A program made the position numbers and the translations under genes. Shown here one piece after another: positions 1 through 64,000 of a DNA stretch of 64,000 nt. The notes under the pieces were generated by a model. The model had not been told where the DNA came from. It did no database searches and saw only the letters and a program-made list of their open reading frames with translations. The stretch is from an uncultured Candidatus Saccharibacteria bacterium (GTDB lineage Bacteria > Patescibacteriota > Minisyncoccia > UBA6257 > Colwellbacteraceae): contig CAZLHU010000001.1 in NCBI GenBank assembly GCA_964559765.1, positions 75,600 through 139,599 of the forward strand, in the 5' to 3' direction. Numbering within the stretch: position 1 is the first letter of the stretch; each line of letters begins with the position of its first letter.

Positions 1-481
1 TTTGCTGCAACAGATCCAGATTGTTAACGTTGTCGAAAAAATCCGATATCTGCGGATGGGCAAGAAGGATCTCAGCCAGGCTCTGATCCCCAGTTTCATA
101 CATACTCTGCAGAGCGCCCGCTAAGTTGACCTTACTAGTGCTTATATTGCTCTCAGTGGTGCCGATCTGCGAGTTTGTTACCTGTATCTCTCCATTTAGC
201 TCGTTGAGCGATATATTGATCGCCTTTATCTGCAGATTTATCTTGGCGATGTTCGCGTTCAGGGTATCTATTTCCGTAGTAAGGCTCTTGCCCTGCTTCT
301 CATAGTTGGAGATCGTAGTTTGGTCGGCTGATATCTGGCTTTCAAGCTGCTGTAATTGAGTCTCCAGCGCTTGGCGCTGCGCATCAGTCGAGCTGGTTGA
401 TGTCGCGGTGCTCCCGGCCGTAACTGGAGCCAGAGCAGATGTGAGAAACAGGAAGGGCAACATAACAGCGAGGAATGTCAT
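1..481 (-). CDS. Partial (5' part only; runs off the window start) secreted coiled-coil protein, PcsB/EnvC-like N-terminal domain
   Basis: My own translation of the minus strand from the ATG at ~481 gives MTFLAVMLPFLFLTSALAPVTAGSTATS... (signal peptide), then ~130 aa of heptad-like Q/L/E/I-rich coiled coil (QRQALETQLQQLESQIS...). The ORF track misses it because it is truncated by the window edge. The architecture resembles the N-terminus of cell-wall hydrolase regulators, but the catalytic domain, if any, lies outside the window. Confidence 0.5.
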   Translation of the reverse strand, partial: MTFLAVMLPFLFLTSALAPVTAGSTATSTSSTDAQRQALETQLQQLESQISADQTTISNYEKQGKSLTTEIDTLNANIAKINLQIKAINISLNELNGEIQVTNSQIGTTESNISTSKVNLAGALQSMYETGDQSLAEILLAHPQISDFFDNVNNLDLLQQ

Positions 482-692
482 AACTTTCCATTGTTTCGGC
501 ACAATGGGTCGCTTGATAGCGCTAAGGTTTACAAGCGGCTTGCGTTTCGTAAACACATCCACGCCTCCCGGTTTGATGTCACAAATTATTCGGGGTTTAA
601 GCCTCATCTCTACTACATTTTACGCCTTATAGGAGTTATCGCAAAGACAATATCTTTAATGCGCCTATCGGGCTATAAAAAGAGGCTTATTT

Positions 693-1349
693 CTAAGCCT
701 CTTTTTCTGTACTCTCCGCTGCCTTAGCCTGTCTTTCAGCCTTTTTCTCTTCAGTCTCTACCACAACATCCTCTGGGGTTATTGTAGGAGCAACAACCTC
801 CTCCTCAACCTGTTCAGTGATGCTGGCAACAACCGTATCTGGTTCTATTATATATTCGAATTTTTTGCTTTGGATCAAATCGCGGACGTATATGCTGTCG
901 CCTATCTTAGCAAGCTTGGTCAGGTCAACCACTATAAATTCCGGCAGGTCTTGCGGCAAAGCCTTAACTTCGACTGCGTCCATGGCCTTAATGAGAATTC
1001 CATTCTCTTTAATCGCCGGCGACTCGCCCTCAAAACGCAATGGGATTTCAGTCTGCAACTCCTCCTTCATGTTAACTTGGTAGAAATCGATCGCCAGCAC
1101 CTCGTCCTTAATACGGTCACGCTCGACGTAATAGATCAAAACCGGAACCGGCTTGCCACCAACCATAACGGTTATAACTGTGTTCTCGCCGGCCGTACGA
1201 TAGGCTTTTTCGAATTCACGGGCGTTCACGGCCAAATGTACGTTGGGAATGCCGTGGCCATAAAGCTCAGCTGGAATCAAGCCTGTCTTGCGCAATGCGG
1301 CGCTAGCCTTGCCTAGGGCAGTCCTATTTTCTGTCTTTAGTTCTATCAT
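693..1349 (-). CDS. rplY: 50S ribosomal protein L25 / general stress protein Ctc (long form with acidic C-terminal tail)
   Basis: 218-aa ORF; the N-terminal ~190 aa match the L25/Ctc beta-barrel family (ELKTENRTALGKASAALRKTGLIPAELYG...), and the C-terminal E/K/A-rich tail is typical of Ctc-type L25. Confidence 0.8.
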   Translation of the reverse strand: MIELKTENRTALGKASAALRKTGLIPAELYGHGIPNVHLAVNAREFEKAYRTAGENTVITVMVGGKPVPVLIYYVERDRIKDEVLAIDFYQVNMKEELQTEIPLRFEGESPAIKENGILIKAMDAVEVKALPQDLPEFIVVDLTKLAKIGDSIYVRDLIQSKKFEYIIEPDTVVASITEQVEEEVVAPTITPEDVVVETEEKKAERQAKAAESTEKEA

Positions 1350-1406
1350 TTTTCACAAAGTAGCAATCCCCATTGTAAGGATTAATCAGAGAAACTCAAG
1401 GGGTGG

Positions 1407-2285
1407 CTATAAATCGAGCTTAATCCCGTTAAAAAGGCACAATCTATTAGTCACGATCTTACGTATATTCTCCACGGATGCGGAGACTAGTTTATATGGG
1501 GCGATTTCGTCCGGTTTGTCACGCAGCGCAGTTTCGATGCCATTCCGCCAGGCAAGGCGAAGCTCGGTCGAGACATGGATTATATTCATGCCTGCACTCA
1601 CTGCCGCAATGAAATCTTCGTCAGCCGTTCCTGAGCCGCCATGCAAGGTCATGAATATTCCGCAGGCCTTCTTTATCTCACCGATGAGATTTATGTCGAG
1701 CCGCTTATGCATGTCACCCTTCACCATCGCCTCCAAGAGGCCATGCATGTTTCCGACGGCGGGCGCTAGAACGTCGACGCCGGTTTCTTTCACAAAACGA
1801 ACCGCCTCTTCCGGAGTAGATAGCTTTAGCGAGTTCTCGGGGCGGCTTTGTATAATCTCGGAAGATGAACCTATATAGCCTATCTCGCCTTCAATAACTA
1901 TACCTGGATTTATGGATCTGATTATACGTACAGCCTCCCTGGTTTGGGATATATTCTCCTCGAAGCCCAATGCCGAACCATCGAATAGTATCTCATCGAA
2001 GCCAGCCTCGGCGGCTTCTTTAACCTTATCCAGAGAATGGGTGTGATCGGCATTGAGATAAATCGGGAAATCGTATTGTTCCCTGTATGATTTGATAAGT
2101 GCGGCCACCGTCTTCACTCCGATAAATTCCCTTTCGCCCTCGGAGACGCCTATTAGTACCGGCAGCTTCAATTCTACGGCTGCAGAAGTTATTCCATTGA
2201 ATGCCCCCAGGTCAGATATATTGAAATGACCGATTGCAACTTTGCGGCTATCCGCGTCGATTAATGCCTCGTGGAGAGTTTTCAT
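1407..2285 (-). CDS. fba: Class II fructose-bisphosphate aldolase
   Basis: 292 aa with class II aldolase motifs (AIGHFNISDL, LNADHTHS, HGGSGT). It sits at the downstream end of the sugar-phosphate gene cluster. Confidence 0.8.
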   Translation of the reverse strand: MKTLHEALIDADSRKVAIGHFNISDLGAFNGITSAAVELKLPVLIGVSEGEREFIGVKTVAALIKSYREQYDFPIYLNADHTHSLDKVKEAAEAGFDEILFDGSALGFEENISQTREAVRIIRSINPGIVIEGEIGYIGSSSEIIQSRPENSLKLSTPEEAVRFVKETGVDVLAPAVGNMHGLLEAMVKGDMHKRLDINLIGEIKKACGIFMTLHGGSGTADEDFIAAVSAGMNIIHVSTELRLAWRNGIETALRDKPDEIAPYKLVSASVENIRKIVTNRLCLFNGIKLDL

Positions 2286-3292
2286 ATTTTTTTCGGCAAA
2301 TAATCTTTTGGCGCTTTTTTGAGGAGCGAGAGTAGCTCGGGCTTCGACAGCAATCCCGTCTGTGCACCGAAATATTGGACAACATGCATTGATTCTATTG
2401 GGGCCCAGCGCAATGCATCCTTAATAGATAGGCCGTACACCAGTCCGCAGAAGAATCCCGTTGAAAAGGCGTCTCCCGCTCCGGTGCGCGAGATTGGTGG
2501 TCTTGGATCGGGATAGGACGGCATGAAATACTTATCGGCTCCGTCGGACGCGTACGCGCCCCCAGGGCCATCAGTAATTACTACGACCTTCGGTCCAAGT
2601 TTGTGCAACCCCGCAAAGAGGGGCATGATATCCTCATTTTTGCTGTGCAGAATGAACTGCGCCTCCTCGCGGTTAACGAAAAGAACATAAGTGTGTTTAT
2701 ATATTTCGCGCAGCTTATCCGCGCCGAAGCGCAGTTGGAACGTGCCTGGATTGAATCCCATCTTGATCTCCGGATGCTTCTTCAGATATTCCGCGACCTT
2801 CTTATGGAACGGCAGGGTATGCTCTGCGATGGAGGAAAAATATATCCAACCGGTGTTTGAATCTATCTTCCGAGGATCGTAATACTCAAATTTCTCGTGC
2901 TTGATGAGGATGGTCCGTTCCGCTTTATAATTCAGAACAAAGTGATAGTTTGTAGGTTTGTCTTTATTGACCCTCACATATTCGCAACTTACGCCTTCTT
3001 TGTGATAGCGATTTTGTATTTCGGTGCCATAGTGGTCTCCGCCTACCGCAGTTATTATCGCTGTCTTAAGGCCTAGGCGGCTTGCGCCTACGGCGACATT
3101 GGACGCATTTCCCACCGCCGGCGCCACCGTGAGAGATTTATACGGGATCTTATCCGCGAATGACATCGAAATCCGCGGGTGTTCATGCGCCTTGTCCCAT
3201 TCTATGCGTGCTTCCTTGTCCTCAAGTGTGATAAAGGCATCCATCACCACGTCGCCGATACACACGACGTCATATTTATTTTTCTTAGCCAT
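2282..3292 (-). CDS. PfkB-family carbohydrate/sugar-phosphate kinase
   Basis: 336 aa with an N-terminal GD..MD motif and a C-terminal TGAGDAF ribokinase-family signature. It overlaps the fba start by 4 nt and probably phosphorylates a sugar or phosphosugar within the pentose-phosphate cluster. Confidence 0.7.
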   Translation of the reverse strand: MAKKNKYDVVCIGDVVMDAFITLEDKEARIEWDKAHEHPRISMSFADKIPYKSLTVAPAVGNASNVAVGASRLGLKTAIITAVGGDHYGTEIQNRYHKEGVSCEYVRVNKDKPTNYHFVLNYKAERTILIKHEKFEYYDPRKIDSNTGWIYFSSIAEHTLPFHKKVAEYLKKHPEIKMGFNPGTFQLRFGADKLREIYKHTYVLFVNREEAQFILHSKNEDIMPLFAGLHKLGPKVVVITDGPGGAYASDGADKYFMPSYPDPRPPISRTGAGDAFSTGFFCGLVYGLSIKDALRWAPIESMHVVQYFGAQTGLLSKPELLSLLKKAPKDYLPKKI

Positions 3293-4337
3293 TGATTCTG
3301 TTTATAGCTTTTTTTACCGCTGCTTTTACATCTTTGACGCCCATGCCGTACTTTTCAATGAGCTCATTGGGCTTGCCCGACTCGCCATACACATCCTGCA
3401 TCCCAACGAATTCAATCGGCACCGGAAGTTCCTTAGCTAGAAGTTCTGCTACGGCGCTGCCCATTCCCCCCATAACTTGGTGCTCTTCGACGGTTACAAC
3501 TGCGCCGCACCGCTTGACCGCTCCTACTATGCCCACGCTATCAATTGGCTTGATGCTTTGATTGTTTACAACGATGACGTTGATTCCCTCCGCCTCCAAT
3601 TCTTTCGCGGCCACCAATGACTGATAGACCAACTGGCCGCAGGCTATTATTGCCACCTTGGGATTTTCCGAATCCCAGAATACCTCTGCCTTACCCGGGG
3701 AATAGGGGGACTCTTCGGTAGTTATTATCGGCGACTTCTCCCTGCCGAAGCGTATATAGACCGGACCCGCCATATGAGCAGCAGCCAATGTAGCCTTCTT
3801 GGCCTCGATCGCGTCACAGGGTACTAGGACCGTCATATTGGCCATTACACGCATGGTCGCAATATCCTCGACTGCCTGATGGGTCGCCCCGTCTGGGCCG
3901 ACTGATATCCCGGCATGGTGTCCGGCAATTTTAACATTGGAACCATTATAAGCTATGGTCGTGCGGATCTGTTCCCAATTCCGTCCGGGCGAGAACGCGG
4001 CGTAGGAAGAGATAAAGGCGATTTTCCCCGAGACACCCAGGCCTGCGGCGATCGTCGCCAGGTTTTGTTCGGCAACCCCCACTTCGAAAAAGCGTTCTGG
4101 GAATTTCTTGGCGAAGGCATCCGCCCGGGTAGACTCGGTCAGGTCGGCGCACAGCACGACTATATTTGGATCTTTTTCTCCAGCTATAACTATGCCCTGG
4201 CCGTAACCGTCCCGGGTCGGTTTCATTTCGACGTCGGTGTCGAACAGTTTAGGATTTAATTTCTCTTCTGGCCTTATCATTCTTTTTTTTATTATTGGAC
4301 GCTCCCCCGTTTCTTGGCATACCGCTGTACAAGCCAT
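3285..4337 (-). CDS. Transketolase, C-terminal (pyrimidine-binding) subunit of a split transketolase
   Basis: Matches transketolase Pyr and C-terminal domains (GVAEQNLATIAAGL, FISSYAAF). The true start is probably the internal Met (MIRPEEKLNPKLF, near 4280), which removes the overlap with the upstream membrane-protein gene. Confidence 0.85.
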   Translation of the reverse strand: MACTAVCQETGERPIIKKRMIRPEEKLNPKLFDTDVEMKPTRDGYGQGIVIAGEKDPNIVVLCADLTESTRADAFAKKFPERFFEVGVAEQNLATIAAGLGVSGKIAFISSYAAFSPGRNWEQIRTTIAYNGSNVKIAGHHAGISVGPDGATHQAVEDIATMRVMANMTVLVPCDAIEAKKATLAAAHMAGPVYIRFGREKSPIITTEESPYSPGKAEVFWDSENPKVAIIACGQLVYQSLVAAKELEAEGINVIVVNNQSIKPIDSVGIVGAVKRCGAVVTVEEHQVMGGMGSAVAELLAKELPVPIEFVGMQDVYGESGKPNELIEKYGMGVKDVKAAVKKAINRING

Positions 4338-4825
4338 ATGCTCCCGCCGATCACAAGGGCGGCGATCACCAAACCGATGAAAAATTTCAACTGATCGTTA
4401 ACACTCCCCCAACCACGGCTATAGCCGTAGATAATACTGCACAGGCCTGCGATCATTATTCCAATCGGAACGCTCTGCGCGGCGATTGAAGTTGCGAACA
4501 GCAGCCAGAAGCCGATGGCGAAAACGATCACTCCGACTATGTTGGCTATTATGAATATATTCCTGTTGTAAATCTGTATCTGGTTAGAATAAGTTTGCTG
4601 TTCCTGATTGAATTGGTTGTTGGCTGCCGCTTGCGCCGCTGCGGCAGCATTTTCCTGGGCTATGCATTGCATATCGCTATTAGCGCATTGCTGAATCGGA
4701 GCGACGGGCGTGTTGGGGAACGTCGGCGGCTGCGGCATAGGATAGAACGCCTGGATGCCAAGCGTGATCAATGCCACGAGGATGATTGCCGTACCAAGAC
4801 CGATAACGAAATTCACTACTTTCAT
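4292..4825 (-). CDS. Hypothetical membrane protein (N-terminal TM helix, Q/A-rich linker, three C-terminal TM helices)
   Basis: 177-aa hydrophobic ORF inserted between the two transketolase subunit genes. No recognisable family from sequence alone. Confidence 0.45.
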   Translation of the reverse strand: MKVVNFVIGLGTAIILVALITLGIQAFYPMPQPPTFPNTPVAPIQQCANSDMQCIAQENAAAAAQAAANNQFNQEQQTYSNQIQIYNRNIFIIANIVGVIVFAIGFWLLFATSIAAQSVPIGIMIAGLCSIIYGYSRGWGSVNDQLKFFIGLVIAALVIGGSIWLVQRYAKKRGSVQ

Positions 4826-4833
4826 TTTATATT

Positions 4834-5691
4834 TTATTGCTTCTCCGATTCTATCTTAGCTTGGGCGGCCCTCAGTTCTACTAGGGCCCTTTCTCCTTCC
4901 TCTTTGGTCGGGGGCTTGCCGTGCCAGGTGTAATCCCCCTCCATGAAACTTACTCCTTTGCCGGGAATAGTGTGGGCGATTATGACCGTCGGCTTCTCAT
5001 ATATGATCTTTGCTTCGTCTACTGCACTGATTATCTCCTCGAAATTATGGCCGTCTATTTCAAGAACATGCCAGCCGAAAGACTCGTATTTCTCCTTAAG
5101 CGGCTCCAGAGGCATGACGTCTTCGGTAAATCCGTCTATCTGTATGTTATTGCGGTCTATTACTACGATAAGGTTGTTAAGCTTGTGCTTACCCGCAAAC
5201 ATCAGCGCTTCCCAGGTATTCCCTTCTTCATGCTCTCCGTCCGAGGTCAGACAGTATATGCGATGCTTGTTCCCGTCCAACTTCGACGCAAGAGCCATGC
5301 CAATTGCCTGGCTGATCCCCGAACCCAGCGGGCCAGAGGTGGTCTCGACTCCGGGAAGAGCCTGACGGTGAGGGTGTCCCTGTAATCGCGAGTTTATTTT
5401 GCGGAGAGTTTTTAACTCCTCCATTGGGAAATAGCCAGCATAGGCCATAGCCACATAGCGGACCGGACAGATATGCCCGTTCGACAGGACCAACCTATCG
5501 CGTTCCGGCCAATCCGGCCTCTTGGGGTCGTGATTCAGGATATGAAAATAAAAGGCTGTGAAAATATCGGCCATACCCAAAGGCCCGGCCGTATGCCCGG
5601 AACCAGCCTCTACTAAAGTTTCGATTACGGTTTCCCTAATCTTGACCGCCGTATCTTGGAGAAGATGCAATTTATCCGTACTTAGTGCCAT
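4834..5691 (-). CDS. Transketolase, N-terminal (thiamine-diphosphate-binding) subunit
   Basis: 285 aa with a GHTAGPLGMAD TPP-binding motif and GDG..EG. This is the N-terminal half of a split transketolase. Confidence 0.85.
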   Translation of the reverse strand: MALSTDKLHLLQDTAVKIRETVIETLVEAGSGHTAGPLGMADIFTAFYFHILNHDPKRPDWPERDRLVLSNGHICPVRYVAMAYAGYFPMEELKTLRKINSRLQGHPHRQALPGVETTSGPLGSGISQAIGMALASKLDGNKHRIYCLTSDGEHEEGNTWEALMFAGKHKLNNLIVVIDRNNIQIDGFTEDVMPLEPLKEKYESFGWHVLEIDGHNFEEIISAVDEAKIIYEKPTVIIAHTIPGKGVSFMEGDYTWHGKPPTKEEGERALVELRAAQAKIESEKQ

Positions 5692-5746
5692 GCAGTCAAA
5701 TTATACCACAGGAGTTTGTGGCGCTCCTGAGTATTTAAGGGCACGA

Positions 5747-6385
5747 CTAGCAGCTTGTAAGTTCCTTGTACGCCCGTTTCGGGTCAGGGCCGCTGAAGAT
5801 GTATGTTGCCGAAGCAACGGCCGTGGCCCCAGCCGCGCCGAGCGACCTACACACATCCAGATCTATGCCGCCATCAACCTCGATTACTGCCGTTGGGCGG
5901 CTCTTTTCGATGAACCTAACCTTGTCTATCGCCCCAGACTGAAACTTCTGGCCGGCTGGCCCCGGACTCACGGCCAGGACTTGAAATGCCGTGAAAGAAG
6001 ACAGATACGGTATCAGGTTTTCTGCCGGCGTCGACGGGGAAATGGACAGCATTATTTCCGTCCCGTATTTGCGGGATTCGTTCAGCACCGACCCCGGATC
6101 TTTCATCGTCTCCAATGGGATTATTACCCTATCCGCTCCGGCGCCCATCCACGACCTAGCTGCTTCCTCCGGCTCTTGGACCATCAGATGTATCTCAAAA
6201 TGCATTCTTGGAAATTGTTGCTTTAGACCACTGAGCACGGAAGGGTCGCCCCATGTTTTTCCTGGCGCGAATTGACCGTCGCTTATATCTATGTGCACCC
6301 AATTGGAAAAATCCGCGGCCTTTTTTATATTGGCATTGGCGGTCTCGGCGTCGCGGCAATTTATGACTGGCAGCACTAGCATCAC
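5747..6385 (-). CDS. rpe: Ribulose-phosphate 3-epimerase
   Basis: 212-aa TIM-barrel protein with Rpe motifs (HIDISDGQF, HLMV, VDGGI). Confidence 0.85.
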   Translation of the reverse strand: MMLVLPVINCRDAETANANIKKAADFSNWVHIDISDGQFAPGKTWGDPSVLSGLKQQFPRMHFEIHLMVQEPEEAARSWMGAGADRVIIPLETMKDPGSVLNESRKYGTEIMLSISPSTPAENLIPYLSSFTAFQVLAVSPGPAGQKFQSGAIDKVRFIEKSRPTAVIEVDGGIDLDVCRSLGAAGATAVASATYIFSGPDPKRAYKELTSC

Positions 6386-6843
6386 TGATTCTTTATGTTT
6401 TGTTCCAACTCTCTTATTTTATCCAGGCGACGCTTGTATCTGGCATCCGTCGATATCGGAGTCTGCAACCAGACGCTTACTATCCTTTTAGCCACGTCCA
6501 ATTCAAGAAAGTCCGCGGGCAGAGCAAGAACGTTAGTCGCGTCGTCCGCCTTCGAAGCGCCGGCCTGATCGGGAGAAAACGACAAAGCAGACCTTACCGC
6601 CCTAAACTTATTAGCCACCACGTCCACGCCCACGCCGGAACCGCAGATCACTATCCCCTCGCTGCCGGTCGGATCGGCGCTGACCTTCGCAGCGACAGCC
6701 GCCGCGAAATCCGGGTAATCGTCATCCTCCTCATATTTTGAATTTCCAAGGTCGGAGACCGAGTAGCCGAGGTTCTTAACATATTCGATTATGATTTTCT
6801 TTAATTCGAATCCGCGGTGGTCCGCGCCTATGTATATGATCAT
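6382..6843 (-). CDS. rpiB: Ribose-5-phosphate isomerase B
   Basis: 153-aa RpiB/LacAB family protein (IYIGADHRGFELK, ICGSGVG). Its stop overlaps the rpe start by 4 nt. Confidence 0.85.
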   Translation of the reverse strand: MIIYIGADHRGFELKKIIIEYVKNLGYSVSDLGNSKYEEDDDYPDFAAAVAAKVSADPTGSEGIVICGSGVGVDVVANKFRAVRSALSFSPDQAGASKADDATNVLALPADFLELDVAKRIVSVWLQTPISTDARYKRRLDKIRELEQNIKNQ

Positions 6844-6848
6844 TTAAA

Positions 6849-7655
6849 CTACTTCATTATGGCCTGTACCAGGGCGGCCGCCCCATAGGTCAAAATCGAT
6901 ACCGTTCCGAGCAATATCGGCGCGACGACTCCCCATATCGCAATGAAAGTGAATCCAATCCTGCCGTTCAATATTCTGGTGCCGACTATTTCCGGGCGCA
7001 ACTGTCTGAGATTGTCGTAGATCCCAAGTTCGTATATCACAAGGTATGGCGCCAGCAATATCTCGAATATGAAACTTGAGGCTATCGCCCCAGACTGGCC
7101 TCCGGCAGAGCCTAGAACGCCGGCCACAATGGATACGATAAGTCCTACTAAAATCAATACAACGAATCTCCAAACCAGCTGCCAGAAATATCCGCGGATG
7201 TATTCCTTTGACTTAAGCATGGCCCCTAATCCACGGTCGCCCTCAACCACGAAGACGTATGCCGCCAGAGTGAACCATACTGTGAAAATTAAGGCTGGAA
7301 CGACCAATAGAAAAAGTCCTCCGATCATTATCACCATGCCCAATATGACCACCCACAGATACCTGAAGAAGATGCTCTCTGCATAGCGGTAGCTTTCATT
7401 GAATTGCTTGCTGTTGTGCACGGCATAGATCAGCGCCAGCGTCGATAAAAGCGAAAGAAGGACGCCGTCGAAGGTCATAAAATCGCCTATCCCCTTCAGG
7501 AACACGTTGTTGAAAATATTAAGGTAATCGCCGATTGCGAGTACCAGCGACGGGATTATTGGTATCCACACCAAATCATTGAACCGACTGACATACCTCT
7601 TCCAGCTGCCGCCGATGAGCCGACCGACTGGAAGAAGTTCTTTAGAAGAGTCCAT
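6849..7655 (-). CDS. Hypothetical polytopic membrane protein
   Basis: 268 aa with about 6 predicted TM helices. It lies between gap and rpiB; the family is not determinable from sequence alone. Confidence 0.45.
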   Translation of the reverse strand: MDSSKELLPVGRLIGGSWKRYVSRFNDLVWIPIIPSLVLAIGDYLNIFNNVFLKGIGDFMTFDGVLLSLLSTLALIYAVHNSKQFNESYRYAESIFFRYLWVVILGMVIMIGGLFLLVVPALIFTVWFTLAAYVFVVEGDRGLGAMLKSKEYIRGYFWQLVWRFVVLILVGLIVSIVAGVLGSAGGQSGAIASSFIFEILLAPYLVIYELGIYDNLRQLRPEIVGTRILNGRIGFTFIAIWGVVAPILLGTVSILTYGAAALVQAIMK

Positions 7656-7667
7656 TCCAATAAATTA

Positions 7668-8693
7668 TTATATTAATTTTGAGAGCGCCTGAACGTGCTT
7701 TATTAAGGTGCTGACATAACCAGCTTCGTTGTCATACCAGGAAAGCACCTTTACCAAATCGCCGTCGATCACTTTCGTTAGGTCTAAAGGAACGATTGCG
7801 CCATAAGGTTCGCCGATTATGTCGGAGGAAACCAATGGATCCCTGGTGACCTTCATTATCCCCTGCCATCTGGGCGATGCTGCGGCATCGGTCAATATCT
7901 GGTTGACCTCTTCGACGCTCGTCTTTCGCTTTGCAAGAAAAGTGATATCGGATATGGAGCCAGTGATATTCGGCACGCGAAACGATACTCCGTCGAATTT
8001 ATCCTTAAGCTCTGGTATGGCCCTAGCCACGGATATCGCCGCTCCAGTCGTCTCCGGAACTGTGTTCTGGGCAGCCGCGCGGCCCTTTCTGAAATCGTGT
8101 CCGCCGCGGATCGGCCCGTCGACAATGCTCTGGGTTGCGGTATATGCGTGCACCGTTGAGAGAGTGGCTTTGATAATCCCCGGATTATCAGACAGTATCT
8201 GTATGACCGGCGAGGCAGAATTGGTCGTGCACGATCCGTTCGAGGTTATTGAACAGGATTTCATCTTGTCCTCGTTTACCCCCATAAGCACAGTCTGGCC
8301 ATCTGGCCCGTCATCATCCTTGGCTGGTGCCGTTATCACGACTCGTTTGGCTCCCGCCTGGAGATGAACCTTTGATTTGTCATAGCCGTCGAATAATCCG
8401 GTAGATTCCACCACTATGTCTATGCCAAGGTCCTTCCATGGCAATTGCGCCGGATCCTTGATCTGCAGGAAAGCTATTTCTTTGCCGTCCACTATCAACT
8501 TGGAGTTCTGTGAATCCGCTTTGACCTCTTTGTCATATCGCCTATAGACGGTGTCATACTTAAGCAGGTAGCCAAGATTCTCGACGTCTCCTAAATCATT
8601 TATAGCGACCACATCGACGCCCGGGATCTCAAAGGCCTGTCTGAAGAACAAACGACCTATCCTACCGAAACCATTTATCGCTATCCGTGCCAT
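7668..8693 (-). CDS. gap: Glyceraldehyde-3-phosphate dehydrogenase (type I)
   Basis: 341 aa with an INGFGRIGR Rossmann motif and an active-site SCTTN segment. Confidence 0.9.
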   Translation of the reverse strand: MARIAINGFGRIGRLFFRQAFEIPGVDVVAINDLGDVENLGYLLKYDTVYRRYDKEVKADSQNSKLIVDGKEIAFLQIKDPAQLPWKDLGIDIVVESTGLFDGYDKSKVHLQAGAKRVVITAPAKDDDGPDGQTVLMGVNEDKMKSCSITSNGSCTTNSASPVIQILSDNPGIIKATLSTVHAYTATQSIVDGPIRGGHDFRKGRAAAQNTVPETTGAAISVARAIPELKDKFDGVSFRVPNITGSISDITFLAKRKTSVEEVNQILTDAAASPRWQGIMKVTRDPLVSSDIIGEPYGAIVPLDLTKVIDGDLVKVLSWYDNEAGYVSTLIKHVQALSKLI

Positions 8694-8716
8694 TTGATTA
8701 CATTATATGCTGACTC

Positions 8717-9226
8717 CTAGTAGCTTCCAAGATTCATCTGTACGGTGTCCCCAATCTTCAGACCCAGACTGGCCACCTCGCCCGAGTTTATCTCTATTAC
8801 CTTGTCCACTAGGCCAGGTGAGGTGTAGATCGGCAGGTCGCCGGTACTGGTTGAGTTTAGGGTCGCAGGGGTGGGCATGTTTTGTTCGAAACCGACTATC
8901 TTATCTCCGTTTATCCAGATTAGGTCTATCGGAAACTCCATATTTATCATCCAAAAGTACTGGATGCCGGGAGCATCGAACACAAACAGCATGCCGTCAT
9001 TCTTGCCCAGACTGGGTCTTCCTGATAGGCCCTGGTTCTGTTCGGCTTGGGTCGTCGCCACCTCGAGCTCGAATTGCTGGCCGCCTATCGTCGCCGTTGT
9101 GGTCGGCAACGAAGATTTGATATTCGTTTGATGCTCGTCTACAAAATGACGCACCATCAATCCGGCCAAAACAAGGACTATGATCGAAAAAATAGTTATT
9201 ATGGCTAATTTTTTGTTAGTATCCAT
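8717..9226 (-). CDS. DUF192 (COG1430) family secreted/membrane-anchored protein
   Basis: 169 aa with an N-terminal TM anchor followed by a DUF192-like core (GLSGR...MLFVF...FWM.NM.FPIDLIWI). Confidence 0.55.
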   Translation of the reverse strand: MDTNKKLAIITIFSIIVLVLAGLMVRHFVDEHQTNIKSSLPTTTATIGGQQFELEVATTQAEQNQGLSGRPSLGKNDGMLFVFDAPGIQYFWMINMEFPIDLIWINGDKIVGFEQNMPTPATLNSTSTGDLPIYTSPGLVDKVIEINSGEVASLGLKIGDTVQMNLGSY

Positions 9227-9230
9227 GGAA

Positions 9231-9701
9231 TTAATTGTACATGAGTTGGAATATCGCTACGCCGAACGTCACCGAAACATTCAGTGATTCCTTTCGTCCC
9301 TTCATCGGTATCTCCAATATCTTATCCGCTCGACGCAATATGGATTGCGGCAGACCGTTAACTTCATTCCCCAGGACGAGCGCCGTCTTGGCTCCTAAAT
9401 TTTTGGCTCTGATTTTAAAGTAGGGCGTCGATTTTTTATCCTGCTCGATCGCGATTATCTTCCATTTGTCATTTTTAAGGCGATCGATCAGTCTTGCGGT
9501 GTTGGCGGCTTTCTCCCACGGCACGGACTTTTCCGCGCCCAGCGAGACCTTGGCTAATTGCGGACGGATTCGGCCGAACTTATCCAGCGGTCCCGGAGTT
9601 ATCCCGCAAAGGTATATTTTCCCCACGCCGGCGGCATCGGCCGTGCGAAATATGGAGCCTACATTGTACAAGCTCCTTATGTTATGGAGTATGACGATCA
9701 T
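9231..9701 (-). CDS. SpoU/TrmH-family RNA 2'-O-methyltransferase
   Basis: 156-aa SPOUT-fold protein (NIGSIFRTADAAGV, LVLGNEVNGL, IPM.G..ESLNVSV). Confidence 0.7.
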   Translation of the reverse strand: MIVILHNIRSLYNVGSIFRTADAAGVGKIYLCGITPGPLDKFGRIRPQLAKVSLGAEKSVPWEKAANTARLIDRLKNDKWKIIAIEQDKKSTPYFKIRAKNLGAKTALVLGNEVNGLPQSILRRADKILEIPMKGRKESLNVSVTFGVAIFQLMYN

Positions 9702-9705
9702 CCGA

Positions 9706-10629
9706 TTATTTGGACTTATTGAGATAGGCGTAGATGTTCAACACCGCCTTTATCGCATCGCCGGCGGACACGTTGTTCTGCTTGTACAGCACGTCGCATA
9801 CGTCTCCCGCAGCCCATACGCCCTCCAGCGAAGCGCGTTGGGTCCCCTTGTCCACTACGATCTCGCCAGCGGGATTCAACTGGACGACGTCTTTGACCAG
9901 CTCGGAATTGGGCACTATGCCTATCTCCACGAAAATTCCGTCCACCGCGAGCTCCCCCGCCTCATTCGCAGCTGTGTCCTGGTATTTTATGCCTGTTACA
10001 TACTCGTCACCGACGATTTCCTTGGTCTCGGCATTGAAATACATTTTGACCTTCGACTCCCTTGCAATCCTATCCTGAGTCACCTTGTCGCCCTTCAACG
10101 CAGCGCTGTGATGAATAAGGGTTATGCTTTTGGCATAAGGCAAAAGATCCACTACCGCTTCCAATGCGGAGTTGCCTCCACCGATCACCGCCACATCCTT
10201 ATTTTTGAAAATGGGCGCATCGCAGATCGAACAATAAGAGACCCCGTGCCCGTCGAATTTATCCTCGCCCGGCACACCGAGGCGCCGCCTGCGGCTTCCG
10301 CTCACTACCAGAACTGTTTTTGCGTCAAACGTCTTTCCGCCGGAAGTCTTAACCTGGAAACCGCCTTCCGTCTTAACGACCCCGATCGCTCTCTCTCCCT
10401 CAAGTATGTCTATGTCCTGATGGGCTTTAAGATGCTCTTCCAAAGCCTTCGCTAAGTCCAAGCCCGATATTGATTTGGTCCCTATCCAGTTTTGAATCTC
10501 GGCTGACACGATTGATTGCCCGCCGAAGGACTCGGCTATGAGCAATGTCTTGATCTTTTTGCGCTCGGCGTATATCCCGGCGGAGACTCCGGCCGGCCCG
10601 CCGCCGATGATTATAAGTTCGTAGTTCAT
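9706..10629 (-). CDS. trxB: Thioredoxin-disulfide reductase-like flavoprotein (redox-active CSIC motif)
   Basis: 307 aa with an IIGGGPAG FAD motif, a second GGGNSA NAD(P) motif and a CxxC redox centre that reads CSICD instead of the canonical CATCD. Confidence 0.75.
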   Translation of the reverse strand: MNYELIIIGGGPAGVSAGIYAERKKIKTLLIAESFGGQSIVSAEIQNWIGTKSISGLDLAKALEEHLKAHQDIDILEGERAIGVVKTEGGFQVKTSGGKTFDAKTVLVVSGSRRRRLGVPGEDKFDGHGVSYCSICDAPIFKNKDVAVIGGGNSALEAVVDLLPYAKSITLIHHSAALKGDKVTQDRIARESKVKMYFNAETKEIVGDEYVTGIKYQDTAANEAGELAVDGIFVEIGIVPNSELVKDVVQLNPAGEIVVDKGTQRASLEGVWAAGDVCDVLYKQNNVSAGDAIKAVLNIYAYLNKSK

Positions 10630-10697
10630 TGCCTTATATTATATCCCAGACCTGCAAGCGCTCCGCAAAGGAGCGCCCATGATTCGTTGTGCTGGGG

Positions 10698-10931
10698 CTA
10701 GCTCACCCCCAATTTCTTGGCTATAACGCCGCGATTGAAGCCCACGAAGATCTCCCCGTCGATGTCTATGACGGGTACGCCCAACTGATGGGATTTTTTG
10801 ACCATCTCCTCCACCAATTTTTCGTCTTTGGTCACATCTACGTCGATGTAGGGCAGGTTATATTTAGTGAAAAAGTCTTTGGCCATCTTGCAGTATACGC
10901 AGGTTGGCGTTGAATATATTTTTATTGCCAT
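10698..10931 (-). CDS. Glutaredoxin-like / NrdH-like small redoxin
   Basis: 77 aa with a thioredoxin fold and a CVYC active site (IYSTPTCVYCKMAKDF). Confidence 0.7.
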   Translation of the reverse strand: MAIKIYSTPTCVYCKMAKDFFTKYNLPYIDVDVTKDEKLVEEMVKKSHQLGVPVIDIDGEIFVGFNRGVIAKKLGVS

Positions 10932-10988
10932 TGATATAAAAATAGCCCTCTGGGGTGGGGCAAGTCAAGGGGATATATAAGGAATTGC

Positions 10989-11168
10989 TTATAACTTAGT
11001 TTCCGCCGGCGGTTTGTCGCCGAATAGCCACCACAACCCGCAGATCATGACCACCGCACCGGAGAAAACACTGCTCCAAAGGGTGCTTATCCCCAAAAAG
11101 GGCGCCAGCCACGGGGAGACCAGCGTCCAAAGCCCGATAACCAATATTACCCACCCTATCCGCTTCAT
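10989..11168 (-). CDS. Small SPW-repeat membrane peptide (missed by the ORF track; ~59 aa)
   Basis: My own translation gives MKRIGWVILVIGLWTLVSPWLAPFLGISTLWSSVFSGAVVMICGLWWLFGDKPPAETKL. It has two TM helices and an SPW motif. Coordinates are approximate (+/-3 nt). Confidence 0.35.
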   Translation of the reverse strand: MKRIGWVILVIGLWTLVSPWLAPFLGISTLWSSVFSGAVVMICGLWWLFGDKPPAETKL

Positions 11169-11184
11169 TAATAATTAAGTGCGT

Positions 11185-12090
11185 CTATTTGCCGGCCTTC
11201 TTTAAGGCGGCGTTTATTACCGTCTGGAAAGCGCTGAATGGCTCCGCCCCCTGCAACACCTGGCCGTTTACAGTGAAACTGGGCGTGGCCGCCTGCGGGA
11301 AGATGGAAGAGGCCTGTTTTATGTCACTCGCTATGAGGCTGCTGTACTTCTTGGAGTCGAAACAGCTGGTGAACTGACTCACATTCATGCCTAATTTGGT
11401 CGCTATCTGTATGAACACGTCTCGGGTCAAATCGCCTGAATTTTCGCCTGGATTAACCCCTTTGAACGCATATAAGGCATCGTGATACTCCCAGAACTTG
11501 TTCTGATCCATGGCGCAGCTTGCAGCCATAGCGGAATCCTCCGACTCATGCCCGCCCTGCACGAAATTGTCTATGACCACGAGGTTTTTGAACACCTCGC
11601 TCACCTGGCCAGAGGCCACGTATTGCTGCCTTATCAGTGGTTCGGTCTGATTGAAATATGCCTCGCAGAAGCTGCATTGATAGTCTCCGTATTCCACCAA
11701 TTGGACCGGAGCCTTTGGATTGCCCAAGACGACCTCGTTACCCACGGTGGTCTGGGGATAAGGCAGGCTGGTGACGAAATTGGGCATTGTTACGGCAGCG
11801 GTCGTGGTTGCGACTCCCGAAGGCTGAACCGCCGTGCCGCCAAACCTACCCGGCCCGAACACATACAGCATGGTCCCCGATATCAATACGGCCGCCACGA
11901 GTATGCTTATCGCAAGGAACCTATTTGTTCCCGCAGCGCTGTCTGTCTTGGCCACATTCGGCTCTTCTACAATTACATCCACTTCGACGTTAGGCTTATT
12001 TCCCAAATTAGAATCTTTATTTTCAGGCATAAGACGATTATATAATGCCCATATCTGTTTAACAATTTTATATGGGTATAGATACCACAA
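11185..12090 (-). CDS. DsbA-like thiol:disulfide oxidoreductase, membrane-anchored
   Basis: Thioredoxin-fold protein with a CSFC active site and an N-terminal TM anchor. The true start is probably the internal Met (MPENKD...). Confidence 0.7.
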   Translation of the reverse strand: MWYLYPYKIVKQIWALYNRLMPENKDSNLGNKPNVEVDVIVEEPNVAKTDSAAGTNRFLAISILVAAVLISGTMLYVFGPGRFGGTAVQPSGVATTTAAVTMPNFVTSLPYPQTTVGNEVVLGNPKAPVQLVEYGDYQCSFCEAYFNQTEPLIRQQYVASGQVSEVFKNLVVIDNFVQGGHESEDSAMAASCAMDQNKFWEYHDALYAFKGVNPGENSGDLTRDVFIQIATKLGMNVSQFTSCFDSKKYSSLIASDIKQASSIFPQAATPSFTVNGQVLQGAEPFSAFQTVINAALKKAGK

Positions 12091-12158
12091 ACCGCCCTTT
12101 CGGGCGGTTTGTGTTCTCCTTATACGCTAGGAGATAACGGTTCGGCAGATGTCTAAGG

Positions 12159-15100
12159 TTAGTCAGACAATCCGCTTAACACCGGTCCAGCGATTGGATA
12201 GGTGAGACCTGCTGGCAATGTGTTCAGATTGCTGCCGGTGGTGCTGGCACTGCCATCACCCCAGTACAATCCGGTAATTGACAACTGGTATGTCCCGTTG
12301 CTGTTTGTTGGAGCACCAGTATTGCTGGATGATACAAGCTTGAATGCCAAGTCATGTACCGAATTAGCTGGGATGTCCCAACCAGCAGCTGCGGTGGTCG
12401 TAGCTGCGGTTACGCCGCCAAGGAAGACCGTGCTTGTGGTTGAGCCACTTATCGTGACGGTGGTCGTGCCACTTGTGGTGACTAGATCAACGCCAGGATT
12501 TGCGACATCGACAAGCTGGAAGGTCATCTTGGTTCCGGACGTAGCTACCGCACCCAGGGTTTGACCAACGTCAATAGCCTGGAGGTAGATGTCTCCACCT
12601 GCTCCGGCTCCGAAGCCGAACTCTCCATCGATGTTACCAACTCCAGCTGCCGACGTGATTGCCGGTGGCTGTACTGCGGTAACTCCGGCCAAGAGCGAGC
12701 GGAACAAGGTTATAGTCTTGCCGTTCGGGCCCGTAGTGGATTCAGTGGATGTAGCAGACACACCCGTGGTCAGACTTGCATCGTATCCGATGATCTGGAA
12801 CGAGTGGGTGCTAGCCTCAGAACCGGCTGGCGCGCCGTTGTAGGTCGTAGAATTGCCGACCAATTCAATCTGCGCATAGCCGCTCTGTGGGACGACGATC
12901 GGAGTGCCGAACACGAATGTTGCGGTTCCGGAAGCCGCGCCGGTGGATATCAACGAAGGCTGTGTAGCCAAAGTTGCTCCATTGCTTACGATCGAGAAGT
13001 TGTTGAAGGCGCCTGGTACCGTGGTCGTGGTGTTATTGCCACTGCCAGTTGCGTCCAATACCGTAATTTGTGTAACGGTGACTGGGCCGGTAGCGGGAGC
13101 ATTCAAGCGGTAGATGCCCAAGGTGTTGGCTGATGTGCCCATGCCCATAGGTCCTGCCACTGGAGTGTTAGGATCGACGGATACGCTGGACAATAGCGAG
13201 CCCTGAGTAACTGTTACGAACTCTCCGGTAGCTGAAGCGGCGGCGGCATTGTTGCCGGCTGTCGCGTTCACGCTAGAGAGATTCGCCAAGATCGTGTTTG
13301 TTGTGGTTGCAGCTGAGTTCGAGAGTGACGCATATACATCGACGGTAACCGATCCATTTGGCTGGATGGTGGTCGGGGTAGATGCGTTAAACGTGTACGA
13401 ACTGCCCGCTGTTACGGATCCTGCTGGGGTTCCGATAGCGACTCCATTCACATCCACGGAAAGGTTTGAAAGCCATGCCGCTGGGACGGTTGAAGGAATA
13501 GCTATAACTATACCAGTCAAGATAGCTGGGTTGACCTGGCCTGCTTGCAAGATGAATGACGCAATCTTCGAAGGTGAGCCGGCTGACAAAACTGGAGTCC
13601 CGAAGGATCCGTTTTGATATCCGGTCAAGTTCGATGAGTTGGCCAATACCTGCAATGTCGGCGAGGACTGATTGGACGGTCCGACGGTCGCATAATTGGA
13701 CTGCGACTGGCCGGTTACGGCCACAGTAGAGCCAATTGATCCGACAGCCGACACGGTGCCCTGGACCGTTAAGGTCTCAGTGCTGCCCGACGGAATGATG
13801 TAGTTCAGGTTAGAGAACGTCACGGTTCCGTCAGCCGCCATAGATGACTGAGTCGTTCCAAGCTGGGTACCGTTGATCAAAACCTGGACGTTTGTGGCAG
13901 CAGAGCTACCAGTCAACGTTAATACCAAGGTCTGCAAGCGGATATTGTCACCCGAAGCTAGAACGGTGAAAGTACCGAAAAGCGAATTGGAGTTGCCTAC
14001 AACTGCATACAAAGATGTAGAAGAGGCCGAATTAACTACCAATCCACCTGCGGCTACGGTCACATAGGACAGATTCTCGACGAACGACTGGCCCGATATG
14101 GCGGTTGCGCCAATACCGACACCATATGCGTTGTCGACAGCCTGGATGTCCGAAGCCTGCTGTACGGTGAACTGGAAGTTATCGCTAACCCCACCCGTAA
14201 CATCAGCATAGAGCGATAATGTCGCCGTCTGCCCGGAAGCGAGCATCAAAGGTGCCGCCGAAAGGTCAAACTGAGCGATGTTGCCGTTCAAGGTAGAGAG
14301 CACAGCTCCCTCCTGCGTGCCGCTGTTGGACAAATAGATGTTCTGGATGTCATTGGTCGGCTCGCTGCCGGTCATGGTGAATCGAAGGCTGGTTACCTTG
14401 ACCGGGTTATTGCCCGCCTGCAAGGTGAACTGGCCTACGAGGTTGTTCTCCTGACCAGCGTTGATTGTCGTGCTGGCGCTGATGTTGTCAAAGGTTAACG
14501 TAGCCAAATTGCTGACGTTAGCCAATGTCATCGGGCTGCCAGTCAATGGGAAATTCCCAGCGACAGATACACCGCCGGCCGTCACTACATCGGAAGCCGC
14601 TGGAAGCGAGAGTTCGATGATGTGGCTGGCGCTAGTAGAAGCGTTGTAGACGTCCGCGGTCACTGTGACAGTGGAAGTCTGACCGGCGCTAACCGTAAAG
14701 AGTCCCGTTCCACTTGTGAACGTGATAGCTCCGTTGGAAATGCTCTGGTCGGTTGAAATGCGGGCTCCGCCCTGGTAGAGGTAGACATTCTGGAGGTCAG
14801 CGTCCTGGGACAATCCCGAGCGCTGTACCGTCACTGTATCTACTGTTACCGCTTGTGAGCCAGCTGTGAAGTTTAAGGCCAACATTGGGACGCTAACTGC
14901 GCCGACGGCAATATTGCCGGCAACTGGGTTATTCGAAGCCAATGAGACGCTTACACCGCTACCCGCTGGAACGACTGTCGTTCCGTTGCCGGTGGTGGTG
15001 GTTGTGGTTGTGGTGGTAGTAGTTGTAGTGCTGCTAGCCGCCAACGCTGCGCGAGTTAATGGGCCGAAGAATCCTGAGGCTGGAGAGACTCCATTAGCAG

Positions 15101-15455
15101 CCTGCCACTTGGCCAAGGCCGCTTTGGTCGCTGCGCCAAAGTAATTCGTCGGTGCTGAAACTGCTGTAAGGTAGCTTCCGTTGATCAAGAGCTGTTGAAG
15201 GGCTCCTACGTCTGCTCCTGTCGAACCCACTGTGAGGTTGCGGGTGAAGTTGTAAGACGAAGAAGGAGCGCTCGAAGAAGTTCCGAGCGAAGCCTTCAAA
15301 GTGTTGATCTCGGCCATCAAAGCATTGATTTGAGCCTGGACGCTAGAAGTCGTCTGCGCTCCCACTGCTGGGACCATTACAAACGAGCTAGACAAAAGCC
15401 AGGCAACCGTTGCCAAAGAAAGCCCGAGGGCTGCCACTTTGTTTAGATTTTTCAT
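12159..15455 (-). CDS. Giant secreted surface protein: signal peptide, short coiled coil, PG-binding (PG_binding_1-like) domain, poly-Thr linker, ~900 aa S/T/G/A/V/N-rich beta-strand region
   Basis: 1098-aa ORF. The N-terminal signal peptide is MKNLNKVAALGLSLATVAWLLSS. The segment LTVGSTGADVGALQQLL...YFGAATKAALAKWQAANGV...GPLTRAAL matches the peptidoglycan-binding domain consensus, and a run of 13 consecutive Thr follows. The rest is low-complexity and rich in short strand-like T/V/S repeats, typical of adhesin or S-layer-like fibrils. Confidence 0.75.
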   Translation of the reverse strand: MKNLNKVAALGLSLATVAWLLSSSFVMVPAVGAQTTSSVQAQINALMAEINTLKASLGTSSSAPSSSYNFTRNLTVGSTGADVGALQQLLINGSYLTAVSAPTNYFGAATKAALAKWQAANGVSPASGFFGPLTRAALAASSTTTTTTTTTTTTTGNGTTVVPAGSGVSVSLASNNPVAGNIAVGAVSVPMLALNFTAGSQAVTVDTVTVQRSGLSQDADLQNVYLYQGGARISTDQSISNGAITFTSGTGLFTVSAGQTSTVTVTADVYNASTSASHIIELSLPAASDVVTAGGVSVAGNFPLTGSPMTLANVSNLATLTFDNISASTTINAGQENNLVGQFTLQAGNNPVKVTSLRFTMTGSEPTNDIQNIYLSNSGTQEGAVLSTLNGNIAQFDLSAAPLMLASGQTATLSLYADVTGGVSDNFQFTVQQASDIQAVDNAYGVGIGATAISGQSFVENLSYVTVAAGGLVVNSASSTSLYAVVGNSNSLFGTFTVLASGDNIRLQTLVLTLTGSSAATNVQVLINGTQLGTTQSSMAADGTVTFSNLNYIIPSGSTETLTVQGTVSAVGSIGSTVAVTGQSQSNYATVGPSNQSSPTLQVLANSSNLTGYQNGSFGTPVLSAGSPSKIASFILQAGQVNPAILTGIVIAIPSTVPAAWLSNLSVDVNGVAIGTPAGSVTAGSSYTFNASTPTTIQPNGSVTVDVYASLSNSAATTTNTILANLSSVNATAGNNAAAASATGEFVTVTQGSLLSSVSVDPNTPVAGPMGMGTSANTLGIYRLNAPATGPVTVTQITVLDATGSGNNTTTTVPGAFNNFSIVSNGATLATQPSLISTGAASGTATFVFGTPIVVPQSGYAQIELVGNSTTYNGAPAGSEASTHSFQIIGYDASLTTGVSATSTESTTGPNGKTITLFRSLLAGVTAVQPPAITSAAGVGNIDGEFGFGAGAGGDIYLQAIDVGQTLGAVATSGTKMTFQLVDVANPGVDLVTTSGTTTVTISGSTTSTVFLGGVTAATTTAAAGWDIPANSVHDLAFKLVSSSNTGAPTNSNGTYQLSITGLYWGDGSASTTGSNLNTLPAGLTYPIAGPVLSGLSD
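14990..15040 (-). repeat. Triplet tandem repeat (ACC/ACT/ACA)n encoding poly-Thr13 in the surface protein
   Basis: The plus strand reads ggtggtggtggttgtggttgtggtggtagtagttgtagt. The antisense frame gives the V13 run visible in a spurious ORF-track entry. Confidence 0.8.
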
Positions 15456-15876
15456 TCGACTTTAATTTGTTTAATTTCGATTTGTGTTTTGAACCTTTGT
15501 TCTTCTTAACCAATCGTAGCTGCTGCTTCGATCGGATATAGGGAAGAGCAAGGTTCTTCCGGAAGATCGTCCGCTTGCGTCACCATCGACCGGCTTCCCA
15601 ACTCGTGAGGCGTGGGCTAACCAATGGCCGCAGACAATCCTAGAAACTTGTTAATTGGGCTGATCATTTGCCTGAAATCCAGACAAATTAAAAGCCCCAC
15701 AGGTGTGAGGCATTGGAAATCGCTAAATGCGACCATAACTACGAAAATCTTTCGGCTCGCCTCACACAAGCCTTATTCGATTATAACGTAGGCGGCTGGG
15801 CCTTGCAACAGAATAAATTGTGGATTGTCCCATTGCGGAGAACACAGCCTAGCAGGGAATCTTATCCCCTACTAAC

Positions 15877-16653
15877 TTATAACGCTATTATTCCCCGCTT
15901 CGTTACTCCCCCAGAGGAAGAATTTACAGTCCCGTCAGAGGTTGACCCAAAGCCGTCCCTAGACACATCAACAAACATCTTATTTTTGACCCTGTAATAG
16001 CTAAATGGTCCCTGTATGGCCCCGAATCGCTCTATGGAGTTATTCGAGATAAGCGCTTGTAGATCATTTCTTAGCGTTCTTTCGCTTACGCTTGGGAATT
16101 TCTCGATCATATCCTTCATTCGGCAACCATTCGGCAAACCCTTTATAAACTGTAGTATTGCCGATTGCCGATTGCCTGCTTGATTGGTATCCAGGGAGGA
16201 TGGCTTGGTAAATTTAATAGCTTCGGGGGAGGTGGGTTTGGGTTCTGAACGCACTTCCGATTTGTTGGCTTGCCCAGTCGGGAATCCCATGATTGGTTTA
16301 CTTGCCTCAGTTTTATCGTCTTTGCCGAACATAGCCTCCAAGTCGACATCTTCAACGCCGTCCGCCAATTGGTCTACCGCCGATTTTAGGTTCGATAATT
16401 CGCGTATAAGCACCTTGCTGTTCAACGGCTTTATCTCGCCGACCGCTTCGGCAAGACGCACCAGTTGCTCTAGTTCATTTATGGAAACAAGCGCGTCGTT
16501 TATGCCGGATACGGATTTGACCGTCAGGTTAACCGATGCCGATTCAAGGGCGGCGCGCAGCACGGGCTGGTCGATCAAAGCGCACACTCGGAAAACGGCG
16601 AAGGATATCTCTCTGGCGTGATCGGAAATGTTTGGCCTGTCTGCCTTGTTCAT
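15877..16653 (-). CDS. Hypothetical regulator: N-terminal helical bundle, S/T/P-rich linker, C-terminal winged-helix (DeoR/HTH_11-like) DNA-binding domain
   Basis: The C-terminal segment NRQSAILQFIKGLPNGCRMKDMIEKFPSVSERTLRNDLQALISNNSIERFG looks like a wHTH. The protein lies directly upstream of the giant surface protein gene on the same strand, separated by ~420 nt. Confidence 0.45.
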   Translation of the reverse strand: MNKADRPNISDHAREISFAVFRVCALIDQPVLRAALESASVNLTVKSVSGINDALVSINELEQLVRLAEAVGEIKPLNSKVLIRELSNLKSAVDQLADGVEDVDLEAMFGKDDKTEASKPIMGFPTGQANKSEVRSEPKPTSPEAIKFTKPSSLDTNQAGNRQSAILQFIKGLPNGCRMKDMIEKFPSVSERTLRNDLQALISNNSIERFGAIQGPFSYYRVKNKMFVDVSRDGFGSTSDGTVNSSSGGVTKRGIIAL

Positions 16654-16764
16654 CGATAGGAAGAATAGGATTCAATCGGCAATCCTGTCAAACAACAGAA
16701 TATTTTCGGCGATGTCCATAAAATATTAATGACTAAACCCCGGCATAGGAATAAAATATAACTG

Positions 16765-18306
16765 ATGAACCGGAGAACAGTCGTAATGGTGGTCTTGGAC
16801 GGTTGGGGCATAGGACGAAAGGACTCGTCCAATCCGATCTACATAGCTAAACCTCAGACCATTGAGTGGATAAAACATAATCATTACAGCGGATCGCTCC
16901 AGGCCTCGGGCATTGCCGTCGGCCTACCCTGGCAAGAAGAAGGCAACTCCGAGGTTGGACACTTGACCCTTGGAGCGGGAAGGGTGATCTATCAATCCTT
17001 TCCTCGGATAACTCTGGCGATAAGGAACGGGAGTTTTTTCAACAATCCAATACTACTCGCGTCGGTGCAGCACAGCATAAGCAATAATTCCCGCATACAC
17101 CTAGTCGGACTTATGTCCGAGGGAAACGTGCATTCCTCTTTCGAACATCTTCAGGCCCTGATCCATATGGTCAAACAGGCGGGCATCGCCAACGAACGTT
17201 TGAACTTGCATCTCTTTACCGACGGCGTAGACGGACACCAAAGAGGAGCGATGCAGCTGTTGGAAAAATTGACCACCGACAACCCGGGCTTGCGGATAGC
17301 AAGCATATCCGGAAGATATTTCGCCATGGACCGAGATCTCCATATGGACCGCACGGAAAAGACTTATGACGTTATAACCGGATCGCAATCGGCCAACCGC
17401 GTTAAGGATAAGAGCGCTTCCCAGTATATATCCGAGTTTTATATGAACGGCCTTACCGATGAGTTTATAGATCCCGCTCTGCTTATGGAGGACGGGGCCG
17501 TAGAAAAGAATGACAGCGTTATTATGTTCAACTTCCGCGAGGACAGCATTCGCCAGCTGACAGAAATGCTGATCGGGTCCAAAATCCCTGGGGTTTTGCT
17601 GACTACTTTCACCACCTACAGTCAGAAGTTCAGTCTGCCTGTGGCCTTTCCGCAGGAGAATATAGACAACCCCTTGGGCAGAGTGTTGTCGGACAACGGA
17701 CGCATACAATTGAGGCTGGCGGAATCGGAAAGATATGCCCATGTTACCTACTACTTCAACGGCTATCGGGAGCCGCCTTTCAAAAACGAATATCGGGCAG
17801 TAATCCCCTCCCGGAGCACCGCCCGGCCAGAAGAGTTTCCCGAACTCATGGCGCCTGAGATAACAGGAAGAGCGGTATCGGCAATAGGCGAACGCGCTTA
17901 TGATTTCATCCTAATAAACTACGCCAATCCCGACATAATGGCCCATGCCGGAAACTTTGACGCGGCGGTCAAGGCAATAAAGATAGTCGACGCCCAAGTT
18001 GCCGAGTTAGTTAAGGCGATATACGCATCTGACGGGATATTGATCATCACGTCGGACCACGGCAATGTGGAAAAGATGATTGACCCGCTAACCGGAATGA
18101 TCGAAACACAGCACAACGACAGCCCCGTACCCATATATATAGTGGCGAAGGAGTGGGAACATCCCCGCGACGAAATGAATGTGGAGATCGGGGAAAGGGA
18201 AAGCATCGGCGTATTGGCCGATGTCGCACCTTCGATCCTGGAAATCCTGGGATTGCCGCAGCCGCCCGAAATGACCGGGATCAGCCTGATGAAATACCTC
18301 AGATAG
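16765..18306 (+). CDS. gpmI: 2,3-bisphosphoglycerate-independent phosphoglycerate mutase
   Basis: 513 aa. Full-length iPGM homology, including the N-terminal VLDGWG motif and the metal-binding TSDHGN motif. Confidence 0.9.
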   Translation: MNRRTVVMVVLDGWGIGRKDSSNPIYIAKPQTIEWIKHNHYSGSLQASGIAVGLPWQEEGNSEVGHLTLGAGRVIYQSFPRITLAIRNGSFFNNPILLASVQHSISNNSRIHLVGLMSEGNVHSSFEHLQALIHMVKQAGIANERLNLHLFTDGVDGHQRGAMQLLEKLTTDNPGLRIASISGRYFAMDRDLHMDRTEKTYDVITGSQSANRVKDKSASQYISEFYMNGLTDEFIDPALLMEDGAVEKNDSVIMFNFREDSIRQLTEMLIGSKIPGVLLTTFTTYSQKFSLPVAFPQENIDNPLGRVLSDNGRIQLRLAESERYAHVTYYFNGYREPPFKNEYRAVIPSRSTARPEEFPELMAPEITGRAVSAIGERAYDFILINYANPDIMAHAGNFDAAVKAIKIVDAQVAELVKAIYASDGILIITSDHGNVEKMIDPLTGMIETQHNDSPVPIYIVAKEWEHPRDEMNVEIGERESIGVLADVAPSILEILGLPQPPEMTGISLMKYLR

Positions 18307-18363
18307 CCATCTTTCCCGTTGCTTTTGATAAAGGCCGCAACATGAGCTAGATTTAAACAGGAG

Positions 18364-18708
18364 ATGAAGGTTATAACCAAATTTATCGCAGGAATAGTCG
18401 CCAACGGCGTCGGGCTGTACCTTGTCGGACGCTATGTCCCCGGAGCCCATATCCCCTTCGCTCTCGATGGATTAATAGTGGCGGCATTCATCCTGACGCT
18501 GATAAACTTCATCATCGGACCGATCCTCAAGATATTGCTCTCTCCCTTAATTTTCATCACTCTCGGACTTGCTGGATTGCTCGTAAACGGGATCACTCTA
18601 TATATACTTACCCGCATATTGCCTACAGTAAGTTTCGGTGGACTTGTCTCGTTGGCCTATGCTACCATCATCCTAACCTTGATCAACATGGCCGTTCACC
18701 TGGCCTAA
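18364..18708 (+). CDS. Small 4-TM membrane protein, phage-holin-4_2/DUF360-like family
   Basis: 114-aa hydrophobic protein with G-rich helices. Its stop abuts the secG start. Confidence 0.5.
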   Translation: MKVITKFIAGIVANGVGLYLVGRYVPGAHIPFALDGLIVAAFILTLINFIIGPILKILLSPLIFITLGLAGLLVNGITLYILTRILPTVSFGGLVSLAYATIILTLINMAVHLA

Positions 18709-18945
18709 TTGGCTCTAAATAGAATGAGTTATATAAATATTGCCCAAATTATCGTTTCCATAGTGCTTGTCGTCCTCATCCTGCTGCAGGAGAGGGAGTC
18801 GGGACTTTCCGGCTTATTTGGAGGTGGCGACATGGGCGGGGTATATCAGGCCCGCCGCGGCGTCGAGAAGATACTCTTCTATGCGACCATCGTAACGATA
18901 GTAGTTTTCGTTGCCTTATCGGTGATAAACCTTATCAAGTCATAA
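18709..18945 (+). CDS. secG: Preprotein translocase subunit SecG
   Basis: 78 aa with two TM helices and the SecG signature LLQE...GLSGLFGGG. Confidence 0.75.
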   Translation: MALNRMSYINIAQIIVSIVLVVLILLQERESGLSGLFGGGDMGGVYQARRGVEKILFYATIVTIVVFVALSVINLIKS

Positions 18946-18993
18946 TTTTAGGGCGGCGTAACGCGCCGCTCTAATTTAGAACAACCAAAGTCT

Positions 18994-20574
18994 ATGAAAC
19001 GCATAGCAGCGATAATTCGAGCTATGACGAGTCGGGAACGTCTCGCGTTCTATGTGGCGCTCGCGATAATCATAATCTCTGGAGCGACCCTATCCGTCTT
19101 ATGGATCAGGTCGCATAGCTATGTGACAGGCGACGTCGGCGGCGAACTGCGGGAAGGCATCGCCAGCCAGCCAGTGATGATAAACCCGGTGACGCCGATT
19201 ACCGAGGCCGACCGAGACATCTCGCAATTGGTATATTCGAACGTGAACGACGTCGCCGACAGCGTCACCCTATCGCCGGACAACCGGACATATACCGTAC
19301 GCCTCAAACAGAATGTGTTTTGGAGCGACGGGGAGAGACTGACAGCGGACGACGTAATCTTCACGGTGCAGATGATTCAGGATCCATCCAGCGACTCTCC
19401 TCTATATAGGAGCTTTGAAGGGGTCCAAGTATCCCGAGTGAGCGCATTGGAGGTCAATTTCTCCTTGCCGGCGCCATATGCGTTCTTCCAACAGGACCAA
19501 CTCCAGAATCTGTTGATAATACCGAAACACATATTCGCCGACATACCCGTGCAAAACTGGCACCTTTCGGTCTATAGCTTGAAACCAGTGGGCTCGGGTC
19601 AATACGTGGCCAAGGACTACACCACCGCGTCAGACGGCACGATAACTTCCGTTACCCTTGCTGCAAACAACAACTATTTCGGCGCTACGCCCAACATATC
19701 GACCGTAGAATTCAAGTTTTACCAGGACCCGCAGAGCCTGGCCGCCGCCTACAACACCGGCCAAATAGACTCTTTCGGCCTCTCGACATACGACCCGGTC
19801 ATATCCGATCTGGCCGTACGTTATAAGGCCTACTACCTGAATTCATACCGCTATTACGCGATATTCATAAATCCGGCCACCGCTCCACAACAACTCCAAA
19901 ACCCCGACGTGCGTTACGCCCTGTCCCAGCTAATCGACCGGACCGCACTGGTCAACAACGTCCTTGGCGGCCACGGCCAGGCCCTGTATGGTCCGACCAC
20001 GCTTGCGCAAAATCCCGTCCAAGGCGGCAGCTCCACATCCACCATGGCACTGCTTCAAGGACTGTCTCTGCAACTCACCGTCCCCGACGACCCATTCTTG
20101 GTCAAGACAGCTGATATAATACAAGGAGAGTGGGCCGCGGCCGGAATCAATATAAGCCTCAACGTGCTGCCGACGCAGACCATCCAGGAGGACACGCTTC
20201 AGAGCTCCGACTACTCCCTACTGCTCTTTGGAAATATAACTGATTCGAGCCAGGATCTTTTCGCCTTCTGGGACTCGTCCCAGCGGTTCTACCCCGACCA
20301 GAACTTGTCGTTGTATGACAACCCCGCCGTCGACGCCAATCTAGAACAGTACCGCAGTACGTTCGATTCGACGCAGAGGGCGCAACTCTTGAACACGATA
20401 AGCAATCAGATTGCGAGCGACATGCCGGCGATATTCCTCTACTCTCCAGACTATGCATACATCGCGACGCCGACGCTAGGAGGATTCGGATCGCAGAAAG
20501 AAATATCGGTCGCCTCGGATCGTTTCTCGGACATAGCCAATTGGTATGTAAACACAAAGAGGGTCTTCAATTAA
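18994..20574 (+). CDS. ABC transporter substrate-binding protein, family 5 (oligopeptide/nickel type), membrane-anchored
   Basis: 526 aa with an N-terminal TM anchor followed by an SBP_bac_5-like fold. No cognate permease or ATPase genes are adjacent, so this is an orphan SBP. Confidence 0.65.
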   Translation: MKRIAAIIRAMTSRERLAFYVALAIIIISGATLSVLWIRSHSYVTGDVGGELREGIASQPVMINPVTPITEADRDISQLVYSNVNDVADSVTLSPDNRTYTVRLKQNVFWSDGERLTADDVIFTVQMIQDPSSDSPLYRSFEGVQVSRVSALEVNFSLPAPYAFFQQDQLQNLLIIPKHIFADIPVQNWHLSVYSLKPVGSGQYVAKDYTTASDGTITSVTLAANNNYFGATPNISTVEFKFYQDPQSLAAAYNTGQIDSFGLSTYDPVISDLAVRYKAYYLNSYRYYAIFINPATAPQQLQNPDVRYALSQLIDRTALVNNVLGGHGQALYGPTTLAQNPVQGGSSTSTMALLQGLSLQLTVPDDPFLVKTADIIQGEWAAAGINISLNVLPTQTIQEDTLQSSDYSLLLFGNITDSSQDLFAFWDSSQRFYPDQNLSLYDNPAVDANLEQYRSTFDSTQRAQLLNTISNQIASDMPAIFLYSPDYAYIATPTLGGFGSQKEISVASDRFSDIANWYVNTKRVFN

Positions 20575-20578
20575 TAAC

Positions 20579-21493
20579 ATGGCAAAATACTCTATAAATA
20601 ACTTCGACAAACTAAAAGGGCTTAAAGCCGATAGGTTGTTCATCTGCGGAATGGGTGGTTCCGGCCTGCCTGGGGAAATATTGAGCGCTTTCAGGGATGA
20701 ATTCGGCATAAGGATACCGATAACGACCTGGAAGGATTACGGGCTGCCTCCGCACTGGACCAAGAACACGTTGTTCGTCTTCATATCCTTCTCGGGAGAA
20801 ACGGCGGAAACCATAAGCGGCCTCGAGGCGGCACTGAAAATCAAAGGCGCAAAAATAGCGGTACTGACCGGGGGCGGCAAGTTGGAAAAGATATCTGCGG
20901 CGCACAGAGTGCCGCTCGTGACATTCGACCAAGGGGGCATGATGCCCAGATTCGCGCTTAATCCGATGTTCGAAGGGCTGGTCAAGATAGTCAATTTGGC
21001 TGAAGTAACCGCAAAGAGACTCCCGGTGCCAGCGCCCAAAAAGGCCCAAAACACTGCAAATATCATCAAATTCATTGACGGGAAGGTGCCTCTCCTGTAT
21101 ACTTCCCAACAGCTTAAGTCTCTCGCTTACATCTGGAAGATCTGGCTCAACGAAACGGCCAAGACCCCTGCTTTTATCGATCAGCTTCCGGAATTAGATC
21201 ATAACGAGATCGTCGGCTTCGAAAGCCGTACGACCCCCTTCCGTGTGATATTCATACAAGACCCGAGTGAATCTGAGCTTATAAAGAAACGTATTGCCCT
21301 TACGGGAAAGTTAATCAACAAGTTAGGCGGACAAACCCTGACGATTAAATTAAACGGTAAAACCAAGTTCGAACGCTTTTGGAGAGGAGTGTATCTAGGA
21401 GAGGCCACAGCCACTAAGTTGGCAATAATGAAAAAGAGGGACCCTCGAGAGATACGCAGCATCGACACTCTGAAAGCCTGGATGAAGAAGTAG
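20579..21493 (+). CDS. Bifunctional phosphoglucose/phosphomannose isomerase (SIS-domain, archaeal-type PGI/PMI)
   Basis: 304 aa with GMGGSG and SFSGET SIS-domain motifs. The length and architecture match the PGI/PMI family rather than classical Pgi. Confidence 0.75.
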   Translation: MAKYSINNFDKLKGLKADRLFICGMGGSGLPGEILSAFRDEFGIRIPITTWKDYGLPPHWTKNTLFVFISFSGETAETISGLEAALKIKGAKIAVLTGGGKLEKISAAHRVPLVTFDQGGMMPRFALNPMFEGLVKIVNLAEVTAKRLPVPAPKKAQNTANIIKFIDGKVPLLYTSQQLKSLAYIWKIWLNETAKTPAFIDQLPELDHNEIVGFESRTTPFRVIFIQDPSESELIKKRIALTGKLINKLGGQTLTIKLNGKTKFERFWRGVYLGEATATKLAIMKKRDPREIRSIDTLKAWMKK

Positions 21494-21499
21494 TTCATT

Positions 21500-21582
21500 G
21501 CGGACGTGGTGAAATGGCAAACACGTAGGCTTCAGGAGCCTATGGCCGCAAGGCCTTGAGAGTTCAAGTCTCTCCGTCCGCA
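21500..21582 (+). tRNA. tRNA-Leu (anticodon CAG), type II with long variable arm
   Basis: Hand-folded cloverleaf: acceptor GCGGACG/CGTCCGC, D-arm GTG-AAATGGCAAA-CAC, anticodon stem TAGGC/GCCTA with loop TTCAGGA, variable arm GGCCGCAAGGCC, T-arm GAGAG-TTCAAGT-CTCTC, discriminator A. CCA is not encoded. Confidence 0.85.
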
Positions 21583-21619
21583 CAAAGTTAGTAATAAACA
21601 AAAGTTAATAAAAACAAAC

Positions 21620-23398
21620 ATGACACCGCGTTCAAGACGCAATCAAAGCATGCCACGAACACAGACTGTCCGTATGTCGCCGCATGTTAAACCAGAAGGA
21701 CAGACAAACGACCAAAAGAAGGTCAAACCCACCCCCGACGACACAGTTCGCCTAATTCCATTGGGCGGCTTGGAGGAAATAGGGCGGAACATGACCATCG
21801 TCGAATATCGCGACGAGATGATAGTGATCGACATGGGGCTGCAGTTCCCAGAGGAAGAGACTCCGGGCATCGATTACATAATCCCCAACGTCAGCTATAT
21901 CGAACCGCGCAAGAATAACGTCAAAGCCGTGATTCTAACCCACGGGCACTATGACCACATCGGCGCAATCCCCTACTTGATCGGCAAAATAGGCAATCCT
22001 ACAATTTACACTGCAAAACTCACCAAGGCGATAATCGAAAAGCGCCAGGAGGAATTCATGAATGCGCCGAAGCTGCACACCATGAGCGTCGCTCATGGAG
22101 ACAAGATGAAGATCGGCAAATATTTCGAGTTGGAATTCTTCAACATCGAGCACACCATCCCCGATTCGTTGGGCGTGACAATCAAGACCCCGATCGGCAA
22201 TATAGTCCACTTCGGGGACTTCAGGCTCGACTACACCGAAGACGGCAAGCCGTTGAACTTGGACCTGATAGCAGATATCGGCAAGCAGGGGGTGCACACA
22301 TTCCTATGCGACAGCACGAATGCCACCCAACCTGGACACAGCATATCCGAGCGCACCGTCGAGAAGAACCTCGAATCGCTGTTTAAGGAAGCTGATGGCC
22401 GGATAATCGTCACCACATTCTCATCGATGCTCACCCGTATCGCTGAGATGATAAAGATAGCCGAGAAGTTGGGCCGCAAGGTCGCAATCAACGGCCGCTC
22501 GATGAAGGACAATATTCAGATCTCCCAGAATCTGGGATACTTGAAGGCCAAGAAAGGCACCTTAATCAGCACCGAAGAGGTCTCGAAATACAAAGACGAC
22601 AAGATATTGATAATCACGACGGGCGCCCAAGGCGAGTCCGGAGCGGGATTGATGAAAATAATCAGCGGCGAGCACAAGCACATCAAATTGAAGGCTGGCG
22701 ACACCATTATCTTCTCTTCGTCGGTCATCCCCGGAAACGAAAGAAGTGTCCAGGGCCTCAAAGACAATCTTGCTAGGCAGCATACCAAGGTATTCACTTC
22801 CAGCTTGATCGACATTCACGCGAGCGGTCACGCCCCCAGCGAAGACCTCTCGTTGGTGGTAAGCCTGCTGAAACCGAAATACTTCGTCCCAGTCCACGGC
22901 TACTACTATATGCGAGCCGCCAATGGCGAAAACGCAGTGCGCGGAGGCCTATCCCCGGAGAACGTCCGTCTCATGGACAATGGGCAGGTAGCTTTCCTCA
23001 CTAAGAATGATTTTGTTATCAGCGAGGAAACCGTACCGGCACATTACGTAATGGTTGATGGATTGAGCGTCGGGGACATCGGCGAAGTCGTACTGCGCGA
23101 CCGACTAGTCCTTGCCCAAGAAGGAATGTTGGTCATGATCGTAACCGTCGATCGCAAGACCGGAAGGTTGATAAAGAACCCCGATATTGTTTCCAGAGGA
23201 TTCATCTATCTGCGCGACAGCCAGAAACTGTTGGACGAGATAAGACAGAAGATAAAGGGAATAATTACCCGGATTCCGCGCAGCCAGCAAATCGATCCAG
23301 ATTATCTTAAGGCCATATTCCGAGATCAGATCGGACAATTGATCTGGTCGCAGACCTTCCGCAGGCCGATGATCCTGCCGGTAGTGATAGAGATATAA
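21620..23398 (+). CDS. rnj: Ribonuclease J (beta-CASP metallo-beta-lactamase RNase)
   Basis: 592 aa with an HGHYDHIG metal-binding motif, a beta-CASP region and an RNase J C-terminal domain. The N-terminal ~40 aa are basic and low-complexity, so the start may be later. Confidence 0.9.
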   Translation: MTPRSRRNQSMPRTQTVRMSPHVKPEGQTNDQKKVKPTPDDTVRLIPLGGLEEIGRNMTIVEYRDEMIVIDMGLQFPEEETPGIDYIIPNVSYIEPRKNNVKAVILTHGHYDHIGAIPYLIGKIGNPTIYTAKLTKAIIEKRQEEFMNAPKLHTMSVAHGDKMKIGKYFELEFFNIEHTIPDSLGVTIKTPIGNIVHFGDFRLDYTEDGKPLNLDLIADIGKQGVHTFLCDSTNATQPGHSISERTVEKNLESLFKEADGRIIVTTFSSMLTRIAEMIKIAEKLGRKVAINGRSMKDNIQISQNLGYLKAKKGTLISTEEVSKYKDDKILIITTGAQGESGAGLMKIISGEHKHIKLKAGDTIIFSSSVIPGNERSVQGLKDNLARQHTKVFTSSLIDIHASGHAPSEDLSLVVSLLKPKYFVPVHGYYYMRAANGENAVRGGLSPENVRLMDNGQVAFLTKNDFVISEETVPAHYVMVDGLSVGDIGEVVLRDRLVLAQEGMLVMIVTVDRKTGRLIKNPDIVSRGFIYLRDSQKLLDEIRQKIKGIITRIPRSQQIDPDYLKAIFRDQIGQLIWSQTFRRPMILPVVIEI

Positions 23399-23435
23399 CA
23401 CCTACAACCTCAGAGGTCCCTTGACTACATAAAAA

Positions 23436-23464
23436 CTAGGCCACATAAATGGCCTAGTTTTTAT
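23436..23464 (+). terminator. Rho-independent terminator after rnj
   Basis: Hairpin CTAGGCC-acataaat-GGCCTAG followed by TTTTTAT. Confidence 0.6.
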
Positions 23465-23534
23465 CTTCTCACTTTAGGATAGGGCTTGACTGAATGACGA
23501 TTTGATTTCACAATCATTCCGATACCGTTAAGGT

Positions 23535-24089
23535 ATGTGCCGAAAGGTCGAACTTTTGGGCAGATACCTTATGTCCCAAGGTATCTTAAATTCTTTAATA
23601 ATTAATTATATGCCTAACACTATGCGCAAATGCGACATCCAGTTTTTCGCGGATTTGCAGAAGCTTGGCGGCATGCCCACAGACGCGCAGAGGAGAGCGG
23701 TCAAAGATGCCGTGAAACGCATCGAGAGAGAAAAGCTCCCATTCTATTTCGGTTTTGATTTGTTCCGAAGCGACGAAAGCCTCACGGATCATCCGAGGAT
23801 ATTCTTAGCGATAAGAATATGCCTGGACGCCCTGAAGCGTTCTCGCAACAGGACTCAGGTCGTAACCGAAAGGAGCCGCGCCCCGCTCAGGCTCTACTTC
23901 TTCGGTGGCAGATCATTAAGTCCAAAGGACATTCTCGGCGCCATGGTCAGAACATTCATAGTAAAGAAGGGCTACTTCTTTACTGATGATGACCTGGTTC
24001 TGATCGAATTAATCTTTGGCCTGGACCTTGATCCCACGCCGGAAGATGTCGCATATTTCGAAGGCGAAATGAAGAAATTTTCGCGTTAG
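23535..24089 (+). CDS. Hypothetical protein (orphan transcription unit)
   Basis: 184-aa ORF with no recognisable motifs. The likely start is the internal MPNTMRK. It is bracketed by terminator-like hairpins on both sides. Confidence 0.35.
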   Translation: MCRKVELLGRYLMSQGILNSLIINYMPNTMRKCDIQFFADLQKLGGMPTDAQRRAVKDAVKRIEREKLPFYFGFDLFRSDESLTDHPRIFLAIRICLDALKRSRNRTQVVTERSRAPLRLYFFGGRSLSPKDILGAMVRTFIVKKGYFFTDDDLVLIELIFGLDLDPTPEDVAYFEGEMKKFSR

Positions 24090-24097
24090 TCACAGAT

Positions 24098-24127
24098 AAA
24101 AACCAACCTACAAAGGCTGGTTTTTTG
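24098..24127 (+). terminator. Putative Rho-independent terminator
   Basis: AACCAACC-tacaaa-GGCTGGTT hairpin (one mismatch) followed by TTTTTT. Confidence 0.4.
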
Positions 24128-24168
24128 TAACTCCGCCGTTTCCTGCGAAAATTTAAGAAGGTTTCTAA

Positions 24169-28754
<4,586 letters not shown>

Positions 28755-28756
28755 TG

Positions 28757-30442
28757 TTACATCTTTTCCGACACTTCGATCCCGAGCAGACCCAGACCGT
28801 TTTTCATAACCTTAGCTGCGGCATCAACCAATCCTAGACGAGCCTCACGGACACCCTTGCCCGCTTTCAGCACGGGTTCGTTCTCATAGAAGCGGTTGAC
28901 CGTCTTCGCCAGCTCGTATAGATATCCGGCGATATAATGAGGGAATCCGCCGTCCGCGGCCCTCTGTATAACCTGTGGAAAACGCGACAGCTTCAAAATC
29001 AGGGCTAGATCCTCCTTTGAAGAAAGGAAGTTGGAATCAGCCTTATTATGACTGGCTTTATTAAGGATACTACGCATACGCGCATAGGCATAGAGCAGAT
29101 ACGGAGCCGAATTTCCCTCGAAATTGAGCATCTTATCCCAGTCGAAGGATATGTCGGACATCCTGCTCTGCGAGAGATCGTTGTATTTCAGGGCCGCTAT
29201 ACCAACCAGACGGGCTATCTTGTCCTTATCCCGATCACTTAAACTGGGCTGCTTTATGTCGATGATCTTGCGGGCACGTATGAGCGACTCCTCTATAAGA
29301 TCCTCAAGCGCTATGGAGCTCCCTTCACGGGTCGATATCTTCTTACCCCCTTCTCCGGTCACCATCCCGTATTTCACATGGACTATCTCGGCTGAAGAGA
29401 GGTTCAGCAGCTGGGCAAGCGCAGACAACTGTTCGAAATGCAGGCTCTGCTCATAACCGACGACATATATTATCTTCTTGGGTTTGTATTTATTGAGACG
29501 ATAGATGAGGTTGGCTATCTCGCGGGTGATATACAGGCTCGCGCCATCCGATTTCTTCAACAACGCCGGCGGCAGATTGAACGAGTCGAGAGGAATGATC
29601 AGCGCGCCTTCACTAAGCTTAAGCATGCCCTTATTGCCAAGGTCGCGTATCAACGGTTCAAGGTCTTTTTCATAGAAACTTTCTCCGATGAGAACATCGA
29701 ACTTAACGCCCAATGTTTTATATATGGGCTGGAGATCTTTCAGCGACTCCTTGCGGAACCACGTCCACAAACGCCTATTCTCTTTATCTCCATCCTCGAG
29801 CTTCTTGAACTCTTCTCTACCGCTCTTCTCAAGTTCAGCGTCTTTTTTCGCCTCTTCGTTGAACTTTACATATAGAGTAAGGAGGGTCTCGATCGGCGCG
29901 CGCTCCACTTCTTTTTTGTCTCCCCATTTTTTATACGCAGCGATCAGCTTGCCGAACTGGGTTCCCCAATCCCCTAGATAGTTCCACCGCACGACTTTAT
30001 ATCCCAGTTCCTCATGGATGTTGGCTATGGCCGCGCCGATTATGGTGCTGCGCATGTGCCCGACATGCATTGGCTTCGCTATGTTAGGCGAGGAATATTC
30101 CACGATCACCCTCTTTCCCTTGCCGACGTCTAGCTTCCCATATTTGTCACCTTTGTGACGTATCCCCGAGAACTCCTCCTGCAGGGCGTGGTCGGTCATC
30201 CAGAAATTTATGAAGCCTGGCGCCTTTATGTCGATCTGCCTGATAAAGCCCTTCGGGGATTCATCCAATATCCGCCCTCGGATGAGCTCCGCCGCCTGTA
30301 TTGGACTGGTTTTATCGCGCTTCGCCACCGAAAAAGCGACACTGGAAGTGAAGTGGCCCAGTTCCTCGAACTCCGGCGCCCCTAGCTGAAAATCTTCTAT
30401 ACCGGAGGCTCTGGCTATGAGTTTTGCCAATTTCTCGAACAT
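28757..30442 (-). CDS. argS: Arginyl-tRNA synthetase
   Basis: 561 aa with an N-terminal Arg_tRNA_synt_N region and catalytic-core motif SSPNIAKPMHVGHMRS. It is 3 nt upstream of ileS. Confidence 0.9.
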   Translation of the reverse strand: MFEKLAKLIARASGIEDFQLGAPEFEELGHFTSSVAFSVAKRDKTSPIQAAELIRGRILDESPKGFIRQIDIKAPGFINFWMTDHALQEEFSGIRHKGDKYGKLDVGKGKRVIVEYSSPNIAKPMHVGHMRSTIIGAAIANIHEELGYKVVRWNYLGDWGTQFGKLIAAYKKWGDKKEVERAPIETLLTLYVKFNEEAKKDAELEKSGREEFKKLEDGDKENRRLWTWFRKESLKDLQPIYKTLGVKFDVLIGESFYEKDLEPLIRDLGNKGMLKLSEGALIIPLDSFNLPPALLKKSDGASLYITREIANLIYRLNKYKPKKIIYVVGYEQSLHFEQLSALAQLLNLSSAEIVHVKYGMVTGEGGKKISTREGSSIALEDLIEESLIRARKIIDIKQPSLSDRDKDKIARLVGIAALKYNDLSQSRMSDISFDWDKMLNFEGNSAPYLLYAYARMRSILNKASHNKADSNFLSSKEDLALILKLSRFPQVIQRAADGGFPHYIAGYLYELAKTVNRFYENEPVLKAGKGVREARLGLVDAAAKVMKNGLGLLGIEVSEKM

Positions 30443-30518
30443 GTATATATATTCTAGGTTCTATGGGCCCAAAAACCAAAACTCGGAAATATGCGGGGCT
30501 AAGGCTATACTTAATTAA

Positions 30519-30965
30519 ATGAGCGAGTTAGCGGCAAATAGGCGGGCGTACCACGACTATTCGATATTGGAAAAGTTCGAAGCAGGCGTGGAATTGTTCG
30601 GCCACGAAGTTAAGGCCATCAAGTCCGGGCGGGTGAATATAGCCGGAGGGCATGTTGCCATACGAAAAGGAGAGGCTTGGCTTGTCGGCGCCGACATCCC
30701 CCCATACCAACCGAAGAACATCCTTATCGCCTATGAACCGCAGCGAGACCGCAAGCTTTTATTGAACAAAAAGGAGATAGACGAACTGGCTGGACGCATC
30801 AGGGAAAAAGGTTTGACTGTCGTTCCGCTCAAGCTCTATACTACGGCCGGCAAAAGAGCCACAATAAAACTTGAGATCGGGCTCGTTCGCTCGAAGAAGG
30901 AGTTCGACAAGCGCGAGTTGATTAAAAAGAGAGAAGTAGAACGCAATATTCGGCGTGAAATCTAA
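30519..30965 (+). CDS. smpB: SsrA-binding protein SmpB
   Basis: 148 aa with the conserved N-terminal N+RA.HDY motif (NRRAYHDY) and the basic C-terminal tail typical of SmpB. Confidence 0.9.
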   Translation: MSELAANRRAYHDYSILEKFEAGVELFGHEVKAIKSGRVNIAGGHVAIRKGEAWLVGADIPPYQPKNILIAYEPQRDRKLLLNKKEIDELAGRIREKGLTVVPLKLYTTAGKRATIKLEIGLVRSKKEFDKRELIKKREVERNIRREI

Positions 30966-30966
30966 T

Positions 30967-31287
30967 GGGGGCGTACCGGCCTCGACAAAGATTAGCCCGG
31001 ATGACTGCAGGTCGAGCCTGACCACCTCGTTAAACTGGTCAAAACGATAGCTGCTAATAATAGAGTAGCCACTCCGGCTTTAGCTTACGCTTAGTCGGAC
31101 ATCGGCTCTTCTGCGCTCCGCGGGAGAATGTCCGGTGTCATACACGGAGCTCGCCTAGAACTTTTCGTTTCCTCCAGAATCCTAGGCTAGACCCAGAGGG
31201 AACACTTCGTTTTGTCTTCGGACAAATAAACCTGTAGATGGTCTTTCGGAAACTCTTTGGACGGGAGTTCGAATCTCCCCGCCTCCA
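30967..31287 (+). ncRNA. ssrA: tmRNA (ssrA), standard one-piece
   Basis: Starts 2 nt after the smpB stop. 5' GGGGGCG pairs with 3' CGCCTCC, giving a G3:U wobble at the third acceptor position. A conserved GGCCTCGAC (UCGAC) element lies near the 5' end and a tRNA-like T-arm GGACGGGAGTTCGAATCTCCCGCCTCCA-ACA at the 3' end. The internal tag frame is GCT AAT AAT AGA GTA GCC ACT CCG GCT TTA GCT TAC GCT TAG, predicting A-NNRVATPALAYA-stop. CCA is not encoded. Ends are +/-3 nt. Confidence 0.8.
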
Positions 31288-31416
31288 CATACAGATACGC
31301 AGAGGGCCGCACTAATCGTGCGGCTTTGTGCTTCCACGATGCTTGACTATCGATGTAATTTATGTTAAAAACAAATCATTCAGTTCGTTGAAATATCTAC
31401 TTGAGCCCCTCGAGAC

Positions 31417-31713
31417 GTGGACAAAATAAAAAGGTCGATCCTTAATATTGCGCCCACTCTAACTAGGTGGGTCAACGAAATAAAGCTTATGCAGCTCAAA
31501 CTATTGAGTGTCACCTCGGGCAAACGCCATGGCTGGTATGAGTATCAGGGCATGAGGGTAAGAAAACCCCTCGTCGCCACCGTCAATTCTAAAGACGGTC
31601 ACCTGTACTTAGACAGGGTCTTCATGGTTTCCGTGACAATAATCGGCTGCTTACTCACCTTGTCACTGTACTTCTACGGATTTACCGGCAGATGGCCGTG
31701 GCAAATGTTTTAG
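31417..31713 (+). CDS. Hypothetical small protein (GTG start), C-terminal hydrophobic helix
   Basis: 98-aa ORF beginning with GTG and with no recognisable family. It sits between the tmRNA and a bidirectional terminator. Confidence 0.3.
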   Translation: MDKIKRSILNIAPTLTRWVNEIKLMQLKLLSVTSGKRHGWYEYQGMRVRKPLVATVNSKDGHLYLDRVFMVSVTIIGCLLTLSLYFYGFTGRWPWQMF

Positions 31714-31787
31714 AGCCGACACAACATCGTCACATCGAGCTCAGAGCTTATTGCGTACCCAACCTATACACAAAATAAGGGTCTCTG

Positions 31788-31818
31788 AGCAACAACCCGC
31801 TACATAGCGGGTTGTTTT
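31788..31818. terminator. Bidirectional Rho-independent terminator
   Basis: Perfect hairpin AACAACCCGCT-acat-AGCGGGTTGTT flanked by A-run and T-run, between convergent genes. Confidence 0.6.
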
Positions 31819-31843
31819 AGTCTCAATATTATCTTGTTGCGGG

Positions 31844-32320
31844 TTAAAGCGAACTGGGTTGCTCGATCGGACAGGACGGCGCCGGAACCGACACACTGCA
31901 ATGTGACTCAAACATGGATTCGACCCTGTCGCCTATCCCCTCATGATGGAAAAGCACGCCCAAAGTTATGAATGTGAGCAATATGCCGATGATGATCCAT
32001 ACGGCTCGATAACGATAGCCGTCCTTTGTCGATCTTACGTTTAGATAGGCAAGAGCCATGAATAAAAGCGCAAAGAATAGCCATAAGAAAGATACCCAGT
32101 TAACAAGCCCATGGGACACGCCCATGCCCGGCGGCGCATATGGATTGTTACTGTTCTCTATCAACACCTCCTCGATGCTTATCGATATAGCCCCTAATAT
32201 CAGCCATAAAAGCAGAGACAGCCAAACCGCCGCATTTTTAATAACGAAATAACGCCTTGAGATTGGCTTTATATTCTTATCGCGTATCTCCCCGATTATT
32301 TTCTTGCTTGTGTCTGACAT
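31844..32320 (-). CDS. Membrane protein co-transcribed with the ECF sigma factor (candidate anti-sigma factor)
   Basis: 158 aa with a short cytoplasmic N-terminus (MSDTSKKIIGEIRDKNIKPISRRY) followed by 4 TM helices. Its start codon overlaps the sigma gene stop (plus-strand cat/tta share one base). Confidence 0.5.
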   Translation of the reverse strand: MSDTSKKIIGEIRDKNIKPISRRYFVIKNAAVWLSLLLWLILGAISISIEEVLIENSNNPYAPPGMGVSHGLVNWVSFLWLFFALLFMALAYLNVRSTKDGYRYRAVWIIIGILLTFITLGVLFHHEGIGDRVESMFESHCSVSVPAPSCPIEQPSSL

Positions 32321-32949
32321 TAGCTTCTCTTTTCCGAATTAATCGATTCGACCTCTTTCATCAACATCTTCTTGGCCCGGCTGATTAGGGAAGATATCGT
32401 CCCTGTGGGCTTCTTTAAGATATCAGATATCTCCGTATAATCCTTCTCCTCCATATATCTCAGGATAAGTACGTCCTTATATTTATCGTCCAAACGGTCG
32501 ATGGCCGCAAGCAACCTGGAGTGGTCCATCTTCTGGCCCAGCTCTTTATCCAAATCCTGCTCTGACGGGAACATTTCAAGCTTGTCGTCTTCCATCGCCA
32601 TCGCCGGGTGGGATTTGGTGTGCCGGAAGTGGTTTACGGCTTGGTTGTGTGCAATCCGGTATATCCAAGAGGAAAATTTAAGGCTTGAATCGAACCCGTT
32701 GAGATTGCGGTAGGCGCTTATGAAAACTTCTTGGACTATGTCTTGCGCATCCTCTAAGCTGCAGCCTATAAACCTAATTATGTATTTCTGCAGCTTGCCT
32801 TCGTATCGTTCGACAAGTTGTTCATAATACTTGTCATCTTTTGCCGATAATTCGGCCAGCTTCTCATCCGAGAGATCATTCATGTCTATATAATAACTTA
32901 TATCTTCGTTAATAATAGCCCCGTAAAATCCCGCATTCATGAGGTACAT
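32320..32949 (-). CDS. ECF-subfamily RNA polymerase sigma-70 factor
   Basis: Sigma-70 region 2 (LEDAQDIVQEVFISAYRNLNGF...FSSWIYRIAHNQAVNHFR) and region 4 (DVLILRYMEEKDYTEISDILKKPTGTISSLISRAKKML). The probable start is the internal MNDLSDEKL. Confidence 0.8.
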   Translation of the reverse strand: MYLMNAGFYGAIINEDISYYIDMNDLSDEKLAELSAKDDKYYEQLVERYEGKLQKYIIRFIGCSLEDAQDIVQEVFISAYRNLNGFDSSLKFSSWIYRIAHNQAVNHFRHTKSHPAMAMEDDKLEMFPSEQDLDKELGQKMDHSRLLAAIDRLDDKYKDVLILRYMEEKDYTEISDILKKPTGTISSLISRAKKMLMKEVESINSEKRS

Positions 32950-33043
32950 CTATAATACGTTCTCTAAGTTATAATAATGCGGTGGGCACGTTCCCCAATC
33001 CGGGCACCATGCACCAAATCGGACGAATTCGCTGTATTATTTA

Positions 33044-33607
33044 TTGAGCAGCGGTCCATACCGCTCTATTTTTATCGAAATGAAAAAGCTAATGTTCTCG
33101 CTCGGCATAATAATCATATTCGCGTTTTACGTGCTTTTTAGCAGCCAAAACTCCACTACATACACACCCCCTCCCCAAAACATATCTTCAAATATTGGCG
33201 GGTCCGGTAACAAAACATCTACAACCTCTAGTTCCACCAATTCCGCCAGTAGTTCTATATCTTCCGGCGCCGCAAATCCGCCACCCATAGTCACACAGAC
33301 ACCACCAGCCACGGTGGCATCCGCATATAAGGACGGCACATATGATGGCAGCGTAGACAGCGCGTTCTACGGCAATGTTCAGGTGGCGGCAGTGATACAG
33401 GGGGGTAAGATTACCGATGTACAATTCCTGCAATACCCCAGCGACAACGAACACTCCCATGAAGTGAGCAATTTTGCCTTGCCGACACTTAAACAGGAGG
33501 TTATCCAATCACAAAGCGCAAACGTCGACGCTGTTTCCGGAGCAACAGCAACTAGCCAAGCCTTCCAACAATCGCTTGCTTCAGCCCTTGCGCAAGCAAA
33601 GAACTAG
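33044..33607 (+). CDS. Exported FMN-binding domain protein with ApbE flavinylation motif
   Basis: N-terminal TM/signal anchor (probable start MKKLMFSL), an S/T/P-rich linker, then an FMN_bind-like domain with the flavinylation target DAVSGATATS (Dxx[ST]GAT). Confidence 0.65.
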   Translation: MSSGPYRSIFIEMKKLMFSLGIIIIFAFYVLFSSQNSTTYTPPPQNISSNIGGSGNKTSTTSSSTNSASSSISSGAANPPPIVTQTPPATVASAYKDGTYDGSVDSAFYGNVQVAAVIQGGKITDVQFLQYPSDNEHSHEVSNFALPTLKQEVIQSQSANVDAVSGATATSQAFQQSLASALAQAKN

Positions 33608-33613
33608 CGACCC

Positions 33614-34360
33614 ATGAGACAAACCAGGATACTGATGGGTATGCCCATATCCGTAGAGATAGCCGATCCGCAAGTTACAAATGCGGTTTTTGACAGCGTA
33701 TTCGATTACTTCAAATACGTCGACGATAAATTCAGCACATATAAAGAGTCCAGTGAGATAACGGCGATAAACGAGGGCAGGCTGGACAGCAAAGATTGGA
33801 GCAATGACATGAAACTCATCTTCGATCTGAGCGAGAAGACAAAAAGAGAGACCGACGGATATTTTGACATAAATACCCCAGCGGGGAAATGCGATCCATC
33901 CGGCATCGTTAAGGGTTGGTCCATATTCAACGCGGCGAAGATCCTCGAAGGAAGGGGTATTGAGAATTTTTATATCGATGCCGGCGGAGACATACAGCCG
34001 CACGGTAAAAATTCCTCTGGAGGAAAATGGAGCATTGGAATAAAAAACCCGTTCAACGATAAGGAGATAGTTAAGGTCGCATACGTAAACAGCGAAGGCG
34101 TAGCAACGTCCGGAACTTATATCCGTGGGTTGCATATCTATAACCCAAAGAACCACGAACCCGCGGACGAGATCGTCAGCCTGACCGTGATCGGCCCCAA
34201 CGTATATGAAGCCGACCGGTTCGCCACTCCGGCTTTCGCTATGGGCAAGGAAGGAATTAATTTCATAGAGAAGCTGCCCGGGTTCGAGGGATACGCCATA
34301 GACAAGACTGGTACGGCGACCATGACGAGCGGCTTCAATAAATACACCGTCAATGCCTGA
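33614..34360 (+). CDS. apbE: FAD:protein FMN transferase (ApbE family)
   Basis: 248-aa ApbE fold (SEITAINEG...DGYFDI...SGIVKGWSIFNAAKIL...IDAGGDI...ATSGTYIRG). Confidence 0.8.
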   Translation: MRQTRILMGMPISVEIADPQVTNAVFDSVFDYFKYVDDKFSTYKESSEITAINEGRLDSKDWSNDMKLIFDLSEKTKRETDGYFDINTPAGKCDPSGIVKGWSIFNAAKILEGRGIENFYIDAGGDIQPHGKNSSGGKWSIGIKNPFNDKEIVKVAYVNSEGVATSGTYIRGLHIYNPKNHEPADEIVSLTVIGPNVYEADRFATPAFAMGKEGINFIEKLPGFEGYAIDKTGTATMTSGFNKYTVNA

Positions 34361-35873
34361 TTTCATAGACAGATTTTTAAATAAGATAACTATGTACCGC
34401 CTGGTACTCTATTATCTGATTGCGCTGCTGATAGTAGCGATAATATTCGGCCAATTCGGGATTCTTCCCTATAATCCCATTGCCATAATTTTCTCCGTAG
34501 TTGTTTTGTTCGTCGTTTGCCTGGTGACGAACGAATTGTGTGCAATCGTCTTTGAAGCCCAGCCGAACACCGAGTCCGTATACATAACCGCGCTTATTCT
34601 GGCTCTGATCATAACACCTGTCATGCCGACGAAAATCGTGGCGATACCATTCCTCATCTGGGCAGCTATATTGGCGATGGCCTCTAAATATATTCTGGCC
34701 ATAAAGAACAAGCATATTTTCAATCCGGCCGCCTTGGCTGTGGCTATAACTGCATTGACCCTGGGCAAATCCGCCAGCTGGTGGATAGGAGGCAACTTGC
34801 CAATGATGGCTTTCGTCATTCTGGGCGGGCTATTGATCGTAAAGAAGGTGCATAGGTTTTATATGGTCGGCGCCTTTTTCATAGCGACCGTAGTCACGGT
34901 GATGTTGACCTATTCGGGCAACGCGCTTAACAGCATCCCACAGCTATTACTGCACACCCCAATATTCTTCTTCGCCTTTATAATGCTCACGGAACCGTTG
35001 ACCGCTCCGCCGACAATGTGGCTGAGAGTTGCATACGGCGCATTCGTGGGAGTGTTGTTCGCTCCGGCAATACATCTCGGCACAATATACTCAACGCCGG
35101 AGTTGGCGCTGGTGGTCGGCAATATCTTCTCCTATCTAGTGAGTCCCAAAGACAAACTAACGCTGGAGCTTAAAGAAAGGAAGCAGATCGGCCCGGGGAT
35201 ATATGAGTTTGTCTTCAATCCCGGAAGGAAAATGGAATTCGAGCCCGGGCAATACATGGAGTGGACCCTGGCCCACAACCATCCCGACGGGCGCGGCAAT
35301 CGTCGCTACTTCACCCTGGCATCTTCCCCGACGGAGAACGACCTGCGTATAGGTGTGAAATTCTACGATCAACCAAGCAGCTTCAAGAAGGAGCTCTTAT
35401 CTATGGATTTAGGAGATAAAATAATAGCCGGACAGCGAGCGGGAGACTTTACCATGCCGAGAGACAAAAATAAGGGCCTCGTTTTCATCGCCGGCGGGAT
35501 AGGTATCACGCCTTTTAGAAGCATGATCAAGTATCTGACCGACAAAGGAGAACGACGCCCAGTCACTCTTTTTTACTCCAATAGGACCGCCTCCGAGATA
35601 GCCTACTCGGACGTGTTCCGGGAAGCTGAGATGAAAATCGGCCTAAAGACCGTCTACACTCTCACCGACAAGGAAAATATTCCTAAAGGATGGACTGGGT
35701 CGACCGGCCAGATCGGGCCAGAGACGATTCTAAATAACGTGCCGGACTATCAAAACAAGACCTTCTATATTTCCGGGTCATATTCTATGGTCGCGGATAT
35801 TAAAAAAGTATTGCATGGATTAGGCGTCGCCGATCGGCGGATCAGGACGGACTTCTTCCCCGGACTCGCCTAA
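34353..35873 (+). CDS. Membrane flavoprotein oxidoreductase: N-terminal ~250-aa polytopic membrane domain fused to a ferredoxin-NADP+-reductase-like FAD/NAD(P)-binding module
   Basis: The C-terminal half has an RRYFTLASSP FAD-binding (RxYS) motif and a GGIGITPF NAD(P)-binding motif. The N-terminal half has about 8 TM helices. The gene overlaps apbE by 8 nt. Confidence 0.7.
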   Translation: MPDFIDRFLNKITMYRLVLYYLIALLIVAIIFGQFGILPYNPIAIIFSVVVLFVVCLVTNELCAIVFEAQPNTESVYITALILALIITPVMPTKIVAIPFLIWAAILAMASKYILAIKNKHIFNPAALAVAITALTLGKSASWWIGGNLPMMAFVILGGLLIVKKVHRFYMVGAFFIATVVTVMLTYSGNALNSIPQLLLHTPIFFFAFIMLTEPLTAPPTMWLRVAYGAFVGVLFAPAIHLGTIYSTPELALVVGNIFSYLVSPKDKLTLELKERKQIGPGIYEFVFNPGRKMEFEPGQYMEWTLAHNHPDGRGNRRYFTLASSPTENDLRIGVKFYDQPSSFKKELLSMDLGDKIIAGQRAGDFTMPRDKNKGLVFIAGGIGITPFRSMIKYLTDKGERRPVTLFYSNRTASEIAYSDVFREAEMKIGLKTVYTLTDKENIPKGWTGSTGQIGPETILNNVPDYQNKTFYISGSYSMVADIKKVLHGLGVADRRIRTDFFPGLA

Positions 35874-36910
35874 GCGTTTACCTTCCTCACTATACAGAAT
35901 GGCGTCATCTCGTCGGACTGGCCGAGCGGATTATCGCGGAACAACTTTCCTATAAATGACTCCGATATCGAACGCGTGGATTTGCCCAATGAGAAAGCGC
36001 CGCGATAATTTGCGTCGAGTATCACCGTTTCGCATCCCAGAAGGTTTTTTATTCGGCGGGCGGCCGCGCTTGGATCGTTTGGAGCAAGCTTCGCGGAGTG
36101 CGCATATTCCAATATAAGGAAGGACATCGGACAATCGATTGATTTGGCGCGCTGGCCGCAGATCCGATAAAACATGCCGCGTATGCCAAGCGGCCTCGTA
36201 ATCGCTGACACGGCTGCGGCCAATATTATCCGCGGATATCCAGCCTCCTCGATGAATAGCTGCATAGCAAGGCTCGTGCCGTGCCCAAAGCCATGGAATT
36301 TACTGGAACCATAGTAATTGCTGACGTTGCGGGCAAGCAACCGCGCGAATGGCGTTGGTTTTATGTCGCTCATGTCTATTACCCTGCCCTGGGTAATAGT
36401 CAGCGCCTTTTCGCTTATAAAAAGAGTGTCGCCGGGCTTTATATATGGGCCGACGTAATCTTTAACCAGCGGCAATATGTCTTTGTCTTGCAATGTTATG
36501 AGACGGGTTCGAACCGGCAGACGTTGATATGTAACGCCATCAACGTCGATAGTAAGGCTTTTCCCTGGGTTCGCAACAAATTCTCCGGATGGACGGCGCG
36601 GCGAGGTTGTAGCAGCGGTGCCGGCGAAAGAAACCTTCTCGCCCCGAAAGGCTGCTAGCAATCCCTCGGCTGCCTTGCGAATCATTGCACGATCTTGGTG
36701 AATTTCCGCGCGAGAATCGAGAAGTTCGGTCGCTTCCATATAAAGTATATGGGCTTCGTCGATCGCCGCCGCGGAGAATTTCGCCTCCGTGACGAGATCG
36801 TTGTTCTCCGATACGACTCGCACTGCGACCGATCCGTCGTCATGCGGAAGATAGACGACGACCAGGCCGGTCTGGTCCTTCATCTGCGTATACGTTTGTG
36901 GTTTTTCCAT
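35870..36910 (-). CDS. F420-0:gamma-glutamyl ligase (CofE)-like family protein
   Basis: 346 aa. Its core resembles the CofE/F420-ligase fold (ISEKALTITQGRVI...GxGxG-rich segment). Assignment is from weak motif similarity only. Confidence 0.4.
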   Translation of the reverse strand: MEKPQTYTQMKDQTGLVVVYLPHDDGSVAVRVVSENNDLVTEAKFSAAAIDEAHILYMEATELLDSRAEIHQDRAMIRKAAEGLLAAFRGEKVSFAGTAATTSPRRPSGEFVANPGKSLTIDVDGVTYQRLPVRTRLITLQDKDILPLVKDYVGPYIKPGDTLFISEKALTITQGRVIDMSDIKPTPFARLLARNVSNYYGSSKFHGFGHGTSLAMQLFIEEAGYPRIILAAAVSAITRPLGIRGMFYRICGQRAKSIDCPMSFLILEYAHSAKLAPNDPSAAARRIKNLLGCETVILDANYRGAFSLGKSTRSISESFIGKLFRDNPLGQSDEMTPFCIVRKVNA

Positions 36911-36986
36911 AATCTTTATATTTCGGAGGTGCTCTTTCGCTGATGCCGTAACTGCGATGCCTTAATTATAAGAAACCGCAGATTGA

Positions 36987-37409
36987 TTGCCAATTATAAT
37001 TAATAACGCTTACAATATAAGTATGCTTATTCGAACGTGCATGGCGAAAATCCATAGGGCTACGGTCACCCAAGCCGACCTGAATTACGTCGGTTCCATC
37101 ACTATTGATGAAGAATTATTGGACAAGGCCGGCATACGCCCCTTCCAATACGTCAATATAACAAATGTATCAAACGGTGTTTTTTGGCAGACCTACGTCG
37201 TTGCCGGCAAGAGAGGCGACGGCGGAGTATGCCTGAATGGCCCTCCAGCCCGGCATTTCCAGCCTGGAGACAAGATAATCATATTGGCCGAGGCGTGGAT
37301 AGAACCGTCTGAATTGAAAGACTTGGATCCAGTGGTCATCTTTGTAGACGACAAAAACAAGATTACCAGTGTTAAAAAGCATAAAACCATCGATTACCCA
37401 AAGGAATAA
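36987..37409 (+). CDS. panD: Aspartate 1-decarboxylase
   Basis: MLIRTCMAKIHRATVTQADLNYVGSITID matches the PanD N-terminal signature, including the self-processing Gly-Ser. The probable start is the internal MLIRT (~37023). Confidence 0.8.
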   Translation: MPIIINNAYNISMLIRTCMAKIHRATVTQADLNYVGSITIDEELLDKAGIRPFQYVNITNVSNGVFWQTYVVAGKRGDGGVCLNGPPARHFQPGDKIIILAEAWIEPSELKDLDPVVIFVDDKNKITSVKKHKTIDYPKE

Positions 37410-37489
37410 TCGATAGGCCTGCTTTTATTGTCTGAATTTGGTATATTAAGCTTGGATTAGTCCGTAGACGGACTAGTTCGTTTTTAAGC

Positions 37490-38263
37490 ATGTTAAGTAT
37501 TTCACTCCGCGCCGAACAGATATTTCGGATCGGGTCTTTCCCGGTCACCAATTCAGTGTTGCTGGCTTTCATAGCGGTCGTATTATTGGCCGCAATCGCG
37601 ATTACCCTTAATAGGAGGATGGCCATGGTGCCAACGGGCATGCAGAACATAGCCGAAATGGTCATAGAGGGTGCACTTGGCCTGATGGATAGCGTTCTTG
37701 GCACCCGTCAAAAATCAGAGAAATATCTGCCGTTGGTCCTGACTATCTTCTTCTTTGTATTGTTCTCCAACTGGCTAGGCCTTCTGCCGGGCGTTGGGTC
37801 TATTTTAATTATCAATAACGGGGCTTCTGTGCCTTTATTGAGATCGCCGGCCAGCGATCTTAATTTTACCCTTGCACTGGCGTTGATTGCGGTCACTTTG
37901 ATAAACGCGCTGAGCATCGCCGCAGTTGGCTTAAAATCTCGCCTTTCGGTATTTTTTAACTTTAAAAGTCCCGTTGATTTCTTTATAGGCATACTTGAGC
38001 TTATCTCTGAATTTGCTAAGATAATATCGTTCTCATTTCGTCTCTTCGGCAATGTGTTCGCAGGTGAGGTACTGCTGGCCATTATGGCATTCCTGGTGCC
38101 TTATCTCGTACCACTCCCCTTTATGTTTCTGGAGATTTTTGTCGGGTTTATACAGGCCTTCATATTCGGCATGTTAACGCTGGTATTTATAGCCATCGGA
38201 ACCAGCCACGGAGAAGATCATCAGCTCACTGAAAACCAAAAGGTCGCAAATCAAATCAATTAA
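37490..38263 (+). CDS. atpB: F0F1 ATP synthase subunit a
   Basis: 257 aa with 5-6 TM helices and a conserved Arg-containing helix (SFSFRLFGNVFAGEV). Confidence 0.85.
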   Translation: MLSISLRAEQIFRIGSFPVTNSVLLAFIAVVLLAAIAITLNRRMAMVPTGMQNIAEMVIEGALGLMDSVLGTRQKSEKYLPLVLTIFFFVLFSNWLGLLPGVGSILIINNGASVPLLRSPASDLNFTLALALIAVTLINALSIAAVGLKSRLSVFFNFKSPVDFFIGILELISEFAKIISFSFRLFGNVFAGEVLLAIMAFLVPYLVPLPFMFLEIFVGFIQAFIFGMLTLVFIAIGTSHGEDHQLTENQKVANQIN

Positions 38264-38271
38264 TTGAATAA

Positions 38272-38502
38272 ATGGATCCTAATGTTGTAAGAATGCTCGC
38301 CACCTTCGGCGCTATCGCAATCGGCACCATCGCTCCGGCCATAGCTATTGGTTGGATCGGCTCCAAGTCCGTAGACGCAATAGGCCGCAATCCGGAAGCA
38401 GGCTCTAAAATCCAGACCATGGCTATATTGGCCATCGCTTTTGCCGAGGCCATCGCCATCTATTGTCTAGTGGTGGCATTAATCATCAAATTCGTACCGT
38501 AA
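38272..38502 (+). CDS. atpE: F0F1 ATP synthase subunit c
   Basis: 76-aa hairpin proteolipid with a GRNPEA loop and the ion-binding Glu in AFAEAIAIY. Confidence 0.85.
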   Translation: MDPNVVRMLATFGAIAIGTIAPAIAIGWIGSKSVDAIGRNPEAGSKIQTMAILAIAFAEAIAIYCLVVALIIKFVP

Positions 38503-38559
38503 ATATCGATAAGTTCTTTCCGCGCCTGTAACCCCCAAATAATCTAAGATCAACCATAA

Positions 38560-39063
38560 ATGCAACAACTCATCAGTCAATTAGGAATAGATTGGCGTCT
38601 GCTTTTAAGTCAGGCGGTCAATTTCTTATTGCTTCTGATCATACTAAGGATCTTTGTTTACAAACCGCTCCTAAAGTTGATGCATGACAGACAGAGTAGG
38701 ATAGACGAGGGTTTGGTTAAGGCCAAAGAGGCCGATGAGCGGCTGCACGAAGTGGATATAATCGGCAAAGGGAAAATAAAGGATGCGGAACACCAGGCGC
38801 TTAACATCATCAAGATAACCGAAAAGAAGGCCCAAGCCTTGGAAACGGAGTTGTTGACAGAGGTTAAGAGGAAAGAGGCCGAGGCCATGAGAGACTCCGA
38901 GGCTGCATTGAGAGCTAAGGAGGATGATTCAAGACGGGCGATGGAAAAAGAAGCGGCTAATCTGGTCAGGCAGGCGATAATAAAGACGGTTAAATTGTCT
39001 CCTGAACAGATAGATGACACCCTAATCGCTAGGGCGGTGGAAGAGGTCAAACAATCAAAATGA
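38560..39063 (+). CDS. atpF: F0F1 ATP synthase subunit b
   Basis: 167 aa with a single N-terminal TM helix followed by a long charged helix. Confidence 0.75.
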   Translation: MQQLISQLGIDWRLLLSQAVNFLLLLIILRIFVYKPLLKLMHDRQSRIDEGLVKAKEADERLHEVDIIGKGKIKDAEHQALNIIKITEKKAQALETELLTEVKRKEAEAMRDSEAALRAKEDDSRRAMEKEAANLVRQAIIKTVKLSPEQIDDTLIARAVEEVKQSK

Positions 39064-39449
39064 GATACCCCGCCCACATATATGCCAGAGCCCTAGCTGA
39101 AGTCGTGGAGACGACCAAACCAGAGGATACGGATCTGGTCGTCAGAAATTTTCTGGACATGGTCCGGAAAAACGGGGATGAGATCCATTTGGAGAAGATA
39201 CTCGAGGAAACAGCAAGGTTCGCCCGCAAGAACGGAGGAATCCGGAAGATAGTCGTGGAGTCCGCCAGAGAGCTAAGCTCTCGCAACAGAAAAGAAATCG
39301 CAGGGTTCACCAAGCCGGGCGACGTAATGGTTGAGAATATTAATCCTGAGCTTATCGCCGGAATCAGGGTAGTGATCAATGATGAGCTACAGTTGGATGG
39401 AACGCTCAAAGGCAAACTAGATAAGGTTTTCGAAAATATACAAAAATAA
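39060..39449 (+). CDS. atpH: F0F1 ATP synthase subunit delta (short form)
   Basis: 129-aa OSCP/delta-like protein, assigned from its position between atpF and atpA and its helical N-terminus. It is shorter than the typical ~180 aa. Confidence 0.6.
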
Positions 39450-39456
39450 TCATAAC

Positions 39457-40989
39457 GTGGCTTACGAAATAATCGACAAGTTAAAGAAGGAAATCGAGGG
39501 ATACAAGGATAAGTCCGAATGGGCCGAAATAGGCCGAGTGATTGAGGTCGGCGACGGCATAGTAAAGATCTTGGGACTGAGCAAAGCAGTAAGCCAAGAA
39601 ATCCTGAAGATAGAGACGACGGACGGGGTGCGCACCGCCCTAGCACTAAGCCTGGAGGAAGATTCCGTAGGCGCGCTGGTTTTGGACGACTTTGTGGCAA
39701 TCGAGGTCGGAGACACTGTAAAGCGCACAGGAGAAGTTTTATCTATACAGGTAGGAGAAGAACTTATTGGCCGGGTAATAGACCCCTTAGGCAACCCTCA
39801 GGATGGTTTGGGGGATATTTTTAAAAAAGAAGCAAAGCCCCAAAGGAACTTCCTTGAGGCTCGCGCACCATCCGTTCTAGAGCGCGAATCGGTCAATACC
39901 CCACTGCACACAGGCATCAAGGCGATAGATTCCATGATCCCTATCGGTCGGGGCCAGCGCGAACTTATTATCGGCGACAGACAAACCGGGAAGACCGCTG
40001 TGGCACTCGACGCCGTGTTAAACCAATTTAACGACAAAAGCCACCGCACTCCTATATGCATATATGTGGCCATAGGGCAGAAGGAATCGAAGATAGTTAA
40101 GATAGCCGAGACGCTGAAGAAGTTCGATGCCTTAAAATACAGCATAATCATATCCGCATCAGCATCTTCCCCAGCCGCGCTCTGGTATCTGGCCCCTTAT
40201 GCCGGATGCGCGATAGGAGAATATTTCCGCGACAAAGGCCAGGACGCGCTTATTATCTACGACGATCTCTCCAAGCACGCTTGGGCATACCGTCAGATAT
40301 CACTGCTGTTGAGACGCCCGCCAGGCAGAGAGGCTTATCCTGGCGATATATTCTATCTCCATTCCCGCCTGCTTGAGCGCGCCGCAAAACTATCCAAAGA
40401 GAAAGGCGGAGGGTCGCTAACCGCGTTGCCTATAATAGAGACTCAATTGGGCGACGTAACCGCCTACATCCCGACCAACCTCATCTCCATCACCGACGGA
40501 CAAATCTATCTTGAGTCGGATCTCTTCTACCAAGGTCAACGCCCCGCGCTAAACATCGGCATTTCAGTATCGAGAGTGGGGTCCGCCGCACAGACCAAGG
40601 CCATGAAAAAAGTCGCCGGCAGGCTGAGATTGGCGCTGGCCCAGTTCCGTGAGCTTCAGGCCTTCGTGCAGTTCGCGACTGACGTCGATGAAGCCACTAA
40701 AAAGAAAATTTTGCAGGGGCAGAAAATTAACGAGATCCTTAAACAGGACGACCAATCCCCTATGCCGTTCGAGGAGCAGGTTTGCGTCTTTTACGCCGTA
40801 CTTAATGGATATTTAGAGAACGTGAATGTCGAGGACGTGAAGAAGACTGAGAATGACCTGGCTAATTATTTGAGGAAATTGCATGGCGAGGATATTTTGA
40901 AGCCTATACGTGACACGGGAGAATTCATCCCGAGCACAGAGGAGAAGTTGAAGTCGGCACTGCAGAGCTTTTTAAACGAGGATAAATAA
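39457..40989 (+). CDS. atpA: F0F1 ATP synthase subunit alpha
   Basis: 510 aa with a Walker A motif GDRQTGKT and the alpha-subunit signature. Confidence 0.95.
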
Positions 40990-40993
40990 CACC

Positions 40994-43307
<2,314 letters not shown>

Positions 43308-43316
43308 ATCTAAAAA

Positions 43317-43568
43317 ATGAAGCTTGGAGTCTATTCGCTTAAAAAGGTCCTGTTCCAGGGGGATATCATCTCCGTAAACTGCATGACCGAATCCGGAGAG
43401 ATAACCATCCTCGATCACCATCGTCCGCTGATCTCCATATTAAGCGAGGGCACGGTCAAGATAATCGGTCGGGACAAAGAGGAGCACTACATACCCATAA
43501 GCTCGGGGTTCATAGAGGTAAATTCGTCGAACGAAGCCAAGTTCCTCGTGGAGGAAATCGCGCAGTAA
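43317..43568 (+). CDS. atpC: F0F1 ATP synthase subunit epsilon, truncated (beta-sandwich domain only)
   Basis: 83 aa covering the N-terminal beta-sandwich (ITILDHHRPLISILSEGTVKI). The C-terminal two-helix inhibitory domain is absent. Confidence 0.75.
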   Translation: MKLGVYSLKKVLFQGDIISVNCMTESGEITILDHHRPLISILSEGTVKIIGRDKEEHYIPISSGFIEVNSSNEAKFLVEEIAQ

Positions 43569-43574
43569 GATAAA

Positions 43575-44048
43575 ATGGGATTGGAAAAGATCGTCTCATT
43601 CGATATAGATCAGGCTCACTACGATTTAAGTGGCGGAGGAGCTGTGATTGTCTGGTGCTTCGACGATCGATTGAATAAAGTGGGCCACTCCATGTTGGAC
43701 GCTCTGGTCAAATACAAAAACTGGGAGCACAAGGACTTAATAACCGAACCTGGAGGGGCTAAAATTTTGGCGTCGGAGGAAGCAAGTAAGGCAGCGGACA
43801 AACAATCCCTACTCAATAGGATCAAGTCCGGGATAGCGCTTCACCACGCCAAAACCATCGTACTCTCAACACACATCGACTGTGGCGCATACGGATACAG
43901 CAAATCATTCCCAGCTGGAACCGAGGATCAAAAATTGGCCTCCGACCTGGTTGATGCCGAAAAAATGTTAAGGAAAGAGATTCCCGATGACATATCGATC
44001 GAGTCCTATATAGTAAAAATGGATGGCGTGTATCGCGTCCATCCATAA
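43575..44048 (+). CDS. Beta-class carbonic anhydrase-like protein (short)
   Basis: 157 aa with a WCFDDRL (CxDxR) motif and an HIDCGAYG (HxxCG) motif at the spacing expected for beta-CA zinc ligands. It lies immediately downstream of atpC. Confidence 0.45.
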   Translation: MGLEKIVSFDIDQAHYDLSGGGAVIVWCFDDRLNKVGHSMLDALVKYKNWEHKDLITEPGGAKILASEEASKAADKQSLLNRIKSGIALHHAKTIVLSTHIDCGAYGYSKSFPAGTEDQKLASDLVDAEKMLRKEIPDDISIESYIVKMDGVYRVHP

Positions 44049-44073
44049 AGCACATCCTTACCCACCCTTACAA

Positions 44074-45246
44074 TCAAATTAATCTGCCTAGGGCCCTTCT
44101 CTTGTCGTCAGACGAGAGTTTTGTTTTCTTAACCGCATTAGCCAGAATTGCGATAGTCTGATCATAGGTCACGCGATCCACGGGATATGGCGTCGCGTCC
44201 TTGCCGCCATGAGCGAAACTATAACGTGCTGGGTCCTCATAAGATGGCTGCGCCCCATAAATCACCTCTCCGACCAATGCGAGTGCTCTCACCGTTTTCG
44301 GACCAACGCCCTGCAACGATACCAATTGTTCGTAATTTTTCGGCTTCAGGTACGTAACCCTCTCCAAAATCTTCTCTAGATACTTGCTGTTGGAGAAGCT
44401 CTCATTGACCACGGGATGGTACTTGAATTCCTTTGTTTCCAAATTAAGCAATGTTAGTTGGCCCCTTGCCGTCTCCAATCTGGCCATCTGCGACAGGTGC
44501 GAAGAGTATCTCCTCAACAGGTTTATATCTTTCATAAGCGTCGTATAACCGCTGTCCACCAGCTCGGTCGATATCTCCCTGGTTTTGGCGCTGCGGCTCG
44601 AGGTCAGGTTCAGCGCTTTGGATAATTTTAATTCCGAAGATATCCCGGCGTGTGGTTCATTAACCAGATCCTCCACTTTTTCAGAGTACCAATGATAGCG
44701 ACGGGCTGATTGCCTATCTTTATTCATCCCCTGTTGAACGACCGCCCAAACCCCGTTCCTGGAAAACATGAAGCTGTGGTGATATATCTGAAAACCATCT
44801 TGAACGAGAGCGCTGTCCACTTTTGCGCTCATCTTCGAATTATAAACAAGGTTATTGGTCTTTGATTCGGATAGCGATAACCGCTCCCCCCAATTCTGTA
44901 TTTCCTGCGGTGTCCTTCTGGAAGTCTTCCCTTTGCCACCGCAGATAAACACCCCGAATTCGGCCTCCCGGCCACGAATGGCCTCTTTCATGGCGGCGGT
45001 AAGTATGGTCGTAAGGCCCGACGCATTCCAATCGAAAGCCAAGACAGTCCCCAGCGACTGGAACCATACTGGGTCGGCCATTCGCCGGATGAACTCGTCC
45101 GGCCCATACTCGGCAATTAGCACCTCCGTCATTTCGCGGCCCAACTTGACCATGCGCTGAAAAAGCCATGGCGGACAATGGCCGTAATCAAGACCGAAAG
45201 TGGCTATACCCCTATGAATCATTACCCTATTATAACGCCACAACAA
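44074..45246 (-). CDS. DUF763-family protein with C-terminal helix-hairpin-helix motif
   Basis: 390 aa with a C-terminal LQGVGPKTVRALALVGEVIYG HhH segment. The DUF763 assignment is from recollection of the family architecture and has low certainty. Confidence 0.4.
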   Translation of the reverse strand: MLWRYNRVMIHRGIATFGLDYGHCPPWLFQRMVKLGREMTEVLIAEYGPDEFIRRMADPVWFQSLGTVLAFDWNASGLTTILTAAMKEAIRGREAEFGVFICGGKGKTSRRTPQEIQNWGERLSLSESKTNNLVYNSKMSAKVDSALVQDGFQIYHHSFMFSRNGVWAVVQQGMNKDRQSARRYHWYSEKVEDLVNEPHAGISSELKLSKALNLTSSRSAKTREISTELVDSGYTTLMKDINLLRRYSSHLSQMARLETARGQLTLLNLETKEFKYHPVVNESFSNSKYLEKILERVTYLKPKNYEQLVSLQGVGPKTVRALALVGEVIYGAQPSYEDPARYSFAHGGKDATPYPVDRVTYDQTIAILANAVKKTKLSSDDKRRALGRLI

Positions 45247-45333
45247 TATTAATGGATTCCCATAAGTCCGTACGCATCTAAGGGCGTTGCACGAAAATCC
45301 AGTCTCATATATATTAAAAACATAGAAAACTTC

Positions 45334-45855
45334 ATTCTAAATAACCAGATAGGCGCCAAAGAGCTTAGGGTAGTCGACGAAGCTGGGGGGAACCTCGGCG
45401 TTATTTCACGCGATGAAGCCATCCGCATGGCCAAAGAGAAGGGGCTCGACCTGGTCCTAATTGTCGCGCAGGCGAATCCGCCGGTGGCAAAGATCATCAA
45501 CTTCGACAAGTTCCGCTACGAGAAGGCTAAGGAGATGAGGAAGCAGAAAGCTGCGACAAAAGCTTTGGGGATGAAACAGATCCAGGTAAGCGTCCGTGAA
45601 GCCACGAACGATATGGCCCGCAAGGCGAAGAAGATCGATGAGTTCCTGGACGAGGGATATAAGATCGAAATACAGCTCACCCTCCGGGGCAGGGAGAAGG
45701 GTATGCAGGACTTTGCCCGGGGGAAATTCAACGACTTCCTCAAACTCATCGCCACTCCCTATAAACTGACCCAAAACATCCAGAAGGGGGCTCATGGTCT
45801 ATTAGTCCAACTAAGCAAGGACGCGCACCCCTCGGGAACGGAACAGAAGGTTTAA
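45334..45855 (+). CDS. infC: Translation initiation factor IF-3, probable non-AUG (AUU/AUA) start
   Basis: The ORF track starts at an internal Met (45427). The same frame is open back to 45253 and encodes the IF-3 N-domain (NQIGAKELRVVDEAGGNLGVISRDEAIRMAKEKGLDLVLI). There is no in-frame ATG upstream, only ATT/ATA codons at 45313, 45322, 45334 and 45349. The exact start is uncertain. Confidence 0.75.
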   Translation: MLNNQIGAKELRVVDEAGGNLGVISRDEAIRMAKEKGLDLVLIVAQANPPVAKIINFDKFRYEKAKEMRKQKAATKALGMKQIQVSVREATNDMARKAKKIDEFLDEGYKIEIQLTLRGREKGMQDFARGKFNDFLKLIATPYKLTQNIQKGAHGLLVQLSKDAHPSGTEQKV

Positions 45856-45912
45856 AAGGCTCAGACTCGACAAAAGAAACGCTTTACGCTATCATCACTG
45901 CCGTATTCCACC

Positions 45913-46092
45913 ATGACTAAAAGAGCTATAACCGATCGATTTCGGGTAACTAAAAATGGGAAAGTGTTGCGCAGGCCGATGGGCTTGGGCCACTCTCGTG
46001 CGAATAAGAACGGGGAAAGCATACGCGGCAAAAGGAAGAGCAGGGCTCTTTTGCCTATGGATTCCAAGAAGATCGCCAAGAAATACTTATAA
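45913..46092 (+). CDS. rpmI: 50S ribosomal protein L35 (missed by the ORF track; 59 aa)
   Basis: My own translation gives MTKRAITDRFRVTKNGKVLRRPMGLGHSRANKNGESIRGKRKSRALLPMDSKKIAKKYL. It lies between infC and rplT, as in the conserved infC-rpmI-rplT operon. Confidence 0.8.
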   Translation: MTKRAITDRFRVTKNGKVLRRPMGLGHSRANKNGESIRGKRKSRALLPMDSKKIAKKYL

Positions 46093-46104
46093 TAAACACT
46101 TAAT

Positions 46105-46452
46105 ATGGCAAGGGTAAAAAGAGGCACAATCGCAGCCAAAAAGCGCCGCAAGGTTCTAAAATACACCAAAGGGTTCCGTTGGGGCCGCAAGTCTAAAGAG
46201 CGTGCTGCAAAAGAGGCTCTCCTTCACGCTTGGTCGCATGCCTTTAGGGGCCGTAAGGAGGAAAAGAGGGTCAATCGTACTGGTTGGCAGGCTAAGATCA
46301 ACGCGGCTGGTCGCATGGAGGGATTGCCTTATCGTGAGTTAATCCACATTCTAAAGACTAACGACGTCAAACTTGATCGCAAGATACTAGCCGATATAGC
46401 TGAGAACGAACCCGCCGTCTTTAAGAAGATTGTGGCGTCGCTGAAGAAGTAA
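46105..46452 (+). CDS. rplT: 50S ribosomal protein L20
   Basis: 115 aa: MARVKRGTIAAKKRRKVLKYTKGFRWGRK... Confidence 0.95.
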   Translation: MARVKRGTIAAKKRRKVLKYTKGFRWGRKSKERAAKEALLHAWSHAFRGRKEEKRVNRTGWQAKINAAGRMEGLPYRELIHILKTNDVKLDRKILADIAENEPAVFKKIVASLKK

Positions 46453-46939
46453 CGCCCACTCTGGGGTGTGAGATAAAATTGTAAGCGCGTTTTATGACCG
46501 ATTCGTTTTCGCGGTAGGTATTTAGCAGCCGCAAAGCATCTTTATACTTGAACCATCCGAAGCCCTCGTGCTCTTCGGATATTTTTATATTTCTCTCTTT
46601 AGTCTCGGCAAGGTAGAAAATGACCGTCTTAGAAACTCTCGTTTTATCTTTATTGAAAAGGTAACGCTCATGGGCTTTAAACCCCCTCTTAAATTTAAGG
46701 TCGCTTTCCTTTAATCCGGTTTCCTCGCATGTCTCGCGTACGGCAGCCCTAAAACTCGTCTCTATCACTGGAGGGGCATTGTCGCTTCCGGATTTTAGCA
46801 GTTCGAGGTGTCCTTTCGGGAAATTCCAATAACGCCCGCCGTGATATAGCAGTAAAAACTTGGGACCCTCGTTGGTGCGACGATACACTACTATGCCGGC
46901 AGACACCTCATGACTTACCGCTTGTTGGGTTGGTTGCAT
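46421..46939 (-). CDS. NUDIX hydrolase
   Basis: Nudix box GHLELLKSGSDNAPPVIETSFRAAVRETCEETGL. The last 32 nt overlap the convergent rplT end. Confidence 0.75.
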   Translation of the reverse strand: MQPTQQAVSHEVSAGIVVYRRTNEGPKFLLLYHGGRYWNFPKGHLELLKSGSDNAPPVIETSFRAAVRETCEETGLKESDLKFKRGFKAHERYLFNKDKTRVSKTVIFYLAETKERNIKISEEHEGFGWFKYKDALRLLNTYRENESVIKRAYNFISHPRVGVTSSATPQSS

Positions 46940-46942
46940 TGA

Positions 46943-48679
46943 TTATGACTTTAACATTTTTATCATCTTCTCTAGCGGCCAGGCATTCACAACATCGCTG
47001 CGCTTAGCCCATCCTCGACGGGCTTGGGCTACGCCGTAGCCTACGAATTGTAGATGAGCTACAGCGTGAGCGTCAGAATCAATGGCAAACTTAACCCCGG
47101 CTTCAGCCGCTTTTCTTATATATTCGTCCTTAAGGTCAAGTCGATCAGGTATGCCGTCTATCTCTAAGACGGTATTTGTCTCCTTAGCCACTTTGATGAC
47201 CCTGTCTATATCTATATTGATAGGTTCGCGCTTATTAATCAACCTACCGGTTGGGTGGAAAACTATATCGACGTTCGGATTACGCATCGCCCTTTCTAAT
47301 CTCGCTGTCTGTTCTTTAATAGGCATATCGAAGAATGAGTGGATCGACACCCCTACGATGTCCAATTTAGCCAACGCTTCGTCGGATATATCCAATGTGC
47401 CGTCTTTCAATATGTCACACTCAGTACCTTTCAATATAGTGATGCGGCCCTTTAATTTCTTATTTATTCTATCTATCTCCAATCCTTGTTTGGCCAATCC
47501 CTTCTCATCCAGGCCGTGAGCCATGGCGAGCCTCTTGGTATGGTCTGTTATTGCTATGTATTTATGTCCGAGCTTCTCCGCAGCTAGGGCCATTTCCTCT
47601 ATTGAGTTTGCGCCATCGGTCCAGTTAGATTGGACCTGAAGATCGCCGACCACATCCCGATAGCCTATCAATTTGGGAAGTTTGTGCTTCCTGGCTAGCT
47701 CCAATTCTCCCGTATCCTCGCGCATTTCCGGCGGCACATATTCCAAGCCTAGTTTGTTATATATATCCTCCTCTGTCCGGCTCGCTATATTGATCCATTC
47801 GTCCTTGCCCCTGCCCTTGCGGAATAGTCCGTACTCATTAAGTTTCCAGCCCCTGCTTTGGGCCATTTCACGCATGGCAACGTTATGCGCCTTGGAACCG
47901 GTGAAATAGGCCAATGCGGCGCCATACGACTCTGCTGGGACGACCCTAAGATCCACGTCCATCCCATTACTCAGGCGAACTGAAGACTTTGTGTTCCCTT
48001 GCGCAACTATCTCTACGACGTCGGGCTGGGAAACGAATCTATCCATGACGACCTTGGGATTTGCTGATATCACAAGAAAGTCTAGGTCCCCTACGGTTTC
48101 TTTTTGGCGCCTGAAAGATCCGGCGACATCCACCTTAGACACGCCAGGCACGTTGCTCATGCTCTTTTGTATGGATAGGACCAGATCAGCCGCCTCACCC
48201 AAAGGGAAGCGTCCCGAGTGCCGGCGATAGGCCTCGATGCCCTTTATAATTTTCTCCTCTGACTTCGCTCCGAAACCGGAGAGCTTGCTAATCTGTTTAT
48301 TTTTTAACGCCTTCTCCAATCCCTTCAAATCCCTTACTCCAAGCTCCCTATATAACAATTGAATTGTTTTTGGCCCCAATCCTTCTATGTTTGAAAGCTC
48401 GGAAATATTGACCGGGTGCTTCTTTTTTAGGTCCTCATAATATTTCAATCTGCCCGTCTTCAGGAGCTCCTCTATCTTCTCGGCGATGGAAACCCCGACC
48501 CCGGGCACGTCCTCGAGCGCTTTGAGACCCCCGCGCTTATATAGCTCAGATAGGTCCTCTTCTAGATTCGATATAGCCTCGGCCGCACGGTCGTATGCCC
48601 TAGGCTTGAAAGCCACCCCCTCCATCTCCAAAAAACTTGCTATGGCTGATAGAGTTTTGGCGACTTCGGAGTTCCTCAT
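46943..48679 (-). CDS. polX: DNA polymerase X family protein with C-terminal PHP phosphoesterase domain
   Basis: 578 aa with Pol-beta-like HhH motifs (GVGVSIAEKI, GLGPKT), a nucleotidyltransferase motif GSFRRQKETVGDLDFLV, and a PHP domain (HTKRLAMAHG...DSDAH). Confidence 0.85.
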   Translation of the reverse strand: MRNSEVAKTLSAIASFLEMEGVAFKPRAYDRAAEAISNLEEDLSELYKRGGLKALEDVPGVGVSIAEKIEELLKTGRLKYYEDLKKKHPVNISELSNIEGLGPKTIQLLYRELGVRDLKGLEKALKNKQISKLSGFGAKSEEKIIKGIEAYRRHSGRFPLGEAADLVLSIQKSMSNVPGVSKVDVAGSFRRQKETVGDLDFLVISANPKVVMDRFVSQPDVVEIVAQGNTKSSVRLSNGMDVDLRVVPAESYGAALAYFTGSKAHNVAMREMAQSRGWKLNEYGLFRKGRGKDEWINIASRTEEDIYNKLGLEYVPPEMREDTGELELARKHKLPKLIGYRDVVGDLQVQSNWTDGANSIEEMALAAEKLGHKYIAITDHTKRLAMAHGLDEKGLAKQGLEIDRINKKLKGRITILKGTECDILKDGTLDISDEALAKLDIVGVSIHSFFDMPIKEQTARLERAMRNPNVDIVFHPTGRLINKREPINIDIDRVIKVAKETNTVLEIDGIPDRLDLKDEYIRKAAEAGVKFAIDSDAHAVAHLQFVGYGVAQARRGWAKRSDVVNAWPLEKMIKMLKS

Positions 48680-48684
48680 TGAAC

Positions 48685-51201
48685 CTATTGCTTATCAAAC
48701 CTTATTTTATCGCCATCAACCGTAGCCGAAATCACAGTTCCTCGGTCGAATGACATCGATAATATCATCTCGGAAAGCGGTCCCCGCAATTTTTCAGATA
48801 TAACCTCCCTCAATGGCCTTGCACCAAACACTGGGTCATACCCCCATTCGGCTAATTTGGATAATGTCTCCTGCGGAACGTTTAGCTCAATGTCTTTTTC
48901 GCTCTTCAACGTATCCCTTAACTCGTTTATCTGGAATCGGGCTATATTTACTATGTCCTCTTCACTCAAACTGCGAAAGACTATCACATTCATACGGTTA
49001 AGCAACTCTGGATGGAAAACGTCGGTCAGTTTATCCTTGAACTCTCCGGTTATATCCTCCATTGTCCGTCCTTGAGCCAGCTCACTCTTAATAAAATCCG
49101 AGTGGGCATTGGAAGTCGCGATGATTATCGTATTTTGGAAACTCACCGTACGGCCGAGATTGTCGGTCAGCCGGCCGTCGTCGAAGACCTGCAGGAAAAG
49201 ATTAAGTATGTCCGGGCTGGCCTTTTCGAACTCATCCAGCAGCACGAGGCTATATGGATGTTCTATCACTGCGTCGGTGAGAAGTCCGTTCACCGCACCG
49301 TCCGGCGAGCCGATCAGTCTCATAGCGCTTCCCTTGTCCTGGTATTCAGACATGTCGAAACGCACCATTGCATTCTCAGACCCAAACTGGACCCTAGCCA
49401 ATATTTTGGACAGTTCCGTTTTACCTACGCCGGTCGGTCCGACGAATAGGAATGAGCTTATAGGCCCGCCCTTCCGCATGATGCCGCTGCGGTATTCGCG
49501 GAGAGCCCGCGACACCGATCTTACAGCTATCTCCTGGTCCACGAAGTGCTCATGAATTATGTCCTCGAGGTGCAGTAGCTGCTCCCTCTCCGCCTTGCCG
49601 GCTTGATGGATAGGGACTCTTGCCCGCTTTTCGGCTACCTTGGCGACGTCTTCGCTGACGATAGATTTCTGCCCGTTTCGACTGGCCTCTGTAAGAGCCT
49701 CCTTAAGAAGGTCGTCGGCAGAAGCCGGCAATAGTTTCGTCCTGAAGTATCTCTTGGCTAACTGGACCGCGCTCTTTATCGCCGCGTAAGTTATGGTGAC
49801 ATGATATATTTTCTCGAGGATGATGCTGTCGTAGACCATTATCCGCTCAGCTTGGTCCTCACTCACCTCCTCTACTGGTATCTCCTGGAATGCGCTGGAA
49901 AATACGCTATCGGTCTCGATGAGTTGTTTGTATTCCTTAGGATATGTCGTACCGATCGTCGGAAAATCATTGGAGATGACCAACGGCAGTAAAGTATTGG
50001 CTGCGGAAAGCTCCCTGGAGGCTGATGTGCGAGACAGGTCGTGGATGCCCGGTATGTAAAGGATTATATTCCCCGCCGCCTCTATCTCGCTGAATACTGT
50101 TTTTATGCGGCGCTGCAGTTCCCCTTGGTCAGCTCCCGACACCAATGCATTTATATCGATGGCAACCAGCCTTTTGTCGAACAGCGGCGCCGGAACTTCG
50201 TCCCTGTCGATCATGTATGCCAGATGGGAGATCAGGGTTTCCTTGCCGACGCCCGGATCGCCTATCAGTAGGGCGTTTGGTTTATTCGGCCGCGAGATGG
50301 TATTGATCAGTCTTTCATATTCTTTCTCATGGCCGATCAGGAAACCTATTTTGTCCGCCCTCGCCATGTCGGTAAGGTCGGAGCTTATCTTATCCAAAGC
50401 CGGCGTGGGTCTTGCTGTCCAAGCGCGGTTCATAAAGCGATGCTTCACCCGATAGGAGTGCCCGGCAAATCCACCCAAGCTCGACGGCATACGCGTAGTA
50501 TGTGGTAATGATTTAAAACGGCCGAAAATTAAAGCTTTTTCCAGGTCATCCGGCGCTACTTGGAATAGATCGAAGAGCTTTGCTATGTCTGGGTCGCCTA
50601 CGGAAGACATGCCGGCAAATAGGTCGGCTGGATTTATTTCGTCCGTCTGTCCGGCCAGAGCCTGGCTCATGGCAGCCACAGCAAGATCCTCTCCGAGCTT
50701 TGCCAATTGAACTCGGGTATATTTTACCGATGTGCTTTTGCTTAGATGTTCCATGAGCTTGGAATTGAACTCGTCCGGCGAGATGTCGAGACGACGTAAG
50801 GCCTCTTTGACCTCATTCCTCGATACTAGATCTTTGCTCAAATGCAGATAGGGATGCCCTCCGAAAATCTGGGCGCGACTGAACGCCGCGAGCATCAGAC
50901 CCATGGCCTGCGGACTCATGTATTCCGCTGCATTGACGTCCCCTGTTTTGGGCGACTTAAATAAAGACCTTTCAGATTGATTGCGATGGATAAAGCGGTC
51001 GGCCAGATAAAGCAGCAACAATGCGCCGGTTGATTTCATCCACGCCTCTCCGGACAGCAGGAAAACAATCGCCCCCACAGTCAGAACCACCATCCAAACA
51101 TAGATGATTATATTCAGGATAGTTCTGGTCGACGGCGACATGGCCAACCTCGGATCTTTAAATTGGATATTAAGTGATGGCATGGTTTGTAAATGCGCCA
51201 T
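48685..51201 (-). CDS. ClpA/ClpC-like two-domain AAA+ ATPase with N-terminal transmembrane anchor
   Basis: 838 aa with two Walker A motifs (GDPGVGKETL, GPTGVGKTELSK) and a sensor/ClpB_D2-small C-terminus. The first ~70 aa contain 1-2 hydrophobic helices (ILNIIIYVWMVVLTVGAIVFLLSG). Confidence 0.85.
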   Translation of the reverse strand: MAHLQTMPSLNIQFKDPRLAMSPSTRTILNIIIYVWMVVLTVGAIVFLLSGEAWMKSTGALLLLYLADRFIHRNQSERSLFKSPKTGDVNAAEYMSPQAMGLMLAAFSRAQIFGGHPYLHLSKDLVSRNEVKEALRRLDISPDEFNSKLMEHLSKSTSVKYTRVQLAKLGEDLAVAAMSQALAGQTDEINPADLFAGMSSVGDPDIAKLFDLFQVAPDDLEKALIFGRFKSLPHTTRMPSSLGGFAGHSYRVKHRFMNRAWTARPTPALDKISSDLTDMARADKIGFLIGHEKEYERLINTISRPNKPNALLIGDPGVGKETLISHLAYMIDRDEVPAPLFDKRLVAIDINALVSGADQGELQRRIKTVFSEIEAAGNIILYIPGIHDLSRTSASRELSAANTLLPLVISNDFPTIGTTYPKEYKQLIETDSVFSSAFQEIPVEEVSEDQAERIMVYDSIILEKIYHVTITYAAIKSAVQLAKRYFRTKLLPASADDLLKEALTEASRNGQKSIVSEDVAKVAEKRARVPIHQAGKAEREQLLHLEDIIHEHFVDQEIAVRSVSRALREYRSGIMRKGGPISSFLFVGPTGVGKTELSKILARVQFGSENAMVRFDMSEYQDKGSAMRLIGSPDGAVNGLLTDAVIEHPYSLVLLDEFEKASPDILNLFLQVFDDGRLTDNLGRTVSFQNTIIIATSNAHSDFIKSELAQGRTMEDITGEFKDKLTDVFHPELLNRMNVIVFRSLSEEDIVNIARFQINELRDTLKSEKDIELNVPQETLSKLAEWGYDPVFGARPLREVISEKLRGPLSEMILSMSFDRGTVISATVDGDKIRFDKQ

Positions 51202-51523
51202 AAATCAATATAAGTGGTATGGCTGCCCACAATAGATATACCGCTACGAAAATCACCGCTATGACAAAATAAATCACGAAAGCCACGACAACCCGGATGG
51301 CGCGGAATATAAATCCTAGAATATGTCCGGCGAAAGACCTATCTTGATACAGCGGCTCGAACATATGATGCAAAGTAACCCTTAGGGCCAAGGATCGATC
51401 CAGATATCCGAATACGCCCAATGCTCTATGCGTCAGCACTAAAAAACCGCCTACGTACCAATCGCGCAAGAATTGGGCCAATCGATTTAAAAAACGCGTG
51501 GCGAGATAAAGCACGCTTGTCAT
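51170..51523 (-). CDS. Hypothetical small membrane protein
   Basis: 117-aa ORF with a C-terminal TM helix. It overlaps the clp gene 5' end by 32 nt, and coding status is uncertain. Confidence 0.3.
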   Translation of the reverse strand: MTSVLYLATRFLNRLAQFLRDWYVGGFLVLTHRALGVFGYLDRSLALRVTLHHMFEPLYQDRSFAGHILGFIFRAIRVVVAFVIYFVIAVIFVAVYLLWAAIPLILIYGAFTNHAIT

Positions 51524-51626
51524 AGCTAGATTATAGCACTTGCCGCGCTACATAATCTCCTCAGCTATTTGTTGTACAATACCTCATATAGCGTCCCGCA
51601 AGTAAACCCATCGGCCAAAATCATAA

Positions 51627-52247
51627 ATGGACAAGGAAACTTTATTAAATGACCTAAGAGAGGAGATATCCTCGGATAAATCGCTTCCGCTTAGCGAATC
51701 CAACTTGGTGTTCGGAGAAGGTGACCCGGATACCGAGGTAATATTTATAGGGGAGGCGCCGGGCTTTTATGAAGACCGCGAAGGGAGGCCTTTCGTCGGC
51801 CGAGCAGGCAAATTGCTGGACGAGCTTCTTAAGGAAATAGAATGGAAACGCGACAGCGTTTATATAACGAATATCGTAAAGCGCCGCCCGCCCGAAAATC
51901 GCGATCCATTGCCCGAGGAAGTGGCTGCATATTATCCATATCTCAGAAAGCAGATCGATATAATAAACCCGAAACTCATACTTCCGTTGGGAAGATTTTC
52001 AATGAATGTATTCCTTCCGGACGCCAAGATATCCCGCGATCAAGGCAAAGTGTTCAGGAAGGGTAATTGGATAATAGTTCCGCTGTACCATCCCGCTGCA
52101 GCTCTTAGATCGACCGCCGTCTTAAACGATCTTCGCAACGCTTTCAGCAAACTGCCGGTGATCAAGAATAAGCTGCCCGACCTCTTAAGAAATAGAGTCG
52201 AACCCTCTGTTGTCGAGCACCCCTCTCATCAGGATAAATTGATTTAA
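51627..52247 (+). CDS. Uracil-DNA glycosylase, family 4
   Basis: GEAPG (FIGEAPGFYED) and FVGRAG motifs plus the C-terminal HPAA motif of UDG family 4. Confidence 0.85.
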   Translation: MDKETLLNDLREEISSDKSLPLSESNLVFGEGDPDTEVIFIGEAPGFYEDREGRPFVGRAGKLLDELLKEIEWKRDSVYITNIVKRRPPENRDPLPEEVAAYYPYLRKQIDIINPKLILPLGRFSMNVFLPDAKISRDQGKVFRKGNWIIVPLYHPAAALRSTAVLNDLRNAFSKLPVIKNKLPDLLRNRVEPSVVEHPSHQDKLI

Positions 52248-53923
52248 GATAGGTCTCCCAGAAACTGCATATGGTGGCGCCTGAACTCTTCAAGCTGCTC
52301 AAAATTGTGATCCTTTAGGATAAGGCGGGCCAACTCTTCCCCGCCGACCAAGTGCGGCATGATGACATAATCAGCCCCAAGGGAATAAAGCCGGCGGCCG
52401 CCGCTCTCGTCATCGGCGGTTAGAATCACCCTCGCTTTGGGATTTTCCTTCCTTACCGCTTGCAATATAGCTTCGTTGTCGCGCAAATCCGGCACGGTCG
52501 AGATGATGACTCTGGCTTTCTTCAGGTCAGCTATTTCCTGGATATCTTGATCCGTTATGTCGCCGTAAATGACCGCCCTGCCCTGATCGCGCAGCTCTTT
52601 GACTATCACTGGGTCAAAATCTATCGTCAATACCCTTCCGCCGGACGCCTCCAATGCCTTCAAAATAGTCCTACCCATTCTATGAGCTCCGATCAGGATG
52701 ACGTGGTTTATGAACTTCTCCTGCGGGACCTCTTCTTCCGGCCGAGTTATTTTACGTTCGGTAAGTTTCAAGACTGGTCTGAGCAATTTATAAAGGTTGT
52801 CCGCATAAATTATCATGTAAGAGGAACAGAATATGGTTATCACCCCCACCATTATCACGAGCGACTCTTCGGCAGTAGTTATGTGTCCCAATTCTGCGCC
52901 CAACGTCACCAAAATCAGGCTGAACTCTGAGATCTGAGACATAGTTATCCCGGCCAAGAACGATGTCCTGGAACGATATCCCAGCGCGATCATTATCGCG
53001 TAGACGACGATAGGGTTGACCACCAATACAAACAAAATAAGGAGGATGAGTGGCTTCAGGGCTATGGCGCTTGCGCTAAGCACCAGATTGGTGCCCAATC
53101 CAAAGAAGAACATCATTACGAAGAAATCTCGCAACGGCGACAGACGACTGCTGATCTGAAAATGCTCCGATGAGTTCGCGAGCGTAAGCCCAGCAAGAAG
53201 TCCACCCACTTCCACCGACAAGCCGATTAGGGGCGACGCCGCAAGTAGGGCTATTCCCAAAGCCCAAGCGATGCTGAACAGATATAGCAGTTCTTGGGAG
53301 TGGCCTATGAGATCCAATAATTTCGGAAGATATCTGGACAGAAGTATCAGGATCGCGGCTAGTACTATGCCCTTTACCAGGCTTAAACCCAAAGACAACA
53401 GGGCTATGCCCTTGTCTGGGACCCCGGAAGATAGAATAAGCAGGGCTACCATGGCTATGAGATCCTGTATTATGAGAACCCCGACGACTATTCTGCCATA
53501 AAGACTTTTAAGGTCCTTCTTCTCGGATAGGAGCTTGACCACGATGATTGTCGACGAAAACGTCAGCGCGGCCGCTATGTAGATCGAGGGCAAAACCGCA
53601 AATCCCAGGGAGTGGCTCAAAAGAAAGCCTATGCCGAAAGTTATCAAAACCTGCCCCAATCCTATTAGGATAACGTGCGCCCCTATCCGTTTTAACTCTC
53701 TCAGGTCTAGATCTAGTCCGACTATAAATAGCAGCAGGGCTATCCCTAGTGATGACAGGCTTCCGATCACATTTGTATCTATGTGTATCGAGCGGGATAC
53801 GCTGCCTACTATTAGGCCGGCAGCTATGAAACCTATCAATGCAGGTTGCTTTAACAAATGGGCGAATATACCCAGGGCTGCGGCGAATATTATCGATAGC
53901 GCTATTTCCGTAAAAAGAGTCAT
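52244..53923 (-). CDS. Monovalent cation:proton antiporter-2 (Kef-type) with C-terminal RCK/TrkA-N domain
   Basis: 559 aa with a ~380-aa polytopic Na_H_Exchanger-like membrane domain followed by a Rossmann RCK domain (ILIGAHRMGRTI...VLTIDFDP). Confidence 0.85.
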   Translation of the reverse strand: MTLFTEIALSIIFAAALGIFAHLLKQPALIGFIAAGLIVGSVSRSIHIDTNVIGSLSSLGIALLLFIVGLDLDLRELKRIGAHVILIGLGQVLITFGIGFLLSHSLGFAVLPSIYIAAALTFSSTIIVVKLLSEKKDLKSLYGRIVVGVLIIQDLIAMVALLILSSGVPDKGIALLSLGLSLVKGIVLAAILILLSRYLPKLLDLIGHSQELLYLFSIAWALGIALLAASPLIGLSVEVGGLLAGLTLANSSEHFQISSRLSPLRDFFVMMFFFGLGTNLVLSASAIALKPLILLILFVLVVNPIVVYAIMIALGYRSRTSFLAGITMSQISEFSLILVTLGAELGHITTAEESLVIMVGVITIFCSSYMIIYADNLYKLLRPVLKLTERKITRPEEEVPQEKFINHVILIGAHRMGRTILKALEASGGRVLTIDFDPVIVKELRDQGRAVIYGDITDQDIQEIADLKKARVIISTVPDLRDNEAILQAVRKENPKARVILTADDESGGRRLYSLGADYVIMPHLVGGEELARLILKDHNFEQLEEFRRHHMQFLGDLS

Positions 53924-54006
53924 TAGATTCCTATCAATAATATCACGGCGCAGGACGATTTACCCTTAAAAAGTGGGTTGATTCGGAGAATTGCGTTTTA
54001 TTTTTA

Positions 54007-55251
54007 CTACTCGTAACGTAGGGATTCTATCGGGCTCTTTCGCGCGGCTTGCCGTGCGGGATAAATCCCGAAGACTAGTCCTGTGATTGTTGATACCGCG
54101 ACGCCTAATAAGACCGCCGATAGCGGAAATTCAAATGTCCAGCCAGTTGAAAGCACGTGGGAAAGTATTAGATAGGCTAATCCCGCGAATATCGCCCCCA
54201 CTGTTATGCCGATCACTCCCCCTAGGAAAGTGATCACTACGGCCTCAACCATGAATTGCTGCATGATATCTTTATTGGTCGCCCCAACAGCCTTCCTTAA
54301 GCCTATCTCCTTGGTTCTTTCAGTCACAGATACAAGCATTATGTTCATTATCCCTATGCCGCCGACAATGAGGGATATCGAGGCTATCGCCGCCAGGAAA
54401 AGGGTCATTATCGAGGTCACATTGCCCAACAACGATAATAGGTCCTGCTCCGTCTCGATCGTAAAGTCGTCTTTGGTGGGATCTGTGATTTTATGATCTT
54501 GCTCCAACACCGACTCGATCCGGCTCTGAACGAAGGTTGGATTGTAGGCTGAGTTAGCCTGGACTATGACCTCGCTCAGATAGTTAATCCCCAACAGCTG
54601 TTCCTGAGCCACGGTTATAGGTATTACCACCACGTCATCCTCCTCGGCGCCGAACGATCCAGTGCCCTGATTGCTTAGCACGCCGACGACACGGAATTCT
54701 ACGTTACCCAGAGGCATGTATTGGTTTATAGGGTCCACGTTTCCGAAAATAGTCGTCGCTATACCCGAGCCAATCACTGCGACGTGGTTAAGGGCATCGA
54801 CGTCGTTTTGGTTAAATTGCCGACCCTCCTTGGTTGGAAAATTAACCACGCTGAAAAAGTTCGCGGTCACGCCGACATATGCGGCATTAAGACTATTGTC
54901 GCCGTACACCGCCGGTGCTTGTCCCTTCACCGCCGATACGATCTGAGAGACGGACGGTTCCCGGCCCAAAGCATCGACATCTGCCTGCACAAGCGTCTTA
55001 GTGACGATTCCTGCCACGGAGGATGGGGTCGAGTTCTTGCCGCTGATTGTCCCTCCTGGCAGGATAATTACAAGATTGGAACCAACGCCCTGGACCTGGC
55101 TTATAATCAAATCCTGCGCCGATTGACCGATTGACATGAGAATGATTACTGAAGCAATACCTATAACTATCCCCAGCATTGTTAACGCAGACCGCATTTT
55201 TCCGTGATGAATGCTATCGAAAGCTGAATTAAAGGAATCTTTTATACGCAT
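54007..55251 (-). CDS. ABC transporter permease, MacB/FtsX family
   Basis: 414 aa with an N-terminal TM helix, a large periplasmic MacB_PCD-like domain and a C-terminal 3-TM FtsX domain. Confidence 0.85.
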   Translation of the reverse strand: MRIKDSFNSAFDSIHHGKMRSALTMLGIVIGIASVIILMSIGQSAQDLIISQVQGVGSNLVIILPGGTISGKNSTPSSVAGIVTKTLVQADVDALGREPSVSQIVSAVKGQAPAVYGDNSLNAAYVGVTANFFSVVNFPTKEGRQFNQNDVDALNHVAVIGSGIATTIFGNVDPINQYMPLGNVEFRVVGVLSNQGTGSFGAEEDDVVVIPITVAQEQLLGINYLSEVIVQANSAYNPTFVQSRIESVLEQDHKITDPTKDDFTIETEQDLLSLLGNVTSIMTLFLAAIASISLIVGGIGIMNIMLVSVTERTKEIGLRKAVGATNKDIMQQFMVEAVVITFLGGVIGITVGAIFAGLAYLILSHVLSTGWTFEFPLSAVLLGVAVSTITGLVFGIYPARQAARKSPIESLRYE

Positions 55252-55254
55252 GGC

Positions 55255-55968
55255 TTATTTGAAGAATTGTTCCTTAGACCGACGGCGAGTCTTAATGGGT
55301 TTGTCGCTCTCTATTAATCCGTCTTTAAGGGTTATTATCCTGTCGGCGAACTCTGCGGTGTACGTCTCATGAGTAACGAGTATTATTGTGTGTCCCTGAG
55401 AGTTAAGGTCGTCCAATATCTGCATGATCTGCGCGCCCGAAACGGAATCTAGATTCCCCGTCGGCTCGTCCGCAAAAATCACATTGGGTTTATTGACTAA
55501 GGCCCGCGCTATGGCGACCCTTTGTTTCTGCCCTCCAGAAAGCCTACCGGCTTCGACATATAACTTCTCCTCAAGCCCCACGGATTTTACAGCGTCTTCA
55601 ACCAGCTTCTTTCTTCTGGCTGGATCTATTTCTGCCGCATAGATTAACGGCATCTCGACATTCTCGTAGACCAATAGGCGGGACATTAAATTGAATGATT
55701 GGAACACGAAGCCCATGTCTTTATTTCTGACTCGAGCCAGCTCTTTGTCGGACATGTCGTCGATGCTTTTGCCTAGAAATGTATACACCCCTCCCGTCGG
55801 CCGGTCTAAGAAACTTAGGATTTGCAATAAAGTCGACTTACCCGAACCAGAGGGCCCGACAATAGATACAAAATCCCCCTTCTCAATATCAAATGAAACG
55901 CCTCTGAGCGCGGGGGTCACTGTCTCTTCGTCCAGATAATCTTTCTTTAGGCCCTTTACGGAGATCAT
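55255..55968 (-). CDS. ABC transporter ATP-binding protein (MacB/LolD-like)
   Basis: Walker [10 protein letters not shown], signature [15 protein letters not shown] and Walker [13 protein letters not shown]. Confidence 0.9.
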
Positions 55969-57533
55969 TGTTTGAGGCCGATGTTAAGAACTTGTTCGCC
56001 TTCGGTTACGCCCGAGGTTATCTCTATGTTGCCGTTCTGATCTTGTATACCAAGGGTCACTGGCACCTGTGCTACGCTGTTGTTTTTGAGCACTTCTACG
56101 AAACTGCCTGTGCTATTTTGGATGACCGCATATTGAGGGAGTATCAGCACGTTATTGTCAGTCTGGGTAATAATATTCAGATTCACAGTGAGGCCACTTT
56201 TTATGCGAGGGTCTGATTTATCAAAAGACACCTTGACCAAGTAATTTACAACTCCTCCGACGATGGTTTGCGCCGGGTCAATATAGAAGACTTTTCCGGT
56301 GAATTGTTCGCCAGAGAAAGCATCGAGGGTCATATCGACTGAATCTCCGACGTTGACCTTGCCGATATCAACCTCCGGGACATCTGAATCCACCTCGAGA
56401 TTATTATCTGAGATAATGGAGAAGAGCACACTTCCTGGTGAAGCTATCTCACCTACTTTTGCATTCTGCACCGTTATTACTCCAGAGATGGGGGCGACCA
56501 ATGAGGCTTCGGAGATGCTGACCTGTATATTTTGCACACTAGCCTCAGCCTGTTCGACTTGGGCCTCTTGGGCTTGAATGGCCTGCTGCGTCGAACCAGC
56601 CAATTTTAAGTTTAGTGACGCTACCTGCTGCTGTAAGACGGTTTTATTGGAGGCTATTTCTTGGGTTAGAGCATTAACGCTGGTTATTGCTGTATTTACC
56701 TCAGTTGTGGCGGCTGCGGCATCGGCCTGGTATGCGGCGGTATTCGACGATAGACCACGAGAGTCGTTTGCGGCGGTCATCACCTCTATTAAGAAAGATT
56801 GGATCACGCTCAAATGAGAGCTGGTGTCGGATAAAGCTGCTTCCAACGTGCTTGTAGAGGAATTACCGCTCATAGACTGAAGCTCGGTTTGCCATTTATT
56901 CAACTCAACGTTGGATTGGATTAGGCCGGAGTCTACGGTGTTTGAAATATTCTGATCGCTAACCTGGAAAGTCAGCGTAGGGTTGGAACCCTGGTTTAAG
57001 TTAGTTGAGCTAAATAAAGGAGCAAGTTGATTGTGTACCGCATCATTCGCTTCAGAATAAGCTTGGGTAATAATGTTCAGCACACTTGCATAATCATTTG
57101 TAAGATTCTGTTGAGCTGTCGTAACCGCAGCCTGCGATACCTGAACATCCTGTTCCGTTGCCCCAGCCTGTAGCGAGGCTAGGTTGGCTTTTTGTGTGTC
57201 TACATTGGCTTGAGCTTGGGCTAGTTGAGCTTGGAGACCACTGGTATTGAGCGTGACGACGACCGCTCCAGCATTCACATTTGCTCCTTGAGGATAATTA
57301 ACTGCGTTAATTGTTCCCCCATTCTGAAAAGCCATATCAACACTTTTTATAGGGGTGGTATTCCCGGTTACGGTCACTTCTTGGGTGATAGATCCTTTAT
57401 TTACGGTTATAAATTGGTATGTGCTATTAGCGCTTCTAGAATTTATAAAATAGACTACGCCCACCAGGACTATTAAGATGACAATGCTGTATATGATTGG
57501 TCTTTTTTTGAACAGGGTCACTGCTTTTTTCAT
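55965..57533 (-). CDS. Periplasmic adaptor / membrane-fusion protein (HlyD/MacA-like) with long coiled-coil hairpin
   Basis: 522 aa with an N-terminal TM anchor, extended Q/A/N-rich coiled coils and C-terminal beta-barrel/MP domains. It overlaps the ABC ATPase gene by 4 nt. Confidence 0.75.
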   Translation of the reverse strand: MKKAVTLFKKRPIIYSIVILIVLVGVVYFINSRSANSTYQFITVNKGSITQEVTVTGNTTPIKSVDMAFQNGGTINAVNYPQGANVNAGAVVVTLNTSGLQAQLAQAQANVDTQKANLASLQAGATEQDVQVSQAAVTTAQQNLTNDYASVLNIITQAYSEANDAVHNQLAPLFSSTNLNQGSNPTLTFQVSDQNISNTVDSGLIQSNVELNKWQTELQSMSGNSSTSTLEAALSDTSSHLSVIQSFLIEVMTAANDSRGLSSNTAAYQADAAAATTEVNTAITSVNALTQEIASNKTVLQQQVASLNLKLAGSTQQAIQAQEAQVEQAEASVQNIQVSISEASLVAPISGVITVQNAKVGEIASPGSVLFSIISDNNLEVDSDVPEVDIGKVNVGDSVDMTLDAFSGEQFTGKVFYIDPAQTIVGGVVNYLVKVSFDKSDPRIKSGLTVNLNIITQTDNNVLILPQYAVIQNSTGSFVEVLKNNSVAQVPVTLGIQDQNGNIEITSGVTEGEQVLNIGLKQ

Positions 57534-58012
57534 TATCGTCTTTTTGTTTTATTTATATTCTCCATTTGAGTTGAATCGCATTCTTTTATTATAGATATGA
57601 AGCGCCTTGATAGGCTACTGAATACGCGTCTGTCTTTATCGGATACGTCTTTAAATATTTTCTCGAAAATTTCGTTCATCAGAAGAGATGCTCGCTCTAT
57701 CTCTGATCGGCCTCTTTTGGTAAGTTTTAGGCTGTATTTTCTGCGGTTATCCGGATCTTGGGACTTGGATATAAACCTCTTGTTGTTCAATATCTCGATC
57801 TGCCTACTAACTGAGGCCTCAGTTACCCCCCAAAACTGGGCTATAGCATGTTGCGATAAGTTGGGATTGTGCTGAACCGCCATCAGAACCCTAAACTGGG
57901 CCGTAGTTATACTAAGCTTGGGTTTTAGTGTCCTATCGGCGACCTTTTTAAATACGAGGACCAGGCCGATAATCGGCTGTAGTGTCTCGCGGATCGAGTA
58001 TCTTTTAGCCAT
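57533..58012 (-). CDS. MarR-family transcriptional regulator
   Basis: 159 aa with a MarR wHTH (LSITTAQFRVLMAVQHNPNLSQHAIAQFWGVTEASVSRQIEILNNKRFISKSQDPDNRRKYSLKLT). It is the first gene of the efflux operon. Confidence 0.8.
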   Translation of the reverse strand: MAKRYSIRETLQPIIGLVLVFKKVADRTLKPKLSITTAQFRVLMAVQHNPNLSQHAIAQFWGVTEASVSRQIEILNNKRFISKSQDPDNRRKYSLKLTKRGRSEIERASLLMNEIFEKIFKDVSDKDRRVFSSLSRRFISIIKECDSTQMENINKTKRR

Positions 58013-58037
58013 GTTAAGATGAGCTTAACATGTTAAG
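58010..58037. promoter_or_regulatory. Palindromic operator candidate overlapping the MarR start codon
   Basis: CATGTTAAG-atgag-CTTAACATGTTAAG: a 9-bp perfect inverted repeat with a 5-bp spacer, immediately followed by a self-complementary 14-mer CTTAACATGTTAAG. The ATG of marR lies inside the first half-site. Confidence 0.45.
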
Positions 58038-58097
58038 GTTGGCTGGACAATAAGCTTAGGTTGATAAACCCTGCTGATAAGACGGGTTTGTTCTGTG

Positions 58098-58169
58098 TGC
58101 TCCCATGAGGAATCGAACCTCAATCTTCTCCTTCGGAGGGAGATGTCCTATCCATTGAACGACGGGAGC
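58098..58169 (-). tRNA. tRNA-Arg (anticodon CCG)
   Basis: Reverse complement GCTCCCGTCGTTCAATGGATAGGACATCTCCCTCCGAAGGAGAAGATTGAGGTTCGATTCCTCATGGGAGCA folds by hand: acceptor GCTCCCG/TGGGAGC, D-arm GTTC/GGAC, anticodon stem TCTCC/GGAGA with loop CTCCGAA, T-arm TGAGG-TTCGATT-CCTCA. Confidence 0.85.
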
Positions 58170-58184
58170 GAATCGCGACTAATC

Positions 58185-59411
58185 TTAGATTAATTTAGCG
58201 ACTTCATAAAGCGCTCCGCCAACTAGAAGTGCGATTACTAAATAGCTCCACATCGGCGCCCTATTTGTTAACTTACGCCACATTAGAGTGACCATTGTGT
58301 GTTCCAAAGCTAGGAATATCCCGCCCATGACGCCCACTAGGACGATAAAATCTCTTAAACCTAAAGAGAATAGTATGAGCGGGGCCAGCACTACGACGAG
58401 CAGGGATATGTCGCGTGAAGTTTTAAAATCATATAAGAATATCCCTTCGATCTCCCGCGACACGGATATGTATGAGGCCCATATCGAGAAAACACCCATA
58501 AAACCCAGCAGCACAAGGAAGGGTTGGGGTAGGTATGCCAAACCAGAGACCGCGTCTGGGCTAATTGTTTTGGAAAGAGACATCACACCAAATACAAACA
58601 GCGCATAGACTATCGCCGGGATCACGGTGCCGACCACAATAGCCTTCTTGACCGTCTTAGCTTCTATGCCCCTATCTGTCGAATATTCCATCAACGAAGA
58701 TATAGCGGATCTCCCTGCCATTGAAAATATCACAGCCCCGTAGGGTAGGAATAACAAACCCAAATTCCAATTTACCAACGGTATAGAACTTATCGGCTGT
58801 ATCGGGTGCAATATACCTATGATAAATATGAAGATCGCTATCGCGATAATCGCACCCACGGCTATAGACTCAAGCAGCGCTATTCTCCCAACCTTGAAAA
58901 GCAGCGGCACGCTGGCCAAGGCCCAGAATATCAGACTCGCCGCAAGCGGCGAGAGTGATGGAAAGACCAGATTGATGAAGCTCGAAGATAGAACTATAAA
59001 AATAGTCAGCGAAAGCAATATGCCTATGGCTGTAGTGAAAATGGCCACAGACCACCCCTTTCTGCCTAGATATATTTTTGCGTAACCCAAGAAACGGTGT
59101 TTGTCTGGGGTCGCTCTTACCACTTCGCTATATAGGTAATGGGTCGTCGCGAGTAGTGCGGTAAACAAGATTAAATAAAATATCCCCACGGCGAAACCTG
59201 CTTTGGAAAAAAGATATGGCAGAGAAAACATTCCCGCCCCGAATATGGTTGCGGAAAGTATCGCTGCCACAGAAAACAGCTCGCTATACTTCTTCAAATA
59301 CCTTATCACCTTCCCGTACCCGATCTTTAACTTTGATTCCGACTTCTTTTCCCTTCTTAGATTTGGTGATTGGCTTATGGTTGTACTGCATCTCAGATAT
59401 CTTTTGAGCAA
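58185..59411 (-). CDS. Amino-acid permease, HAAAP/Aa_trans-like family
   Basis: About 11 TM helices. The N-terminal motif KKYSELFSVAAILSATIFGAGMFSLPY resembles aromatic/hydroxy amino-acid permeases (TnaB/TyrP type). The first ~42 codons overlap the upstream Lys-rich protein gene, so the true start is uncertain. Confidence 0.6.
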   Translation of the reverse strand: MLKRYLRCSTTISQSPNLRREKKSESKLKIGYGKVIRYLKKYSELFSVAAILSATIFGAGMFSLPYLFSKAGFAVGIFYLILFTALLATTHYLYSEVVRATPDKHRFLGYAKIYLGRKGWSVAIFTTAIGILLSLTIFIVLSSSFINLVFPSLSPLAASLIFWALASVPLLFKVGRIALLESIAVGAIIAIAIFIFIIGILHPIQPISSIPLVNWNLGLLFLPYGAVIFSMAGRSAISSLMEYSTDRGIEAKTVKKAIVVGTVIPAIVYALFVFGVMSLSKTISPDAVSGLAYLPQPFLVLLGFMGVFSIWASYISVSREIEGIFLYDFKTSRDISLLVVVLAPLILFSLGLRDFIVLVGVMGGIFLALEHTMVTLMWRKLTNRAPMWSYLVIALLVGGALYEVAKLI

Positions 59412-59670
59412 AGTCTGTCGTTGCCCCCCTAAACCTGACCACTTTATTCAAATTTACTTCCTTAGAAAACTTAACTATCGCAACGCTGATCTCACTGAAG
59501 AAATGGGTTACTGATCCGATAGGTTTCTTAGCTTTCACTGCCTTTGGTTTGGCTTTCTTAGCCTTAACCTTGGGCTTAGACTTTAGTTTGGTCCTAACAA
59601 CTACGCGGGCTCTTTTAGTTTTGGCCTTGGATTTGTTTTTAACAACTTTTTTCTTTTTAGCTTTTGCCAT
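59284..59670 (-). CDS. Lys-rich histone-H1-like N-terminal tail fused to a small beta-rich C-terminal domain
   Basis: 128 aa. The first ~60 aa are about 50% K/R/A (MAKAKKKKVVKNKSKAKTKRARVV...KAKKAKPKAVKAKKP) and the last ~70 aa are a compact globular domain (IGSVTHFFSEISVAIVKF...VRFRGATTDFAQKISEMQ...GKEVGIKVKDRVREGDKVFE). Confidence 0.5.
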   Translation of the reverse strand: MAKAKKKKVVKNKSKAKTKRARVVVRTKLKSKPKVKAKKAKPKAVKAKKPIGSVTHFFSEISVAIVKFSKEVNLNKVVRFRGATTDFAQKISEMQYNHKPITKSKKGKEVGIKVKDRVREGDKVFEEV

Positions 59671-59685
59671 CTTTGATTTTTATAT

Positions 59686-60288
59686 TTAAAGAGGTTTTTT
59701 ATTAGATTCGGCCCTTGTTCTATCAATGGCTATGAGCGCCACAAGCTTACTGATTAGCTCCTTTGGATCTTTTGAATAAACTATCTTGCCCTCCATTTCC
59801 TCGGCCCGATGGGATTTATCTATTATTGTCTTGAAGACCACATCAGTATCCCAATCCCCCTGCAATATACCTATCGGCTTTCTGTCCTCGAAAGCAATAG
59901 TGAATTCATTTATGGTCCCGATCCTTCCGCAGCCGACAACAACCGCGTCGGCCGACCTAGTAAGCAGTAGATTGCGCCCCGAATACCCCTCGCCGGTATA
60001 TGTTATAAAGTCTTGGTAATCTACTGGAAGTTTATATACGTTAATATGTTCCCATTCGGAATATGCCGGCGATATGCCCAAGACCGTCCCCCCTTCGCTC
60101 TTTGCGCCCTTAGAGGCCCAGTAAGGGAATCCTGTTGTGGCACCATTAACTAAGACGACGCCGTGCCGGGCAATTTCTTTGCCTAATTCCTCTGCTTGTT
60201 CGAAGGCGTTTTGTCCACAATGACTGGTCTCGGCAGCTCCGGAAACGCAGATCTTATACTTAGTCGAGTATCCGTCTTTATCGCTCAT
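59686..60288 (-). CDS. LOG-family / TIGR00725-like Rossmann-fold nucleotide-binding protein
   Basis: 200 aa with a GxGxxG-like region (VVLVNGATTGF) and a PGGxGTxxE-like motif (GCGRIGTINEF). Confidence 0.5.
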   Translation of the reverse strand: MSDKDGYSTKYKICVSGAAETSHCGQNAFEQAEELGKEIARHGVVLVNGATTGFPYWASKGAKSEGGTVLGISPAYSEWEHINVYKLPVDYQDFITYTGEGYSGRNLLLTRSADAVVVGCGRIGTINEFTIAFEDRKPIGILQGDWDTDVVFKTIIDKSHRAEEMEGKIVYSKDPKELISKLVALIAIDRTRAESNKKPL

Positions 60289-60300
60289 GTTGCGTATCGA

Positions 60301-61653
60301 TTATAACACAACCTCATCTCCTAAGTGCGGAACGAAGGTCTCTAAAGCCAGGTCGTTTGTAACTTTTGCCGCAAGGTTCTGAGATGTACTCTCTTCGCCG
60401 TGAACTAGGAAAACTTTTTTTAAAGTCCCGCGGGCTGGGGTAAGCCATTGCAATAACCGAGGCTGATCGGCATGGGCCGAATAGCCGCTTATCGACACAA
60501 CGCGCGCAAGCACCTGGATTGTCTTACCCATTATCTGGACTTCTTTAGCCCCATCCTGGATCTGACTGCCTAAAGTTCCATGGACCTGGTAACCGACTAT
60601 TAGGATGGTGCTCTTGGGGTCTGGGAGATAATAAGATTCGTGATAGGTTATCCTTCCGCCATTCGACATGCCGGAACCGGCGATTATCATCTTCGGCACC
60701 GGGGCGTCTTCTATTGATTTTGACTCTTCTTTGGTTAGGGTGAGGTGCGTCCCGGGGAAATTAAGCAGCTCGCGCCTTCCCTGCCACATGAACTTCTTGG
60801 CGTCGGCGTTCATAAAGTTTTCGTATCGTTCATAGATTCTCGTAAGCCGGATAGCTAGTGGGCTATCTATAAATATGGGTATGCGCGGAACCTTTCTGTC
60901 TTCGACCAAAGAGTTTATCTCGTACAACAGTTCTTGCAGACGCTCCATTGCAAAGACTGGTATCATTAACACCCCTCCCATTTTCACGGATTTTTGAATT
61001 ACGTCTTCCAGAATGTCGCGACGCTTGCTGAAATCTTCGTGCGCCCTATCCCCATAACACGACTCCATTATGGCGTAGTCGGCATTGTCCGGTATAAGCT
61101 CTCCCTCCGGTATGAGCGGCGGGTCGCTGTTGCCAAGATCGCCGGAGACAACTAATTTCTTGCCTTCGGCCACTATTATCACGCTGGCCGATCCCATTAT
61201 ATGGCCTGCATTTATCAGGCTGACTTGGAAAGCTCCTTCAGTTACGGTCTCTTTATAATTGATTACCCGCCATAATCTCATAACCGACTCCACATCCGCG
61301 GCGTTATAGATCGGCGCCTGGCCCTGATGCTCCGCTTCCCTGGCCAATATATCTTCAGAATCCAACAACAACTCCCTCGCAAAATCTCGTGTCGGAGCGG
61401 TCGAATATATGGGACCGGCATATCCGGCCTTGACTAATTTCGGCAATAAACCGATGTGGTCTATATGGGTATGGGTTATGAAAACGGCCTTTATCGTCTT
61501 GACGTCATACGGCAACTTTTCGAAATTGCGCTGATCGACATATCTTTCACCCTGAAAAAGTCCGCAGTCGACCAAAATATTGTCCGACCCCGACTCGATA
61601 AGATAACTCGAGCCAGTGACCATCCCCGCTGCTCCTATAAATTTAACTTTCAT
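60301..61653 (-). CDS. Beta-CASP family MBL-fold RNA-processing nuclease (CPSF73/RNase J-like)
   Basis: 450 aa with an HTHIDHIG metal-binding motif, a beta-CASP insert and C-terminal motif C (His in SGYSAHADQ). Confidence 0.75.
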   Translation of the reverse strand: MKVKFIGAAGMVTGSSYLIESGSDNILVDCGLFQGERYVDQRNFEKLPYDVKTIKAVFITHTHIDHIGLLPKLVKAGYAGPIYSTAPTRDFARELLLDSEDILAREAEHQGQAPIYNAADVESVMRLWRVINYKETVTEGAFQVSLINAGHIMGSASVIIVAEGKKLVVSGDLGNSDPPLIPEGELIPDNADYAIMESCYGDRAHEDFSKRRDILEDVIQKSVKMGGVLMIPVFAMERLQELLYEINSLVEDRKVPRIPIFIDSPLAIRLTRIYERYENFMNADAKKFMWQGRRELLNFPGTHLTLTKEESKSIEDAPVPKMIIAGSGMSNGGRITYHESYYLPDPKSTILIVGYQVHGTLGSQIQDGAKEVQIMGKTIQVLARVVSISGYSAHADQPRLLQWLTPARGTLKKVFLVHGEESTSQNLAAKVTNDLALETFVPHLGDEVVL

Positions 61654-62857
61654 TGTTTTTTTTCATTTCGGCTAAAACCTCTTCGCTCACCTTTCGATCG
61701 GACCACGGAACCCTCTTTCCCTTGGCGACCCTGATGTATGTCTCGCTTCCCTTGCCAGTCATGATAACAACATCGCCCTTCTTGGCGCCAGCTATGGCCG
61801 TCCTTATAGCCTCTCGCCGGTCGAGAATCTTCAGGCTTTTATCTTTTTTAGCGGGTGATATTCCCTGTTCAATTTCGTTGATTATCTCCATCGGGTCTTC
61901 GTCGAACGGGTCTTCGTTGGTCAGGATTATCCGCGAGCAATATTCGGAGGCTATCTTCCCAAATTCGGGGCGTTTCCATTTGTCCCGCCCTCCGCCGGCA
62001 GAGCCCAACACGCATATTAAATTGTGCGGCTTGAGCTCCTTCTTCAATGTGCCATATATGGTGCGCAGCGATTCCGGGGTGTGGGCATAGTCGACGACCA
62101 CCGCAAAGGGCTCCTGTTTGACGAATTCCACCCTGCCGGGCACGCCCGGGAACGTCTTGAACGTGCGGCGTCGGACCAATTCGGTGACGCCCACTGTCTT
62201 AAGTATCGCTTCGGCTATGGCCACATTCTCGCGGTTGAAGTCTCCAATCAGAGCGGGTGATAGTTCGTAGCCCTCAACGTCTTTCTTAAAGGAGGTGATT
62301 GCTTGATTGTCGGCGACTTCGGCGAAGAATTTCGAGTTTTCATTCTCGCCGTTCACAAAAAACCATTTCGGATGCTTCTTTGAGAACTTATCTACATTCC
62401 TGAAAAAATCCAATTTGGCTTCGCGATACTTTTCAAAGCTTCCGTGTGATTCAATGTGCTCCGGATGCAGATTGGTGAAAGCAGCAACGTCGAAATCTAT
62501 GAAACGGTCGCGGTGCTGTCTCACCCCCTCGGATGTGACTTCTATGAGTGCGAATTGGCAATCGGCCTTGACCGCGCGGCGCATTAGGTCCTGCAAAAAG
62601 AAACGCCCCGGCATGGTATTGCCGGATTGGTTGATCTTCGAATAAGCTCCGATCTTTGTGCGCACGGACGAAGACAGCGCCACCTTATTCCCAGCCGCCT
62701 CCAGTCCCGCCGCCAAAATTTCCAAAACAGTAGACTTGCCCTTAGTCCCGGTTACCCCGATCACGAAAAGTTCCCGCGACGGGTGTCGATATATGACCGC
62801 GCCGATATAGGCCAGAAGGAAGTGATATGTTCCTTTCGCTTTTTTGACCAAATCCAT
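61643..62857 (-). CDS. Mur ligase family protein (MurE-like, short N-terminus)
   Basis: 404 aa with P-loop GVTGTKGKST, DYAHTPESL and TNEDPFDEDP (MurE-like DNPR region) motifs. It lacks the usual ~100-aa N-terminal domain. Confidence 0.6.
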   Translation of the reverse strand: MDLVKKAKGTYHFLLAYIGAVIYRHPSRELFVIGVTGTKGKSTVLEILAAGLEAAGNKVALSSSVRTKIGAYSKINQSGNTMPGRFFLQDLMRRAVKADCQFALIEVTSEGVRQHRDRFIDFDVAAFTNLHPEHIESHGSFEKYREAKLDFFRNVDKFSKKHPKWFFVNGENENSKFFAEVADNQAITSFKKDVEGYELSPALIGDFNRENVAIAEAILKTVGVTELVRRRTFKTFPGVPGRVEFVKQEPFAVVVDYAHTPESLRTIYGTLKKELKPHNLICVLGSAGGGRDKWKRPEFGKIASEYCSRIILTNEDPFDEDPMEIINEIEQGISPAKKDKSLKILDRREAIRTAIAGAKKGDVVIMTGKGSETYIRVAKGKRVPWSDRKVSEEVLAEMKKNNES

Positions 62858-62858
62858 C

Positions 62859-63485
62859 TTAACTCTTCATTTTCTTAAGAGCGTCGCGCAACCTCTCGCC
62901 GATATCCTTAAGGTCTGGGTCTATTTTGCCCAAGGCCTGCCGCGCCTGGTTCTGTGAATATCCCAGGCTGCGCAGCGCATCATACACGTCGTCGTCGGCC
63001 TCCATCGCGGCCATGACCTTGCCGCTGCCGCCCTTGCTGATAAGCTTCATCTTATCTTTCAGTTCGAGAATAATACGCTCAGCCGTCTTATGGCCGATGC
63101 CCGGAGCCCTGTCCAATAGCTCTACTTTTCCTTCGGCTATGGCCGAGACTATGTCGTCAACCTGCACGGCTGAAAGCAAGGCTAGGGCCAAGCGCGGACC
63201 TACGCCAGATACGGAAGTCAGAGCCTGGAAACAATCCAATTCGGCAGAATCTATGAATCCGAACAGCTCCAACGCGTCTTCGCGCACATGGAGATATGTG
63301 GAAAGGCTAGCGGGCTGACCGACGGCCGGCAATTTATCCCTGGTCCTCAATGATATGGATATCTTCAGGCCTATCCCGCCCACCTCGATCACCGCGAAAT
63401 TAAGCTCTTTTACCTTTAATGTCCCGGAAACGCTGTAAATCATTATTCTAAGGTATATATTATCCCGAATCCCGCTTTGACGCAC
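62859..63485 (-). CDS. ruvA: Holliday junction DNA helicase RuvA
   Basis: Domain I OB-fold (MIYSVSGTLKVKELNFAVIEVGGIGLKISIS), two HhH motifs (VSGVGPRLALALL, APGIGHKTAERI) and a C-terminal domain III. The true start is MIYSVSG (~63443); the upstream extension in the ORF track is not part of the gene. Confidence 0.85.
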   Translation of the reverse strand: MRQSGIRDNIYLRIMIYSVSGTLKVKELNFAVIEVGGIGLKISISLRTRDKLPAVGQPASLSTYLHVREDALELFGFIDSAELDCFQALTSVSGVGPRLALALLSAVQVDDIVSAIAEGKVELLDRAPGIGHKTAERIILELKDKMKLISKGGSGKVMAAMEADDDVYDALRSLGYSQNQARQALGKIDPDLKDIGERLRDALKKMKS

Positions 63486-63493
63486 TACTTATT

Positions 63494-63850
63494 TTGCTTT
63501 ATCTTTTTAAGGCAATGCTTACAAAAGAATTCATAGCCGAATCCAAGAAGAAGCTCGTTGATGAGAAGGCCCGTTTAGAGAAGGATCTTATCGACCTCAC
63601 CAAAGAAGATTTTGGGCACGATACAGATCATGGCGAGGAAAAGGCTTCGGAAATAGAGCAGATCGACGACAACGACAGTATGGCCGTTGAGTATTCGACC
63701 AGGCTGATCGACATCGACTCCGCCTTGGAGAAGATAGAAGACGGCAACTATGGCGAATGCGAAAAATGCCACAAGGACATAACCGAGGATGTTTTGAGGG
63801 TGGACCCGGAATCGCGTTTATGCAAAGACTGCAAGTCGCTGTTTAGTTAG
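63494..63850 (+). CDS. DksA/TraR-family C4 zinc-finger protein
   Basis: 118 aa with an N-terminal coiled coil and a C-terminal CEKCHKDI...CKDCK four-Cys finger. Confidence 0.7.
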   Translation: MLYLFKAMLTKEFIAESKKKLVDEKARLEKDLIDLTKEDFGHDTDHGEEKASEIEQIDDNDSMAVEYSTRLIDIDSALEKIEDGNYGECEKCHKDITEDVLRVDPESRLCKDCKSLFS

Positions 63851-63865
63851 AACATAGTGGCAAAT

Positions 63866-63892
63866 AAAAATATCCCTGCGGGGATATTTTGT
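63866..63892 (+). terminator. Rho-independent terminator after the dksA-like gene
   Basis: Hairpin ATATCCC-tgcg-GGGATAT followed by TTTTG. Confidence 0.5.
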
Positions 63893-63905
63893 TGCGCGCC
63901 CTGAT

Positions 63906-64000
63906 TATTCTGCCAGCGGATTTTTCGCCCCGACCACTTCGAAATATACGTCGCACCCGACCAGGCCATTCGTCGTGCCCGTGTTACCGGCTTTGGCTAT
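63906..64000 (-). CDS. Partial CDS (C-terminal 31 aa only; gene body lies beyond the window end)
   Basis: The minus-strand frame is open to the window edge and ends ...IAKAGNTGTTNGLVGCDVYFEVVGAKNPLAE-stop at ~63906. The product cannot be identified from this fragment. Confidence 0.3.

Follow-up and report, generated by a model that had tools for sequence, protein, structure and literature searches.

The gene at 12159..15455 on the minus strand of the window (the whole 64,000-nucleotide stretch of DNA that was analyzed) encodes a 1098-aa surface protein that is probably the principal S-layer-type coat protein of a Paceibacteria-class Patescibacteria bacterium. To our knowledge, the cell surface of the Patescibacteria, which make up a very large share of bacterial diversity, is almost unknown at the molecular level, and this locus provides a concrete, testable candidate for their coat: a peptidoglycan-anchored protein with six domains in a family of about 1,700 clusters. 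If this reading is correct, the protein could be targeted in cell surface proteomics, in the labeling of cells that have not been cultured, and in studies of phage and host recognition. An earlier sequence-only reading had proposed a wall-tethered adhesin or S-layer-like fibril; the S-layer-like option fits better, whereas the fibril is unsupported. New beyond that reading are the discordance between anchor and body, a conserved partner gene encoding a DeoR-type winged helix-turn-helix (wHTH) protein, and a conserved three-hairpin leader predicted from sequence. For organisms in which very few regulators are known, the leader RNA and the wHTH gene linked to it give an uncommon point of entry to the study of gene regulation.

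Export and wall anchoring

The coding sequence starts with ATG, and all features described below lie on the minus strand unless noted otherwise. The mature protein has 1065 aa, a mass of 105 kDa, a pI of 4.1, no Cys, and few Met and His residues. The S/T/G/A/V-rich composition recognized earlier holds (T 14%, S 13%, A 12%, G 11%, V 9%), with K, R, D, and E together making up 5.5%. The gene had also been described as the largest in the window, but an open reading frame at 25233..28754 that encodes a class I tRNA synthetase is longer, at 1173 aa.

A heuristic reading of n-, h-, and c-regions placed a Sec-type signal peptide, likewise named in the sequence-only reading, at residues 1-33 (15357..15455), with K2 and K6, a hydrophobic core at residues 7-31 (25 residues; mean Kyte-Doolittle value of 1.88), and predicted cleavage after VGA (VGA-QTT). 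Cleavage-like A-x-A sites are kept in homologs (ANA-Q, AQA-Q, and AHA-A), and residues 1-35 have pLDDT values below 50 in the AlphaFold model. A related protein with a peptidoglycan-binding domain (PGBD) has a SignalP probability of 0.998 (PMC10936435). The short coiled coil suggested earlier corresponds to a helix in the AlphaFold model at residues 36-56 (15288..15350), which shows 4-3-4-3 hydrophobic spacing and in which conservation reaches 90% or more at the heptad positions I43, L46, and L53; it may aid oligomerization of the protein. A weak FlxA-like match falls on the coiled coil in 9 of 42 family members.

The proposed PG_binding_1 domain is a full-profile match to Pfam PF01471 (profile positions 1-57; 35.5 bits against a gathering cutoff of 23; E value of 1.1e-8) at residues 67-141 (15033..15257), is matched in all 42 relatives, and shows the three-helix peptidoglycan-binding fold. 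It is followed by a linker of exactly 13 Thr residues, as originally counted (residues 143-155), within a predicted disordered region at residues 143-162 (14970..15029). Together, the signal peptide heuristic, the PG_binding_1 domain, and the linker support the reading of a secreted protein that is tethered to the wall through its peptidoglycan-binding domain. The exported protein would dock noncovalently on the thin peptidoglycan wall through this N-terminal domain, and the Thr linker would let the chain cross the wall or extend away from it. No covalent-anchor (LPXTG) sorting motif was found at the C terminus, which reads ...AGPVLSGLSD.

A body of six diverged beta-sandwich domains

The AlphaFold monomer has a mean pLDDT of 87.2 (70 or higher for 985 of 1098 residues) and is all beta from residue 165 onward. 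The body of about 930 aa is built from a single type of cohesin-like beta-sandwich of about 150 aa, present in six diverged copies that were delimited by the model and by profile comparison: D1 (residues 163-316; 14508..14969; pLDDT above 90), D2 (residues 317-470; 14046..14507), D3 (residues 471-600; 13656..14045), D4 (residues 601-745; 13221..13655), the variable D5 (residues 746-912; 12720..13220), and the most variable, D6 (residues 913-1098; 12162..12719), which is presumed to be outermost. The six are mutually homologous at the profile level (hhalign probabilities of 91 to 99%; 95 to 99% for D1 against D2-D6). The arrangement between domains is uncertain, since the pTM of the monomer is only 0.49. 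The recurring strand-like motifs seen in the sequence-only reading represent diverged strands of these homologous domains, and the confident fold into globular beta-sandwiches leaves the "fibril-like" low-complexity region without support.

Mean identity within the family falls from 58% in the anchor to 43 to 44% in D1-D3 (44.5% in D2), 39% in D4, 31% in D5, and 28% in D6. The six domains would form the coat, with homotypic lattice contacts made by the better-conserved proximal D1-D4 and the fast-evolving distal D5-D6 exposed to the environment. No Pfam domain other than PG_binding_1 was found in 42 family members, and the body has no Pfam model. Its domains resemble the fold of cohesin modules (2vo8, 3ul4, and 6kgc) and of TTHA1873 (7wrk); the likeness is of fold alone, with identity of only 8 to 15%, no Pfam cohesin match, and no known dockerin partner. 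The top Foldseek matches, to alpha-2-macroglobulin-like proteins, were rejected, as they are generic beta-sandwich strings with TM scores of 0.10 to 0.12 and the protein has no Cys for a thioester CxEQ motif.

Self-BLAST found no repeats within the protein. Tandem repeats in the gene are limited to the Thr run and one 24-nt sequence present twice (TRF), and the concern that the long region could be a collapsed-repeat assembly artifact can therefore be dismissed.

Family distribution and mosaicism of anchor and body

At least 469 full-length homologs were found (1060 to 1320 aa; 30 to 64% identical), the protein was matched in 581 GTDB species representatives, and a search with the body only returned 1,716 clusters at 50% identity. 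The family is confined to Patescibacteria, mostly Paceibacteria, and includes members in Kaiserbacteria and Doudnabacteria loci; all homologs come from metagenome-assembled genomes of the Paceibacteria/Minisyncoccia type, in agreement with the small-genome organism surmised from the sequence. Comparison of relatives did not reveal the length variation expected of a repeat stalk: full-length proteins cluster at 1051 to 1334 aa and lack near-identical tandem repeats. Each locus carries one copy, as does the window.

The body is also found on N-terminal modules other than the PGBD. DNA similarity between the window and a syntenic relative (L012) ends at 15040, and the linker of that relative is poly-Ser, compared with the Thr13 of the window; a recombination breakpoint between anchor and body was located in the linker (14970..15029). 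The histories of anchor and body are discordant, so the body module was swapped, having changed hands in evolution separately from the anchor. Such mosaicism suggests that an exposed module is traded between lineages, like the S-layer cassettes of pathogens. In several relatives, genes for Wzy_C, glycosyltransferase, and sugar modification proteins lie downstream, as in S-layer glycosylation clusters.

Evidence for an S-layer-type coat

An S-layer-type protein is favored over an adhesin because the approximately 1,700 clusters keep the same length and number of domains, because there are no near-identical tandem repeats and only one copy per locus, and because the gene combines the strongest codon bias in the window with a consensus-like promoter. 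The proxies for expression comprise the lowest effective number of codons among the 51 open reading frames of the window (44.6, against a median of 55.5), the TTGCAA-17-TATAAT promoter, and the long structured leader; the skewed amino acid composition could partly explain the codon bias. An acidic pI, an absence of Cys, and few Met and His residues are typical of S-layer proteins. Counting against a coat, the charged-residue content of 5.5% is below that of classic S-layer proteins. No homology to known S-layer families (SLH, CWB2, RsaA-type, or solved S-layer proteins) was found, nor was any solved S-layer protein a top-ranking fold match.

A further argument comes from a 2024 preprint in which proteins that agree with this one in size, taxon, and type of anchor are predicted to form p6 lattices (bioRxiv 10.1101/2024.05.28.596244). 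Using AlphaFold-multimer with planar symmetry, and thus on computational evidence of its own, that study predicted Patescibacteria S-layer proteins of 1131 to 1274 aa forming hexamer-plus-trimer lattices and named the Paceibacterales type a novel S-layer class; its proteins come from Nealsonbacteria, Doudnabacteria, Kaiserbacteria, and Kazan and include A0A1G2EN61 (1131 aa), A0A0G1WWP5 (1173 aa), A0A1F5NRV7, A0A1F4NSF7, and GMX59286.1 (1185 aa) (bioRxiv 10.1101/2024.05.28.596244). The present family shares with the Paceibacterales proteins the phylum, class, length range, multidomain plan, and wall-anchoring module; the two are likened by these features and not by alignment, and cluster lookups and a Kaiserbacteria-seeded search did not return the accessions. 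The leader RNA, the wHTH partner, and the anchor/body mosaicism are not described in the preprint. GMX59286.1 stems from the study whose highly expressed proteins bear peptidoglycan-binding domains, and in three Paceibacteria the genes of unknown function with the highest expression include those for PGBD proteins (PMC10936435). As a point against the coat, one PGBD protein in that source, by Kuroda et al., has 692 aa, compared with about 1100 aa for the present family (PMC10936435). An apparent S-layer has been seen on "Ca. Nealsonbacteria" by cryo-electron microscopy.

The protein shares a signal peptide, a noncovalent wall module, beta-rich assembly domains, an acidic pI, and an absence of Cys with Gram-positive S-layer proteins, such as the SLH-domain proteins of Bacillus and Geobacillus and the SlpA of Clostridioides difficile with its CWB2 modules. 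Both combine a conserved anchor with an exposed part that diverges or moves between strains as a cassette, and glycosylation genes lie nearby in some relatives. In contrast to SLH and CWB2, which bind secondary wall polymers, the PG_binding_1 anchor is predicted to bind peptidoglycan itself, and the body consists of six copies of one domain without a Pfam model.

Two other functions were weighed against the coat. The main rival, a wall-anchored adhesin with an Ig- or cohesin-like stalk whose variable D5-D6 bind the host cell surface, seems unlikely to us, even though the pace of evolution is highest in D5-D6 and lineages have exchanged the entire body, as host-driven selection would predict. 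Host attachment has been proposed for highly expressed PGBD proteins by Kuroda et al. (PMC10936435), and a role in attachment can coexist with an S-layer. However, the length and domain number stay fixed even between very distantly related lineages, which presumably have many different hosts, neither self-BLAST nor TRF found near-identical tandem repeats, no recognizable tip or lectin domain was found by Pfam in 42 members, a C-terminal sorting signal is absent, and the codon bias is the strongest in the window. The class of fibrillar, repeat-stalk adhesins in particular was rejected, given domains related at the profile level only, a tightly kept family length, no tip, and no LPXTG motif. A wall scaffold or enzyme-like protein, in which the anchor targets a carbohydrate-binding or hydrolytic beta-sandwich array to the cell's own or a prey's peptidoglycan, is very improbable: PG_binding_1 is typical of wall hydrolases (the SleB N-terminal domain 6tci, the Streptomyces Zn DD-peptidase 1lbu, and phage endolysins such as 5nm7), and the body domains are weakly similar to noncatalytic modules of sialidases and GH123 beta-N-acetylgalactosaminidases (BNR_assoc_N, E value of 0.006), but here the anchor carries no enzyme and tethers a noncatalytic array of about 930 aa, no catalytic domain was found in Pfam, NCBIfam, or PDB for the protein and 41 relatives, all six domains are copies of one noncatalytic fold, and Gly, Pro, and aromatic residues make up most of the invariant positions, as would suit conservation for structure more than for catalysis.

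Upstream regulator gene, promoter, and structured leader

The gene directly upstream of the coat protein candidate, recognized earlier as a same-strand wHTH gene, encodes a 258-aa protein with an N-terminal helical domain and a C-terminal DeoR-type wHTH (15877..16653); HTH_DeoR was matched by 33 of 35 members of its family (best E value of 3.4e-10). Of about 84 related loci, 48 have a homolog (25 to 59% identity) at the same position and on the same strand, and the pairing of the surface protein gene with a wHTH gene upstream is thus conserved. Between the two lies a sigma-70-type promoter, TTGCAA-17 nt-TATAAT (15780..15808), with 10 of 12 consensus matches. Its TATAAT is invariant in alignments with L001 and L003 and with L012 and another related locus, L086. 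The gap between the genes, formerly read as a 420-nt untranslated region, does measure 421 nt, but the promoter occupies part of it, which leaves an untranslated leader of about 318 nt (15456..15773). This leader has no Shine-Dalgarno sequence and is A rich ahead of the ATG.

The predicted structure of the leader has a minimum free energy (MFE) of -105 kcal/mol (z = -4.05), with none of 100 shuffled sequences equally stable, and its identity among the window, L012, and L086 is 83%, compared with 70 to 72% in flanking coding DNA. Three hairpins were distinguished. P1, at the 5' end of the transcript (15754..15772), has a GGCUUG/CGAGCC stem and a 7-nt U-GUGAGG loop, and the -10-like box in related loci mostly ends 6 to 12 nt ahead of it. 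Covariation supports P1: across 38 sequences, 82.7% of cells are paired, compared with 69.2% after shuffling (0 of 500 shuffles as high), and the covariation score is 0.508, against 0.04 to 0.19 in slid registers. When 1.03 Mb was searched with a P1 covariance model, 58 of the 60 matches lay upstream of a surface protein gene on its strand; the sole match in the window is at 15750..15776 (E value of 1.4e-4). The second hairpin, from a terminator scan (15684..15711), resembles an intrinsic terminator, with GCCUCAC-ACCU-GUGGGGC followed by UUUUAAUUUG and with a 5' arm complementary to the loop of P1. A hairpin and U-run between P1 and the third hairpin, Pb, occur in 41 of 45 loci, against 1 of 220 coding controls, and the 5' arm reads CCUCGC, CCUCAC, or UCUCGC in 30 of the 45, with complementarity to the loop of P1 in at least 30. 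The MFE structure of the window makes use of this pairing, with GUGUGAGGC paired with GCCUCACAC. Pb (15584..15622) carries a CCUCAC loop (15605..15610) and is followed by the conserved GGUCGAUG. GTGAGG...CCTCAC was found upstream of the surface protein gene in 52 of 81 loci, compared with 0.8% of background windows, and the stem around CCUCAC averages 5.9 bp, compared with 3.2 +/- 0.27 bp with permuted partners. The hexamers in the loops of P1 and Pb are perfect complements of each other, whereas support for a seventh loop-loop base pair is not significant (P of about 0.05).

The leader is thus predicted to be a conserved RNA with three hairpins and an attenuator-like layout. Rfam 15 has no family for it: neither the window nor 10 related loci gave a match at the gathering score, and the best match in the leader (E value of 0.1) is far below that score. 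With a GC-rich hairpin and U-run and an upstream P1 loop able to pair with the 5' arm, it could act as a transcription attenuator, an mRNA stabilizer, or both, and the co-conserved upstream DeoR-type wHTH protein would be the likely regulator. A tentative proposal, possible rather than probable, is that it represents an undescribed class of cis-regulatory RNA, defined by a 5' hairpin with a GUGAGG loop, a terminator with a CCUCGC or CCUCAC arm, and a CCUCAC-loop hairpin, that gates the major surface protein across the Paceibacteria by terminator/antiterminator switching set by the wHTH protein, the surface protein, or an envelope-state ligand. It is doubtful that the promoter, P1, and terminator instead form a separate small RNA gene of about 90 nt with no read-through attenuator, and that its GUGAGG loop pairs with the CCUCAC loop of the mRNA, either in trans or in cis. 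The -10 box, 5' hairpin, and hairpin with U-run would make a complete small transcription unit in the 41 of 45 loci, and the exact complementarity of the loops fits such pairing; however, a scan of the window found no second promoter between the terminator-like hairpin and the ATG, the complementarity of the 5' arm to the P1 loop is the classic layout of an attenuator, and the seventh loop-loop pair lacks significant support.

Leaders of surface protein genes are known from Lactobacillus, in which a 5' hairpin in the slpA leader stabilizes the mRNA, and from Thermus thermophilus, in which slpA has a long leader and the regulators SlrA and SlpM. The attenuator-like leader described here shares with such S-layer leaders and with classical attenuators a long untranslated leader on a surface protein gene, a 5'-terminal hairpin, a hairpin and U-run with a 5' arm that can re-pair, and a DNA-binding protein encoded or acting nearby, but it has no sequence or Rfam relationship to them. 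It also differs from them in that the competing element is the loop of a hairpin (GUGAGG), with another loop complementary to it (CCUCAC) farther downstream. At the other end of the gene, 46 nt past the stop codon, a terminator scan and direct sequence reading identified a 12-bp GC-rich palindromic hairpin (12086..12113; no strand assigned); although the U-run on the gene strand is poor, this hairpin is likely the end of the surface protein transcript.

A predicted secreted protein with a peptidoglycan-binding anchor domain

The large gene occupies exactly the coordinates that the sequence-only reading assigned to it (12159..15455), but on the minus strand, and encodes 1098 aa from an ATG start. 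A Sec-type signal peptide is indicated heuristically: the lysines K2 and K6 come before a hydrophobic stretch spanning residues 7-31 and a cleavage site between VGA and QTT, and the homologues have a matching N-terminal layout with A-x-A sites. It is followed by the short coiled coil, a helix at residues 36-56 with a heptad pattern in which I43, L46, and L53 are conserved at ≥90%, and by a PG_binding_1 domain, which the Pfam check placed at residues 79-138 with a score of 35.5 bits, above the cut-off of 23 (E value, 1.1e-8). The spacer is a run of exactly 13 Thr residues (143-155). PG_binding_1 is the sole significant Pfam domain of the protein, for which NCBIfam gave no match and a sequence search of the PDB gave weak matches to peptidoglycan-binding domains and nothing else. 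The protein is rich in S/T/G/A/V, as had been noted (T, 14.2%; S, 12.6%; A, 12.5%; G, 10.8%; V, 9.3%), lacks Cys entirely, and has 5.5% charged residues; the mature form is computed to have 1065 aa, a mass of 105 kDa, and a pI of 4.1.

One copy of the gene is present within the 64-kb window. Its tandem DNA repeats are the Thr run and one 24-nt unit repeated twice, with nothing more, and the lack of long repeats, together with hundreds of full-length homologues, rules out an assembly artefact of collapsed repeats. Contrary to what had been claimed, the large gene is not the largest of the window; that place is taken by the ORF at 25233..28754 (minus strand; 1173 aa), which encodes a class I aminoacyl-tRNA synthetase with tRNA-synt_1, Anticodon_1, and DUF5915 domains. 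A histidine-phosphatase domain (His_Phos_1; E value, 2.3e-27) is inserted within this synthetase at residues 499-664.

A body of six predicted beta-sandwich domains

An AlphaFold2 model of the 1098-aa monomer, built from an alignment of 111 homologues, has a mean pLDDT of 87.2, with 721 residues at ≥90. Disorder is confined to the signal peptide, residues 55-65, and the Thr linker, and the chain is beta-strand throughout from residue 165 to the end. Self-BLAST had suggested that there are no internal repeats, a result overturned by profile-profile comparison (hhalign) after the family alignment was split at domain boundaries into six pieces, D1 to D6: all fifteen domain pairs are related, with probabilities of 91-99% and E values of 1e-6 to 3e-18. 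The confident fold and the fifteen related pairs together indicate that the region of ~930 aa, as modeled, is a series of six copies, old and diverged, of a single ~150-aa beta-sandwich. The sequence-only reading was largely correct in what it observed and right as to the kind of protein, a wall-anchored surface protein, but its picture of a fibril-like, low-complexity region gives way to six beta-sandwich domains.

Foldseek searches of the PDB returned generic strings of Ig-like domains (PrgB, the MG domains of alpha-2-macroglobulin, and integrin legs) with TM scores of 0.10-0.17. An alpha-2-macroglobulin-like reading was ruled out by the absence of Cys and a TM score of about 0.1. Pfam recognized PG_binding_1 alone in 42 family members, so that the beta-sandwich repeat is one without a Pfam model.

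Family distribution and modular architecture

The whole-protein search found at least 469 homologues, nearly all full-length and 1060-1320 aa long, at identities of 30-64%; those that are named all come from metagenome-assembled genomes (MAGs) of the Paceibacteria, Minisyncoccia, or Parcubacteria group. Among the GTDB species representatives scanned, 581 loci were confirmed, with complete genes encoding 1051-1334 aa and labels that include Wolfe-, Colwell-, Lipton-, Kaiser-, Doudna-, Jorgensen-, and Sungbacteria, among others. Several MAGs in which this Paceibacteria-type gene has syntenic flanks (related loci L012, L025, L037-L040, and others) bear the title "uncultured Candidatus Saccharibacteria" or even titles naming Bryobacterales, Acidobacteriota, Terriglobia, or Thermoleophilia; MAGs with such titles are probably mislabelled or contaminated bins.

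A search with the body alone (residues 163-1098) matched 1,716 clusters (50% identity) at an E value of ≤1e-3 and 1,156 at ≤1e-10. In some of the matches, including the homologous proteins P0249 and P0344, the six-domain body is unchanged in kind but is preceded by another N-terminal module, ~200 aa long, which contains repeated "G-x-L-[IV]-K...V-Y-Y...G-K-R" units. Pfam had no match for the alternative modules of these subfamilies, which presumably represent another wall-binding anchor. Because the same body is found on differing N-terminal modules, the architecture is modular. Within the subfamily carrying the peptidoglycan-binding domain (PGBD), mean pairwise identity drops along the chain from the anchor to the distal domains (PGBD, 58%; D1-D3, 43-44%; D4, 39%; D5, 31%; D6, 28%).

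Gene neighbourhoods and an anchor/body mosaic

The large gene recurs in two neighbourhoods. Context A has the order SIMPL-HtrA-ClpB-membrane protein-gap-large gene, often with Wzy_C, glycosyltransferase, and sugar-modification genes 3' of the large gene; context B, found in the window and in related loci L012, L086, and L007, has the order SecG-iPGM-wHTH-gap-large gene. In three context A loci (L001:10790-15282, L085:11691-15585, and L087:11403-19267), Wzy_C, Polysacc_synt, glycosyltransferase, dTDP-sugar, and methyltransferase genes come after the large gene. The adjoining sugar and glycosyltransferase genes hint that the S/T-rich surface protein is glycosylated in the context A relatives. 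The window has thioredoxin-fold genes (DsbA-like, glutaredoxin-like, and TrxB) in place of the sugar genes.

As a yardstick of genome distance, iPGM replaced ClpB. The window encodes an 838-aa AAA+ protein (48685..51201, minus strand), but its match of ~40% identity to the ClpB found beside the large gene elsewhere covers the C-terminal half only, so that the two are not orthologues; the clearly ClpB-like parts are the second ATPase module and the C-terminal D2-small domain. Identities of iPGM (77%, 81%, and 79%) place the window, L012, and L086 at about equal distances from one another. This does not hold for their large proteins: those of L012 and L086 are 63% identical, whereas either is 37-40% identical to that of the window.

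Comparison of 12159..15455 in the window with L012:5001-8513, L086:5119-8607, and L085:8001-11315 revealed a mosaic, in which the leader, signal peptide, and PGBD go with those of the genome's relatives (83% identity) and the six-domain body is nearest to proteins of the other neighbourhood. The PGBD of the window is 83% identical to those of context B proteins versus 52-60% for context A proteins (P0003, P0004, and P0007), whereas D1-D4 are 57-73% identical to context A proteins versus 25-44% for those of context B. Nucleotide similarity between the window and L012 (~72%) runs through the flank, leader, and anchor up to 15040 (residue 138), ends at the Thr linker, and resumes past the gene at 11920, placing the breakpoint near 15040. 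These sequence comparisons are most simply read as a replacement of the body module in a gene whose promoter, leader, and anchor were vertically inherited.

Function of the surface protein

We consider it somewhat probable that the surface protein is the main surface-coat protein, of the S-layer type. The N-terminal PGBD would tether the coat protein, the proximal body domains would form the layer, and the fast-evolving distal domains would be exposed. This reading is favored because the architecture is fixed across a huge family and because the large gene ranks first in codon bias among the 51 ORFs of the window (Nc of 44.6 versus a median of 55.5) and has a consensus-like promoter and an elaborate leader. 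The S-layer-like composition, the anchor/body modularity with its cassette-like replacement, and the glycosylation genes adjoining the large gene in relatives point the same way, as does the literature on predicted lattices, PGBD protein expression, and cryo-EM. A preprint (bioRxiv 10.1101/2024.05.28.596244) predicted lattices of hexamers and trimers for Patescibacteria proteins of 1131-1274 aa and termed the Paceibacterales type a novel class. In Kuroda et al. (PMC10936435), PGBD proteins rank among the most highly expressed unknown genes of three Paceibacteria; one protein of that study, PMX_810_sub_00350, has 692 aa. An apparent S-layer has been seen by cryo-EM on "Ca. Nealsonbacteria," and a 2026 review does not yet name an S-layer protein for Patescibacteria.

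Counting against an S-layer-type protein, no similarity to solved S-layer proteins was found, and the monomer pTM is 0.49. When lengths and names were compared, a homologue search seeded with a Kaiserbacteria member had not recovered any protein of the preprint, and cluster look-ups of ten homologues gave GenBank MAG accessions only and none of the preprint's UniProt ones; the likeness of those predicted S-layer proteins to the present family rests on size, taxon, and anchor type. Likened on these grounds, the surface protein would add one more member to a class proposed from computation and never characterized by experiment. The main rival is a host-attachment adhesin, a role that is compatible with a coat. 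No catalytic domain appeared in the protein or in 41 relatives, which makes an enzymatic role unlikely. More novel than the surface protein itself are the attenuator-like leader RNA, the partnership with the wHTH gene, and the swap of anchor and body modules.

Promoter, leader RNA, and upstream wHTH gene

The wHTH gene reported upstream on the same strand lies at 15877..16653 (minus strand) and encodes an N-terminal helical domain, a low-complexity middle, and a C-terminal DeoR-type wHTH; HTH_DeoR was matched by 33 of 35 homologues. Such a gene lies 5' of the large gene, on its strand, in 48 of ~84 loci and in both neighbourhoods, a pairing that makes the wHTH protein the obvious candidate regulator of the large gene.

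The gap between the two genes is 421 nt, in line with the untranslated region of 420 nt described previously, but it contains a putative promoter, TTGCAA-17-TATAAT (15808..15780, minus strand), leaving a leader of ~318 nt. Alignments with distant loci show no variation in the -10 box. There is no Shine-Dalgarno sequence in the leader, and an A-rich stretch precedes the ATG. Across the window, L012, and L086, leader identity is 83%, higher than that of neighbouring coding DNA, and the predicted fold of the leader (-105 kcal/mol; z, -4.05) is far above shuffled controls in stability. Searches with nhmmer using the window leader found close relatives only, and neither the window nor any of ten related loci gave a match to an Rfam 15 family.

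In ~56 of 86 loci (related loci are L001-L087), the three-hairpin leader RNA precedes the large gene by 150-600 nt; in the window, it lies at 15456..15808 (minus strand). The first hairpin, P1, lies at the transcript 5' end and has the loop N-GUGAGG. Its stem covaries: 82.7% of cells are paired versus 69.2% after shuffling, with none of 500 shuffles as high; doubly changed cells number 41 versus 13.9; and the score is 0.508 versus ≤0.185 in slid registers. A P1 covariance model gave 60 matches in 1.03 Mb, 58 of them, including loci outside the training set, at 150-600 nt upstream of the large gene and on its strand; the single match in the window is at 15750..15776. Downstream of P1, a terminator-like GC hairpin with a U-run is present in 41 of 45 loci versus 1 of 220 coding control segments, and its 5' arm is CCUCGC, CCUCAC, or UCUCGC, complementary to the P1 loop, in 30 of the 45. 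The third hairpin, Pb, has CCUCAC in its loop, usually followed by GGUCGA. MAFFT with RNAalifold lost the register of Pb and predicted no structure; a register-free stem score with partner permutation gave a mean stem around CCUCAC of 5.9 bp versus 3.2 ± 0.27 bp for permuted partners. Of 81 loci, 52 have GTGAGG...CCTCAC upstream of the large gene, versus 0.8% of background windows. Neither a 7th nor an 8th pair added to GUGAGG:CCUCAC reached significance (P values of 0.05 and 0.78), so that direct loop-loop pairing is unproven.

This layout is attenuator-like and may constitute a terminator/antiterminator switch. Alternatively, the leader may serve as a 5'-end stabilizer, or a segment of it may be a separate small RNA. 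Six loci, mostly of the Kaiserbacteria type (L045, L077, L080, L081, L082, and L083), lack the GUGAGG/CCUCAC leader and have in common GTTATCCACAC, located ~250-410 nt upstream of the large gene, which holds the perfect DnaA-box consensus TTATCCACA.

Follow-up and report, generated by a model that had tools for sequence, protein, structure and literature searches.

The locus at positions 33044-35873 of the 64-kb stretch of DNA analyzed here (the window) raises the question of what its three genes accomplish together, and on which side of the membrane an exported protein could receive FMN from a transferase that has no leader. The ORF check revealed three ORFs on the plus strand (Table 1). ORFs and Pfam matches agreed on a three-gene operon for an FMN_bind protein, an ApbE flavin transferase and an NqrB/RnfD-like/FNR fusion protein, confirming the three tightly coupled genes and their identities proposed in an earlier note on this DNA. 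Probably, the locus encodes a two-subunit transmembrane electron conduit of the NQR/RNF-like type together with its maturation enzyme.

Organization of the locus

The FMN_bind gene is separated from the ApbE start codon by its TAG and 6 nt, so that the two genes are in frame (TAG plus 2 codons), while the ApbE and fusion genes overlap by 8 nt. Pfam searches as proposed in the note gave matches to PF04205 in the 187-aa FMN_bind protein (E = 1e-10, 42.5 bits, residues 109-182), PF02424 in the 248-aa ApbE (E = 3e-39) and PF00175 (NAD_binding_1) in the fusion protein (E = 1e-14, 55.4 bits, residues 378-484).

Table 1. Features of the flavin operon and its flanks (positions in the window)
Feature	Position	Strand	Basis or remark
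Membrane protein, 158 aa	31844-32320	-	Divergent from the operon, beside the ECF sigma gene
ECF sigma factor	32320-32949	-	Divergent from the operon
NqrC/RnfG-like FMN_bind protein	33044-33607	+	187 aa from TTG 33044; PF04205
Signal anchor MKKLMFSLGIIIIFAFYVLFS (predicted)	33080-33142	+	Hydropathy and charge
Low-complexity Ser/Thr/Pro-rich tether, residues 34-97	33143-33334	+	Composition
Flavinylation acceptor motif D162-A-V-S-G-A-T168 (predicted)	33527-33547	+	Read from sequence
Leaderless compact ApbE-family FAD:protein FMN transferase, 248 aa	33614-34360	+	PF02424
NqrB/RnfD-like membrane domain, residues 1-267, about 10 helices, N-in/C-in	34353-35153	+
Short outward loop GKSASWWIGGN, residues 138-148	34764-34796	+	MAFFT alignment with E. 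coli RsxD
Cytoplasmic NqrF/FNR-type FAD and NAD(P)H domain, residues 268-506, and stop codon	35154-35873	+
F420_ligase-like (CofE-like) ORF, weak match	35870-36910	-	Adjoins the 3' end of the operon

Exactly such an architecture was used by Meheust et al. (2021, eLife; PMC8238504) to define the "NQR/RNF-like system." As defined in that paper, a single protein carries an N-terminal PF03116 and a C-terminal PF00175 domain, and ApbE and/or FMN_bind genes lie within five genes, with an export signal predicted for at least one of them. The locus has a PF03116-PF00175 fusion with the FMN_bind and ApbE genes directly upstream, and its FMN_bind protein is anchored. The operon is therefore a new member of a published, predicted system, and the architecture itself is not new.

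The fusion protein has an NqrB/RnfD-like membrane domain that lacks the covalent-FMN loop

The fusion gene (34353-35873) encodes 506 aa. A generic membrane domain of about eight helices joined to an FNR module had been expected; the fusion and its motifs stand, but the domain has about 10 helices and the NqrB/RnfD fold, the ten-helix fold related to urea/ammonium transporters. The match to NqrB/RnfD, which the note had left for testing, was obtained with PF03116 (NQR2_RnfD_RnfE), which scored above its gathering cut-off (E = 6.6e-8, 32.7 bits, cut-off 27.7, residues 150-263). No haem ligand pattern was identified in the membrane domain. The C-terminal part combines an FAD beta-barrel and an NAD(P) Rossmann fold with the R-x-[YF]-[ST] and GGxGxxP motifs of the FNR superfamily. 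Its sequences RRYFTLASSP (residues 317-326, nt 35301-35330) and GGIGITPF (residues 381-388, nt 35493-35516) showed little or no variation across 38 homologues.

In the MAFFT alignment, the GISQAT187 loop of E. coli RsxD had no counterpart in the fusion protein, and the approximately 75-residue loop that carries the covalent-FMN Thr of RnfD/NqrB was replaced by GKSASWWIGGN. Because this loop is deleted, we consider the membrane domain NqrB/RnfD-like but not functionally equivalent to NqrB/RnfD. The deletion agrees with the account of the NQR/RNF-like system in PMC10979944, according to which the flavinylated Thr of NqrB/RnfD is not conserved. Judging by loop charges, the FNR domain is on the inner side of the membrane and the vestigial loop on the outer side. 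The KSAS sequence (residues 139-142) was considered as a vestigial flavinylation site and dismissed, since the whole loop is deleted relative to RsxD.

The loss of the NqrB flavin loop, and the presence of homologues of NqrB, NqrC and NqrF only, would also fit a degenerate Rnf/Nqr remnant without autonomous function. This reading is hardly credible in view of the intact reading frames, the confident structural models and the strong conservation of the 38 homologues (59% mean column identity, >100 invariant residues). Moreover, the membrane domain alone retrieved 387 clusters at 50% identity (E ≤ 1e-30), and the same trio is present across at least five phyla. By these conservation data, the remnant reading is in effect already refuted.

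The partner is an anchored protein with an NqrC/RnfG-type acceptor motif

In the FMN_bind protein, an S/T/P-rich linker connects a putative N-in signal anchor to the FMN-binding domain at the C-terminus. Its true start is most likely ATG 33080 (MKKLMF...; 175 aa), as in the homologues, which begin with MKK and a hydrophobic stretch. Matches to the NCBIfam equivalogs for NqrC, RnfG and PplA were weak and far below their cut-offs, and we therefore do not regard the protein as an orthologue of any of the three.

The anchor was judged by hydropathy and charge. Positive charges lie upstream of MKKLMFSLGIIIIFAFYVLFS, none are present among the 15 residues downstream, and a -3/-1 signal-peptidase site is absent; the topology should therefore be N-in, C-out. 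The pattern MKKxxLSxFV..F..Y was conserved across phyla (L 83%, S 89%, Y 83%; n = 53 sequences), which suggests that the anchor makes a specific helix contact rather than serving as a generic signal. In the tether, 16 Ser, 10 Thr and 8 Pro were counted among 64 residues, a composition typical of extracellular linkers. The linker differed greatly in length from homologue to homologue; their reading frames range from 137 to 594 aa, and the longest are over-extended and come from high-GC genomes.

The DAVSGAT motif ends 19 residues before the C-terminus, and T168 is the predicted site of phosphoester-linked FMN. An acceptor of the form D-x-[IV]-[ST]-G-A-[ST] was universal among 52 partner proteins, with Ser replacing Thr in 7 loci. 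The protein thus shows the NqrC/RnfG-type combination of a D-x-x-[ST]-G-A-[ST] acceptor with a single N-terminal membrane helix. An export signal was present throughout the partners, as an N-in anchor, a cleavable signal peptide (with AxA sites in spirochaetes) or a lipobox (in actinobacteria), and the positive-inside rule gave an N-in/C-out anchor in almost all of 53 partners. The outward-facing, anchored FMN_bind protein with DAVSGAT that had been read from the sequence was borne out, with the motif at residues 162-168 and the anchor predicted N-in/C-out.

A predicted route from NAD(P)H to the cell surface

In the conduit that we favor, the cytoplasmic NqrF/FNR-type domain of subunit 1, the 506-aa fusion protein, would oxidize NAD(P)H through FAD and pass the electrons to a non-covalent flavin in its membrane domain, a flavin proposed on the basis of homology. 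Subunit 2, the NqrC/RnfG-like protein, would be held in the membrane by its N-terminal helix, with the FMN_bind domain outside on the flexible S/T/P tether. The coencoded ApbE would attach FMN covalently to T168, and this FMN could dock where the lost FMN of NqrB once sat. Electrons would then flow from NAD(P)H via FAD, the intramembrane flavin and the FMN of subunit 2 to an external acceptor. We infer the direction of this flow, the intramembrane flavin and the acceptor. In a fermentative CPR cell, such a conduit may dispose of surplus reducing equivalents or act as a surface reductase.

The idea of NAD(P)H electrons reaching a covalently flavinylated extracytoplasmic protein, which the earlier note had arrived at, coincides with the hypothesis already published for the NQR/RNF-like system (PMC8238504; PMC10979944). 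The complex has been modeled by AF-multimer for a Ktedonobacter homologue (Huang et al. 2024, PMC10979944), and our literature search retrieved no experimental study of the system. Should the published model be correct, the operon would provide a CPR fermenter of very small genome with a self-contained route for discharging NAD(P)H electrons outside the cell, which bears on the redox balance of CPR and on their dealings with hosts or minerals. That such a route is unexpected for a metabolically minimal organism, as had been thought, does not hold: Actinobacteria and CPR are the main hosts named in PMC8238504, and among our best 120 protein matches, which were mostly metagenome proteins, the few source names given were nearly all Patescibacteria/CPR lineages.

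The gene trio is conserved, its neighbors are not

The order FMN_bind, ApbE and fusion gene was kept in 50 of 80 related loci, with median gaps of 4 nt and -4 nt. These 50 trios span CPR, Chloroflexota, Alpha- and Gammaproteobacteria and Spirochaetota. Culturable carriers include Mesorhizobium, Kaistia and Dictyobacter, which offer an immediate experimental entry point to the NQR/RNF-like system.

A conserved acceptor gene was not found in the neighborhoods of the 80 loci. With extracellular Fe(III) or a chelate as acceptor, the outward model would turn into a ferric or flavin reductase that serves iron assimilation. Such a function would be in line with the VIT1 iron transporter in 6 of the 127 clusters of Meheust et al. 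(PMC8238504) and with the FNR-type siderophore reductases among the structural neighbors of the C-terminal domain. However, the latter similarity is generic to the FNR fold, and no iron-transport gene lies beside this locus or recurs in 5 or more of the 80 loci. We therefore consider an iron-assimilation role rather unlikely.

The flavin operon and the divergent ECF sigma operon have a 130-nt intergenic region in common, an arrangement that had suggested control by the sigma factor and would suit an envelope-stress module. This linkage was not conserved: an ECF sigma factor was encoded within 8 kb in only 5 of the 80 loci and was divergent and adjacent in only 1, whereas a histidine kinase recurred in 21 and a response regulator in 17. 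Thus, the recurrent regulator near the trio is a two-component system. Since evidence for an ECF promoter was not found upstream of the operon either, an envelope-stress function seems improbable. The notion that the 130-nt leader contains a riboswitch or attenuator was discarded as well, as Rfam gave no match at E ≤ 10 and the fold z-score was -1.3.

Similarly, the functional link to the CofE-like neighbor that had been hinted at was not upheld. The gene was kept in a 77%-identical relative, but neither the 60%-identical relatives nor any of the 80 loci had it, a distribution pointing to ordinary lineage synteny.

ApbE is leaderless throughout the family

The AlphaFold2 model of ApbE (pLDDT 93.4) was similar to FmnB, TM1553, V. 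cholerae ApbE and Ftp (TMq 0.85-0.88), with FmnB as the best Foldseek match (TMq 0.87). TSGTY, the His of LHIYNP and EADrfaT are conserved; TSGTY, H174 and D201/T205 were invariant in 34 homologues. According to the model, the ApbE fold is complete, and the catalytic motifs are retained.

A canonical signal peptide or lipobox was absent from ApbE here and in every related locus checked. At this locus, 2 codons separate the preceding stop codon from the ApbE ATG, and the first strand of the model already comprises residues 2-7. In 29 of the 50 loci, an in-frame stop was located 1-14 codons, often only 1-5, upstream of the domain start, and in the remaining 21 there was no hydrophobic stretch between the upstream stop and the domain; both observations exclude an alternative upstream start. 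ApbE also begins at the domain in approximately 15 divergent loci, including Microbacteriaceae. Altogether, all of the approximately 65 cluster-encoded ApbEs checked were leaderless, and a leaderless ApbE with an exported substrate is a feature not reported before. It turns the maturation site of extracytoplasmic flavoproteins into a concrete question, and it leaves the extracytoplasmic flavinylation step assumed in the earlier note unsupported.

Where could flavinylation take place?

Because ApbE is leaderless throughout the family while its partner is exported, FMN may be attached on the cytoplasmic side. As a tentative proposal, which we hold possible but somewhat doubtful, a strictly cytoplasmic, translationally coupled ApbE would flavinylate the partner before export, and the flavinylated domain would then be translocated or docked into the NqrB-like subunit. 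FMN would be joined to T168 while the C-terminal domain is still inside, with FAD at hand, and therefore no FAD export would be needed. If true, pre-export flavinylation would offer bacteria with small genomes a general solution, and the rule that an exported ApbE is required for exported targets would fall. Against this route counts that SRP-type cotranslational insertion of the hydrophobic anchor leaves a cytoplasmic enzyme little time, and the literature search found no precedent for pre-export flavinylation of a Sec substrate. Tat export of a prefolded flavoprotein was rejected, since the twin-arginine motif was absent except in one spirochaete sequence.

By the canonical route, the FMN_bind domain would be exported bare and flavinylated outside, either by ApbE leaving the cytoplasm through some non-classical pathway or by another, exported ApbE encoded elsewhere, with an exporter supplying FAD. 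Cultured hosts such as Mesorhizobium probably own other ApbEs, which would suit this route. All characterized ApbE systems with exported targets operate in this manner, export is essential for canonical ApbE function, and in Salmonella the periplasmic location is essential (PMC12052999). Nevertheless, we think it unlikely here. The approximately 65 ApbEs have neither a leader nor room for one, residue 2 lying, in the model, already inside the first strand, and the Tat motif is confined to the single spirochaete sequence. A second ApbE was absent from the window. Read-through or fusion that would carry ApbE outside together with its anchored partner was excluded: none of the 50 gene pairs was fused, and 10 were in frame, below chance expectation. 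Finally, it would be odd for a dedicated, translationally coupled ApbE to be unable to reach its sole evident substrate.

The leaderless ApbE and its substrate would also be reconciled if the whole module stayed inside, with a cytoplasmic FMN_bind domain in a membrane-bound NAD(P)H oxidoreductase that serves an internal or membrane acceptor. Cytoplasmic pairs of ApbE and FMN_bind domain are known from Klebsiella fumarate reductase (PMC12052999). This arrangement is highly improbable given the N-in/C-out prediction for almost all 53 partners and the AxA signal peptides and lipoboxes of the spirochaete and actinobacterial proteins. The S/T/P-rich tether, a type of linker generally found outside, argues against it too. 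Furthermore, NqrC and RnfG are extracytoplasmic (PMC12174285).

Comparison with known systems

An analogy had been drawn to FmnB/PplA and to NqrC/RnfG flavinylation; NqrB, NqrC and NqrF themselves are closer than the Listeria route. Compared with the Na+-NQR (NqrA-F) of Vibrio cholerae, the locus has no NqrA, NqrD or NqrE and no 2Fe-2S domain of NqrF, and its NqrB-like part lacks the covalent-FMN loop and is fused to the NqrF-like part. Electron flow in Na+-NQR is semicircular and ends at quinone, whereas a one-way outward flow is proposed for the locus. Of the RNF complex (E. coli RsxD/RsxG), RnfA, RnfB, RnfC, RnfE and the loop equivalent to that around T187 of RsxD are missing, and the donor, which in RNF is ferredoxin/NAD via RnfB/RnfC, would be NAD(P)H via the FNR domain.

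In Listeria extracellular electron transfer, an ApbE-family transferase likewise flavinylates a surface FMN_bind protein that passes electrons to external acceptors. However, FmnB and PplA are lipoproteins there and FAD leaves the cell via an ECF transporter, as described in PMC9973259, while ApbE and its partner at the locus are not lipoproteins. Listeria electrons pass through Ndh2, demethylmenaquinone and EetA/B; at the locus, they would pass through the NqrB-like/FNR fusion, with no quinone step evident, and Ndh2, EetA/EetB and DmkA/DmkB were found neither in the operon nor in its flanks. NOX/MsrQ-like ferric-reductase-domain proteins (e.g., SpNOX, 8qq7), which are joined to FNR-type dehydrogenase domains, have a membrane domain with a six-helix di-haem ferric-reductase fold, in contrast to the flavin-type NqrB/RnfD fold at the locus. 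The ApbE of Klebsiella pneumoniae, which matures fumarate reductase, resembles the enzyme described here in having no signal peptide and works in the cytoplasm (PMC12052999), but its substrate is a soluble cytoplasmic enzyme, whereas the only evident substrate at the locus has an export signal.

With the published NQR/RNF-like system, the locus has in common the architecture, the CPR host, the lost NqrB/RnfD flavinylation site and the proposed outward flow; the VIT1 neighbor of some published clusters is absent. To this system, our analysis adds that ApbE is leaderless throughout the clusters and that the family extends to Alpha- and Gammaproteobacteria and Spirochaetota.

The FMN_bind, apbE and fusion genes form an operon-like unit

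The earlier note had read an FMN_bind-domain protein, an ApbE-family flavin transferase and a membrane-reductase fusion from the sequence. All three ORFs were confirmed at the positions claimed, the first two by Pfam matches, and their spacing is operon-like, with a 6-nt gap between the FMN_bind and apbE genes and an 8-nt overlap between apbE and the fusion gene. NCBIfam similarity of the FMN_bind protein to PplA, NqrC and RnfG was weak and sub-threshold. The membrane half of the fusion scored 32.7 bits against PF03116 (NQR2_RnfD_RnfE; cut-off 27.7), the C-terminal half matched PF00175 (NAD_binding_1) with E=1e-14, and the protein is similar to Hmp, Fre and NqrF (NCBIfam). The closest homologues were mostly metagenome proteins; nearly all of the few with a labelled source came from Patescibacteria/CPR lineages.

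Features of the operon and its surroundings in the window
Feature	Coordinates	Strand	Details
smpB	30519-30965	+	directly 5' of the tmRNA
tmRNA	30967-31290	+	full-length; RF00023, 131 bits
Membrane protein	31844-32320	-	158 aa; about four hydrophobic segments
ECF sigma factor	32320-32949	-	SigW-like
FMN_bind ORF	33044-33607	+	187 aa, TTG start; PF04205 FMN_bind, E=1e-10
Hairpin	33050-33065	+	G+C-rich
Probable FMN_bind ATG	33080	+	
DAVSGAT motif	33527-33547	+	residues 162-168; 19 residues from the C-terminus
ApbE ORF	33614-34360	+	248 aa; PF02424 ApbE, E=3e-39
Fusion ORF	34353-35873	+	506 aa; PF03116 membrane half, PF00175 C-terminal half
346-aa protein	35870-36910	-	PF01996 match, residues 142-196
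MacB-type exporter set	54007-57533	-	MacB_PCD/FtsX permease, ABC ATPase, HlyD adaptor

In the JGI contig carrying the same DNA (L082), the FMN_bind gene is called with only 97 aa (923-1216, corresponding to window ~33314-33607), which misses the membrane anchor and linker, and a spurious 53-aa ORF is added on the opposite strand. Since surveys based on SignalP would miss the export signal in such truncated calls, the system could be undercounted in CPR. Inside the nominal TTG-start ORF, 15 nt 5' of the probable ATG, lies a hairpin (AGCGGT-CCAT-ACCGCT) and, after it, CTATTTTTAT. The hairpin may act as an attenuator in the leader or as a terminator; Rfam gave no match, and folding of the leader as a whole was not significant (z = -1.3).

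Structural models of ApbE and the fusion protein

The ApbE model was very confident (pLDDT 93.4, pTM 0.90) and superposed on Listeria FmnB, Thermotoga TM1553, V. cholerae ApbE and T. pallidum Ftp with TMq of 0.85-0.88. Across 34 homologues there is no variation in the catalytic signatures TSGTY, LHIYNP (its His) and EADrfaT. An internal segment of ~45 residues present in canonical ApbE enzymes is absent from the window protein.

The AlphaFold2 model of the fusion was also confident (pLDDT 85.4, pTM 0.75), with about ten helices in the membrane domain. A profile of 38 homologues aligned with E. coli RsxD (93.5% probability), and the FNR motifs R318-Y-F-T321 and G381-G-I-G-I-T-P-F388 were invariant or nearly so among them. 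Lys and Arg are distributed 12 to 2 between loops predicted to face the cytoplasm and the outside, which puts the FNR domain and both ends of the protein inside, with loop 138-148 (GKSASWWIGGN) outside. This loop occupies the position of a ~75-residue stretch that in RnfD/NqrB bears the flavinylated threonine (GISQAT187 in RsxD) but is deleted in the fusion family.

Distribution and acceptor variants

A scan of species-representative genomes revealed at least 460 relatives, of which 80 loci were kept; the membrane domain alone as query gave 387 clusters (50% identity, E<=1e-30). The kept loci derive from many CPR classes, Chloroflexota (Dictyobacter, Ktedonospora), Alphaproteobacteria (Mesorhizobium, Kaistia, Phyllobacterium), Spirochaetota, Microbacteriaceae and MAGs labelled Gammaproteobacteria. 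Seven MAG loci labelled "uncultured Gammaproteobacteria" (L031, L042, L049, L050, L053, L065, L074) have CPR-like proteins and neighbours, which may reflect wrong taxonomic labels or gene transfer.

The FMN_bind-ApbE-fusion order was kept in 50 loci of the close subfamily (median gaps 4 nt and -4 nt). Seven close-subfamily loci (L001, L004, L015, L019, L021, L023, L063) have SGAS rather than SGAT at the acceptor, implying a phosphoester linkage to serine. The divergent subfamily has the same layout and a longer ApbE (about 285 aa). Its partner aligns with the FMN_bind domain, yet fails the Pfam model, and carries [SAG]-G-S-S-L-T instead of S-G-A-T-x-T (L042, L050, L053, L059-L061, L066, L070-L072, L075-L077, L079, L080). 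The predicted acceptor is thus a Ser that follows Ser, not Ala.

A leaderless ApbE is paired with a partner bearing an export signal

Canonical ApbEs with exported targets are exported lipoproteins whose export is essential for function, while leaderless ApbEs are known for cytoplasmic targets only (PMC12052999). The window ApbE is leaderless: its frame opens two codons past a stop, and residue 2 is already in the first strand of the AlphaFold2 model. An upstream in-frame stop lies within 14 codons (often 1-5) of the ApbE domain start in 29 of the 50 close-subfamily loci; in the other 21, the upstream read-through lacks hydrophobic stretches (the highest 15-residue Kyte-Doolittle mean is 1.17). 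Divergent-subfamily ApbEs, including those of Microbacteriaceae, likewise begin at the domain; in one (L079), Pfam profile position 2 falls at residue 7.

The partner, in contrast, always has an export signal in related loci: MKK plus a hydrophobic anchor in CPR, Chloroflexota and Proteobacteria, a cleavable AxA signal peptide in spirochaetes and a lipobox in Actinobacteria. Conservation of the anchor sequence (MKKxxLSxFV..F..Y) argues for a retained helix that touches the membrane subunit.

In the simplest interpretation, the partner receives its FMN on the cytoplasmic side, ahead of translocation of the C-terminal domain. The FAD would then come from the cytoplasm, and an FAD exporter would be unneeded. 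Alternatively, ApbE may be exported by some other route, or a second ApbE may exist elsewhere in the genome; the 64-kb window contains none. Carriage of ApbE by partner fusion or read-through was excluded, as neither occurs in the 50 loci, and so was Tat export of the partner, Tat signals being absent apart from one spirochaete sequence. The mismatch, which is mentioned in neither PMC8238504 nor PMC10979944, is a modest new point, for which culturable hosts offer a testing ground.

Gene neighbourhood

No gene beyond the trio was universal in the 80 neighbourhoods. Recurrent neighbours were a histidine kinase (21 loci), a response regulator (17), a MacB-type permease (22) and an HlyD-type adaptor (12), the last two within 6 kb. 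A histidine kinase (HisKA and HATPase_c) and an OmpR-type response regulator adjoin the trio in L074 (10238-11302), L058 (3370-4044) and ~20 others, among them Alphaproteobacteria, Spirochaetota and some CPR. The earlier note had suggested control by the divergent ECF sigma factor; of the 80 loci, only 5 have such a gene within 8 kb, one of them with a divergent, adjacent copy. The two-component system is the better candidate regulator. In the window, the sigma factor gene overlaps the start of the membrane protein gene by one base; this protein is presumably the anti-sigma factor, with no match to any anti-sigma family.

Similarly, the gene labelled CofE-like is kept only in a 77%-identical relative, beside panD and the ATP synthase operon, and the contigs read from 60%-identical relatives have other neighbours. 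Both flanking neighbors thus represent local synteny, outside the system. The CofE label itself is unjustified, because the match to F420-0:gamma-glutamyl ligase is short and weak (27.7 bits). The MacB-type set, 18 kb from the operon, belongs to families found near the trio elsewhere, which could mean either a functional link or the mere commonness of such genes in CPR. The window also harbors a complete trans-translation pair, smpB and tmRNA.

Proposed electron path and relation to the NQR/RNF-like system

What the analysis shows are the folds and motifs, the signals of topology, the coupling of the operon and the deleted loop; the direction of flow, the intramembrane cofactor, the acceptor and the compartment in which flavinylation takes place are inferred. 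Electrons from NAD(P)H would enter FAD in the FNR domain and pass to a non-covalent flavin of the NqrB-like domain, by homology at a riboflavin site close to the cytoplasmic side of the membrane (PMC12174285). The next carrier would be the FMN bound covalently to T168 in the tethered partner, which would pass them to an external acceptor.

The proposed route from NAD(P)H to a surface flavoprotein was largely right but already published, and thus re-derives an existing hypothesis; its regulatory part and the claim that it is unexpected for a metabolically minimal organism were unsupported. In Meheust et al. 2021, a flavinylation gene cluster counts as an "NQR/RNF-like system" if it encodes a PF03116-PF00175 fusion protein; in their pipeline, one export signal per cluster sufficed (PMC8238504). 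A literature search found no experimental study of the system and no later paper beyond Huang et al. 2024, who modelled the Ktedonobacter complex (PMC10979944). They reported a lack of conservation at the NqrB/RnfD flavinylation site and suggested that the NqrC-like covalent flavin reaches the NqrB-like non-covalent flavin site (PMC10979944). The window locus falls within the operational definition and is a further member of this known, computationally predicted system.
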